Positions 1-64,000 of a stretch of DNA of 64,000 nt are shown here, piece by piece. Made by a program: the position numbers and the translations under genes. The stretch is from Oopsacas minuta. Its lineage: Eukaryota; Animalia; Porifera. Every line of letters starts with the position of its first letter. Position 1 is the first letter of the stretch. The DNA is taken from assembly GCA_024704765.1 (NCBI GenBank), contig JAKMXF010000295.1:1-64000 (forward strand). Reading direction: 5' to 3'. The notes beneath the pieces were generated by a model. The model searched no databases. It was given only the letters and a program-made list of their open reading frames with translations, and had not been told where the DNA came from.

Positions 1-1050
1 AAATACTCAGTGTGTGTATGTTTCATTAGATAATGAAGTAATACACTTGGTTAATGTACTCTTTCACAAACTGAGTGTCACAATATGCTATTGACTTGGA
101 CTTGTTTCTGTAGTTAAAATACTCAGTGTGTGTATGTTTCATTAGATAGTGAAGTAATATACTTGGTTAATGTACTCTTTCACAAACTGAGTGTCACATT
201 GCGATATTGACTTGGACTTGTTTATGTAGTTAAATTACTCAGTGTGTCTCTGTTTCATTTTATACTGGAGTAACTTAATTGAAATAGTACTCTTTCACAA
301 ATTTGAGTGTCAAAATTTGATATTGACCTGGTCTTGTTTGTATAGTTATATTACTCAGTGTGTGTTTGTTTCACTTTATACTGAAGTAATATACTTTGTA
401 TAGCACTCCTTCACAATTGTGTGGGTAGAAAATTGTTATTGACTTTGCCTTCTTTGTATAGTATATATGTTTAGTGTGTGTGTGTGTGTGTTCGACCTTA
501 AATTGAAGTAGTCTACATTGTATAGTACTCTTTCAGAATTATGTTTGCAGAAATTTGATATTGACTTGGACTTGTTTGTATAGTTTAAATATTCAGTGTG
601 TTTTTGTTTCAATTTATACTGAAATACTATATTTTGTATACTACTCTTTCACAATTTTGTTTTTAGAAATTTTGTATTGACTTTGAAATGCTTGTATAGT
701 TCAAATATTCATCGTTTGTTTGCTACAACTTAAACTGAAGTAAATACTTTGTATACAACTCTTTCAAAATTCTTTTTGGAGAAATTTGCTATTGATTTTG
801 ACATGTTTGTATAGTTTAAATGTTTAGTGTGTGTTTGTTTCAATGTGAACTGAAGTAATAAACTTTGCATAGTACTCTTTCACAATTCTGCGAGTATAAA
901 ATTGAAATTGATTTTGACATGTTTGTATAGTATAAATGTTCAGTGTGTGTTTGTTTCAACTTAAACTGAAGGATTATACATTGTATATCACTCTTTCACA
1001 ATTCTGTGTTGAAATTTGAAATTGACTTTGACATGTTTGTATATTTCAGG
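1..1050. repeat. Tandem repeat (minisatellite), ~118-bp unit, ~9 copies, runs off the window start
   Basis: Unit 'tactcagtgtgtgt..gtttca..tgaagtaat..tactctttcacaa..tattgacttggacttgttt..tagtt' recurs every ~117-119 bp. The first two copies are near-identical; later copies diverge progressively. Confidence 0.85.
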
Positions 1051-1399
1051 TGTACACTGTCAATTTGTTTGTTTGTAAATCAAATAATTTTATTTCGTGT
1101 AAAACTACGGAACAGATTGGTAATTGTTAAAGCGAGTGAATCAATAGCTTATACAGATAATTGAGTGGATGTCAGTAATTATAGTGGTAAGGAATATAGA
1201 TTAATTCTACATCAACGTATTGTCATATTTTTCTTACTATCATCAAGTATTTTATCAGTATATTAACTATACAAGTAATGCATTAGTATTACAATTGAGT
1301 TTTGACCAGTTTTATCCAGTCAGGAGGTTTGTGACAGAACGGTTTTTACTACTATGGTTTTTACCACATGGACAAAACCTGCCAACCCTGCTCTCATAC

Positions 1400-2241
1400 C
1401 TCTGTACATCGATGTTTGAGAAAGTCTCTATGTACTACGCCATTTTAACGGCCAAGAATACTTCGATTGACCTTGAAAATGAAGGAAAACAGGATCGAAT
1501 TTCCGCAGAAACACAAAGATTGCACTGTGGAAGATTGGAACAGAGTTCTGTGGTCGGATGAATCTCCATTCGAACTTTATCCAACCCCAAACAGACAGAA
1601 TTACCGAGTTTGGAGCAAAGATTCAGGTTCAATCGAACCCTACACAATGAAAAAATTCCTGGCGAAAGGTTATGTTTGGGGTATGATGTCTCAACAAGCC
1701 CTATCTGAGTGCATGCTATACCTCAGGGGCAAAGTAAAAATGGAGAGTACTATCGTACGAAGATTTTGGCTGGATCTTGAAAAGATGCGATCAATAGAAG
1801 AGCAAAAATGGATCGGTTTTACAGCGGGCCATGACTTCCAAGATGTCCGAGATAATTTTTATGCCAGACGGGGCTCCCGCTCATACGGCTAACTAACCTA
1901 AGAATGGTGGAAACATAATCTTCCAGCGTTTTTGCAGAGAGCGGAGTGGCCTGGGAACTCACCTAACCTCAATCCATCGAAAACTTATGGTCAATACTGA
2001 AAGACAAAGTGGAAGAGTTTGAGCAAGCAAGCACCGTGAATGTCCTTGTCAAAACTTGGAAAAGGCATGGAGTGGTATTTCAGGAAATGCTTTGCAAAAT
2101 ATGGTCTACGGTATGCCCAGGCGAGTAGCACTCGTATTAGAAAGACAAGGAGACTATATTGGGAAGTACTAATGTACAAATTGTTGTATTTTAGCTTACA
2201 TTGGAATCATTATAAAAACGATAATCCTTTGTTACACCCTG
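1400..2241 (+). mobile_element. Tc1 (DD34E) transposon, 5'-truncated, decayed transposase
   Basis: ORF 1467-1892 has WNRVLWSDESPFEL. Shifted frames give DGAPAHT and WPGNSPNLNP motifs. The 3' end reads ..ttacaccctg|TA, a Tc1-type terminus. No matching left TIR found. Confidence 0.8.
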
Positions 2242-2254
2242 TAGATGAGAATAG

Positions 2255-3240
2255 GAAGTCGCAAGTATACTGAATCAACATTATAACTATTCAAATAAGA
2301 GTAAACAACAGAATTAACTTGATAAATGATAAATTCAAGGGGTAAGATAAATATACTGAATTAACATCTTATCTGTTAGAATCACAATGGATGAGAAGAA
2401 AAAGTGGAAAATGTGCTGAATCAACGTATTAAATCATTAAATCAAAGTGAAAAAGTGAAGAGAGTTGAAGATACACTGAAACAACATGTTATTTGTTAGA
2501 ATCGCGGTGAATTAGAATAGAAAGTGAAAATTCCCTGAATTAAGATGTTGAATGGTTAAATAAATGTGGATGAGCAAATAGAGTTGAGGGTAAACTGATT
2601 AATTTCTTGCAGAGTGATGCTCAAGGTATACGAGTAAGAAAGTAGAAAATACACAGAATCAACTAGTTACATGTAAAATCATGATGAATACTTAAATTGA
2701 GTTCAAGATACATTGAATCAACTTGTTACCCATTGGAATCATGATAAATCACAATAGAAAGTTGAAATACAATGAAACAATATGTTAAATGTACAATTAA
2801 CAGTAAATAACTGAATCAACTTATTAAGTGATATATTCAATATCTAAGAGAAAGAGATCGAAAATATACTGAATCAACATGGTTAGTGATATTTTCGATA
2901 AGGGAAAATATAATAGAAAAATGCTGAATCAACTTGTTACATGTTTAAATCAAGGTGAATACAACAATTGAGTTAAAGATCCTCTAAATTAGCATGTTAA
3001 CTGTTAGAATCTGGGTGAATGAGTATGAAAATGTATATTTACTGAATCCAAATCATAAATGTGTAAATAACAGTGAATATGGAAAGGAGGATAAAGAATA
3101 ACTGAATCAACATTATAAGAGTTATATCAACGCGTATGAGAAAAGAAAATAGAAAAAATCATTCAACTCATTACGATATACGTATATCACAATGAATACA
3201 ACAATGGAGTTGAAGATACTCTGAATTAATTTGTTAATAT
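2255..3240. repeat. Degenerate ~59-bp tandem repeat
   Basis: Core 'actgaatcaac' and variants recur mostly at ~59-60 bp spacing (approx. 2270, 2357, 2417, 2476, 2535, 2654, 2712, 2811, 2869, 2923, 3041, 3101). Confidence 0.6.
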
Positions 3241-4466
3241 AGATCTTTTATGTAGCATTAAATGGTCGAGTTTAACAAAAGAACTACTTCTTCGCTTAAG
3301 TAAATTTAACAACTCGAAAACTGGGGCACCCGCTCAGGCCCTGAGGTTCCCCGGTTTTCGAAAATGCACTGGAATAATTTTGAACGTAGACCCTTTTGGA
3401 GTTTTGAGAGACATCGTGGCTAATGACAAGCATATTTACACATAATAATGACAAAAGTGCGTTCATTTCATTATGAATCAATGTAATAAATTGATTGTCC
3501 CAGAAAGATCGAGTCTCATTTTGATCTGTGAGACTTCACAACTATGTGGATGTCTAACATACAAATTCATAATATACTACATAAAGTAACAATAATAACA
3601 TTTGAATGCATAAGTGAATCTATTGCCAAATATTTTTAGAGATTGACTTGCATTAGTGTTCTGAATGCAATGATCAAGCTTATGTACTAGCGGCATGAGA
3701 ATTTATGCGTTGGTATATTTATAGAGGATTATAGGTTGTTAATGGATTAAATATTATCGGGAGAATTTGTTATACCAGAGCTAACAGGACTATTTCATGA
3801 ATTACTAATTCCTCATTCTTGATGTTCGAAATGATGTACTAAAGAATATTCAATAATTAATTCAACCGAAAATGTTTCCTGGATAGAACGTTGATGTGTT
3901 AATTTTAGCACTCAAAATTGATCAATAAGATGAAATCATGATATTATGTGAATTATAACTGCTATCTAAATCTCTACCGCTATTTTTCGGATGGCGCCTT
4001 GATGTTATATCTAGCTCCGTATTCGACTAAATCTTATGACTAATTCTTATTCATAGCCAATTTTCAATGAATAAATCAACCTATCAATAGATTCACGACC
4101 TGATTAGGTCTCATATTGATAACAAATCATGAGTTAACCATTAAACAAAATGCAGGATATTAGTTTAGGAAAAAGTCAAAATAGAAGTTCATTAGAAAAA
4201 TTCAGAATCAAAGTTTTAGACTAATTCACAACTATTAATTTAGGACAAATTCGATTTCTCATTTAAAGTGTTAGAATTCCAAGTAGCAGATTTCCCAAGG
4301 CCAAGTATTGAGCATGATTGCAGGAAGCATCATAGAAATATATTGCTATTATTAAGAATTTCATAATATTTCAATCCAATGTTCAATGAAGTATTCCCCT
4401 AATTGATTTTAACAAACTTATGATAGCATAAGATTTTGAAATATAAATTCTAATACTGAAAGCAAA

Positions 4467-5042
4467 CTACAGTGGCTGATTGAAAGGTTTTTCATCCATT
4501 TTGGAACCATGGCCCTGTGAAGGGTAGGCTCTCTCAACTAATTTTTGAATACTTGTATTAGAAACAAATTCTTCTCTAATTGGGGCCAAGATTATGTTGA
4601 GGTACTTAGCCACAGCTACTTTCAAATCTTGAGGATGTAGTACTTTATTCATGTAATCCAATTCAAGGAGAGAATAACTAGGATAGGAAAGTTGTCCACC
4701 AAATTTAGCTGGCCTATCAATAATAAAGTTTCCTTTAATCAACCGAAAAAGGACAAACTTTGTAAAAGCAAGAACGCCATTATTCTCTCTAACACCCTCC
4801 TCAGCGTAAGCATGCAATAACTTTGATTTGACATCTTGAGGAGAGTCTAAAATATCAATTTTGGAATTGGCTACTGAGGAGCTCATTTTGCCGCCAGTTA
4901 GACCAGGAATCATAGGATTCATTAGATGTAAGCGTTGTCTATAGCCAATTTTAGGAAGATATTTTTCAGCGAATGTAAAGATTTTTCTTTGGTCTACTCC
5001 GCCAAATTGAGCATCAACTTGCAAATGCTCTTCATCAAGTGC
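4467..5042 (-). CDS. YARS1: Cytoplasmic tyrosyl-tRNA synthetase, exon 3 (last coding exon)
   Basis: Acceptor ttcatatag| at 5043-5044, then [46 protein letters not shown] (class I KMSKS-type motif)..LHPQDLK..AYP; TAG at 4467-4469. Phase 0 matches the end of exon 2. Confidence 0.95.
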
Positions 5043-6995
5043 CTATATGAAATTAAAAATTTGAAATACTACTATTGTCATAGAATACACGGAATTAAGT
5101 ACAGTCTATAACCGATAACTAGAATCCTCAGGGCACATCAAAATCTGTTTGAGTTACGGAAAACTGACTTAAAGCAGTGATTCTGAACCTTTATAGGCCT
5201 GAGTGACCCTTTGTCTCGAATGTGATGGCACGTACCCTCATGATACTCTGAATCATTATGCATATATATATACACCTTGTAAATTTCCCAATAAAGTAAA
5301 TACCTACCGATAATCAATAAACAAGCTATACTTTATATTAACAAATATTGATGTAGTTAACATCTGGAAAATAATTTCAGGTCGTTAAGACTTCATGTTA
5401 TCACACAATAGCCTTGATTTGTTGGAAATGTGCTAATGCTAAACACGAATAATATTGATCTAGGATTTCAAAGTTCAAAAATGAATTAGTCGACAATATT
5501 TTTGTACAAATTATCAAAAAATTGTCATAGTAAAGTTAGGTAGTTCTTGAGTTACAGCTCAAACCATGGATTGCAACTCTATGTCAATTTTCACGTATAA
5601 CTCGATAATCGTTAAAGTTAGTCATATCAAGAAAGCCAAATGATAATTCACACTGAACTTAACATACCCTAATAATACATTTTAATATGATATCTCTGAA
5701 GATCACTGCGCAATCTTGAAATAGCCATTATTGGGCATATTCAGGATTATATGTCATAATGGTACAAGGTATCAAATCAAAATATACTATCGCGATATGA
5801 GAAGTTGGGTAACAGGTGCCGTCTGAAACAGCGCGATTGGCGTGGACAATGCGGCTGTAATATGGGTTCACAGCCCATTTGAATGACGGTAACTCCGGTT
5901 CAGCTGAAATATAACTCAATTAACTAACTGCACAACCATGGATTATTCTGACCGGGTAGCGTAAGGGTCAGCCATAAAGTTCAAGACGCCTATGGGTGAT
6001 TTGAATTGTTTAGCTTGATCATAATTGGTAACAAGAGTGATGAGGGGCCACTGCGGCACCTCGGCTGCGCCCCTGTAAACAGGATCAGCCATAAAGAAAG
6101 ATGAGGGATATTAAAATCATGATTAGAAAATCTCAGAATTTGGAGGGATTTCCCTGCTGATAGAGCACGACCCACTGTCATCACAATAGTTAAGATGGGA
6201 GGAGGCTAAGATCCTAAAATTGGCGTGCCACGCATCCTATTTGAGAACCTGAAAATAGCTTCAACATATTCACCAATATCATAACTTTTGTGATTTCGAA
6301 TCAACTATAACGCAGTTCTTGTTTATAGATGGTCTAGAAATAATTGTAGTTTTAAGTCCTTCTATAACGTAGTTAATGTCTTAGTATATATATTTTGTAA
6401 CCATAATTGACAGATGGTTATCACAGTGTCCATAGCGGCGGTTTGGGCTTAACTTTTCAGATTGTACTAGACTACGGCATGGTTAGAAATAATTGACGGG
6501 AGTAATTACAATTTGTTTGTTAAATACTCAGAGAATAGTAAAAAAGTTCGAACATTGAAAAGGCTGAGTTTGTTAGAGGAAACAGAAATTAGTTCGAGAT
6601 AACCGAATTAGCAATAGTTCACGATTGTTCCACATAATTCGAATAGTAAAATCAGGGAAATGAAAATATTTGGAGATTACGAATGCTCTGGACCAAAGGC
6701 ATTCAAGAAAAGCGGATGTTGACAATATCTACGGATAAAACTAAAAGAAGGTTGGGTTCAATGTATTCTAAATTTATCCAAAATACTTTGATGTTAGTTA
6801 GATAAGCATAAAATTCGTTTGATGAAAACTTTTGAATACCAAAATAGGTAGCAAATTTGGCAACATGTTGGTAGCTAAATGTCAATATCCGCATGTAATA
6901 ACTGATTAGTTTATTTACATGAATCGTTACAAAATAGCAAATCAATAAGTTAAAATCGTGCAACAGTTTGGTGACTATAATAAATATTGGAGCTA

Positions 6996-9071
6996 CAGTC
7001 AAACCTCCAATAGTGAACACCTCTCATTAGTGAACACCTCCAAATAGTGAACACTATATTCTGGTCCCAAATATTTCCCTATCAAATAATATTTATAAGA
7101 ACCTCTCTTTAATGAACACCTCTATACTGTGAATAGTGAACACCTTATTTGAACATTTCATAAGTATCTCAATTAGAATGAACCTCCAATTAGTGAACAT
7201 GGGTCAGGTTTCTGAATACAAAATAAACAGTGTTATATGAAAAGCGTGAAAAGATAATGTCACATATGCATATACTACTAATAAGTTATCAATTGCCAAC
7301 GTATAACGTACTAATACGTAGTTTAGAATTACTCTACCAACTCAGGTTATTTTAGCCATCTATCCGTGATGTCACTAAAAAGGAAAAATCTTACAATATC
7401 CGAAAAGCTCAATGTAATAGAATTTGCCTCAACGCACAGCCAGCGTGATGTAGCTGATCGATTTGGTATATCTGTGGGAGCCGTAAATAACATTCTTAAG
7501 AAGAAACAGGAAATCCAAATGGCTTGCGAAGAAAACTGTAACCCACAAATGAAGCGAGTTAGATTGTCTAGTCATTGTGAAGTTAATGATCTTATTTGGC
7601 AGTGGTTTGTAACAGCTAGATCAAAGAATATACCAATTTCAGGACCTATCTTACAAGCAAAGGGCATAGATTTTGCCGAACAACTAGGTATACCATTCAA
7701 AGCCTCTAATGGCTGGTTGGAAAAGTTCAGGTCAAGGTACAATATAGCATTCAAGACACTATGCGGTGAAAGTGCCAGTGTTGATCCGGGGACTGTTGAT
7801 ACATGGAAGCAACAATTACATACGATAATAGGTGGTTACAGCCCTGAAGATATTTCAATTGTGAGGGAACAGGTCTCTACTATAAGGTTTTGCCAACTAA
7901 GTCTCTTGTAGAGAAAAACAAAATTTGCAACGGAACAAAGACGTCAAAGGATAGGTTGACAATTCTTTTGTGTGCGAATATGTCGGGTACGGAAAAATTG
8001 AAACTATTGATGATAGGGAAAAGTCAGAATCCTAGGTGCTTCAAACACATGGACTTTAGTCAAATGCCGGTGCAATGGAAAGCAAACAAAAAGGCTTGGA
8101 TGGATAGTAGTATATTTGGAGAATGGTTGAAGGATATCAACAATAAAATGAAGCGACAAAAGAGAAAGATTCTTGTATTCATTGATAATGCTACAAGTCA
8201 TCCTCATTCAGTATTTAGTAATATTGAGTTAAAGTTTTTTCCTGCAAATTGTACATCCCAATTATAGCCAATGGATCAAGGAATTATACAGTCTATGAAA
8301 CTTTCTTATAGGAAGATCCTCTTAATGGATGTACTAAGCAGAGTTGAATCTTGTGATTCTGGGCAAGGACTAATTAAATCGATCACAGTTAAGCATGCGT
8401 TGTATTGGGCAGCCCAAGCTTGGGAAAATGTCAAATCTGAAACTATTCAGAAATGTTTCGCAAATGCTGGATTTGGTTTCTATGAACACGCAAATCTTGA
8501 CCATGAAGAAAATATCCAAAATATGATTGATGATTTGTCTTCCAGTCTTGGAATCGAATGTTGTTCAGGAATTAACTTCATGAATATCGATGAAGAGAAA
8601 CAATTACTGCATGCATATACTGATGATGATTGGGAAACACAGCTAATAGAAAATTATTTATCACCAGCAGACAATGAAACATTAGAATTGGATGAAGAAA
8701 GCGACTCAGATATTCCAATCTCAAAAGCTCCAACAGTAAAAGAAGCACTGTATTCATTGGATGTAATAAAGACATTCAGCAATAACGACAGTAAGGTGTT
8801 TGGAGCTGTAATGAAAGCTGAATCAGCAATCAAAGAGCTAATATCAGAAGGAACATGTCAAAGGCAGTCAAAACTTACTGATTATTTGGAGAAAATTAAT
8901 TAATAGCTAAAAACACATTAACATTGCATACTTAAATCATAATACATTTCATATAGCTTATTAAAATTTCATTGTTATACTATTTCAATGTAACCTCTCA
9001 TTAATGAACACCTCGCTATAATGAACAAAAAAATCGGTCCCGAGGGTGTTCACTATGGAGAGGTTTGACTG
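6996..9071 (+). mobile_element. pogo/Tigger DNA transposon, full length (2076 bp)
   Basis: TIR CAGTCAAACCTC(C/TC)(A/C)ATAGTGAACAC at both ends, TA on both flanks (6994-95, 9072-73), and several subterminal AGTGAACAC repeats. Confidence 0.92.
7369..8903 (+). pseudogene. Tigger transposase (psq-HTH, CENP-B HTH, DDE_1), disrupted
   Basis: RKNLTISEKL; FKASNGWLEKFRSR; SKDRLTILLCAN; ILVFIDNATSH; SQL*PMDQGII. There is a 1-nt frameshift near 7853 (NCDETG motif altered) and an in-frame TAG at 8265-8267. Confidence 0.9.
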
Positions 9072-9261
9072 TATATATATTCAGAAGGCAAGGAAAAAGT
9101 CAAACGATAAGATTATAATATATTTCGGAATAAATTTAGGTCAGAATTGATGAATTACTTGGAATGCTAGAAAATTTCATCATTTGATACGGTTAAAACA
9201 TGCTAATACTTCAAATTTGGGCACTTGTTAAATCTACTAGATTCAACATTATACAGAAATT

Positions 9262-9531
9262 TTAAGAAGAAAGAATTTTCTGTATTGTGACATTTTTGTC
9301 CAGGCCTAATTCTAGGACATCATAAAGTGCTGATTCTAACTCCACATCGCTTGAAATGATCTTGTTGGGAAACAACCATAAGTCACAAGGTATAAGTGAA
9401 GAGAATATGGCAGATATGATAGCTTGGGCGCCAATACTCTTAATATACTCCATTGTCAGCGTGGCCTTAGGTACAAGTGCATTATCATTGTGCAAATTCT
9501 TTTCTTTAGATCTAGGTTTTGGGATATCCAA
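9262..9531 (-). mobile_element. Decayed mariner transposase C-terminal fragment
   Basis: ORF contains LHNDNA..PCDLWLFP..VELESAL, with an apparent internal deletion. No termini found. Confidence 0.5.
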
Positions 9532-10521
9532 GTGTTATCTTTTCGAATAAAGGCCTTCAAACCTGTGTATACAACTTGGTAGTTATTGTAATATACATTT
9601 TCAGTAGAACACAAAAATTAATCCATGAGGGCTAAATCAAATGGCATACATCCTTCTACCAATTGTAGGGAACCAATTCAATTAAACTGGTCGCTGGTCA
9701 AGTTGAAATACCTAAACCTTAGCTTATTCTTCAGGAAGAAGATCTTGATGGTGTATTCTAGTTAACCCCTAGTAACCATATCGATACTTCGCCTACCATA
9801 ATCTGAATTGTATTTATGAAACGTAAAATGATATATTTCTAGAACTGTCTCCACAGTGGTTAGAAGCAATGAATAGACAAAATATTGATTCCGTATTTGA
9901 TGGTTTTATTTCATTATATATTGTTTAAATGATTCTCATTAAAAATATCTAAGCGATTGAGACCTTAGAAGCTGTGAAATTTCTTAATCAAAGATGCGAA
10001 AAATTTACAGGAAAATTGTGGCTTCATGATTTCTAAATTTAGCCACAATTTCAAATCAACCTGTAAGAGCAATTACATAATGGAATGTTACTAATCTCGT
10101 ATACATTATACATTTCGACTATGCTAATTCTAAATATCTTGTTTCCATGACTGTATTTTGTATATATTTCGTGCACATAATATTTCTAAAATCTAGTAAA
10201 ATCCGTACAGAATTTTTACAAAGAGCAATACTTAAAGTGTCAGGAAAAATAATAACACAAAACAACAGCGCAAAATGAATCGGATACACGCATTACGATT
10301 CCTAAAACATAATCTAAAACCACAAGACCCGAAACAGTGCGCAACCTATAATTTTCAATTACATTCCATTACAACATTTCGTTGCTAGGAAATTCCCATT
10401 GTAGCATACTGTAACAATGGAATGAGATAGTATTGAATTTCGTTCTTGAAATTTATTATAGTAACTTCTATATATAATCTACTGAATAACACAACATATA
10501 TAACAGAATTTCTTGAAAACA

Positions 10522-12575
10522 ATGACAGAAGAGCTAACTTTCTCAAAGTCCCGTCTTGAATTGGCAAGAATCCTGAAAGACAATAATAATTGTCTCGAAA
10601 AAGACAAAATATTCAAAGAAGACTTTGAAATAGACTCTGATAATACGAAACTCTTGGAAACGTTGCTGTTAAGAATTCAGGACAGATTCAAGAAGGCGAA
10701 GAGATCTTTAGATTGTTTAGAAGGAGAATGGTGGCATTCTAATATTCCATGAAACCTGAGTTAAAGAAAAATCGTGTTTCTGATTTACTAGAGTCGTCTT
10801 CTGATGTTGGTGAAGTTCCCATTTATTCAGTGAGTTAGAGGAAGCATCTTGATAATCTCTCCCTGCAGCAACAGCGTATTCGATTGTCAAGCCTGCTAGA
10901 ATGCATTAAGTCACTCTCAGTTATTGAGAATACCACAGAATAAGCATTGCAGCACTCTCATTACAACTATTGGCAAATGAGGAGAATAATCGTCAGGTTG
11001 CTACGGTAGCCAAAGAGATTATTGTCAATGGAGGATTCTGTAACCTCAGTAACAAGCATGTTCTAGTTGATAAAGCCTTATTCCTGCGGGATTTACTTGA
11101 AGTGGGCAGACGAAAATGCACTCAATTACGTCAAACACTTCTACCAGACAATATGTATTACCCATCTTACAGCAAGCTAGCTAATCTGAGAGACATCATG
11201 ATTTCGCGATCCAGTATAACTTTATATCCTAATCCAGCTAAACCAATAGGTACACACGCACCATATTGTCCTCAAGTTCAGAAAACCCTGGAAAGGATAT
11301 TGTCAATCGTAGATCGCCCCACAAGTGAAGAATTCCCACTCACATTTAAAATCGCAGATGGCTTAGATGGTTCTGTTTGTCGCACTATCTACAACCAGCA
11401 GACAACTAATACTTTCACCAAATAACTTCATTCTGTTTTGTTTCAAGCCCATCTCCATCCACACTGTAACAAACAGGATTGTTTGACAGAATAAATCCCC
11501 TAATTCACCCTTCTCTCAAATAACTATTTTTCTCTGCGCTGCGACAGAATGCGAAGAAAATATTCGTTCCTCCATGGAAACTATGATTAATCCCGATACA
11601 GCGATGTTGCAAAATGGGATTCCTTCAGAAAATGGTGTTATCAATGTCGATATTATCCGCTCAATGTTTGATGGGAAGATGGCAGCGATTCTCTCTGGAG
11701 CTGGAAGAGCCAGTTGTCAGATGTGCACTGCCACACATAAAGATTTGAAGGACCGGAATTTAGTTCTTGAAGGGTTCCCCATCAACAGAAATATCACAGA
11801 TGCAATCGAGTTATTTTCGCACATTGATGACATTGAGTCGTTCTTTGCTCTTTCGACTAATGAACGCTTCAATTTAACTCATCAACAAATTTCAGAGATT
11901 AACATACATCCAGCATCTCCACTTCATTCATACACAGGCGTATTTAGGTAAGTAATTTAGTATCCAATTAATCATTCAGAATTTATCTTCACATAATTAA
12001 ACAAATTTTAGGTGGTTCAATTTGCTGGTATATCATCTTCGCATCGAAAAGTTTACCTGATCCCCAACTTCACCAGTTCTCAAGGAGTCAATGAAATTCC
12101 TTCAAATATTTATTCAGGAGAAGACAGGATTAAAGGTTGACCTGCCTAATTCTAGCGGTACAACCAGCTAAACTGGGAATGTCGCTAGAAGAGCCTATTC
12201 TGATGAAACTGAATACCTTGAATGTATTCTGGTGCAAGGATACCTACCTTGTCATCTTAGATTCTTTCCCCTGGGCTAGCATGACTCCAACCCTGCACAA
12301 GCTCTTGGCCCATTCCGAGGAGTTAATATTGAGTCAAATTCTAGCTATGGCTTAAAGGCATTTTAGAAGAAGGCACAGGATCATGCAACAAATTAGTTAG
12401 AAAAAATCGGGAGAATTTAGCTCGTAAAGTTAGTTTTGAGAACAATATTATGGATATCTTCGTCAGATTAACCTATCAAAGTGATCCAACCTTAGTAAAC
12501 TATCGAAGAATTTTGACTTGTGAACGATGTGGTCAATCTGGACACACATCGAGATCTAAATGCTGCATGCTATGA
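10522..12575 (+). pseudogene. RAG1-core/Transib-type transposase of Transib-1 (disrupted, one intron)
   Basis: RKHLDNLSLQQQRIRL (NBD-like); FKIADGLDGS (first D); RSMFDGKM..CQMC (second D and Zn Cys); SPLHSY; MTPTLHKLLAH; EEGTGSCNKL (catalytic E position reads G); C-terminal CERCGQSGHTSRSKCC. Multiple stops and frameshifts. Confidence 0.85.
11948..12011 (+). other. 64-nt spliceosomal intron inside the Transib-1 transposase gene
   Basis: TTTAG|gtaagt...aaattttag|GTGG. Removal gives GVFR-WFNLLVYHL, colinear with the intronless paralogue in Transib-3 (TLSWFLFLICHL). Confidence 0.85.
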
Positions 12576-13079
12576 ACAATCAGAAAACTAGTGTACAGAC
12601 TTTATTCACGATTTCAACCTCAAAGACAGATTGCCTATCATGAACTTAGTATGAATATAATGTATATTTTGTAAATCAATAAGATAAATTCCATCATAAG
12701 TGTGACGTCATAACTCTATAAATACAAGCCCTACAACAAAATTTTAAGTTCAAGGTGATTGCAAGATAGGGATAACCCATATGTAATTAATAGATTTCAT
12801 GGCGATAAAGTCGAGTAAAATGTATTTATCGAAGAAAATTTAAATTTTCACATATATCAATGACGTCATCGCTTGAAAATTTTAGGTCATATACTTGTTA
12901 TGGCAAGCTGTATTGGTTCCTTATATATAATAATCTATATGTAAATAATACATTTCATATGGCTATCTCACACCAAAATAGCCATTCTTTACTAACTGCT
13001 TTATTAAATCACTCACAGTGGGCTTTTTGCTGGAAATAGCATGAAGTTTTTACCCCCTCAGAACTGTATTTCCTTATTA

Positions 13080-15397
13080 CACTGCCCCGCGTCAAATTTG
13101 CTGATTATTATCCATGGGTTGTTTTTAGTTAACTTGAGTATGCTGATTCCCAATCTGTCATCAGAATTCCCCTATCACGTCTCGTTTTTACTCAAATGTC
13201 ATTTTAATATAAGTCGATTTTTTTAAGTACACTTCCAGGGAATAAATGAATATATTTGATACATGTGTGAATTTTTGTCTTTTGAAATAAACAGATGCGT
13301 GCTTTATTGTATTTTCTAGTTAGTCCCTTTAACCCCATTCTTTTCTACATAATTTGTTTTATTATTATTTCTGTTATATACAGCTTTATTGTACCATAGT
13401 CTACTATTTTGATATTTTATTATCTTATGGCTTATCGGAGAAGGTGCAGTAATGATCCAGACGTCTTTTGTTATATTTGTGGTAGTTTTATGACTTCTAA
13501 ACAAACAAACTACGGCAATAACAGGATTTGTTAAAAAAGCATATTTAGGATATTTTGGAATGAGATTAGGTGATCAAGACAAAACATGGGCTCTATATAC
13601 AGTATGCCGATCTTATGTAGAAAATTTGAGACAATGGACAAAAGGAATCAGAAAGAGTTTAAGTTTAGGAATTCCAATGTTATGGAGAGAGCCACAAAAT
13701 CACATTAGCGATTGTTACATTTGTATGGCGAATATTTCAGGATTCAATGCTAAAACTAAGTCATTGATCAAGTATCCAAATTTACATTCAGCAACACGAC
13801 CCGTTCCCCATTCTATTGATGTACCTGTTCCAAAATTTACTAATTTGGATGTTATCTCGGAAATTGATGATTGTGAAACTAGAGATTCATTAATTAGAGA
13901 AGATGAGGATTTTATTCCGTGTGTACTATCTCGTTCTAATTCTCCACAGTTATTCAATCAGTCTGAATTAAATGATTTGGTACGTGATTTAGATTTACCT
14001 AAGAATCTGCGGAGTTGTTAGGTTCTAGGCTAAAAGAAAAAACTTGCTTCTCCCAGAAACAAAATTTTACTCATATAGGAACAGAGAGATCGAATTTTTG
14101 AAATATTTCACAATGGAAGACGGATTTGTGTTCTGTCATGATGTTTCACCGCTAGTTAATGCTCTTGGATGTCCGTATGTACCTAATGATTAGAGACTCT
14201 TTATTGATAGTTCAAAACAAAGTTTAAAATGTGTTCTACTTCATAATGGCAACAAATTTAGTTCCATACCAATTGGACATTCAGTAAGTTTAAAGGAACG
14301 ATATGATAGCATGAAAATTGTGCTTCATAAAATTAATTATAACCAGCACAATTGGGTAATCTGTGGTGACTTAAAAATCATATGCATTCTTTTGGGGCAG
14401 CAATCAGGATATACAAAATACCCTTGTTTTTTATGCTTATGGGACAGTCATGCAAAGAGCGAACACTATTCTAGACAGAGCTGGCCAGCTAGAACCAATC
14501 TTAGTGTTGGAGATAAGAACATTGTTCACGAGCCCTAGTGGATCCTCTCAAGATTTTGTTTCCACCACTTCATATTAAATTAGGATTGATGAAACAGTTT
14601 GTAAGGGCATTAGATAAAGAAAGAAATTGTTTCAAATATATTACCGAGAAGTTTACTACCTAAGTGATGAAAAAAGAAAAGCCGGTATATTCGACGGTCC
14701 TCAAATAAGACAACTTGTTCGAGATGATAATTTTTCAAATTCTATGATATGCAAAGAAAAATGTGCATGGAATGCATTTGTAAATGTCATGAAAAACTTC
14801 TTGGGAAATACGAAATCTCCTAATTATAAAATACTTGTGAGTGAGTTGATTGAATCTTACAAGAATCCCGGCTGCAATATGAGTGTACAAGTTCACTTTC
14901 TTCACAGTCATATTGACTATTTTCCAGAGAATCTTGGAGCTGTTTCCGAGGAGCAAGGTGAACGATTCCACCAAGACATAGAAACAATGGAAACACGATA
15001 TCAGGGGAGGTGGGACATTCATTTGATGCTGATTACTGCTGGTGCCTCAAGAGAGATTGTATTAATGTTATTCATGCTAGAAGGTCAAAAAAACGGAAAT
15101 ATACCCCTGATACAGACTAATATATTCAAATTTATTTATTAACTAAGATTATATTATCAATAAAAATTTTATTGTAATTCTTAGTAAAAATTTATAAATG
15201 GCAGATTTTCACTATTTACTTGTAGAGGTATCATGCATTCATCAATAAATATACCAATATTTAAAAATAATTTTGCAAAAAAACTAGACGTGATACGTAT
15301 ATTTTACAACATTGTTCAAAATCAGTAATAAAATGTGGATTAGAAAATGTTTAGCAATAACTATCAGCAAATAAAATTTTTTTTTCGCAGGGCTGTG
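13080..15397 (+). mobile_element. Chapaev3-type DNA transposon A (2318 bp), decayed transposase ~13427-15120
   Basis: Ends cactgccccgcg / cgcagggctgtg with 3-bp TSD TTA. Protein motifs: CSNDPDVFCYICG, LGDQDKTW, LWREPQNH..DCYIC, FNQSELNDLVRDL, FIDSSK, ICGDLK, SEEQGERFHQD. Several frameshifts. Confidence 0.85.
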
Positions 15398-16113
15398 TTA
15401 TCATTGAATTCACAATCGTTTCAAACCTAGAAATTAGTAATTTCATTCTGATTCAACAAGTAAATTGGTTGCTATGGTGATGAATATTTGCGGCTTCTTG
15501 TAATTGGAATTTCTGCTGTGTGGTATATCAAAAACGATCAAGTCTCATAGTTATATTTTTAGCACTTGTAATTAAGAAGAAAGAATTCCTTTACAATAAT
15601 GAAACATTTATATTTCAAGTATCTAATTTACATGTTGAAATGTCGTCTGGATTCAAACTTTCTATTCTAAAACTAGATAAAACGCGATGACTATTTAGGT
15701 CATTTTTTTTCGGCGTCCACAGGATATTTTATGCTAAAACTTGTTGTGGCGTTTCGTTGCGTGAACTCTCACTGGTCTTAAAATGTAGGTTATAATAATA
15801 TATTCAAAAAATATAATAGTTTAGACCCGCCGGAGGGCGCCCAAACTATCAAACATTCATTTGAATGGGTGCAACTTTAATGTAAAATTTCCCTATGAAA
15901 TATTAGCATAATGAACAACAAGGAAGCCTTTAACTTTCTATCCTCACGTAAATCTGTCAGAGATGCAACAATCGTATTTATGGATAGTCAGCAACTTGAT
16001 GATAAATATTATAGTTGTATCAGATACAAATTCGTAGAGTTGAAGGGTGATAGAGAGATATTTCGTAAAAGAAACGACCTAAATACATGGGATGAAATGA
16101 TATTCTTTGACAA

Positions 16114-18836
16114 CACTGCTCAACAATTTTTTTTTCATTTTTTGTTGCATGAGATTTTTCAATTGATTCTATATAATTTTGGGATGCTGATTACAAATCT
16201 GCAATCAGTTTCTTTCTGCATGCTCTAGTTTTCATGCAATCGACAATTTAAATTTTTTCGTTTGTGGTACTTATTTAGTACATAAATCTGATCTCCACCA
16301 AATACTTTTTATCTATCAAGCCATTTTTCTTAGATTGTAGCTGTTACTATGATTTAGTAATGGCTTCAATCTATTGAAAACAAAAGCACCACTCTATTGT
16401 TCTCTGAAAACATGACACTATTAGCGAAGTGTCAAAATTTAAATAAATCAAAAATCATCATGTTGATTTTTTTGAAATGATTTAATTCAACAACCCTAAG
16501 TGATTGTAGTGAAGTACTGTGGACAGATGCAGCAGAATAGCCATTTAAGCTGTATTTTTCCGCTCGTCTGCTGGTAGCCTTAATTAGAACCAAGGTTTTG
16601 TTATTCAGTTTGTTTGTGTTAAGTTACATAGACATCAACAGACTTTCTTTCGATTCTTAACTCTTCAGATTTGATCATGGCTTCTTCTAGTAGACATAAA
16701 TGCAAAAATAACCCTGATTCATTTTGTTACATCTGTGGTGTGTATACGCTTTCGCGTCAAAGACGAAATATAACATCGTTTGTGAAGCGTGCCTACATAG
16801 CATACTTTGGTATCCCTCTTGGTGATCAAGATAAGAAATGGTCTCCTCATATTGTGTGCCATAACTGCGAAGAAATGCTCCGAGACTGGACAAAAGGAAA
16901 GCGGAAGGGTCTGCCTTTTGCCATTCCAATGGTGTGGCGTGAACCCCAAGACCACACGACTGACTGCTACTTTTGCATGGTCAATACAAAAGGTGTTGGC
17001 AAGAAGAGCCGACAAACGCTTTCTTATCCTAGTATACCATCAGCTATGCGACCTGTCCCGCACTCTGATAGACTTCCTCCTCCGGTTTTTAGTGGTTTTG
17101 CTTTTCCTAATGATGAAGAAACTAAATTGGAAAGGGAAGAGATCGTAGAGATGGAATATCAAAAAACAGACACAGAATCAGAATCTGAAGATTCTTCTTG
17201 TGAAACCAGAGTAACTGTCCAGCAGTTTAATCAATCAGAACTGAATGACTTAGTACGTGATTTAGATCTGCCCAAGCAAGCAGCTGAGCTCTTAGCCTCC
17301 AGGCTCAAAGAAAAACAGGTGCTGGATCAATCTGTAAAGGTTTCCTTTTTTCGAAAAAGAGAAGAACTCCTTCTGCCTTATTTTTCAGTAGAAAATAAGC
17401 TGGTATATTGCAACGATATTCCTGGTCTTCTCGGACAACTGGGTATCTCCTCATATGATCCAGGAGAATGGCGATTGTTTTGGACAGTTCCAAACGCAGC
17501 CTCAAGTGTGTTCTTTTACACAATGGAAATGTTTATGGAGCTGTTCCAGTTGGTCACTCCACTGTCTTGAAGGAACAGCATGATGACATTAGAATTGTTA
17601 TGGATTTACTCGGATATCATGATCACAACTGGATCATTTGTGTTGACCTCAAAATGGTTAGTTTTCTGCTAGGTCAGCAAAAAGGATACACTAAATTTCC
17701 ATGTTATCTGTGCATGTGGGACAGCAGAGCACGTGAAAAACATTGGATACAGAAGGAGTGGCCCTTACGTGAAACATTTCAAGCTGGCATGCCTAACGTA
17801 ACACACGACCCGATCGTAAGCAGAGACAAAATTGTTTTTCCACCCCTGCACATCAAGCTAGGTCTGATGAAACAGTTCGTTAAAGCCCTAAATCCTGACA
17901 ATGAATCCTTTCATCATCTTGTGTATACTTTCCCTGCTTTGTCATATGATAAAATCAAAGCAGGAGTGTTTGATGGACCACAGATACGTACACTTATTCG
18001 CGACAAAAACTTCATTCAGAAAATGAATGTCAGGGAGAAAGCTGCATGGCTATCTTTTGTGGATGTTATACAGAACTTTCTTGGTAACAGAAAAGCTCCA
18101 AACTATGAAATGCTTGTATCCAAGATGCTCTCAGGGTTTCGTGATTTGGGATGCAACATGAGCATAAAAGTACATTTTCTGTACAGCCACCTGGACAAAT
18201 TCCCTGAAAACCTTGGGGCTGTCAGTGACGAACAGGGAGAGCGTTTCCACCAGGATCTTATGACAGTGGAAGAACGTTACCAAGGTCGATGGGATCGACA
18301 TATGATGGCAGACTATTGTTGGGGCATTGAACGTGACTGTCCTCACAAAGCGTACAAACGCAGAAGTTATAAGAGGAAATTTTGTCCAGATTTGTAGAAT
18401 ATTTGAATCTTTTGCATCTTGTCATTGATCGCTTTAAGTTACTATTGTAGATTGCCATCGTTCTTTTCTACGTTATTTTGCAAAAAAAAAAATCAATTTT
18501 TACATGCATATTACCAGCAAAACTGTTGTTTTTTACATTTTTTAAAACATTTGTTGCCTATCTGTCTACAAATACAATTTCTATTGGCAACATAAAAGTT
18601 TTTTGGCACCTATTTTTGTTTTGAGGCTAGTTATTCAACTGTAAGCAGAACATCATTTGACAAATCATGTCACTTTTTCAAAAAATATGAATTTTGTGCA
18701 AAAAAATTAAAAATCTCGATTTGCAAAAAATCTAGAGCTTGCGGAAAAAAACTAAGGTCGGATTCGGATTCAGCGCCCCAATATTAGGTAAAAACAAGTG
18801 TTGGTAGAAATGCAACAAAATTTTTGTTGAGCAGTC
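16114..18836 (+). mobile_element. Chapaev3-type DNA transposon B (2723 bp), near-intact
   Basis: TIR (c/g)actgctcaacaa at both ends; 3-bp TSD CAA (16111-13, 18837-39). Confidence 0.88.
16677..18397 (+). pseudogene. Chapaev3 transposase (~573 aa if one 1-nt deletion at ~17478-17481 is repaired)
   Basis: Overlapping ORFs 16671-17570 and 17468-18397. Cys-rich N-terminus FCYICG..PHIVCHNC..WREP.DH..DCYFC; catalytic region LDSSK / CVDLK / PPLHIKLG / SDEQGERFHQD. Confidence 0.88.
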
Positions 18837-20619
18837 CAATTCAACATTGGCAGAGAAGAGGCGGTTATCGTCTGAAGGTGATATTTGTACTCCTAATCAT
18901 GTTCATGCAAAGGCTTTCAGGAAATCACTCCTAGAATTAACGATTAAAGGACAAAGGGTACGTCTGGAACCTCTTTTAGCCCTGATTAAAAGCTTAGCAG
19001 CTAGTGAGAACGTGGATAGCAAAACGATGGCAGCCATCTTCAGGAGATTGCTCCACCAGTTCGTTCTGTCTGGAAATAGTCAGCAAAGGCATATTTCAAG
19101 GCAATATAAAGACACACATCTCAATTGCTAAGTCTACGTTCCTCCTAGGGCAACTGGAAATAGGTAAGCGAAAGTACATTGAATTGAGGAGACTTTGTAA
19201 GTCACACAATGTACTATTCCCTAAGTATGTGCTAATTTCCCAGTATCAAGCAGATATTACTCTGGATAAGGAATTCATTTTTATCCGCAATGTGTCTGAT
19301 GCGCCTATGGGAGTAGGGATATCTTACATCTCTATCATCAAACAGACAATTTCCCGCCTACTCGAATCACTTCCCACAGATTCTGAATTTGAGTTCCCGT
19401 GGACATTTTCTGCAACAGATGGCTTGGATGGATCTGGATCCCATCAAGTTTATAATCAGATTCAAGAGTCACCAGATATTGGTTCCAAAAATTTCATTCT
19501 CTTTGCTTTCAAACTTCTCGCTATTCACGACAGCGCAAACAAACTTATTTGGGAAAACGAAAGGCCCAACTCACAATTTCAGATTCGCTCAGTCATTTTA
19601 CTAGCTACCAAAGAAAATAGCGAAAATGTACGTCATCTAATGGTAACTTATATCAATCCTTACGTAGCAGACATGGAAGAAAATCAGGTTCCCTTAGGCA
19701 AACATCAGTCCAACCTTGCATAAATTACTAGCCCATTCTTCAGAACTCATTAGAACTTGTAACAATAGCCATGGACTTAAAGCTTTCTCTGAAGAAGCAG
19801 TTGAAGTTTCAAACAAACTCGTTCGAAGGTATCGCGAACACCTTACCAGAAACATTTCGTTTTCTCTGAATACTCGAGATAACTTTATACGACTGATTTG
19901 TAATAGTGATCTTGTCCTCAATGTGTATAGAAAATTTAGAAAAGCAAGCAAGAAAACCCACTCTTCTGAACCTCCAGACCAAGAAATTCCTTTCTCACAA
20001 TTAACTTGCTAATAAATAATGATTGAATAGATGGAAGCACAAGATACTATTAAAATGTGGGTAGGTTAAATGTGTGTCTATGATCCAAAATAAGCTTTCT
20101 ATCGCCTCTAGTAACTGAATTTTAAGCTCAAAAACTATAATTTATGATCATATGAAAGGTGTCAATGATATCATAACTTTTTAATGAGATGACCTAGATT
20201 TTTTTATGCAGAAATCATTTTCTCAGGGGTGATTTCCTATTGGCTAATAATGCATTATATATCTCTATCCTGCACGGTTTTCCTATTTCCATTTCACCCC
20301 CCAAAAATGCCCACTGTGCCACTGTGGTCTCATTCGGAGCTTGAGTTAGTCTTTGTGTTACCAACCGAAGAAAAGCCTCAATATTAATAGGTATTCGTAA
20401 AGATGGTATTAATCACAGGCATCCTTGTTCAATTGTGTTTCTAGATACTTTGTTTAAAAATATTCCTCCAAAATTCAGCGAGAATCTCGTTTCTTATTCT
20501 GTCCATGAATAGTTGGATCATACTATCACCAGGGATGGTGAAAATGCTGTTAACAGGCAATTTACTTGTTTGCTGTTAAACTGTACAATTATTAGAGCTT
20601 CCAATTTAGGTAATGTACA

Positions 20620-20870
20620 CAGTAGAACTCGGTTAAGACTTAGTTGACTAAAATGTGCATACGAATAAAAAACATCCTTGTGTCAAATAAACGAAATTTT
20701 CTCCCATCAAATACATTAATGCATACCGGTGTTAGAAGAATAATCAGAAAAATATACGAAATGAGTTTTCCCAAAAAACAAAATGTACTGAATCATGCTC
20801 AGATCAGACCTACCTCTTAGAATACATACTATTTTTTCCCATTCGAGTATTTATTAACCGGGTTCTATTG
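20620..20870. mobile_element. Tigger-like MITE (~250 bp)
   Basis: Imperfect TIR cagtagaactcggttaa / ttaaccgggttctattg. The TA TSD is not clean. Confidence 0.55.
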
Positions 20871-21049
20871 TTCATACGTACACTAACCAGTATAAGAATT
20901 TCAACACAAAAAAATATTCAATTACAAATCCTGGTAATACGGCGAATATTTAATTTCCGTAAGATAATATTCCTGAAAGAACTATATGCCTGTGTTAGTT
21001 AACATTATCCTGACTACATCCATGAAAATCTGTATAATTATATACTCTA

Positions 21050-22364
21050 CTAGGTTGTCCAAAAAGTTCGCGGAATTTTATCCCTAGTTTGCGTTATATA
21101 CACTCTATCAATTAGCCTATTGTTTCGATTAATTCTAATATCCCTTATCTCAATTATCCTAACTTTTGTAATCAAAAAATTTGGTTTAGGTATTCTTTTA
21201 ACATCATTTACGATTGTCGTATTTTTTCCAAAATGGAAAACTCAGAAGATGGGAAACGATATATCATTTGGTTTCTCTGGAAACAAAATAAAAGTGGAAG
21301 CGAGATTCTCTAAGAGATGGAAAAGGTTTATGGTAGTAAATGCCTTGGTAAATCGATGGTTTACAAATAGATTGACAGATTTAATGATGGGCATTCAACT
21401 GTTGATGATAACCCAAGACAAGACCTAGTCGTCCGAAAACATGTTCCAACCAAGAAAACATCAAAATTATATCAAACATTCTTGATAAAGATAGACGTGT
21501 GACTCTGTGGCAGTTAGAGGAAGAATTGGGGATGTCAAAATCAATACTTGATAAGATTCTAACTGAACAATTGGGAATGTCGAGAGTTCGTTCTCGTTGG
21601 GTTCCCAAATTGTTAACTGAATCTCAAAGGATTGAAAGGGTTCATGTTTGTCGCCAGCTCTTACGGATTTCTAAGAAGGAACCAAGGTTCTTTGATCGTT
21701 TAGTCACAGGGTACGAGACTTGGTTACATTTTTATGAGCCTAAGACAAGTTTACAGACGAGTCAATGGAAGCGTAGGAATGAAGCAACCCCTATTAGACC
21801 CAGAGTTGTCGCATCAGCAAGTAAACGGATGGCAACAGTTTTTGGGACACAAAGGGAATAATCATGATTGATTGGTTACCTAACAAAGTAACAATAAATA
21901 CTGAATACTATTTTCAAGTTCTGAAGAAATTGCGCGAAGCTATCAAGTCTAAGAGGCGTGGCAAGTTGGGTTCTGAAGTTTTCCTTCAGCATGATAATGC
22001 TCCAGCCTATACCAGCAGGCGAACTTTGGATGAAATTCAACATTTAGGGTTCGAATTACTCCCACATCCCCCATACAGCCCAGACCTAGCGCCCAGCGAC
22101 TACTGGCTATTTTCAGAAATGAAAAGACCACTTAGAGGTAAACGTTTCAGCGAATTTGAGCACCTTAGGTCCGCTGTAAATTCATGGATTCAAGGTACCC
22201 TGAAAAATTCTTCACCACAGGAATAAATAAACTCCCATCAAAATGGAGGAAATGTATCGAGGTTAAGGGTGAATTTATTGAAAACTATGAACAATAATTA
22301 GTTGAGTATGTTCATTGATAAATAAAATATAATTGCAATTCCGCGAACTTTTTGGACAACCTGG
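21050..22364 (+). mobile_element. mariner (DD34D) transposon, full length (1315 bp), frameshifted transposase
   Basis: 28-bp TIR C(T/C)AGGTTGTCCAAAAAGTTCGCGGAATT with TA flanks. Motifs WVPKLLT, VTGYETW (first D reads Y), QHDNAPA, PYSPDLAPSDYWLF. Confidence 0.92.
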
Positions 22365-23116
22365 TATAGCCACACTTTACATAATAAATAGATAAATATT
22401 CAATTCCAAGTGCGCAAAACTTAGATGGAACAATTCTGATAGCATAATTGAATTCTATGGGAGTTTATTACATCAATGTATTTCGAATTATATAGAGGTT
22501 ATCTCTTGACGTGTAAACATATTAATATTTGTGCCACATGTGGCAGAAACTGCGCATCGCTAGAACATTGGCACCAAATTAAATATCGTACGAAAACATT
22601 TGAAAATGTCTAAACTGACTTGCAAATATTTGTATAGTCGGAGATAAAGTCAGTTTTGCAGGATTCATGATTCACATACCAAGTGGAACATACATCTTTG
22701 ATATTTGCCACTTGTGGCACAAAAATGAAAATACCAAATAACTCAATTTTAGGCAAATTAAATATTCTAATGGAATATAATAATCTAAACTGGATAAAGG
22801 TACTGCACTATCATACCGCCTAGTTCCCTAGTAGCAGGGCCTGCATTGACCTGACCTATACATAAAATAGTGAAGAAAATATGATTGTAGCCAGGAATTA
22901 GATTGGGTGAAACTCGAAGGTTTCAGGTACAATAAAAATATTGTTGTGGGATGGGCTCTAAAGTGATGGCCCTGTTCGATCGTACATTCCTAAATCCGCT
23001 AGTGAACACGGAACAATTTTGTTGCATGAAATAATCTTTTCGTGTCGATAAGCGTTTAAGTTTTCGGAGGTATAATGTATATAATACTAATTGAGAAATA
23101 TGGTGTATATTATTTA

Positions 23117-24423
23117 CCGAGTGTTCAATAAGTTCGCGGAAAAATATGTTCTCACTACAGTGAACTAACAAGTTACTATAATAAATGTTCAAAATACTCC
23201 CAATTAGCATCAATACACCTTTGACAGCGATGTAACCACGTGTCAAATACCCTAGAATAGCTACTTACTGGTATACACTCAACTGCGTCTAAATAGCAGT
23301 GATTAGCTCGGATTCTGATTCAAAACGTCTGCCTTTTAGTTGTTTCTTTAGATTCGGGAACAGCCAAAAGTCATAAGGGACAAGATGTGGGCTGTAAGGT
23401 GAATGTTCAATCATTTCTAAGCCTGATTGCCTAAGAAACTCTTTGGTCCTTCTGCTTGTGTGTGCTGGAGCATTATCATGATGAAATTTCATCCCAAGGA
23501 TCCCAGACTTTAGTCACAACGTCTCCACTGCTTGGAACACTTTAGGAAGGCAACATTCGGTATACCAAGCTGCAGTAACTGTATGCTTAGCTGGAAGCAT
23601 CACAAATTCAAGAAGTCCTCTCGTGGTAAAGAAAATTGCGAACATTCGCTTGCCGACCACCATGAATCGTTTGGGAATTGTGTCCGGTACCTCATCTTCA
23701 AAGATCGATTTAGAGCTCTGTTGCTTCGTTTGCATGTCATAGAAGTAGACCCAAGTTTCATCACCCGTTATTACTTCTGAATGCCGCCGAGAATATGCTT
23801 TCGAGTACTTTAGTAACATAGAGCGACAAAATTGGATCTGACGATTTTTCTGCTCCAAAGTTAGCAAATGTGGGACTAACTTGGAACAAACCCTTCTTAG
23901 ACCAAGGTGTTGGTGTAGGATTGTTTCTATTGTTCCCGATGATACTGATGCATCGTGAATTAACTGACGGATAGTAATTTGCCTGTCTTCTCGTACCAGT
24001 TCCTCCACCTTGGTGATATTTTCATCGGTGGTCGCCGTAATCGGACGTCCGGTTCGAATATCATCATCATCCAAGCACATGTAACCCAAACGAAATCGGT
24101 TGTACCATTTGTAAATGTTTGTTTTGGTTAGAGACTGTTCTCCAAAAACAGAAAATATCTCAATGATACACTCTATAGCGCTTATTCCACGTTTATAGTT
24201 GTAAAACATTATGGCTCGAAAATCGCTATTATTCAAATTCTCTATTGAAAATTCAAAATTTGAAAATGACTTGACTAAATTGAATGTAACAGAAAAAGGA
24301 AACTACTTAGAATGTTGAAATTTTATCTACTATTCATTCGCTGGCTATACTACTTATGGTTAATTAGCATTAACGCTGCTAAATGAACTTCATATAGATT
24401 CCGCGAACTTATTGATCACTCGG
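23117..24423 (-). mobile_element. mariner (DD34D) transposon, full length (1307 bp), transposase with nonsense codons
   Basis: 25-bp TIR CCGAGTG(T/A)TCAATAAGTTCGCGGAA with TA flanks. ORFs 23514-24236 and 23289-23492 are in the same frame, separated by TGA. Motifs ITGDETW, HHDNAPAH, SPHLVPYDFWLF. Confidence 0.92.
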
Positions 24424-24449
24424 TATTCTATTAAATGGTAAAACAAGCA

Positions 24450-24640
24450 TTCGTAATTGCACCTCATAAAAATTCTAATTCGTCGGATATCACATATAAT
24501 CCTCAATGAGAGTGAAGAATCACCAGGCCAAGGATTCGAAAAAGAATCGAGAGTCACAAGAAATGCTGATCCCATAAAGGAGGCGTAATTTAAGCCACTG
24601 GAGTGGAAAAATACTCGAATATACTTTCCACCCACATAGC
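24450..24640 (-). mobile_element. Possible relic of a Gypsy-type integrase
   Basis: ORF 24390-24635 has LNYASFMGSAFLVTLDSFSNPW, resembling the D-YAGPFMG..FLV..D..SKW stretch of Gypsy integrases. Short and degraded. Confidence 0.3.
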
Positions 24641-26649
24641 ATAATTATCACGTATTTACAAAACGGATCTGGTTGATCACTGAATATTCTAAGTTATTCC
24701 GAAAAATAGAGATTTTCAGGGTCAATGAATGGTAGATTAGTATAACTTTTCGTGAACAAACAAAAATTGTAATATATAATTCATCAATTCATAATAAGCA
24801 AAAACTGGGGCACCACAGTTTCCTATTGCGAGAAAAAAGATTTTGTTGAGATCAGGACATTTGCACATTCAACTTGTGGGTGCATAATATCTACTGGCGC
24901 CACGAATTGTGACATTCCCTTCAACCATTTTCCCTCCATATAATTCTAAAAAAATGGAAAAAATGTTTTCGTCTTGTATAAGCTTCCAAAAAGGTAGAAT
25001 ACTCACTTTGACAAACATTTCACTCTGGAGTACTAATCAAAAACAAATGGGAGATTTACGATGACGAGGTGAAACTAGCACAATGTTTTAATCAATTAAG
25101 GCAGTGTAGCTACAGTTGTCAAGTATTGACGTCGCCAGTGGATAAATACGCTCAGAAAATATTCTTTCAAAGATCTAACAAGTACGGAAGTTCGTGAAGA
25201 TACACAAATTTATATCATGTTGAACATAAACGCACAACGTATCTAATGCATTAAAACATTACGATCGCAAAATATCAAAATTTCTGATGAAGGTTTCTTC
25301 AAAAGAAAAAATTTGAGAAAGCGAGAAATTTGCAGGTTTAGCTTAGGATTCGGAGAATAAACAAAAAACCGGAAGGTTGGCAGGCCTGGAAATAATGTTA
25401 TACTTTCAAGATAGTAACAGCCCAAATGACGAATTAGGAGCACTAAGATAACAATAGCAATAATCACAAATATAGATGTGTGATATATTGCTAATCAATT
25501 TTCATATAAAAATATATGTATAAATGGGATTTACTGTATAAATACAATAGAAAACTTTTGGGACAGCGGAGAAATGTTGACCCGATCATCGTCGGTATGC
25601 TCACGCCTGTCTACGCTCATGTCAAAATCTTGAGAATCTCGTAACATCAACGCTGAAAATAATGGAATCATAGGAGAAAGCCAACGGGGTCATATAAAAT
25701 TTCAAATCCGAATGGTATAATTGTTAATGATAATAATTAACCTAAGTAGTTTGATTACTTAATATACTACACTATTATTCAGAGATATTCAATTTTTCAT
25801 AAAATTTGATGGACAAATCTACTATAATGAGATTTTCCAAAACTGGTACTATTTAGTGGGAACTTAATGCCCATTTTCAAAGGACAGTTCTAGTTAATAC
25901 TGAGTGTCCTTTTTAAATTTTGTCCTTTGATCATGACGAAAACTGAGACTAGCGTTCATAAACCGTATTTTTCTCGAATTAAAGCCTAGAATCTGCATGT
26001 CAAGTGTATATGTAGTACTATTTACAAAGAATCTCAGAAAATTCTCAGCTCCAAAATGTTTGCTATGGCGGTTTGATAAATATTTCATGTGAAGTTTACC
26101 GAAATTTCGTCATCCAGTACCTCTTTTGTTGATATAATCACTAAGCATTTTTAGAACTTGACAATGGATATTTGGTTACTATCTGTCAATAAATGTTACA
26201 ATAGGGTCCTTACATACATTTCCCTTAGACAATGCGGTAATTAATAAAGAAAGTGGCGACATATAGATAAGATCATCGTATGAAGTATCAATGAAAACTT
26301 CAGCATCATTCAATCTATACTACGTATGTAAACGCAATTAATCAGTATGCATATACATATATGTGTTTATATGTCCTGAATTGATTGGATAAACTAAAAG
26401 ATCATTAGTTCAGAGTTTTGGCATACAGGTTTATTTTGGGCGTGGGTCGGAAAAGTTCTAGTCATGGAGGAAAATAAACACCTATGACGAAATTATGACG
26501 TTATTGTCAGCCTTTTGATTTTCGAAAAATCGTATTTTCTGCCACTGCTCAGCCGATATCCATTTACGAAGTTCAATTGTAACCACAGGCATTGGGGTTT
26601 CTTTAAAAAGTTGTGGAGGACTACATGAAACTTATAGGAGCTAGTTTTT

Positions 26650-27130
26650 GATTTCATTATAGAATACACTAAAACCATCCTGTCAGCACTGCAATTGTCG
26701 AGAGAAACTTTAGTGCTATGAATAGAATATTTATGTACAGTCACGAATTCATTCCATGATAAGTTTGCATTTTGGCAAAATCACGACTTCAGAACATTTT
26801 GGTCCATTGAGGTCCCCGTCGTCAACGGCGGATCCTGGTGGGGCAATTGCCTCCCCCACTAGCTTTCAACATTAGAATAACTGAAAAGAATTAGTAAACA
26901 TAAAAGAAGATACTTTTTAGGGATTTCTACAAGGATGAAGGCGTATTAGCTCGCATGAACCATACGCTTCTTCTGTATCATTTCCAACACATTATCTAAA
27001 TTGATTGCTTTCACAATTTCTCTATTCAAGGAAATTATCATCAAATCATTTGCTCTAGTGCTATCAAGACTATATAGGGTCTCCAATCGAACCATTGAAG
27101 GCCAATAAATGGAATATGGATAGAACATGG
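26650..27130. mobile_element. Two decayed hAT C-terminal dimerization-domain fragments in opposite orientation
   Basis: Plus strand PVSTAIVERNFSAMNRI (~26683-26733); minus strand SMVRLETL..NDLMIISLNREIVKAINLDNVL (ORF 26946-27218). Confidence 0.5.
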
Positions 27131-28345
27131 ATAATAAAAAATACAATTTCCGCAAAGAATTAACCTCATGGCACCTAGTGCTGAGTATATTTGGTCGCGT
27201 AGCAACCCAAAGCATCAAAATATTTAGTTGTTTAATACTTAAGCTAAACAGTGGATTAAACTGTCGCCCATAGAACTGTCAGTTACTCTACAAATGAGGA
27301 GATGGTTACCCTAAATTTTCAGATATGAAATATTAACAAAACATACGATAACATGTGAGATACAGAGTATTTCAATATCTTGGCCTATCCATTATATAAC
27401 AGAAGCAAATCAAAACATAGTAATACAAGCTAACTCATTTTCAATATAATCTCCATTCAATTCTATTTACTCTTTCAATCCTATTAGGCATACTAGAAAC
27501 TAAATTATTCAGTATATCAGGATCGAAACTTTCCCAGGCTATTGTTAAACTTTTGAATTAGAGATTGACTCTTCGAATCTTGTCAGAATACATTAAGTCC
27601 ATCAGCCATAATTGCCCAAAGGTTCTCGATGGGATTTAAGTCTGGTAAATTGCGTGGCCACTCTCCTTTCTTCAAGAAGCTCGGGAAATGTTGAGCACAC
27701 CACTCCTGCATAGCTTTACCGGTATATGGTGGTGGACAATCCTGCATGAACAGAAATTCGGACATGTTTGCCAACATTGCTCGCTGAAGATCGCCTTCTC
27801 CTGGGGTTGAACGATTGATTGCATTCAAACATATGACTGCCAAAATGCTTTCGTGGTAGTATGCGCCATTTACGGATTGCCTTTGGGGTATAATGTGCAG
27901 TTATGAGAGTGCAGCGAGAGACATCATCCCCCAAACCATGATTCTGTGTGGAAATAACCTTGAGAATTGGAAGTGTTCCATCAGATTTTTTACTCCAGAT
28001 TCAATTATTCTGCCGATTTTAGCGAGCAATAGGCGGTTCTCCTTGATTTTCTTCGAAATTCGGGGGTGTTAAGCCTTTTAAGGCCTTAGCTTAAGGTGAC
28101 TATAGGCAGTGGCTGAAGAATCATCATAAACCTTTTCATGAAGATTGTGGCAATCTTTAGTGTTAAACGCCCCCTCTTGCCAAAATATTTAGAAATTACA
28201 ATTTTAGCTCCACAATTCAGAACTTTCGGAAGCCCGGAACACATTTTGTAGCCATTGTACTACCTTGTTTGTTGGCAGCCCACCATCTTCTTACAGAACG
28301 TTTCCCAACACCTAGATCCAGAGCAACATTTTTCTGTGTCGAACC

Positions 28346-30153
28346 CAGGGTTGGCCAGTTTAACCCACCCCTCCGGTTTAAATCATGGTTTAAAACGGGG
28401 GTCGGGCTAAACCCTAATTAGTGGGTTAAACCCTATTTTATGGTCAATACTGGTTGTTATCAGGGCGTTCAATAAGCCCTGCGGGTCATGATATATCTTA
28501 GGAATTAGTCAAGTAATATATCTAACTTTCATATATTATAAGCCCATAAAGTTAAATTCCATATACTGAAAGTTTCAAGCTTATTCAATACAAATTATGA
28601 ATTTTTGAGAAGCTACGTGTAGTCAATTTATACCCACTGTTGAATTTATGGCTTCAAATGATGATAATTTCAACCTCAAATGGCGAGCTTACATAGAGTT
28701 TCGCACAATACTTAAGTTCCAGCACGTACAGATCTTCAGCGAGTTATAGGAGATATTGTACGTGAATTGCCCTTCCAGATCTACTGTAGAGCGATGGGCT
28801 GCCCGTTTTAGATCTGGTGATGCTGATGTCACAGATTTACCTCGATCTGGAAGACCGGTATCCGCTACCACTTCAGAGAGTATCGCACTCATTGAAAGTA
28901 TGGTCATGGAAGACAAGTGCATTACTGTCAATCAGTTAGAACAAAGTATGGAGATTTCATCGGGAGCTATTCATACAACTCTGACGACTGAGCTTGGCTA
29001 CCGATCGATTTGTGGGAAATGGGTCCCGCATAAGCTCAGTGAGAATCAAAGGTTGGCATGACTGAATATTGCCAAGAAACTCTTGGAAACCTATGAGAAC
29101 TGCGACTCTAGACGCCTAACAGAGATTATTACTGGTGACGAGACGTGGGTGTACTATTCAACACCATATAGCAAGTACAAGAAGCGGTCATGGGTGAGGG
29201 GCGACGAACAAGCGGCGAAACTTCGTAAGCCCGACTTCAGAAAACCTAAGATTATGTATACCATCTTCTTCAGTAGTCATGGAATTGTCTTGCAATTACC
29301 TTGTGAGAGTGGCAAGGCTGTTACTGCTACTTTCTTTACAGAGCAAGTGCTTCCAAATTTGATAAAAAATATAGAAAAGTACCGTCCGAAAACAGTATCT
29401 CGAGGAATGAAGATTTTAATTGATAACACCAGTTCCCATACAGCTAAGCTTACAAAAAATTCCTTGGATATAGAAGGGTTAGAATTACTTCCCCATCCAC
29501 CATACTCACCAGACCTAGCTCCGTGTGATTTTTGGCTATTCCCCAAGCTTAAAATCTACCTTCAAGTCAAAGATTTTAACACATTACAAGCACTCGGAAC
29601 GGGCCTATACCAGTACTTCAAATCTATCCCCGAAGAAGAGTACAGAAATGTGTTTTACAACTGGGTGGAAAGGTTAAAAACTTTGTGTATCTGCAGGAGG
29701 GGATTATTTTGAATAAATAATATAGTGAATTAGTGTGTATAGTGTTTGTATCATATTCTATGATATCACCCGCAAGACTTATTGAACGCCCTAGTGTCCT
29801 GTGTAAAACCTCAATTAATTGGGTGAACAACCTAAACTGTATTTGAGATTTAAATTTAGGATTTCCAGTCTATAATTTGATAAAATTGTAAACACAGTAA
29901 ATATTCAAAGTCTACAGAAAGTAAGATCTTTAATCGTACAATTGACTCAAAACCAGATGTTATTTACTACGAATTTTAGCATTCATTCCAAATAAATATA
30001 TATATTAAATAATATCAAAATTGAGTTTCCAAAAGGGGGAAATATAATACTATAGTTTGATTAACGCGGGTTAAACTAGTAAAACCAGGTTGAAACCGAG
30101 TTACCCACTGGACCGGGCTAAACCTGTCTACTCTGGGTTAAACTCTAACCCTG
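28346..30153. mobile_element. Non-autonomous hAT-type element (~470 bp own sequence) containing a mariner
   Basis: TIR CAGGGTT(GGCC/AG)AGTTTAACCC; 8-bp TSD gtcgaacc/gtagaacc (7/8); repeated ggtttaaa/gggctaaacc subterminal motifs. Confidence 0.8.
28460..29794 (+). mobile_element. mariner (DD34D) transposon, full length; transposase 28648-29712 with two in-frame stops
   Basis: TIR AGGGCGTTCAATAAG(C/T)C(C/T)TGCGGGT. Motifs WVPHKLS, ITGDETW, ILIDN, PYSPDLAPCDFWLFP. Stops near 28747 (TAG) and 29059 (TGA); no frameshift seen. Confidence 0.92.
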
Positions 30154-31660
30154 GTAGAACCTGCTTCCAGCATTCCTATTGCTCTTGAACGGACAGCAAT
30201 TTCATGATCCCCGACATTAATTTTTCAAATATACCTGACGACAGTGATTAGAAAGATTATATGAGTTATAAATTATTTTTGTTGTTAGTGATTGAAAATA
30301 ATTGAATATGATTGTTGGATTCAAATGATGTTATGTTGGTTAGCTATTCTGGTTATCGAAGAATATACTATACACCTTGAAAGTAAATGCGCCCAAGACT
30401 TTTGAAACACCTTGTTATGCTTGATGATAAAATCACTATAATGCCAACATATTTTCCGATTTCAATCAGATCTTAATGGTTTATGGGCTAACATACAAGA
30501 CTTGAAGCCCAAACATATTAAATGTTGATACGATGAGATTTGAAAAGGTTAGCACCTAGTGAATCTATCTGCGAAATAGCAGACAGCCGCAATTTAAATG
30601 TAAGATGGGATCGGAATATATCCGTCGGAAGAGGTTCTAATCCTAGTATTGTTCAGGAGCCTTGACAGTAGAAGTGTGTAAATTTTCATACCATTTTCAA
30701 ATTATAAACAATTTTTAGCTTAAGTACCCTCACTTGTACAAAAATGTGAATATATCAAAAGGAAACAGATGTAAACCAAATGAAATTTTCTATAGAAAGA
30801 ATTATAACCAAAAATATTCATTTTACTATATGCCAGTCCCTCATTACTTTCTGGGTTATTTCCAGTTTTAGTTTTCGCAAATATATAGTACTCAAAACTC
30901 AGTTTACTAGTGTTGTTAAATTATCCATATGTAAAAACATAAACAAGGCATTACAAAGCAGTTTTCAAACTATTTTTCGAAATATTTGAGTTTAATAGTA
31001 AGTAATCATTTCAACTTATTGGAAATCCTGGGTCAAACAGAGAATGACTGGAAATTTGTGATGCCATAAGTCTGAAATCACATGAGCTGTTTTTCTTTAA
31101 ATTAAGACAACGAGTCTATTAGGATGGGAAAGACATTTGGCAACTTCAGGATAGATTGATATAACTTCCTGAAAGGCTTGATTTAACTGATTTTAGTGGC
31201 AATGAACAAATAAGGCATTTAGATAGAAGGTTGTAAGATTGCCGTGATGAGCTATATTTACATCATATTACGTAGGTATATTGGAAATTAGAATTCATAC
31301 TTGATTTCTCATGGATAATAGTAATTAATGTGTGGGTTTGATTCTATTTCACCATATTCCTTTGATACTAAAATCTAAGATAAAGTCTGGACCAACAGCA
31401 TTAAATTTTAATTGAGTACGTATAGTGGCAGCATTATTAGAGGCGCTATAACATGTCAAATTTACCCTTAATACACATAGTACCATAATCAAAAGTCCAA
31501 CGTTAAAACCTTCAATTAATATCTAGTGTGCTGATGACACAATTTGAATTTAGAATTTTTTGCATGCCCCGCCTGCAGTTACATGAAATAAATAGTTAAC
31601 TTGTGAATACAATATGATATAAATATAATTACGAATATATTCTCTATAGGAAGCACATAT

Positions 31661-33713
31661 CACAATGGGCATAAATAGGTGCTTTAGTGAAAATAGGCAT
31701 GAATCAGTGGTGTATTCAGGGGGGGGTCAAGGGGGCATGGCCCCACCCGAAATATTTTGATGATTGATTGCAATTTATATTTATCTATCCGAATCAGTGG
31801 AATACTCATGAGGCTATGTCTCAAAAATCACTTGAATATCATTAAATAAATTAATCATTTTTGCAAATATTGTTGTCTGTACTAATACTACAGATACACT
31901 ACAAAACAATGTCAATCTTCCTGATAATTCTGGACCTCTCATTTATGATTTCCTCTTGCTCAATTTGTATTTCACGTCCATGGGCAGATATAATTGCAAG
32001 ACCTGATAATCTTTTTTCTCCCACACAATTTCTAAGATAGGTCTTTATACGATTCATGGTTGAAAAGCTCCTTTCACCCGTTGCGGTTGTTGCTGGTATC
32101 ATTGAAAATATCTGTAGGATACGGAATATAGCCGGCATTATGTCAATATTGTAGTGTGCTAATGAGTCAACTGCCTTATCAGGAATCAGCTCTCCCTTCC
32201 TTTTCTTTACAACTCAATTTGAGCTCAAATTGTCATTTGTGCCTCGATTTCTGAAGAGCTAAATGGTAATATTGTGTCCATGGTTTAGACATTTTCAATA
32301 TGGAAAATACAATATAGTGATCTAATATAGGCCATTAGGAAATCAAAATAAATATAATCTACCCTAGAGGTTATGAAAAGAAGAATCAGACAATTACCAC
32401 TGTAAAATCGTCAACAACGAAACTCTTTGTTAAAGGCATTGTTTATATAAAAAAACTTATCAGATTCCAATTGAATAAAGGTCAATAATTAATTAATTAC
32501 TACATCTATTACTAAAATTTATAGTAACCAATGTCCAATGACGACTAACTAGTGACTATAATAAAATTTGAAACTACATGGGTCCCCACGAATACAAAAG
32601 CTGGCTACGCCACTAGCATGAATATAATAGCTACATAAGCAAAATATTTCGCTTATATTAAAACGATGTTAAAAAATCGATTGGAAACAAATAATATTAT
32701 GTATAAGTGATATTTAACACGTTTGTGGCTTGATTTCTGACAAATTTATAGATATGATACTCATGGTCGCATAATTTGATAATATTGGTAACCCATGTGC
32801 TTAAAATTATTCTTCAAACAATGGTGACTATTGAAAATTCTATAGTTCCAGTGTAAAATTCCATTTTAATCTATTGGAGTATAGCGAAGTTATGAAACGA
32901 TGTACATTTGCAAACTAACAATTTAAAACAATCCCTAGCCACTTGAGCTAAAACAAAATTTTTCATGTGTTTGATGAATAACCCAAATTATATAGTCTCT
33001 GTCATCTACAATCAGTAAAAAAACTGAAAGGAGTGAATAAAAACATATATCTAGTGAATATATGCCGCTCTAACTGATGGTTGAGAGCAGAGAAGTCGAA
33101 AGCTTCTCTGTTATTCATTATTAATGTATTGTATTTTAAGAGAGAACAAAAAATGAAAATTTAGGAAATGTGTGAAATTTCAAAAAATGTCAAGAGGCCC
33201 AGATAGAATTTGAAAAATGGCTACTGTCGCGCCATTTCGGGCCCCCAGGAAATTATGCTAAATTTGAGCCAGTGGATATAGCATTAACTTAAAACCTTAA
33301 AATCCTTTGCCCACGAGTGTTCACTATATCTGCAAAATATAATTCTTTCGAACAGACCGAAACTAATGGAAAGTATTTTGCAAAATTTCTTTGGTCTACT
33401 GAGAACCAAGCTCTGATACATGAGAGAATTATAAGTGCATATACTCTACATTGAAATAGCAAAATGTGCTTACTCTCACTAGTCTAGCATTTTACCACAA
33501 TTACACTTGTGTGGTTACTACAAATATCAAATGCTATTATTGGCCTCAATAAATATGCATTCCGTTGGTGCAGAATTACACAAGTTTCTGCTGACATTGA
33601 AGTCTCTAAATTTGGTTGCCTAGGTTTTAGGCGGTAAGGAATTTAGTTCAAACATAATTTTTCAGATTTGAGTACATCCAAATTTACCCTATTCCACCCA
33701 TTTGCCCACTGTG
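31661..33713. mobile_element. Non-autonomous Transib-derived element (~1.13 kb own sequence) containing a hAT insertion
   Basis: Ends CACAATGGGCATAAATAGGTG and (reverse complement) CACAGTGGGCAAATGGGTG. Flanks catat/tatac match only 3/5. The left end resembles Transib-2 (gaaatag(g)catgaa). Confidence 0.6.
31705..32615 (-). mobile_element. Internally deleted hAT element (911 bp) retaining the dimerization-domain coding fragment
   Basis: TIR (C/T)AGTGG(T/C)GTA; perfect 8-bp TSD GCATGAAT. ORF 31899-32138 contains IPATTATGERSFSTMNRIKTYLRN..RLSGLAII. Confidence 0.88.
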
Positions 33714-34007
33714 TATACTTGGATTGATTATGGTCAGAGGTGATAGAAATGATGTTAAAAACAAATTTAGCTGTAACTGTTAACAGTAAATCTATCCTTC
33801 CTCAAAAACTAATTAACTATTCCACAATTCTTGTATTAACTAAGCAGTTATCAGCTAGTTAGTAGCTCTTAATAGTACTTGAATTAACATTACGATAGTA
33901 TGAGTTAACAGAAAATTTCTTCACTCAAATCCGATCCTAAAACTACCCAATTATGGTATTAATACACTTCCAAAATAGTCGATATCTCATCAAGGTACAT
34001 GCTAGAA

Positions 34008-34060
34008 CAGTGGTGGGCAAACTTTCGTCTGCGCGGGGCCGTATTGACCTACGACTACGT
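34008..34060 (+). mobile_element. Orphan hAT/Charlie-like left terminus
   Basis: CAGTGGTGGGCAAACT...GGGGCCG resembles Charlie-type TIRs. No partner end found. Confidence 0.3.
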
Positions 34061-34103
34061 TCCATAATCTAATTTATTAGAGAACCTCTACTAGTGAATT
34101 GTA

Positions 34104-35406
34104 CAGGGTGGCTAATAAGTTCTGGCACATAGAAAAACTACTATAATTTAACCAATATTCATTATATTCAGTTGATATTTTAGCATATGTAGTTAGGCAT
34201 TATGAATTTTATTGTGCACAATCTCTATTCCATGTATCCGCCTTTCTTTTTGATAACAGCCTTCAGACGCCCGGGGACTGCGCACACTGCGATACACAGC
34301 ATCTCCTGGGGGATTTTTGCCCATTCTCTCATCAGAGATTGCCTTAGAGACCCAATACTGATATGGGACTTCGAGCAAGCACTGACTCTAAAATGGACCA
34401 CACTGAGAAATCTAGAGGTTGAGGTCTGGCAAGACAGCGGCAATTCTACTTTTGAGATAAAGTCAGGAATATTTGTCTGAAGCCATCGCTGAGTACTGTT
34501 TGCTGTATGCGTAGGAGCACCGTCTTGTTGGAATATGAAGGGCTGGTTTTCAAACATCATCTCACCAAGATCTTTCACAATGGGCTGTAAAATGAGCTCC
34601 TTAGACGTTGCAGCATTGATTTTGACCCCTGCAGAGACGAAAACCAGTGGTGTCCGGCCACAGAAGATACTCCGGCCCAAACCATCAACGAGAGTGGTTT
34701 CTAGACTCTTTTGACGTACCTGTACTAATCAGGGTTAGTAGAAGTGCTTTAGATAATATTCTATCGTTTTAATGATTGAATGCTTGATCAACGGTGAAAT
34801 TTTTTCATCGGAGAAAAGGATTTGATCCAGTCCCTGGGCTACGAATCGTGCATGGAGGACTTTGCTTCTTGAGAGCCTCTTTGTCTTTATTTTGTCTGAA
34901 AGGAAATGGACTCTCCTTTCTTAAACGAAGATAGCCCTAAGTCTCTCTTGACAATCGTTTGAAGAAATCCACGGGATATTTTCAGTTCTTTAGCCATTTT
35001 TCTGATCGATCGCTGAGGATTTCGCCACACTCGACTCTGCACTACCTTTCGCATCTTTACGGTCGTGATGGATACCGGGCGACCAGTTCTGGCTCTGTCC
35101 ATCACGCCACCAGTCTCATTGAAGCGTTTTATCGTACGGATTACGAAATTCCGACGTGTCTATGGAATCTTTAAAAGTTTCATTATTTCTTTTTGTTTTA
35201 TCCCTTTTTGAAATTATTCAACAATCGCCGACCGTTCTTTTCCATAGCTGATAATTTGTTCTTGGTTTTCAACTAGTGTATTTTTAATGAATATTGTATT
35301 GCGAGAGATAACAGAATAAATACAAACCAGTAACGTCAATCAATCTAAATCATGAAAGATTTTGGTATGATATAAAATTATGTGCCAGATCTTATTGGCC
35401 ACCCTG
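34104..35406 (-). mobile_element. Tc1/mariner superfamily element, maT (DD37D)-like, full length (1303 bp), decayed transposase ~34225-35246
   Basis: 26-bp TIR CAGGGTGGC(T/C)AATAAG(T/A)TCTGGCACA with TA flanks. Motifs RTGRP, ILFSDEK, FQQDGAPTHTA. Repairing small deletions gives SPDLNPLD with 37 residues between the second and third D (inferred). Confidence 0.85.
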
Positions 35407-37292
35407 TAAATTAAACAATAATACTAAAAAATTCTTAACTTACATTAATCAAATTTTCCATGGGATTAAATTTCCGAATGCGTAAGGAAGAGTAATACAG
35501 TGATCAAATAATTTGAGTACTCAAATAACTTAAGCCAACGAGACCGGTTCAATATCACAACCAGTTTGATGAGCTAGAATTAAAGATAGACAATATCTTG
35601 CAAGGGGAGAGAATATTTTGAGGCTATATAATAATAAAAATTATTATTATAAAGCTCGAGTTCAACAGTTGCTAGCAATGAGAGCATGATGGTCATGAGC
35701 CCACCTCCATCTAGTGCTAGTAAAAATCCTTAACAATTAACCCCCAGAAAACGAAAAAATGTGATGAAAATTGTTACGAGGAGATAAAGAGGAGTTTACT
35801 AGATAATGAAGAGAAGAAGAAGACACTGCAAAGAGGCATCGATTGCAAGTTGGACAGGTTAGACGCTTGATTCTGCGAAGTAGTCAGCCTACTTGAGCGG
35901 ATAGCTATGGAGCAAGCCAAATTATAGTCATTGATGTCTCTAAAGTAACTTCTTTATTTCTTCCACCACCTAATGTAAGCTTTTTCCGCCATCATCATCC
36001 TTTCTCTTACATCCTCATCATCTCCCAAACAAGATTAATAATTATATTTATGAATTGTTTCCATTTATTGCAAGGAAATTTATCACATAAATATTCTACT
36101 CACAAGTGGACAAATAGCAATTTCAGATTAGTTAAAATAGGTTGCAATTGTTTCTTCACTTACAAAAACTCTATTATCGATAAAATCTGATTCAATCAAT
36201 TCTTCAGTCATCTCTTGTTATATATTTTCAAATTCTGTTGAAAGCCTAAGTTTGGCTAATTCGCACAATTGCCTTGTATCTATAGTGGAACACGCTCATT
36301 TGGAAGTGTATAATGTATTTGCAATACAACAGTATTCGCTAAAACAGTATTCTGAATTCAATAAACAAACGCATGTGGGACTGGAAGGGCAATTCGTTAT
36401 ATGCGTGAAAAATATAAACTCAAATGGAAGTGAAATGGGATGGTGAAAGCATATTCGTTATAGCAGTAAATTTGAGATATACATGTTCGTTATAAGGATG
36501 TTCCACTGTATTTTACTTATCTTGTCTGGTTTATAGCACAGCTACAACGGGTTTAACCATCGACCTACACCTGCATCTCCAAATCCCAAAGCACATTCTA
36601 TAGTTTTCTGATGTTTCAAAAAGCACGATTGAATCTTCTACCGCGTATGGCAACAGGTGAAAGTATAGGAGCCCATAAAATTGATTTGGCAAATATACCA
36701 TATGGAAATCGGGTATCAAAACATGCATCTATGGAATTCAATGTGAAGCTTCTCAAAATAGATTTCATGAAGAAATCGAGAAAATATATTTTTACATAAT
36801 AGTAAAGCAAGCACAGTTTTCATATACCATGGATACTAATCCAATATCAATAATGAGGAGGTTCTCCATAAATACAAAAAAGTGAGGTTTAACATTGGGA
36901 GAGTCCCCGAATTTAGGGAGCCACACATTGAATTTCCAAATGTAGATTTGGGGAGGACCACCACAACTTGCGAGGGCCTTATGAAATAGTAAACATATAT
37001 TCCACCTGGGGAGGACCTCGCTAAATTCGTGGTAGTCCCCAAATAAACCCCTACACGGTTGGACCAGAGCGTCCCTGGTACAAAATCAATAAGTAGTCGT
37101 GAGGCCTTATGTATAGTAAGCCATAAGTAAACCTACAGTGGTTTTCTGTGAAATAAATAATGACAAACTCTTCGAATTAACCAAGTTTCAAAATACACAA
37201 TTGAAGTTCAACCAGATGTGCTTAATTAGATAAGTAACAAAAATAAACTCAAACTGAACAGTAAATTAATTCAGAAGAAAGAGTTGAAATAC

Positions 37293-37485
37293 CTGTAAAG
37301 CTGGATAAAGTAGGCTTGACAAAAGAGGGCTATCACACTGTTTCACGACTTCTGTCCCTGCCTTTTTGGCATCGTGTTCAGTAAGAATAGCACTTAATTT
37401 GTATACATCTAATGAATACATTCTATTTAACTGGTATTCAGTTCCCCTCACAAAATGTAAATTTTCCAATGAAACACCTATAGAT
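37293..37485 (-). CDS. YARS1: Cytoplasmic tyrosyl-tRNA synthetase, exon 2 (193 nt)
   Basis: ttcag|A TCT ATA GGT gives (R)[49 protein letters not shown]|gtattt. Phases 2 and 0 fit the flanking exons. Confidence 0.95.
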
Positions 37486-37518
37486 CTGAATATAATATTA
37501 ATAAGAAATAATCAAATA

Positions 37519-37702
37519 CAGTAGAGTCTCGTTAATACAAGAACACGGTAAGCCGTAATTCCGGATAAGGAGTACAATATTGTACACTATATCAGAACAC
37601 TTCGATGCCTTTTCAATATTAATGTACTCGGATAATATGTACTCCGGATAAGGAGTATGAATTTTAGCTGTCGCTGGTGTACGTATTAACGAGAGTCTAC
37701 TG
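37519..37702. mobile_element. Tigger-like MITE (184 bp)
   Basis: 20-bp TIR CAGTAGA(GT/CT)CTCGTTAATAC, TA on both flanks, internal repeat ccggataaggagta. Confidence 0.85.
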
Positions 37703-40099
37703 TACGTGCATATTTTGCAAGAATATAGGATCGAAAATATAAAGAAATAGGAAGGGTCAATGGTGTACTAGTAAGAAAATAGGGTATTCGCAATCTCGGG
37801 AATTATGAAATTTTTCGAAAGATTACCAATTTTCAGTAATGCGGCATCATTGTCACCTATAAATACTTTGAAAATCGAATATATCGGTAAAAAAGTATCC
37901 TGTATCAAAATAATTATTACAAAACAGGTTGATAGATTGCAGATTAAGCCTGTCAGCGAAATTTACTAGTGGCGGAGGTCTACTTATGATTTTAAGGACA
38001 ATAATGTAAACTTTCCTAATTTACGTGACTATGATATCATCATTAATACTGTAAACGCTCCATTGGTACTTAAACTTCCGAAAAGTGGTGTAAATTTATG
38101 GATATGATGTAGGGAAAAAAATCCATTGCTTGTTAGTAATAAACTGGGATTAAATAGAATAATGGGAATATTAGTATGCGATCCCCGAAAAAAGTGAAAA
38201 ATATAGTCAAACCATTGCCCCTGAATTTCAGAGGTTCATGGTGTTCCCTATGGAGGGTAACCGCTAGATAAGGTGACGTTTGTGAAATGATGTGTCAGTA
38301 TTATAGAGGTAGTGGCCTTTATAGACAGGTTTAGCACCAGTAAGGAAATAAAATGGTAGTGGTTGGGCAGGTAGCCACTATAAGACATCATGATAGTGGA
38401 AAACGGATTGCGTGGTGTTATAGTAAATAACGCAATCCGGAACTGTTTAAAGTTCGTCCACGTGACAATATGGCTTATCTAGATATGAGGAAATATATCC
38501 GCATGCGGATATGAGATGCGATTAGGGATGTCAATATTTTGGAAAAAGAGATATAGAAAACATATTACAGGTGCGACATTATCACACAAATCCTCATCAT
38601 CGTGTGGTCCAGGCTACGCCTCAGTAAATATCCTTATTTGAAATAACCCGAGTGGACTGTATTAGCGCTTCATTTTAACCTCAAATCTACCAACTTGAAA
38701 ATATGCATATCATTTAATGTCTTCCGTAACAGAATAGTATTCACTCTCAGCCCTAATTTCATGTACAGTATAATCTCTAGTAGTGGAGGAAGTCGGGACC
38801 ACGGATCTGCTGATAACACACTATTCCTCATAAATAATTTGAAAGAGAGTTTTAACCAAATTTGCACAGCTACTCCCTCTAACGACTATTTACAATGATA
38901 ATGATTCATATTTTATGCCCTTAATGTTGCTAGTTAAAATAAAATTTGAAATAAATTTTCTTCTGAGAATCTCGAAGATTTCAATTCATCATAACGATAA
39001 ATAAGTGGTATTTCAAATTTCGCACTAAATTTATTATTCAAGAGATTTCTAGTAGAATTCCCCATTTATAGAGGTTAATTTTATTCGTGTGAGACATAAT
39101 TATCTCCAAAGTATGCCTCATTCCCTACTCTCCACTTATAGAGGTTGCGCTGTATATTAAGAATATTAGGAGCCTACAACCTAGATCCTTCCTAGAAAAT
39201 GATAACTAATCAATTTTAAATTTGCTATTAGAGTAATCCTCGCTAATATGAACAGCACTGTTCCCATTGCACGATATAGGAGGATGTGTACTCACACGTT
39301 GTACAAAGGATGAAAAGGCTGCCAACAAATGTACTATAGCAATATGTACATGCCCATACTAGAATTGGAAATAATTAGTTATTATTGAAAATCGAACTCA
39401 GAATTTCTTGTATGGTTTAACGTATTTCTACAGATACATAGTGTGACCATCTGTTTTCGCAAGAAATATTAACTAATATATAATTAAATGTAAATCACGG
39501 TATTTGGGCAAGTATTTAACGTAAAGTTGAGAGAATATTATAATTTAAACTACACACCATGGCTATTTACAGAAACGTACCGCGTTCGGATGATGGATTA
39601 CCCAATTTTCACTGGGAACTCTGTGCATTATGACAGAGGCACATACGTGACAGTTTATCAAAATGCACAGAGTAATCAGTGATTAGATATTGGATAATAC
39701 ATCATCCGAACGCAGTATATTTCTCTAAAGAGCCATGATGTGTAGTTACTAGGCTATCTAAAATATAATCTGATTAGAATTATAGGAAATATGCTCACGC
39801 TATATATTCTTCAACCACAAACATAATTTGCTACGACAATACATACATTAACATTGAATTGTCTAGTTATTGATAAATATTGGCTAAGATGTGTCATCTA
39901 TGGCCAATGCAATAACTCATGAATGAACTTTATCATGACAATCTTTTGATAGTTTTCCCCAACATTGTGAGATTAGAGGTGATTTCTGTTAACCGCTTTT
40001 ATGTCTGTTTGTGGTCAGAAAAACTTTCAGTTGGTTAACCGAAATGTACATTCTGTGTATTTACTTTGGTGAAAACATGATTTTATCCCTTACTAAGTA

Positions 40100-40547
40100 C
40101 ATTAAGACCTCCAAAAGTGAACACACCTAAGAAATGAATAACTCCAAATATGAACACTTATTCTCGGTCCCAAATTTTTCCCACTCTGTTACACAATATT
40201 TACCCTCTAACATGTGATCACCTAATCTGGTCCCAAATGCCCAAATTTCATTGGATATGACCTCTTAAAAGTGAACATAGACAGTGGCTTCATTATACAA
40301 TAGGATATAGTTGCTATTTTATGTAGAATCTGAATAGGAATTAATCATAAAAAGAGATCCACTGTCTATTTAAGACTTTTCACATTCGTCTAAACATTGG
40401 AAGCATAATAAATGCTCGTACATGTTATTCCTTTAGGCATTTGTGGACTTTCATACTTTGTCAGTTGGATTGTTCATGAAAAGTGAACAGCTCTCAAAAG
40501 TGAACATTTCCTGTCCTCAGGGTGTTCACTTTCTGAAGGTTTTACTG
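40100..40547. mobile_element. Non-autonomous Tigger derivative related to the 6996-9071 family
   Basis: Degenerate TIRs (acctccaaaagtgaacac / gtgttcactttctgaaggttttactg), AGTGAACA subterminal repeats and ggtccc motifs as in the 6996 element. Confidence 0.6.
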
Positions 40548-42378
40548 AACTGATAAATTGAATATAACAGTTGTATTCCTCTTACATCAACTTGAAATAA
40601 GTGCCTTGTGCCAGGTATTATTGTGTGGGAATATTAGATTCATATACTATTAACATCAGCAATTATAGGTATAAGTTTGTAAACTTCTGAATATCAAAAA
40701 TTAGTTGATTCATGAATTATTTCATTATATCGGTTAACCAACATGACATGGTTAATAACCGCAGCCCTGGTTAGATTTTATGGGCTAAATTTTGTAACCT
40801 TTAATGTTCTATTATCCGAATACTGCAGGTGAATTTGTCATTTTATACTATATAAAAAGTGCTGAAATCCTCATTTAGGTGCGGGTATTGGTTAAAATGA
40901 AGAGATAAATAATGGAGTTCCGTTTCGTTACGAATGTAACACTTCGACCTTAAACTGTTAACTATTAAGTATTACAATTGGTGCAACTCTCTGACATATT
41001 TGCGAAGTAATTGTTAGATGACGCAATTTGGCTTGACTATTGTTTGTGGATATACGTAATCTGCACTCGAAATATCAAAATACATACATTCGCGTCAAAA
41101 CATACCAATTAAATACTTTGCAACTGATAGAATTGCTAAGAACTGTCTTGAACTATCCTTGGCCTAAGTTAATCAATCGTTAACAGTGCTCTTAAGGCCA
41201 AATCATCCTGTATAATTGTAAACACTCAGCTTTCCTTATCCTGATAAAATAGTACCTGGCTTAAACGACTCCAGCCTGAGCGACATCTTGCCTTTTAAGA
41301 TCCATTTTTAATGATGGATAGTTTTCAATACTTGAATACCTGCGATGGGTGAATATCTGCTGAACACGATCAACGAACATATTTTTGACTTTATTAATAA
41401 ACAGTTACTTGTGCAATGATTTCTATACAAATGAACAAAATTCGGTACTCATTTTGTTTCTATTCAAAGAAATTCACACATTCTCGGGTTTGTCAATTTT
41501 TCAAATGATTTGATTTGATTTGAAGGATTTGATGAGGATTTGAAAGGGATTAGATTGAAATTTCAAAGCCCCGATCTTACAATGCAAATAATTTCGAGGT
41601 GAAAAGTCGAAAATTTGCATAGTATCTTTCTAAATTTCATTCTCAATAATTCTAGACCCGCCCAAAGGCGCCACTTATATTTTTCTGAACGTTGAATGTA
41701 TAGGATACATCAATTCGGAAATTGATTTTTCGAAAATTATAATTTTCGTCATAACGTCGTATAATTATTTCTAATTCATTAGTATGAACGTATTTATAAA
41801 GTATACAAAGCAGAAATGATCAATAGGGTAAGGATAAACCAGTACAAAATTTAGAACTCATTCATTATTGAATCATAAGTATGAATCACATGAATACCAC
41901 GGATTACCTCATAGTTTCATCTCGAAAAGTCACATTATTTTCAAGTAATATATAATTTGATCAACTCAGCTGATATTTAACATTAACAATTCGAGAACTT
42001 CTGTTTCATGCAAAATATACATTGCAGAAATCAGCCCAACAAAGTCACGTTACCAAAAATTGCAGATTGAACGTATAGTAAGTAATGCGTCCTCATTAAA
42101 AGACGTACTAAACAACATAGCTATTACCCCATAATCGCCATTTATCAGCCTGTGAATAAGAAACATCGTCTGAAAAAGGTTCACATATACTCCTGCAATA
42201 TTTATGTCAGGTATACGGAAAATCGAATATAAGAACATGTAATACTACTCCAAAGGGTGAGTTTACAGCGATAATCATTGTATCAGTAAATAATAAAAAC
42301 AATTGCGATATAAGAACATTAGAGTTACGAAATTAGAAGAAAAAACATGAGACAAATGGACAAGACTTGTATACATAC

Positions 42379-42743
42379 CTTAACATTGCCTGTATAATAA
42401 ACTCGTAATACTGAGTCCTATAGGTTAGCAATTCCCAGGGCGCGTTTACATTGTCAAGAAATCCATGCAAATCAGCAAAAAGGATAGTTACATCACAACC
42501 TGCTTGCAAGAAGTCAGCTATTTTACATATTGGAAGAAAATAAGCAACATGAGGTTTGCCAGTAATAGCAGTCCCCCAGTAGATCTTCAGGTCCTTCTTT
42601 TCCAAGATATGAACAAGTTTCTCAGAATATATTTTAGCGTGCTCATCATGTTTAGCGCCAAGGACTTCTTCTAAATTCCTCGTAATCAATTCAGCTTTAT
42701 CTCTAACAGATAATGGCTCGGTTATTTGATTAGATTGAGCCAT
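42379..42743 (-). CDS. YARS1: Cytoplasmic tyrosyl-tRNA synthetase, exon 1 (365 nt)
   Basis: ATG at 42743. [26 protein letters not shown] (HIGH-equivalent), [37 protein letters not shown]; donor at 42378. Confidence 0.95.
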
Positions 42744-43533
42744 ATCAAACTGATCACTAAGGTATGTACCTATACCAATCTATCAAAGATGTATAATGGT
42801 AACTGACTGATCAAATGTAATCTAAAGCATTGCAACAATAACTACATACTATATCCTTGTAATCCATAAATTTTTGAAAAATACCGAATAATGCCGAATG
42901 TATAACATGTTATAAAGCAGGGTTTTTATTCTGCTGGAATAAAATATTTGGTCCAGCAGAACCAAAATTTCTGACGTTTTTGGTCCTGCCGAACTGAATA
43001 TTCCAGACTTTATTAGTCCGGTCAAATAATGTCATTAGATTTTCACTTTCGTATGTCAAGACTGAGATAAGATCTCCAATAGATCATCAGCACTGTAAAT
43101 CATAAATTTGGGACCGAAAAAGCTAAGAAAATAAGAACATACGTAAATTATGAAATCGAAATATCGTTTATTATTCAGGGTCATCAGAAGCCCAAGGAAA
43201 TTTTGCAGTGAAGCTGACTCAAGACTAAAATAACTAACAAAATTTCATTAATTAAGCCAAGACAATTGCATAGAGGTTCCCAGGGGGGGAGGTAGGAGGT
43301 CCGAACTCTCCTTTATGGACAAATGATACATCAATGCATTAATAAATAGGGGTATTATCGAGTGAAGACAGTCACTACCGATGCAGTACTAATTCTTAAC
43401 AGATCATAGCAAAATGACAAATCAGGAGTGCAATTAATTTTGCGACATTTAACATATACAATCCTATGACTACCCCCTGATTGTGTCTATAAGACAAAGT
43501 TATGTTGTTAATCGTCAAAATGATAAATCTTCT

Positions 43534-46500
43534 CACAGTGGCACGAATGGCTAAAACCTGGAAGTAGGTATAAGGACACTAGATAACATATTAAACTATA
43601 TTATTGACATATGGGGAATCGTATCCTAGGAATCGATTGACGTAACTAGATATTTTCTAAGTCTTTGGGTGTGAAAGTAATGACCTCATTGTCACATTCA
43701 AAAATATTTTGATTTTTATCGATTTTAATTAAGCCAATTTGTGAGCTATGGGTTCAGAAATAGAATGCTTTATGTTTTGGTATCATTAACACTATTTAAT
43801 GTACATTTTTATCAAGTTATGAAACCAAATTTCTTGTTAAAATGACCTACCGTTCATTGAACTACAAACTATAACGTATTTATAATTAGGGAATTCACCA
43901 AAATATCTTGACAGCTCTTTAACTCAGATAGATCTGGCTCCGAATCGTTTTAGGTAAAATTACGAAAGGATGCTAGAATTGGATCACTTTGAGAGATAAG
44001 CCTGACGAACACATCTTTAACGTTGTCCTGAAAGTTAAATTTTCTAGAGAGTCTCTTACGGTATCGCCGACCAATTTAATACAAGATTCAAGGCCTTCAT
44101 CAGACAAATCTTCTAGGCCAAACCGATCCTTATGATCTGCAATTATTTGTGGTGCATGGGCTAGTTTATGTAAAGAAGGGGTCACACGTGCCCGTGAAAA
44201 ATTGGTTAAAATGGATTCGCAAGTCTCTCGACATACATTATCAAGACCCTTCAGTGTCCACTTTCCTGTTGCTATTATACAATCTCAGGATAGCACTCAA
44301 GTTATCAAAGATTATAGAGACAAATTGATATGTCTCTTGAAGAACAACCGTCAATACCCAATAGAGAAAATCTTGCAACAGTATCATCGCTAAGTGTGAA
44401 GCATCTCCGAACAACATTTCCGGTTGTGGTGGTTCATCCATGGACTGATGGTGTGTCAATGGATATACTAAGTTTTCTTCAATAAGGCTAGTAATAAATT
44501 TCTTGGTCCCAAGAATTATTGGCGAAGGTGGTGACCATTTTTGAATAGCACCACACTGTAAATGGCAAATCAAAAATAGGAACCAACTTAATGTTCTCAA
44601 ATATGTATGTAGAGGGGAAGCTGATGTGATATCTTTTCCTGAGATCGGTTTGTGTATTAAATTGAATCTTTTATTTGTTGGCAAAGATAAATATTCTTCC
44701 TCATCAACCTCATCAAATACATCACGTGCATCACTGATAGTCCTATTTATGGGAAAGCCATTTTGAACTATGCTAATATCGTGTATCTGTTGGAACGTTG
44801 CAGTACGCATTTGACAATTAGCACCACCAGCACCGCTTAAGACTTTTGCCATCTTTGTATCGAAATGAGATCTTATGATCTTGACCTCTGCATTGCCATT
44901 GTGTAAACACAAACCACTCTCTTCAATAGTTGAAGTTTCGTTATATATTACTGAGTCCATCAAAAACTTGACACTCTCTTCAATTTCTGGAAGGGTTAAG
45001 AGGACAACTGGTCGAGTGCAAAATGGCGAATTCGGATGATGAGGTCCATAGGGTATGATCATTTGCATTTATGATTGCGTTAACCTTGAGACTAAATAAA
45101 ATGAAGGTTTTAGTCGAAAGGTCAGAGTTAGATATAACTTGCTGGTAAACACGATGACACCCTGATCTATCTAGGGCATCGGATACTCGAACTTTAAGAA
45201 GAAGACAAGGTTATCAGGACTTAAGTTAGATACAATTCGTTCAACTGTATGGGTGAGTTGTCTGGTGTAAGAAATACCTACTCCACATGGAAATTCTCTA
45301 TGAATTATACGCACCTCATCCAGCAAATTAATTTGAGCGCGATGTTTAGCTACGCTATCGTAGCCTGGTAACTTGAGATCTTCAGATAGTAACGTACGCC
45401 GAAGTTCTAAATACTTAGTTTTACCGATCTCAAGCGAATCGAAAAGAAAGGCAGATTTATCAAGAGATAATTGTGGATAGATAGGAGATGAATTTCCCTT
45501 CTCGAGTATCTCTTTACAAATATTGGCACTATACATGTCCTGCTCCTCATTGTAACAAAGTAGTAAGAGATAAGTTGCAAGAGTCTTTGGAGATATATGC
45601 TCGTTTTCTGCGACTGATTCAAGGTGAGACTTAAGAGAAGAGTGCCGATTTCTCAAACCTTTGGTCGTTAAGTCAGCGAGCGATTTTCTTTTTTGAAAGA
45701 TTAAAGTCTTCTTCAAAGTTAATGGTTAATGAGGAAGAGGCACTTAACCTAGGCTTCTTTGGCAGAGGAAAGAAGCACATGGAATTCCAAGTATCAAGGT
45801 CCGAATATTTAAGAAAAGAGGCTCTCTCTTTTTGAATATCATTGAACTTCAGACGAAAGAAATTTTGCTGATCTCGATCAAAACAATGAGTTGAAATAAC
45901 TTGGTCTGCGATTGAACGAGTGCTAAGTGATTTATGTTCACAATAAAACTGAAAAGCTTGAAGGTTATTCATTTTCTAGATAATAAATATATTATTTATT
46001 AACAATATTGTAAATACAGGGCAAAAAGTAAGATTCTATATATGCATGTTTGTTTTATAAGCTTACACAATACATTCTGAAATCTAAGAATTAAGGAACT
46101 TTTAACGAAACTTTTCGCACAGTAGAAGAATGTTGATTTTTTGATGGAATCTTTGTAAAAATAAGTGATGAGAACATGTATTTATATTAATTACAAGCTG
46201 AACTTTGTAAACACAAGCATAAAATTGTAAATAACTTCACGTTTTGATTATATCGCTAAGCAACCATAATATTTATATAAAATTTTGAAGAGAATTTTAA
46301 AAATATTAAGTAAATTCAAAGTTCATGTGATTGAAACCATATTTGCGCGAATTTTCGGGAACCTGGAATTGTTGTATTTTATAGAGAATTAAAAATGCTA
46401 TATTATAAACTCAGGCGACAACTTGACAGAACGCGACAGATGAAGTTAAGAGATTTCGAAGTTGAGTGACTACAGAAATGTCTACAGAAAATTTATCATA

Positions 46501-46848
46501 ATATTTGAGCTATTTCAAGGATTTATTATTTGAACTCCGCTTATATAATCATTATAATTAGAGAGTAGTCGAAAATGCAATAGAATGAAGTCTTTGGAAT
46601 GTATTAGTTGCGTAGATACTGAAATTTAAGTTCACTGATATAAATAAATATCTGTAGTTCTCAAGAATAATTTCTGAGCAAGGAATTGTAATGCTTATAT
46701 ACATTCCAGTTGTTCCTAAACTAAATAATGGATCATAACAATTTTAGACATTTTCAAGTATTGGATATTTCTCTTTCCAATAAACTTTAAATGGTCACTA
46801 AATATCGGATTGAAATTTTGACCAATTTCCAGGGGGCGTGTCACTGTG
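43534..46848 (-). mobile_element. Transib-3 (RAG1-core-like), full length (3315 bp)
   Basis: TIR CACAGTG(G/A)CACG at both ends; perfect 5-bp TSD CTTCT (43529-33, 46849-53). Confidence 0.92.
43900..45972 (-). pseudogene. RAG1-core/Transib-type transposase of Transib-3; all three catalytic positions recognisable, several frameshifts
   Basis: RKSLADLTTKGLRNR (NBD-like); SDALDRSG; PNSPFCTRPV; RSHFDTKM; SPLHTY; TPSLHKLAH; SDEGLESCIKL. No intron. The 3' end coordinate is approximate. Confidence 0.87.
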
Positions 46849-46949
46849 CTTCTACAAGTATTGTCCTCATGCACGTACTACGAGCCCTTGGAATCCATTA
46901 TTCACCAAATTGATGGCCCCTTTGAGTATTATTATACATATATATTTAG

Positions 46950-47710
46950 AACAACGAAATGAGCAAATATACATATTTGGCATATATATGAGTGAAATAT
47001 TTGTAAGATCAACCACCTTTTTAGCCGTTAAGAGCAAGTATCTAAGTGAATTTGAGATTTTGCTAATTAGTTTACGTCATATTCATAAAAATAAGAATAG
47101 GTTTGCACATGAGAACCTTGAAAATGAGAAATTCGGATTCAGCGTACTTAGCTACCCTATGGGTAGCCGTTTAGAATAAGTGTATTCATAAAAACAACAA
47201 TTTATTTACATATGAACGGTCAAACAAACAGAAAAACAACAAATGAGAATAAATAATATAGAGGTTGTTTAGATTGCCATATTCGGACTCAGCATACTTG
47301 ATTACCCCAGTATAGTACTTGAAAGTATGATTCTGCCTCAATTTTGAAATTTGTTTATTGTATATAATTAAAATAACAATCAATTTACATACAGAAACTT
47401 AAAATGTGAAATTCGGATTCATCGCACTTAATTACCCTGGGTATGTGTTTAGAGCAAGCATGTACGTGTATTTTGAGATTAGGATAATTTATTTAACTTT
47501 ATATTTCATAAAAACAACAATATATTTACGTATGATGAATTCAATAGTGTCGGATTCAGTTTGTTGGAATATTTAGCGAAGTTTTATTATTATATTTACT
47601 TCCTTGATAAATACGATAAATACATAGTTATGGGACAATTTCAAAATTGCATCCATAAATCCTTTCCTTGACAACGGACAAACAAACAGACAACAATGGA
47701 TATTTAACAT
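46950..47710. repeat. Locally duplicated motif cluster (attcgga(t/c)tcagc..ttaccc; tattcataaaaacaacaat; caaacaaacaga), probably a non-autonomous TE relic
   Basis: The motif recurs at ~47130, 47281 and 47410, with similar motifs at ~18765 and ~61575. Family not determined. Confidence 0.4.
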
Positions 47711-48378
47711 AATAGATTACTGAATGATAATGAATTCAACCTGTTCTAATATGTAATTTACAATTAGCGTCCCGAAATTATTTTGTACTCCAAATTTCTT
47801 CCCCCTGTATATTTAATCACAATCTTTAAATTTGGTAGTCAACTAATACTTGTTGATCTTCGAGGTAATATCATTGGCGCAATGTTTTGAACTTGGTCAT
47901 CATCATCTTCAAATTCCAGTTATGGAGTGTCCAGATCTAATGTGGTACGATGTGTGTAATCTTCTGAAATATCATCCTTTTCTCGAACTAAGAATATTTT
48001 TGGTATTACCTTCCTTAGATTATATTTATATAAATCTAAAAATTTGACAATTATCAATTAACTTCCACTCTGATTTGTAGATAAGTAAATAGGCTACAGG
48101 AAAAGATTATCATAATGAGAGGATTTGAAAGTATTATTCCAAAGATTCATCTTCTGCATATGGTAAGTACATACTGAATAGATTCTTTACTCATAATTAC
48201 TAACTACTTACACCTTATAATAATTATTTTGTTAATGTTATTTTATAATGCCCTATTTTTCTAGATTTTAAATAGCCTAAAGCAATTCTTCGTAAGATGA
48301 TATCGAAAACTAAAGCAACGAATTGTTACAAAACTCAAATATACTGATAGAAGGATAATCAAAAAAGAATAGCGTAAA

Positions 48379-51300
48379 TGTTGCAGTTTATGGACGTGCT
48401 TGGTGTGCACGCGGCACACCAGTGTAATCGCGTGTACACCAACATGTTGGTGTGCACATGTGCACACTGGTGTATGGCCATGCCATAATAAAATGTTCTC
48501 TTCTGGTTCTTTATTAAATAATATAATTAGCGATACAATAGTTCTAATTATAGAGATACAAATATATTTAATTATAGGATATATATCTAAACTTTCCATG
48601 ACAATTGAGTAATATGCAGAATTAGATTTCTATTCAGCTCGGAACCTCAATCTATCACTGGGGAAAAGTACGTAATTATCTTTGTATTTTGACTTGTTTG
48701 TTCAGTTTATAGCGATAGCAGAAACAGAGTTTAAGGTTTGTTTGATACGTATCTATTTAGTAATAAATGTCTTTGATTAATTGTTCCATAATTGTTCAGT
48801 TCGTAAATGGTCAACATTCTATTATAGTAATCTGGGATTTTCTTCTCACAGAAATTTACCATAATTCTTTGACTGAACACTTCGAAACCATTGTTATGCA
48901 TGTACTTGTGCCCACATTTATTACTAATTTACAAGGCTGAAATCGATTGAACCAAATATCAGTATTATGAATAGCAACCCAACCGGTTACTGATTTTCGG
49001 TTTGCAACTGAATATTGAACTATTCTCCAAATACAGTATTATTCGGTTGCAAACTTGCTAATTAATTTGTGTCTAAAATTTGTTCCCATCCATTCTAATT
49101 CAATCCATGTTTGGATAAGACGTACGCTCGGATAGTACTAAAAATATTGTTTCCCTAGGTGTACTGTTTTCCCCAAGTTCCACTTTTCGTAATTACCTTT
49201 AGCAAATTGTTTTGAACAAACTATTAAGACTACTTACTACACTACTACATGGATGGCCTAGTAACTAGAACATCTTAATATGAACTAGACTCTATTTCGT
49301 ATCTAGTTACGTTACAACGGTTAACTCCGTACCTTTACACATAATAATTCCTAATTATCCAATACATTAAATTATTTATAATCTACTCGACTACTCGTGT
49401 AGCGAAGTGTCTGTATTATCCAATTTAAAATAATTTTTGAGACTGAGCAATAAATCTTTATTTTATTCTAATCATAAACTAATGATTTGACAATTTGAAA
49501 GGTCTAAAAAATATTAAGTGATGACTTGTGTTATACGTAATGACTATTCTCTCTGCTAGTAGTATGTTATGCGAACTTGTTAAAACAAGTGTGACCCTTA
49601 TGGCATTTAGTGTTGCAACTTCTACCTGATTTCTTGCAAGGGCACCTTAGTGTTTTACAGTGCTTACATCTACATGCTGAACCACTGAGCCCCAGAGAAG
49701 CACTTTGCATTGCTTCCGTTTGACTGACCATAGAAGTATGGCAAGATTCATTTGCACTGATTCTGAATGGACAAACATCAAACTGATTCCTTGCATAGCC
49801 AGAGAAAATAGTGCCATGTGATGTAGCTACAGTATAAACAGAATCCTGTGCGTCGATGATATGACCCATAAGATTGCGTGGTCCAATCGAATTCATCTTA
49901 TCAGGTTGGGAAATGGGTATAAGCACAGTATCACCGATTTCAGCTGGTTTGAATTTTTTCCCACTTGACTTTAGCATACGATCATGTAGTGTTTCCTGAT
50001 TTCTTTTTATTCCTTTTCGTAAGTGATGGGTATTTGTACTCCTTTCTTTGAGAAAACAACCTTGACACCACACTGAGCTCCCAAATCCCTCTTCCCCTTG
50101 TTGAATTCCGCAAGGTACGTGGACGAAACGACAACATTCAGGGCAAGAGTGTACTCCACTTGTTTCATTCTCACATACAGCACAGAGTAAGTTAGTTGAA
50201 TTGGTTGGATTTATATTTGAAACTATTGATGAACTATTAGATAGACGTCTCATGGAAAACTGTTCCTCAGAAATTAAATTATCTGATTCAAGAGCTCTAA
50301 TTTGATTCTCCAAAATTACTGGAATACTTGATGTTGGGGTTTCAAAATTACTGTTATATTCTATACCATCGACAATTGTGCCAGGTGGAACTCTATCTGA
50401 TATTGAGAATTCATAATCGTCGGAAATAGGCAGGAACTTAGATAAATATGGAGACTGTGGTTCATTAGGATACTCTTCTGTATATGTAGGCACTTCGTTA
50501 TCAAACAAGTTAGATGATTCAGATAATTCATCAACAGATGCTGCGATTAGATCAGCAACAGAAGTTTGTTGAAAGTTATTCAAATCGTCTTCGTTATTAA
50601 TCACACCCCAATGTTCTTTAGGAACATTAAGAGTGGCGAGTCTGAAGAATGGAGGTCTGCCATATACAGCTTCAAATGGTGTCATTCGAATAGTTGTATG
50701 GTAACTTGTGTTGCAGTTAAATTTTACCCACTTTAAATACTTTACCCAGCATTGATCATTATTATCATGCATCATGGCAAATAATCCGTCTTTAACTTCT
50801 CTATTCACACGCTCTACTGTCCCCTGACACTCAGGATCCCTGGGTTTACCATGCACAATTTTTGTAGAGGGCCAAGTATCTCGCAAAGTTTCGAATAGAA
50901 GGCGATTTGAGAATTCTCCTCCATTATCAGAATGCAATATTAGAGGTGGGCCTTGATCGCAGAATATTTCAATTAAAATATCACAAACATTTTCTGCTGT
51001 TTTCTAACTAGTGGGACCAAGTTTATTTTTTGGTAAAATGGTCAATGTAGAGAAAAAGGTATTTATAGGGTGTGACTCCATTTGGTGACATGTTTTCAGC
51101 CAGATTCATATCTCTGAAATCTATGAGATCAATTTGGCCTCTGCTCAGGTAATTTCTTGATACGATTGGCTTGGTAACTACAGACTTTATGGATTTCTTT
51201 CCCCTTTTTAGATGGCAAGTTGGACACATTTTGACATAAATACCACACAGTTCTTCAGTAACTCCAAGTAATATTGACTAACTCTCTTACACAAATTTGT

Positions 51301-52428
51301 CCTTCCTGAATGTTTGTGATTTTTGCGTGAAATTCTTCTAGGACATCGTAGATTTCATTACTTACCAATACTCTATTGGCATTGTGTCTGTTTGCTTCAC
51401 GAAGGTATAGGGTTCCAACACTTTGATATGAAAGAAGTTTAAATCTATTCTGAACCCTTTGTCACTTTTGTCTTGCATTTTTTCTGTAGGTTTCTGTGAT
51501 TTCAGGAAGCAGATTTTTGCTCTATTTCTTCAGGTGAGAATATATTAATGGGTGAATCAGCCAGTTTCTTCTCGTCAAGAATTTTTATGAACTCTTCTCT
51601 TCCGGTAGGACCAGGGTTCAATTCAATATCTCCCGATAAAAGGAGAAGAATAGATAGATTTGGATATTTCCTTAATGATAACCATCGTGAGAAAGGAAAT
51701 AGATGTTGTCGTTTGGTTTGAGATGAAGGGGAGCGATATTAAGAAACAATTTGGTAAGGCGCTGATGGTGATTATAAAATGCAACAAATATCTACGAGTT
51801 ATCTGATTTTATCAAGTTAACCGGGATACACTTAGAGCTCGGATGGATATGTAGAGTACTTTTATAGAATTGAAGATCATCATTTGTCACCAATGGAATC
51901 AAGGATGTAGGCCGTGCTTCGAGCTCGAGTCCCACAATGTTTCCATGTAGAAAGTACATAAAGTACATTATTGGTAATATAATGACGAACTTTGGAATGA
52001 AAATCATTGTATATACAAGCAGTATTCAAGAAGATTAATATATCTTTCCTTGTGCTTGAGTATTTATGTGTTTATAGTATTTCCTCCAGCATACATTGTA
52101 ATGTTGTCACAAATTATGTCATATTATTTTATATTAATTATTGATATTCCCTTTCATTTCTAGGTGCTAGCAACTCAAATACTTTTTCAAAGGATGATGA
52201 AAATTACAATGTTGATAACAATGACATAATAATGATATAATAATGTAATTAATGCACTGCAACATATTTATTATGTTTAATTTCGTATTTAGTAAAGAAC
52301 CAGAAGAGAACATTTTATTATGGTATGGCCATACACCAGTGTGTACACGTGCACACCAACATGTTAGTGTACACGCGATTACACTGGTGTGCACGCGTGC
52401 ACACCAAGCACGTCCATAAACTGCAACA
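48379..52428 (-). mobile_element. Ginger2-type DNA transposon (4050 bp)
   Basis: ~140-bp TIRs starting TGTTGCAG; perfect 4-bp TSD TAAA (48375-78, 52429-32); encodes a KRBA2/SCAND3-like integrase. Confidence 0.88.
49567..51690 (-). pseudogene. Ginger2 integrase/transposase with C-terminal PHD-like and CXC Cys-rich domains, frameshifted; start approximate
   Basis: CPTC, GQIDLIDF, IDHFTK, HSDNGGEF, HGKPRDPECQGTVERVN, TPFEAVYGR, GDTVLIP; CAVC..CPEC..HVPC..CQGC; CRCKHCKTLRCPCKK..CNTKCH. Confidence 0.85.
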
Positions 52429-55400
52429 TAAATATATTTCACCTTAATTTCTATACACCAATTACTCCAACTCACTCACATGTAAATTGATGTAATTTTG
52501 CTTTACACACTGATTACTAAATGAATCTAATACAGTGGAACCCCGCTCAACCCCCACCCCGGAATAGCGGCCACTTTTGGAAGTCCCATTTGAATACCCA
52601 GGCAATAACATAAATGTATTTCAGAATTACTGCCATTGTTTTAATACAAAACTTTACTATATACTCTGGAATACAGGATACATCTAACTTTTTCTTATGG
52701 TAACTTTATTTTGTAGTGAAATATACTATAGCAATGTATTCAATTTCTTTCAATAGATTCTCTGCTTACTCCTGATATTTTGACTGCAACTGGTACAGAC
52801 ATACCTAAGTACTCAATATGTTTCTAAAGATTAAACAATTGGCTAATGTGTTGTCATTTGATATTCCAATCATATGACCTAACAGTACCCTATGATATAC
52901 ATGAGATCAATTAGGATGCAATATTATTCGCAATCTAACATACATAAGTACTCACTGGGTTTGCAAAGATTGAATGATTGAGTAATGTATCAACATAATA
53001 CATTCCAATAGTGAGCTAACCGCATCTAAGGATTAATCACAGACCACAGGTAATTTTGAATGGACGAGATTTCGTAGTAGTTCCTGTTTGCGTAATGATG
53101 TCGAATGCCACTTGAGTTAACAAATCACTATTGAGGGTTGGGCAAAAGTATATACATACCATTGTTATTTTGAAAAATATCAAAAACTATAATCAAAATG
53201 GCGGAACCTGATAAGCAACAAATAGAAGTTAATATCACTGACGATGATTTAATTGACTAGAGGGCTGATGATGAAGGTATACCCGACCCTACCCGCAAGC
53301 TGTCTTGACGGTGAGAGTGAGACTCAAGATCTTATGAAGCAGTCCAGGAATAAACACTGAAAGAGGAAAGGGAAAGGAGGCGACCCTAATATAGCTCTTA
53401 GTTTTAAAAAGGCATAACCAGTGGAAACACATATTCACAAGAAGGGGTACCTTCAAAGTAAAACACTTTTATAATATTATAATTAACTATGTATATATAC
53501 CATGTACTTAATCCATTATTCAAAATATTAAATATCCTTCTAGTAAATTTATTGGATTCTCTTAAAATGTAATAAAACACCTAATTAGATAGAATTGTAA
53601 GTTACTAAATTACGGAATATTTCGAAAATATTTTGGAACTATTAGATAATAGAAGATCCAAACATAATATCTGCTATGTGTGTGGAATGTGATATATCAA
53701 TAACAAACTAGATTTAAGCGATATCTCAAAAACTCTCTGAAGTATCAAATGTTTTGACCTATCAGATATGAGAGTTTACAAATATGGAAATTAGGTTATT
53801 ATTTGATTTATATTTAACTAAGATTATACCATTGTAAACAATTAACTATTTGTTCCTATTTTGCAAAATTATTCAAATGCCAATATATAAAACCTGTATC
53901 TAAGTTTGTGGAATTAATTACTGTACGTAAGAATTATATTACAGCTTATAGTTACTAGTTCAAATAGTGATATAATCAAGCGGTGAAAGTTATGTTGATA
54001 AATTATTGATCATATCCATCAACGATTATCTAACTGTATAATGTGGAATTCATGATAAATTTGTGGCCAATGTAATACAATCCCGAAAATGTAATTGTTT
54101 GATATGCATATAATCAATAGTAAATAATAAGGAATACAGTGTGCACCCGAAAGTGTCACTCGTGACAAAGTATTCACGGGCCGTGCGACGCAAGTATGCG
54201 TAGCTTGCTTGTATCACTAATTTCTGCTTGTCTGTGATATCCTGGAAGGATTCAGTTAGTGTGAACTACTCTCTTACTTCCATTATTATGGATAATTTTC
54301 AAATTACACGAATACGGCGAGCAAATTTGTGACGTCAATAAGGTGCTGGAATCTGGGTTTGAGTGGGGGAATTGGTTAAAACGAAGTGGTAAATTAAAGT
54401 ATTCCCTTTTGTTACGAACCTACACTTCGGTTGTAATCGGTTAAATAACACTCCTAATATCTTCTTTTTTCAGTTCGTATACATGTAGATTGTTTAGCAA
54501 AGTAAACACTTTTTCTCTTTCTATTTCGGTTCACTTACATGTAAACTGTTTTGCGAAGTAGTAAATTCATATTTCATTTGGTTTTTAGAATAATCTGTAC
54601 TTTTTCAGTCGAAAAGAGTCTCAAATTTGTCACCATCACGAGGCCTGCTGCGTAGGATTTTGACCCGCAATACAAAATCCCAATAGCATATCCATGGTGC
54701 GGGTCAAAATCCCACGATGTAATATATGCGTAGGATTTTGACCCGCATCAAAATGTATTATTGTCGTAGGATTATGACTCTGAAGTAATCTTACTTCTCT
54801 GTCATTTGACTTTTTCGAATTCCATACACTTTAATTACTTAATTACCGCTAAATGTACGTATGTAATTCAACTTTAGACTAGCTATGCATATACGTAACA
54901 AAATGAACAAGTCAATTTAGAGTTGGATTCTAGAAATTAGTGAATTTGTTTGATAACATGTAAACTATGTTCCCACTACATATAACAAATTTACAATATG
55001 TTTAATTATCCAAAATGCCAAAAATAGACAGTGTATATAAATATTTTGTAATACTATTACTTGGACAGAAGGTGGTAGGTATTTGATAATTGTATTCAAT
55101 AACTCATAATAAATAATATAATTTTCATGTCAATCTATATATTGCAATATATTCTATCAAATAACAAAGATTTTGCAAGCATTAGCATGATAATGAATAT
55201 TCGGAATATCTTAAGTACGAATTGTAGGCGATTTCATCTTTGCCCATTTCTCTATACTTCCTAACAAGCTTTAAGGAATATACCACTGAAATATGTTCAT
55301 CTATTGCACAAGCATAGACTATGCATTTGTTACGGGAGTCTTGGTCTAAGTTGATACACATATAGAGTTGAAGTGAAACCGCGAGCCTCTGGCACGCTGC

Positions 55401-55956
55401 ATACTCCTGGATAACACTAGATTTCTATACACAAAACAAGTCAGCTGCGGTGGCCTCCTCCTTCCCCTTACAGCCACCCCCTAACGCTAAACGTTTAACG
55501 TTAACCTCACCTTGTTTATGTGTGCAGTGTAGGAGCGAGTTTGATGTGATTGCGATCACACCAAATTTAATTCTAAGCTGCAACATAAACGAATACATAC
55601 AATAAATCGTAATTTGACAGGCAAGTGAGGAGCTAACGGACCCCGAACGGCCACAGACAAGGAGACATTAAAAAATAAAAAATAGAGAAGAGCTCGCTTG
55701 TATCTGATTCCATGCTGTCTTTCATCTCGGGGTAGACTCGTCAGTTGCGCTGCCTTTCTCGCAATATACTTAGATGGTAGATAGATGATATTCGCCACTG
55801 GGGATGTGCTGTTGCAGGTCGCGTTTCTATTATCTGGGCTCACCATGATAGGGATTGCGTTGCCTGAATAACCCCGACAGAGGTCCCCACAAAGTTAGAT
55901 GTACCTTGCCTTTGAGCCCTTTCGAATGATGGAAAAGAATCATGAATCGCTAAGAA

Positions 55957-56830
55957 TTAGTCAGAATTGTGTAAGAGGTAGAATACAGTATTGAGTGATC
56001 CGATGAAAGTGTCACAGCCCCAAAGTTGGACAATTGGTTTACTCATTCCAGCATATTTGTAGAATTGCCCGTTTTGGTAAAGGATTGAATAGAAATGTCT
56101 ATTACTTAATATACTAAAGCCAGCAAGTTAGTAGTGAAGTGTGCGTTAGTTGTGACTGGTGGTAAAGAGTTTGTCAATATCACTTACAAAAATGTCTGGC
56201 AATTCGGGTAGATGTCCGATTTCTATTGTTAGCATGACAGGTATTGACTTGAATTGACCAGATATCCTCTCTAAGACAGCAGTAGTTGATCAACAAGACT
56301 TGCATTTAATAGGAACGAGACTTCGATTAACAGATAATTCCAGGTTTGTAATAACGCCTCCTATTTTACTAATCATGGATTGTGTCTCAAAGATATTGGT
56401 GCATTGGTGGCATTGGAAGATAGTGAAATATTTGTCGTTACACAAATCTTCTGTTCGTAAATATTTGATGATGTTACCCTCTGATCCAAAGAAATCATAA
56501 GACCGTATCAATCCTGAGGAATCATAAATAACTTCGAGCCCAATTTAGTAGCAACATATTCTCGAAGTTTCTCTAATTCAAAATTAGCAGCCAATTGGAA
56601 TATGTAGTGGAATTCAGCTTCAATGTGTGTACTTCCGATTCACTTCAGTGAGTCCATGATGGTTGCTTTATTCGAACTGAGAATAGCCAATATATTGTCG
56701 ATAGAACAGGTGTTAGATTGCACGATGTTGTTATACTCTCCTCCCCATTTAGGATATGGGGTAAGATCTGATGCATTTTGTATAGATTGTTCTGGTATTT
56801 CAATGATCTCATGAACTTGCTCAGTTGGGA
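55957..56830 (-). pseudogene. USP/C19 peptidase-like domain (decayed) at the end of the Ginger1 gene
   Basis: KWGG..SNTCSIDN (Cys box; Cys codon 56706-08), YDFFGSE, CHQC and CKSC Zn-ribbon pair, PVMLTIE, Y*LAGF..RHFYS..FYKYAG (His box; His codon 56095-97), terminal VFY. Contains several stops and two frameshifts. Confidence 0.65.
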
Positions 56831-59580
56831 ATTTAACTCAATTATTACTGGTAATAGAACAGCAATTGGATAGTCAAGATCTTTTCGTGTCTCTTCAGGT
56901 ATTTCAATAGGATAGGAGGAACGATATTCTGCGTACCAATTACCGGCTGATACAGCAAGTTTCTCCTTAATCTCAAAATTTAGTTCATTGGGTGGATGGT
57001 AAGATTATAGTAAATTGAATGAAGTTAGAGATGCAGCTTTTGTAGCGAGTTTCTCATGTAGCTGGGTTAAGTAGGTGTTATTGACAAGGGCTGATAGTAT
57101 TCGAGGTTTCAATTGAAGTAGCTCAGAGTCGATATTTTCATAGATTGAGTGTTGTTGCGGTGTTTCAACTGTTTCTTCCATGGTGTCCAGGTTCAATATA
57201 TCATCCAAAGAATCTAAATACAAATAAACATGTGAAATGTAGGATTACTATTACGTATTAATCGAATCAATACAGAACACAACTAGTTTATATGTACCTA
57301 ATCATGGGCTGAGTCAATTAGTATAGTTCAGTACAATATTGTCTCGTTAATATATTTACCGCTAGGAGGGAATTTGCAAGATCTTTTGGGCTTCTTTGAT
57401 TTGCCTGTTTTCGTCGAACCTGCTTTTTCGTTCATGCGAGAATGATACTTTCGTGATAGATGGATAGGTAATTTGGCTGTTTTGCTATCTGGGTCTTTGC
57501 GAGCAACTAGCTGGCTTAGTTTAACTTTCTCCACCGTATATGGTCCCAAATATTTCCTTAGATCTTTTGTCCCTGGGAGTCGCTTGGCTTTCTTTATATT
57601 ATGTACAAGTACTTCATCTCCTTCCACAAATTCTGATCTAAAGATAAAACAATGATTATACAAAGAATTATAATGTGCCAATTAGGTACAGTTTGTAATG
57701 ATGCTAATTTTATAACTCAAAGTAAGTGTTTTGGAATTTAAGAATTCATATAATTGAGGAAACAAGAAATTAGTTCCGATTCAAGACTACTTCATATTTA
57801 TCTGACTATACAACAATCAGTGAATTGAATTTTATTTAGTAAGAGACGATGTATGAAATTCCAACAAGTTACATCACAACAAGAATGTGTTTCGTTATTG
57901 CTTACCTGTTGTGTTTATCTTTGCTGTCATGTTTTCTTTTGAACTTTCTGACCAGCTTTGATGTTTTCAATGGCAGTTATCCTGTCAGCTTTACGTGTGG
58001 AAGAAAGATTTTCTATCCATTCGTTATCAATTATAGGAAAGTCAAATGGGCGTGTTTCGTTTGCATCCATTTGAATATTCTCATCTTCTAATACTTCTGC
58101 CTCTGAGATATCAGCTTCGGTTAGTTTATCCGGGGTTAGTTGGAGAAGTGATAAGATTGAGAAGGTTAGATGAATCAAAGTCTCCCAAACATGAGATAAA
58201 AAGGTGTGTAACTTGTAGAGATTTTGGCTTGAGTATTTGCTGCTAGTACTGCTGTCTGTAATTTCTCTGTCCATTGAGTGTCCCCATCAGATTGCATCTT
58301 GTTGATTTTTCTATTTGTAAAAAGTGCTAAATTGATTGAAAGCTATGTAATTATAAACGACGTGTATTAAACTTATGTTAGACATGTAATATTTATATAT
58401 TGATATTTAGCATCAATACTCACGTTTTCGATATTTTGTTGTGTGAGTCAACAAGTCCGTTACTTTGTGGGTGTATGCTGTGGTTCTTCTGGTGTTGACA
58501 TTTATCTTTACGTGAAATTCTTGAAATTGCTATTTTGAAAGTAAATAAGAGAACGATAACAATCTACTACGCGCATGTATTTAGTCTTGTACAACAATAG
58601 TTAGAAAGATAAAACGATTAATAAGGTAAATTTTCCTCCCGAAGGTAGTAGCATCAATTCGTAAATTCTTATTTATTAGTGTTTAACATAAATTAAAATC
58701 CAATTTTCCACACGGTTTCTTAAATATGGCCATCAGGACGCACAATTTCCAACAAGGATATATATTGAAGCAATGCGCTGACAATGGACAATGCAACATG
58801 TTACGTACGTATATCCAATATAGTAAGTCGCATTGTGCATCGGGAATTATTACTTGGTGTATTTACAATTACTAATCTCGAGTATGTAAAAAATATGAGT
58901 TACCTTGCTTGAGAATTCTGTTCCCTGATCATGTTGGAGGATGTTAGGTACGCCGAATGAGAGGTAAATTTCCTGCAAACAATCCAATATTTCTTTAGAA
59001 GTTTTAGTCTTGAGTGGTCGGGCAATTACAAATTTACTCAGGTAGCACACGATTACAAGAATGTGCTGAAATCCAAGTACAGTGCGAGACATATTGTATA
59101 TGAAATCAATTCCACAATGACACCATGGTTTTTCAGGAGGAGGAATAGGTTGAAGCTCTCGTTGTGGCTGAGGAGGTAGAGCAGCAGAGGTTTGACAGTC
59201 ATGGCAAGTTCGGATCTAGAACAGGAAATGATTTAATTGTCAGTTTGTAGTCCAGTCTAATGTAATTTACTACGTTCCAGATGTCCCGCTAAATTAGCAT
59301 TCCGTCCCGCTTTTTCTTCACTCAGGTTGGCAAATATGTTTATGTGAAATACTCCCACTACCTATCCCAATTACTAACTACCGCAAGGGTCATTAGTTGT
59401 TAGATACATGGTTGGTTGGTTGTACCGCACAAATAGATTTCCATATGATAAAATTGTATACCGGTATACTAAATATCATCAGATCGCACAATATTAATTT
59501 TACAATAGCACAAATAAAGCTGTATACAGTAGAATAATTACAAGGTGAATAACCTCAAACTATAAAATACATGCTGTTCT

Positions 59581-59662
59581 CAGACTTAACAACCCCTTTT
59601 GCAAATTTCCCTGGATTTTCAAAATTTGTAATCCAGGGATCCCTGGAGGGTTGGTAAGTCTG
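59581..59662. mobile_element. 82-bp MITE with 15-bp TIRs and a 6-bp TSD, in intron 2 of the Ginger1 gene
   Basis: CAGACTTA(A/C)CAACCC at both ends; TGTTCT directly repeated on both flanks. Confidence 0.7.
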
Positions 59663-62600
59663 TGTTCTCAGCCACATTTTCTTGGAAAATCATGTATGAA
59701 AGAAATACGTAATTTAGTAACTCACATAGGATCCAACATCATTGTATATGCCATTCCAATAATATTTATTTCGGATTCCATCAATGGTAGTATTGATTCC
59801 AGGATGAGTGACATTGTGATAGAATCCGATAATGTTGTCATTTTCTGAGACTAGTAGAATCTCCAAGTATTTCACACAGCCATTTTTCTTTCTGAAAATC
59901 TACAAGAAAATTATTTTAGTCAAACTCAGAGGTTGTAGCTAGCATTGAGGGGCAGAGGAGTCCCCTAGCGTTTTCGCCCTTCTCATCTCCCTATGGTACG
60001 CAAATTTAATGAGGCAACTACATATCTGCCTCCTCGCAGATAAGTAGTCACCTCAAGATTTCTAATTATGTCCCGGAAATAAGTATAAATCAAAATTATC
60101 ATTCAGGAATAACCTTCATTAGCTTATTCTCTTGAAAGTAAATCCCCTTGCACTTTCTGACAAAATTCTTCTTTCTGTAGCGATCACTCTTGATTTTTGG
60201 TGGGATAATATTCGTCTGGAGGTATCCACGAATTGCTTCATGCTCTGTCGCATCCATAATGAAAATGTTAAAAGTAAATATAAGTGTTGATGTTGAAATC
60301 TAGAAATAAAGTAAAATGTTAGTGTGTGCATTTCGGAAGTCACACATGTATAAATATGAATACTATGTGACTAGGGATGAAATGTTGATATTACTTGATT
60401 TGGAATTGCTACTTGCGGGTCAAAATCCTACCCAACAGGCCAATGTTGGTCGACCCATAATAAGGCTACATCTATTATCACTTAGCTGCACCTCGTTAGT
60501 TATTCACCTGTCAAATTTTAATTTTCATCAGGGTTTCATACCGATTGTTTATATTACATATTTTCTTATAATATTGCAACCCTTCTTTAGACTTCTTCCC
60601 TTTCAGCTTGTTATGCCATAGTCTATGTTTCGGCCTCACTATAATAACTGTATTTTATTAAACAATAATACTTACACAAAATGGATTCGTTTGTTGCTAG
60701 CATATTGTTTTGTTAAGGTTAATAAATATATCCATTTTTTGACCATCACTTCAGGATACGACAATCAGTTAATAACATCAGATTTACCATATTAGATATA
60801 TTTTGTCAATTTTTATTGGATTCAGTTTACAATTGTTCAATGTTCAATTTAACCAGATAATATTTGGCGAATAAGTCAATATATAGTTTCCAACCGACTA
60901 ATATTGTTATTTGCTCAAGGGTATTATTCATGAAAATAGAAATTCGTTTCCAGCGGTCTTAACCTTGGTTCCTTTTACCTTTTAAGAAACATGATAACAC
61001 ATAGTTTTACCACATTTGGAATTGCAATACTCGAACTCTATTAACACACCTGTAGCCACATAAATAGATTGATAAATCATTGAGGTATAGTCCAGATCTA
61101 TTATCACACTACGTGACCGTTTAGTGGCACCGAAGGACATGAATATAATTGAAATTGATTATATAGTCCTAAAATTTCCAATCTACTGTATTTCCCTGAA
61201 TAGGCACCGTGGATTAAATAATCGCCGAGGCCTAGAAATAGTAACTAAGATTTGTGAATATTTGTTTATTGCCACTCTTTTGAATAATGATTTCCATTTC
61301 AATTATCACTTGTGAATGTGTACCCCTAACTATATTTAACAATGTGGAAATTTGTAATGATCATAGTTGTTCTCATTTGCTTAGATTTCCTTTGAACATT
61401 TCAAAATTCTCGTGTGAGAAAATTCACAAATTGACATAATTGCCAAGTTAAATGAACAAGAGTTAATTACTGATTATCTATAGAGTCAAATTCCGAGATC
61501 CGGTTTCCTCCCAAAGCGGGGCACCATTTTTACAAAGAGTGTAAATCACAATTAAAAGTTGAAATGCGAATTTTGGATTCAGCATACTTTGTTAACCATG
61601 TAAATATATGTTAATAGCAAGTATATATGTGTAATTTGAGATTTCAATACTTAATAATACAGACTACATTATGTTAGTCTAGAATCTAGATGGTACACTT
61701 CTACAACGGACTATCTAGTTGAACGAAATAAGTAAATAAGACATGTAAATAATAATTAATCAATCTCTAAGAGGCGGGCATCTGACCTAGAATTGACAAA
61801 ATATAATCCCCAATGTGTTCGTTATTGGGAGAGCTAAATTATTCCACTTTGAAAAAGTATACCTAATTTTCACGGCGTCCCTAAATGTCAATTGTTTTAG
61901 AAAAATATGGCCCATGAAATCGGCATTAAAGCATGTATTTTGGTTAAGAGAATTGAATGTGAAAATACTCAAAATATTGATCTTTCGGAAAATCGAAAGA
62001 ATTTCATTTTACATGATAGTATATCGAATACTATTTTCATAAACCATGGACAAGAATCGGAATGTTTACATTTATAGTTTTTCACCGTTAACCTATCGTG
62101 CTTTAGTGAATTCATAAGTCAACAATCATATTAGTTATAAATTAACTTTAACCACCAATAGAACCAAAATTTCTGATTTTCCATCAGCCAATACTGTATT
62201 CAAAACATAAACTTTTTCCAAACATAATTGAGGCTTAGGATACCGTGGTTAGAATGAACGATTACAGTAGTCTATCGAAGCCCTATTTTAGCAGTTTAAT
62301 GGTTGAAATATACATACTTCCCAAATAGAAATCAAGAAGAATAAAAGAGATGCCTCCCGCAAACTCTTTGCGAGTCGCGCAGTGCAAGTAAGCGTAGCTT
62401 GCTTATATGTGTATTATTATAATCTCTGTGTAAATTCCTTAATAATTTATACAGATTAATACACCAAATTAAGTTGATATGTATAGCATTTTCCGCTTAA
62501 TTACTAAATTAATGTGCTATTACAAAGCACTCAGCTCAGACCCAGCACGGAGATTAGGTCCCCGCTGAGTATGTGCTGAACAAAGTTCAAAAGGTCCTTT

Positions 62601-62969
62601 GTGTATATAATCAGGAATATTACAATCTTATGCCAGATATATGGAGTCATCACTGAGTAATTTGTCCCTTCGAGATAGAGGCCGACTTGGTGTCTAAATA
62701 ATGAATTAAAGTTGGTATAACTGATACGGACCAAGGTTAGGGGCTCAAAATTTCGTTACAACCTATGGTGTAGAATTTCTTCAAGGGTCCAGGGTGCTGA
62801 ATCAGATCTTCGAATTAGACTCGGATTTTGAAAGATCCTAACCATGAACACTTTGTGTGAAGATTTCAAAGCAATCGGATAAGATTTGACTGAGCTACGT
62901 GAGTTTGCATTTTCGCCTATCCATGGCCTACAAGGCCGCTCAAATTTTCAAAATGGTTCAAAGGTCCCG

Positions 62970-62976
62970 CACTGTG
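62970..62976 (-). mobile_element. Possible orphan Transib right terminus (CACTGTG)
   Basis: The reverse complement reads CACAGTGCGGGACC..; no partner end with a matching TSD (gcgtc) was found in the window. Confidence 0.25.
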
Positions 62977-63162
62977 GCGTCACCATATATAGTGTTATCA
63001 ACGTGTACTAACACAGGTAATGTTGCTACTATATTTTTACATGCTGTGCGTGAGCCTGATTATTCAATTTCACCCAGCCAGCTCAGAAATTGGCCCACAA
63101 TTTGCTCCAACATTTCAGAAATACTCCATCCTTTGTGTTTGAAGTCTTAAAAGAAATTATGG

Positions 63163-63206
63163 GCCGAATACTGGGCGGGGCCGGTGCGGCCAGCCCAGTA
63201 ATCGGC
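63163..63206. other. GC-rich stem-loop
   Basis: gccgaatactgggc..ggccg-gtg-cggcc..gcccagtaatcggc: 14-bp outer stem with one mismatch and a 5-bp inner stem. Confidence 0.6.
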
Positions 63207-64000
63207 ACATGAAAAATCGGGCTCTCGCAAAGCATGTAGATATATCTTATTTACATATAACCGTTTTGAAAGCGTTAGTATCTTGGTACATTTGCGGAAT
63301 CTTATACTCTCAAACTCTTTGAAAAAAGTTGGGGTGTAAGTTTCTGCAATTGTACCAATGACCGTTCCGTTCAGTGGAATTTGAAGGCATTTTTCTGTTG
63401 TAATTTTGACATTTAAATTCTTGTAATTTTGTTATTCAAGTGTATATTCTATGTGACATACTAGTTGTTTTTTTTTTTTTTGCTACTGAGACTAACAGGC
63501 TAGTGATGCAAGTGAAAAGATAATCATAGGCCATCAATTATATAAGGATTTGAGAATATTACAAAATACACAAATTACATAAATGTTTGTGGTAAAGAAA
63601 CAAAAGTCAAATTTACACTGTAAATAACATTAATTTCCAGCGTTTCCATAATCTACGAGCTAGGTACACACTGAGTACTTTATAATATATCTAATTAAAG
63701 TATTATGTGCATTTTGAATTAACCAGACAATATGTTAGAACCAACATATATATTGTGTGTAATTCTTTGTTTCACTGCTAACATATGGCTGTTATTCCCT
63801 ACCTTATTTTATTGAAATTCTGCTTTAGATATTTACAATATCCTGGAGTTTATATTTTTCATTTTAGTTATTTCATTTAATATTTATATTTCTTCTGTAT
63901 TCTGATTCTACCTGATGTTTTCATTTCCTTTGTTTCTGCTTGGTGCAATTACATTTCCCAGTATTTATGTTTTTCTTTCGTGGTTCTATTATTCTAAGTA

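Follow-up and report, generated by a model that had tools for sequence, protein, structure and literature searches.

Ginger1 elements are cut-and-paste DNA transposons of 2.6–7 kb that are bounded by terminal inverted repeats (TIRs) with TGTNR termini and flanked by 4-bp, GC-rich target site duplications (TSDs) (PMC2836005). They carry a single intron-containing gene, which encodes a Gypsy-like integrase (H2C2, DDE and GPY/F) with a C-terminal cysteine isopeptidase; the C-terminal domains described to date are OTU, Ulp1 and PHD (Bao, Kapitonov & Jurka 2010, PMC2836005). The listed hosts are Hydra, Aplysia, Branchiostoma and an aphid (PMC2836005). The CCGG/CCGT target is a preference described in Hydra, and it may not be a strict criterion. 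In the literature we found no paper tying Ginger1 to the USP fold, Repbase and Dfam entries lying outside this search. The window analysed here, a 64,000-nucleotide stretch of the sponge Oopsacas minuta (contig JAKMXF010000295.1), contains at 54646–60437 on the minus strand a decayed copy of a Ginger1-type cut-and-paste DNA transposon, and this copy is dead. Very probably it belongs to a family in which the integrase is fused to a USP-fold isopeptidase domain, which would act together with the transposase.

The ends of the element form imperfect 42-nt arms that are 81% complementary (54642–54683 and 60400–60441, the TSD being counted in on both sides), at the low end of the ~40–270 bp of Ginger1 TIRs. 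Read along the coding strand, the element has the termini TGTTGGG...GCAGCA: the 5′ TIR (60400–60437, minus strand) begins TGTTGGGTAGGATTTTGACCCGC and has the TGTNR terminus, and the 3′ TIR (54646–54683, minus strand) ends ...GCAGCA. As in Ginger1 the TSD is of 4 bp, and it reads GGCC both at 54642–54645, the 3′ side with respect to transcription, and at 60438–60441 on the 5′ side. Copies of the TIR core GGATTTTGACCCGC lie subterminally in both orientations (54695–54750), and related elements contain up to ~20 copies of the same motif. At least six independent elements share the inverted termini TGTTG...CAACA, with matching 4-bp duplications in five, and the TGTTGC terminus is seen in L001, L003–L005 and L007–L011. 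The duplications are GGCC in the window copy, GACC in L001, GGCC in L004, GAGC in L007 and GTTC in L010; that of L005 is off by one base (GCGC/GCAC) and L011 also has a pair with one mismatch. In this small sample of the window element and its relatives none of the duplications is CCGG or CCGT, and all fit G-N-N-C.

An integrase of this kind could in principle derive from a degraded LTR retrotransposon, the TIR/TSD pattern being due to chance, as it is Gypsy-like and the Pfam H2C2 and rve families cannot separate the two sources. The termini and duplications shared by independent elements make such an origin extremely improbable, as does the content of the elements. Inside the TIRs there is only the integrase–USP gene with its introns and a 3′ non-coding region, the relatives having the same exon set and nothing further, and no ORF for a reverse transcriptase (RT), RNase H or protease was found between the TIRs of the window copy or of related elements. 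The listing for the window element took in every open stretch of 25 aa or more; ten of these were scanned with Pfam, and the only matches were to integrase families.

The gene of the Ginger1-type element has seven exons on the minus strand, running from 60257 down to 55957, all with GT..AG boundaries and compatible phases. Exon 1 (60114–60257) supplies the ATG and the N-terminal residues that precede the zinc finger, among them spaced Y/P/Y-F/Y-F residues (GYL..IPP..RY..NF..IYF) that might correspond to the YPYY motif which Ginger1 has in this place. Scanned as single exons, exon 2 (59726–59899) matches the Pfam Integrase_H2C2 zinc finger above the cutoff (E = 1.2e-8, 35.4 bits) and exon 3 (58904–59215), with the first two Asp of the DDE core, matches rve at 31.1 bits against a cutoff of 32.6 (E = 2.9e-7). 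Exon 4 (58424–58529) encodes the HPQSNG..E motif; it is frameshifted in the window copy, other contigs having an extra base after 58472, and its catalytic Glu reads Asp (NGLVDSHNK, compared with NGLVEAHNK in relatives, which keep all of the D, D and E motifs). The end of the integrase core and an acidic linker follow in exon 5 (57906–58310), which is broken by indels and stops in the window copy. The GPY/F motif is the feature that separates Ginger1 from Ginger2, and it is encoded, with a basic tail, in exon 6 (57360–57637), which reads KYLGPYTV and ends in phase 1; GPY is found in all copies and LGPY is kept in L001, L003, L004, L005 and L007. Exon 7 (55957–57213) encodes a helical N-terminal region and then the USP-fold domain (~56760–55960), and closes with a TAA stop codon at 55959–55957. 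In the window copy it has five stops and two frameshifts, and the Asp that follows the His box is replaced by Ala (KYAG, where relatives read KYDG or KYDD). A first-pass annotation, made from the letters of this DNA, had already described a Ginger1-type element with TIRs, a perfect GGCC TSD and seven phase-compatible GT-AG exons, and had taken the copy to be dead, with Asp for the catalytic Glu and Ala for the Asp after the His box; each of these points is borne out by the boundaries, exon map, GPY-containing integrase, lack of RT and lesions given above.

The junction between integrase and USP-fold exon is that of intron 6 (57214–57359, minus strand, 146 nt, GT..AG). The last letters of exon 6 are AGC G (to 57360) and the first of exon 7 are AT TCT (from 57213), so that the frame is kept. 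In sequencing run X1 a contig joint falls exactly at 57213/57360 ('skips 146, CT..AC'); this is one contig, of depth 298, with 36 nt on its shorter side. The same run gives a joint at 59215/59726 (exon 3 to exon 2) and loose ends linking 60114 in exon 1 with the beginning of exon 2. At intron 4 the one joint among those listed, 12 more being left off the listing, is 58346/58424, which does not match the acceptor at 58311/58310 needed for an open frame. We take X1 to be probably an RNA run from its four intron-sized joints and its depth profile, ~6,000–29,000 in exon bins and ~300–1,600 in intron bins, while the profiles of runs X2 and X3 are flat. The phase-1 GT-AG junction is kept in four diverged lineages (L004, L005 and L007/8 being named), and no conserved start codon is found at the 5′ end of exon 7.

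Integrase exons and the USP exon occur together at eight other loci, of which five have both termini and a matching 4-bp duplication. All exons are open in two copies that occupy different sites, L007 and L008, and also in the diverged lineage L010, with a USP domain that is 36% identical, both parts lie within TIRs flanked by the GTTC TSD. Might the last exon nevertheless lie outside the transposase polypeptide, as a second gene in its own right or as a piece captured from the host? ORF callers do return it as a stand-alone ORF of 376–441 aa, and in L001 about 1.2 kb lies between exon 6 and the USP exon. The L001 gap, however, is an insertion inside the exon, and the called ORFs start with TTG, GTG or a non-homologous Met, whereas the open frame reaches back to the acceptor. 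Two NCBI gene models of O. minuta (P0001 and P0042) also join integrase residues to the USP-fold domain. Together with the observed joint and the phase-1 donor and acceptor kept in four lineages, this leaves a separate gene very unlikely. The fusion of integrase and USP exons is thus real, from the X1 joint, the conserved splice phase and the position of the exon inside the TIRs of all related elements. The in-frame join of the GPY exon to exon 7 at 57360/57213 had been read in the first-pass annotation, which looked to reads over the junction for support and to copies lacking exon 7 for refutation; the former are present as the contig joint in the RNA-like run, and the related elements do carry the exon.

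By sequence the exon 7 domain is hard to place. Pfam UCH and UCH_1 gave no match at E ≤ 1 in ten family members, including the intact P0005 and P0017, no precomputed Pfam domain is present in any of 28 family members, and searches of PDB sequences found no USP with an exon 7 profile and likewise no match with single proteins. Its motifs nevertheless follow in the order Cys box, CxxC, CxxC, IPVMLTIEIGH, Y.LAGF, HFYS, YKYAG and VFYLLH in the window copy, which is the complete set on which its initial description as USP (C19)-like had been based. An AlphaFold2 model of the intact relative P0005, of medium confidence (pLDDT 77.5, pTM 0.61), was compared with the PDB by Foldseek: the top 50 matches are all USPs, with 257 matches at E ≤ 1e-3 and a best E of 3.3e-8. 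VIA-align gives Z = 11–12.6 over ~225 residues of this model, spanning the whole USP catalytic domain. Identity to USPs is 10–17% and TM-scores are 0.3–0.6, and the fold matches in AFDB and the ESM Atlas are USP/UCH clusters. The model thus points to exon 7 encoding a thumb–palm–fingers domain of USP (peptidase C19-like) type, the outcome that the earlier description had expected of a fold search.

The NTC cysteine aligns with the catalytic Cys of USP7, 46, 12, 30, 1, 14, 2, 21 and 28, Ubp8 and USPL1; C139 of the model falls on C223 (USP7), C44 (USP46), C114 (USP14), C276 (USP2) and C146 (Ubp8), a superposition derived from alignment start offsets rather than a residue-by-residue alignment. 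C139 is just before helix 140–150, a strand begins at H343 (NHFYS), and D358 (KYD) comes after the next strand, as in USPs, His and Asp being assigned from sequence order and secondary structure. Across the family NTC is nearly invariant, and both CxxC pairs, HFY and KYD are conserved. With dN/dS of 0.15–0.24, the exon 7 domain is under purifying selection.

USP domains can be pseudo-enzymes, as in PAN2 and USP39. The domain could accordingly be a catalytically silent module that binds ubiquitin or a ubiquitin-like modifier and keeps the transposase tethered at modified chromatin or at repair factors. Its very strong divergence from active USPs and the lack of a Pfam match would suit such a role, as would its closest Swiss-Prot fold match, the uncharacterised DRIP1/C14orf28, and the presence of PAN2 among the fold matches. 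Intact members, however, retain Cys, His and Asp/Asn (Asn in P0017) and also Gln or His four residues before the Cys, and losses from the triad are confined to copies that are visibly decayed (NTS in P0015, LFY in P0048 and KYAG in the window copy), as one would expect of a triad kept by selection. We therefore consider a silent module unlikely, though the least so of the alternatives.

In the favoured reading, of an integrase fused to an active-type isopeptidase, the single seven-exon gene would yield a transposase of ~890 aa, of which the N-terminal two thirds would be a Gypsy-type integrase with H2C2 finger, DDE core and GPY/F module. The phase-1 GT-AG splice would link this in frame to the last exon, with its helical linker and USP-fold domain. 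The latter would be a highly diverged, C19-like member of clan CA, in which the triad is Cys-His-Asp and the fingers hold a zinc ribbon of four cysteines, and probably an active enzyme deconjugating ubiquitin or a ubiquitin-like modifier such as SUMO or NEDD8. It would travel with the transposase, and its target may be the transposase itself, in cis, or else chromatin or repair factors where the element is excised or integrated; the first-pass annotation had suggested that it might stabilise the transposase or remove ubiquitin from chromatin. The same role has been proposed for OTU and Ulp1 at the same position in other Ginger1 transposases.

Two features of the 3′ non-coding region are carried by one clade. 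Shortly after the stop codon there is an ultra-conserved non-coding block (55780–55925, minus strand), with 84–97% identity between lineages that are saturated at synonymous sites. Beyond it lies a candidate type III hammerhead ribozyme (55717–55769, minus strand; predicted cleavage after 55765), which is degenerate in the window copy. In seven sequences the core CUGANGA / GAAA of the candidate is invariant, with three stems, open at stem III; 97.8% of cells are paired, a share that stays at or below 56% once the partners are shifted along, and there are compensatory changes at two pairs. The Rfam model RF00008 matches L007 at 9448–9506 over its full length with 25.6 bits (E = 0.45), below the gathering score of 48.5, and has no match in the window copy. 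Known systems to compare with the candidate are the type III hammerheads of RF00008, 3′-UTR hammerheads and the hammerheads of retroelements. It is like them in its CUGANGA...GAAA core, three stems open at III and GUA cleavage triplet, and in its place within the 3′ UTR, coding strand; unlike those of RF00008 it falls below the gathering score. Tentatively, and with rather less than even confidence, we suggest that this clade joins the transposase-borne USP-fold isopeptidase with an active 3′-UTR type III hammerhead, placed after a ~140-nt block more conserved than the protein, so that the transposon would cut its own mRNA. This would give a non-polyadenylated, structure-capped 3′ end or self-limited expression. 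We know of no hammerhead in a DNA transposon, and the candidate would, as far as we know, be the first self-cleaving ribozyme forming an integral part of one.

The family in the window is like Ginger1 in its anatomy, with one intron-containing gene that joins an integrase to a C-terminal isopeptidase-type domain. It differs in that this domain has a predicted USP fold rather than being OTU, Ulp1 or PHD, in TSDs of the form G-N-N-C rather than CCGG/CCGT, in its sponge host and, in one clade, in the conserved 3′ block and hammerhead-like motif. Compared with USP/UBP enzymes (MEROPS C19; PF00443, PF13423; USP46, USP12, USP30, USP7, Ubp8 and the SUMO-specific USPL1), it shares the predicted thumb–palm–fingers fold, a Cys at a helix N-terminus (NTC..DN, compared with GNTCYMNS), the CxxC...CxxC zinc ribbon in the fingers, a His box (HFY) with an aromatic-Asp motif (KYD) after it, and a strand reading VFY at the C-terminus; unlike them it is compact (~260 residues), transposase-fused and without a match at the HMM level. 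The best fold match in AFDB Swiss-Prot, and also a top match in the ESM Atlas, is DRIP1/C14orf28 (Q4W4Y0; E = 1.2e-9, TM 0.57 by hit, rmsd 5.0 over 278 residues), which is classed as a papain-like deubiquitinase-type domain (PMC10318531). Compared by fold only, the two are alike in being USP-like orphans of ~300 aa that Pfam UCH does not match, but DRIP1, at 14% identity, is a single-copy host gene of vertebrates and lacks an integrase part. Among other DNA transposons, Ulp1 occurs in Mutator elements and OTU in Helitrons, and a fusion of transposase_11 with Peptidase C19 is present in Trichomonas vaginalis (XP_001314237.1, PMC2836005). All are, like the family described here, DNA-transposon proteins with a clan CA isopeptidase; they differ in belonging to other transposase superfamilies, and the Trichomonas C19 is recognisable by sequence while the exon 7 domain is not. 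The presence of clan CA isopeptidases in several DNA-transposon proteins suggests a recurrent link between transposition and the ubiquitin and ubiquitin-like pathways, and this previously unannotated domain would be the third kind of ubiquitin-type protease that Ginger1-type elements have taken up.

Imperfect inverted repeats flank the element, which lies on the minus strand at 54646–60437 of the window. The two arms (54642–54683 and 60400–60441) are 42 nt long and 81% complementary, with GGCC included on each flank, in agreement with the TG..ACA terminal inverted repeats (TIRs) and GGCC target site duplication read in the first-pass annotation. Read along the coding strand, the element begins with TGTTGGGTAGGATTTTGACCCGC and ends with ...GCAGCA; near its 3′ end the TIR core, GGATTTTGACCCGC, is found again in both orientations. 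No second copy was found within the window. The seven phase-compatible GT-AG exons that had been proposed could all be placed, each on the minus strand: exon 1 at 60257–60114, exon 2 at 59899–59726 (Pfam Integrase_H2C2), exon 3 at 59215–58904 (Pfam rve), exons 4 and 5 at 58529–58424 and 58310–57906 (both frameshifted), exon 6 at 57637–57360, where LGPYTV is the GPY/F motif, and exon 7, coding for the USP-like domain, at 57213–55957.

The window copy is dead, as had been supposed: exon 7 contains five stops and two frameshifts, the integrase Glu motif is NGLVDSHNK rather than the NGLVEAHNK of relatives, and the residue after the His box is Ala (KYAG) where relatives have Asp (KYDG or KYDD). At 57005 and 56292 every contig compared with the element has a letter other than that of the stop, which makes these two lesions private to the window copy. 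Pfam matches to ten broken pieces of the copy were to the integrase only, save for a chance match to zf-AN1, and blastn of phage records gave no match, as expected.

The last exon is fused to the integrase, as seen from linkage, conservation of the splice and reads. It had been asked whether other copies lack exon 7; in eight of the 11 related loci (L001, L003, L004, L005, L007, L008, L010 and L011) all or nearly all integrase exons are found upstream of it, in the same order and orientation, and the loci L002, L006 and L009 are partial. Both termini are within the locus in seven of the eight, the exception being L003, where only the 5′ terminus was found. Matching 4-bp duplications bound five elements: GACC (L001), GGCC (L004), GAGC (L007), GTTC (L010) and GGCC (window). 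The USP domain of the L010 lineage has no more than 36% identity; L007 and L008, inserted at different sites, do not differ in their USP exons, and every exon of both is open. A canonical donor that leaves a single base (phase 1), and a canonical acceptor that restores the frame exactly where the conserved residues begin, are found in L004, L005 and L007/L008 as they are in the window (57360/57213), so that the in-frame junction into the last exon is a conserved one. In the basic tail, L004, L005 and L007/L008 have one more exon, a small one. There is no conserved start codon in the stand-alone ORFs.

Four sequencing runs of one sample were compared with the element. The depth in run X1 is ~6,000–29,000 in exon bins and ~300–1,600 in those of introns and at the 3′ end, whilst that in X2 and X3 is flat along the element; because of this contrast X1, whose kind is not on record, was read as RNA. 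The joint 57213/57360, for which reads had been suggested as a check, is found in X1 alone, skipping 146 nt with CT..AC on the plus strand, equivalent to GT..AG on the minus. The joints 59215/59726 (skipping 510 nt, CT..AC) and 58526/58903 are likewise confined to X1, whose loose ends also connect 60114 with the start of exon 2. For intron 4 the listed joint, 58346/58424, is at odds with the open-frame acceptor (58311/58310) and may stem from a different copy or from use of an alternative site. Contigs in X1 and X2 join 55263 to 59724 of the window, a skip of 4,460 nt, and further large skips are listed at 55533/57044 and 55400/58050; the contigs bearing them represent derivatives of the family with internal deletions, which are probably non-autonomous.

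Broken pieces of exon 7 had no Pfam match. A search of 1.8 billion representatives with a 69-residue piece (56293–56499) gave 34 matches, amongst them intact ORFs of 388 residues (P0005 and P0017), gene models of GCA_024704765.1 and proteins named 'hypothetical protein LOD99_... [Oopsacas minuta]'. After two further searches the family comprises 28 clusters, all from ENA assemblies or O. minuta save one Logan cluster. What we say of the intact protein is drawn from these natural intact relatives and not from a consensus or repaired reading frame. In their alignment (A1), Q/H-x-NTC-[SP]-x-DN is nearly invariant, and YDFFGSE, two CxxC pairs, P-x-LL-T-[IV]-E-[IL]-GH, Y-x-LAGF, HFYS, [YF]-K-[YF]-D and N-x-VFY-L-LH are conserved. 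The dN/dS of exon 7 between lineages is 0.15–0.24, indicating purifying selection. No sequence profile recognises the domain, be it Pfam on intact relatives (weak zinc-finger noise, nothing else), the annotation of the 28 clusters (Pfam on none) or a profile search against PDB sequences, in which BRO1 and retroviral p10 were judged to be chance matches (E > 0.1). In the ESM Atlas the 69-residue zinc-ribbon piece matched nothing but treble-clef and DUF723 look-alikes, below the trust level.

The AlphaFold2 model computed on A1 with P0005 as first sequence (pLDDT 77.5, pTM 0.61) points to a USP fold. The top 50 Foldseek matches in the PDB are USPs exclusively (including USP18, USP46, Ubp8, USP12, USP2, USP21, USPL1, USP14, USP1 and USP30), with a best E of 3.3e-8 and 257 matches at E ≤ 1e-3. 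VIA-align gives Z of 11–12.6 with ~225 residues aligned, model residues 133–388 corresponding to the entire catalytic domain of each USP. USP/UCH families were also returned by AFDB Swiss-Prot, AFDB clusters and the ESM Atlas, the last both by shape and by language-model features. The VIA alignments start with model residue 134 on USP7 218 and USP2 271, and with residue 135 on USP46 40, USP14 110 and Ubp8 142; given these offsets, C139 of the model superposes on the known catalytic cysteine. PDB titles among the fold matches name C114, C276, C146 and C450. In the model C139 comes right before helix 140–150, a strand begins at H343, and D358 lies just after the strand that comes next. The domain as modelled from intact relatives is a USP fold with an ordered Cys-His-Asp set, as the first-pass annotation had anticipated, and would work like a USP, its membership of the family being supported at the level of the fold only. 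We regard the module as a USP-like family that is new, lacks annotation and has diverged very far.

A single spliced gene encodes the integrase and a USP-fold domain with conserved catalytic-type residues, under purifying selection. The domain would act as a functional isopeptidase that the transposase brings along in cis. Plausible targets, indistinguishable on present evidence, would be ubiquitin or SUMO conjugated to the transposase, which would be stabilised, to histones at the target site, or to repair factors. The USP fold can be SUMO-specific, as in USPL1, one of the fold matches. The main alternative, a non-catalytic module that binds ubiquitin or ubiquitin-like proteins (Ub/UBL), we consider improbable, because the triad has been lost in decayed copies only.

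In the clade whose termini are GGATTTTGACCCGC, the stop of the USP exon is directly followed by a non-coding block of ~200 nt (55717–55925 on the minus strand of the window; L007 9285–9508, L001 9190–9409, L004 9340–9569, L005 9335–9543, L006 9155–9364 and L003 10360–10569). It is 84–100% identical among lineages with saturated synonymous sites; between L006 and L007 it is 97–100% identical at a USP-exon pS of 0.81. It is absent from the diverged L010 lineage. Its last 55 nt fit a type III hammerhead (GUGUA|UUGCG-loop-CGCAA-CUGACGA-GUCC-loop-GGAC-GAA-ACAC), and Rfam Hammerhead_3 (RF00008) matches L007 9448–9506 over its full length with a sub-threshold 25.6 bits (gathering score 48.5). In seven sequences, which share an invariant core, 97.8% of cells are paired, against at most 56% in slid controls; one pair of stem II has changed from C-G to U-A and one of stem III from G-C to A-U, both compensatory. 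Discontinuous and type I hammerheads were rejected as the stems fit type III only. The window copy (55769–55717) is mismatched and L011 has a core mutation. RNAalifold gives a fold for the upstream ~140 nt, where the variation does not suffice to test that fold; GGCAACGCAA is present both there and in the hammerhead part. We take the 3′ part of the block for a candidate type III hammerhead ribozyme; an active one would connect DNA transposons with the biology of ribozymes. The sole Rfam match of the window copy, a sub-threshold one to SNORA53, lies within the subterminal repeats and is attributed to chance.

Related elements have other features. Arrays of 8–20 TIR cores (GYGGGTCMAAATCC), 35–70 nt apart, are 3′ subterminal in L005 (10256–11183) and L004 (11783–12211) and are probable transposase binding sites. 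In L001 a 30-nt tandem repeat array (9736–10194), open on both strands, separates the conserved block from the 3′ TIR. The O. minuta contig of L003 has, ~4 kb upstream of its Ginger1 copy, a second, more distant integrase-like gene (1689–3024), which comprises H2C2, rve and GPY parts and is 34–60% identical to the exon pieces.

The nearest structural neighbour, and best reviewed-UniProt fold match of the P0005 model, is the uncharacterised vertebrate protein DRIP1/C14orf28 (TM 0.57 by hit, 14% identity), classified as an orphan deubiquitinase-like papain-fold protein (PMC10318531). It may be distantly related to such a transposon module, or be a domesticated copy of one. AFDB clusters contain a similar USP-like fold at the C-terminus of several long uncharacterised proteins, among them A0A814FZU2 (SWIM-type, MULE-like), X1XT72, X1WZY9 and LOC116303514 (A0A6P8IPW8), which suggests that USP-fold modules may occur on other transposase types.

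Ginger1 transposons are defined by TIRs of 40–270 bp, TGTNR ends and 4-bp duplications, with an intron-containing gene for a Gypsy-like integrase (YPYY, H2C2, DDE, GPY/F) and a C-terminal OTU or Ulp1 domain, sometimes PHD (Bao et al., PMC2836005). YPYY aside, all of these structural features that could be decided are present here. The element differs in its target duplications, which are G-N-N-C instead of CCGG/CCGT, and in the fold of its C-terminal domain. Recruitment of a deubiquitinase by transposons is a known idea, as Peptidase C19 is fused to an unrelated transposase in Trichomonas (PMC2836005); the literature searched, with Repbase and Dfam outside its scope, makes no mention of a USP fold, or a deubiquitinase of that kind, on Ginger1. 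The element is a Ginger1 in which a USP-fold module replaces OTU or Ulp1, and the original finding was real and correctly interpreted. The apparently intact copies offer a compact natural system for testing the tie between Ub/UBL and transposition. With OTU and Ulp1, this is the third clan CA isopeptidase fold, unrelated in sequence, at the same C-terminal position in Ginger1, and three independent recruitments argue strongly that Ub/UBL removal is functionally tied to integrase-type transposition rather than being a chance fusion.
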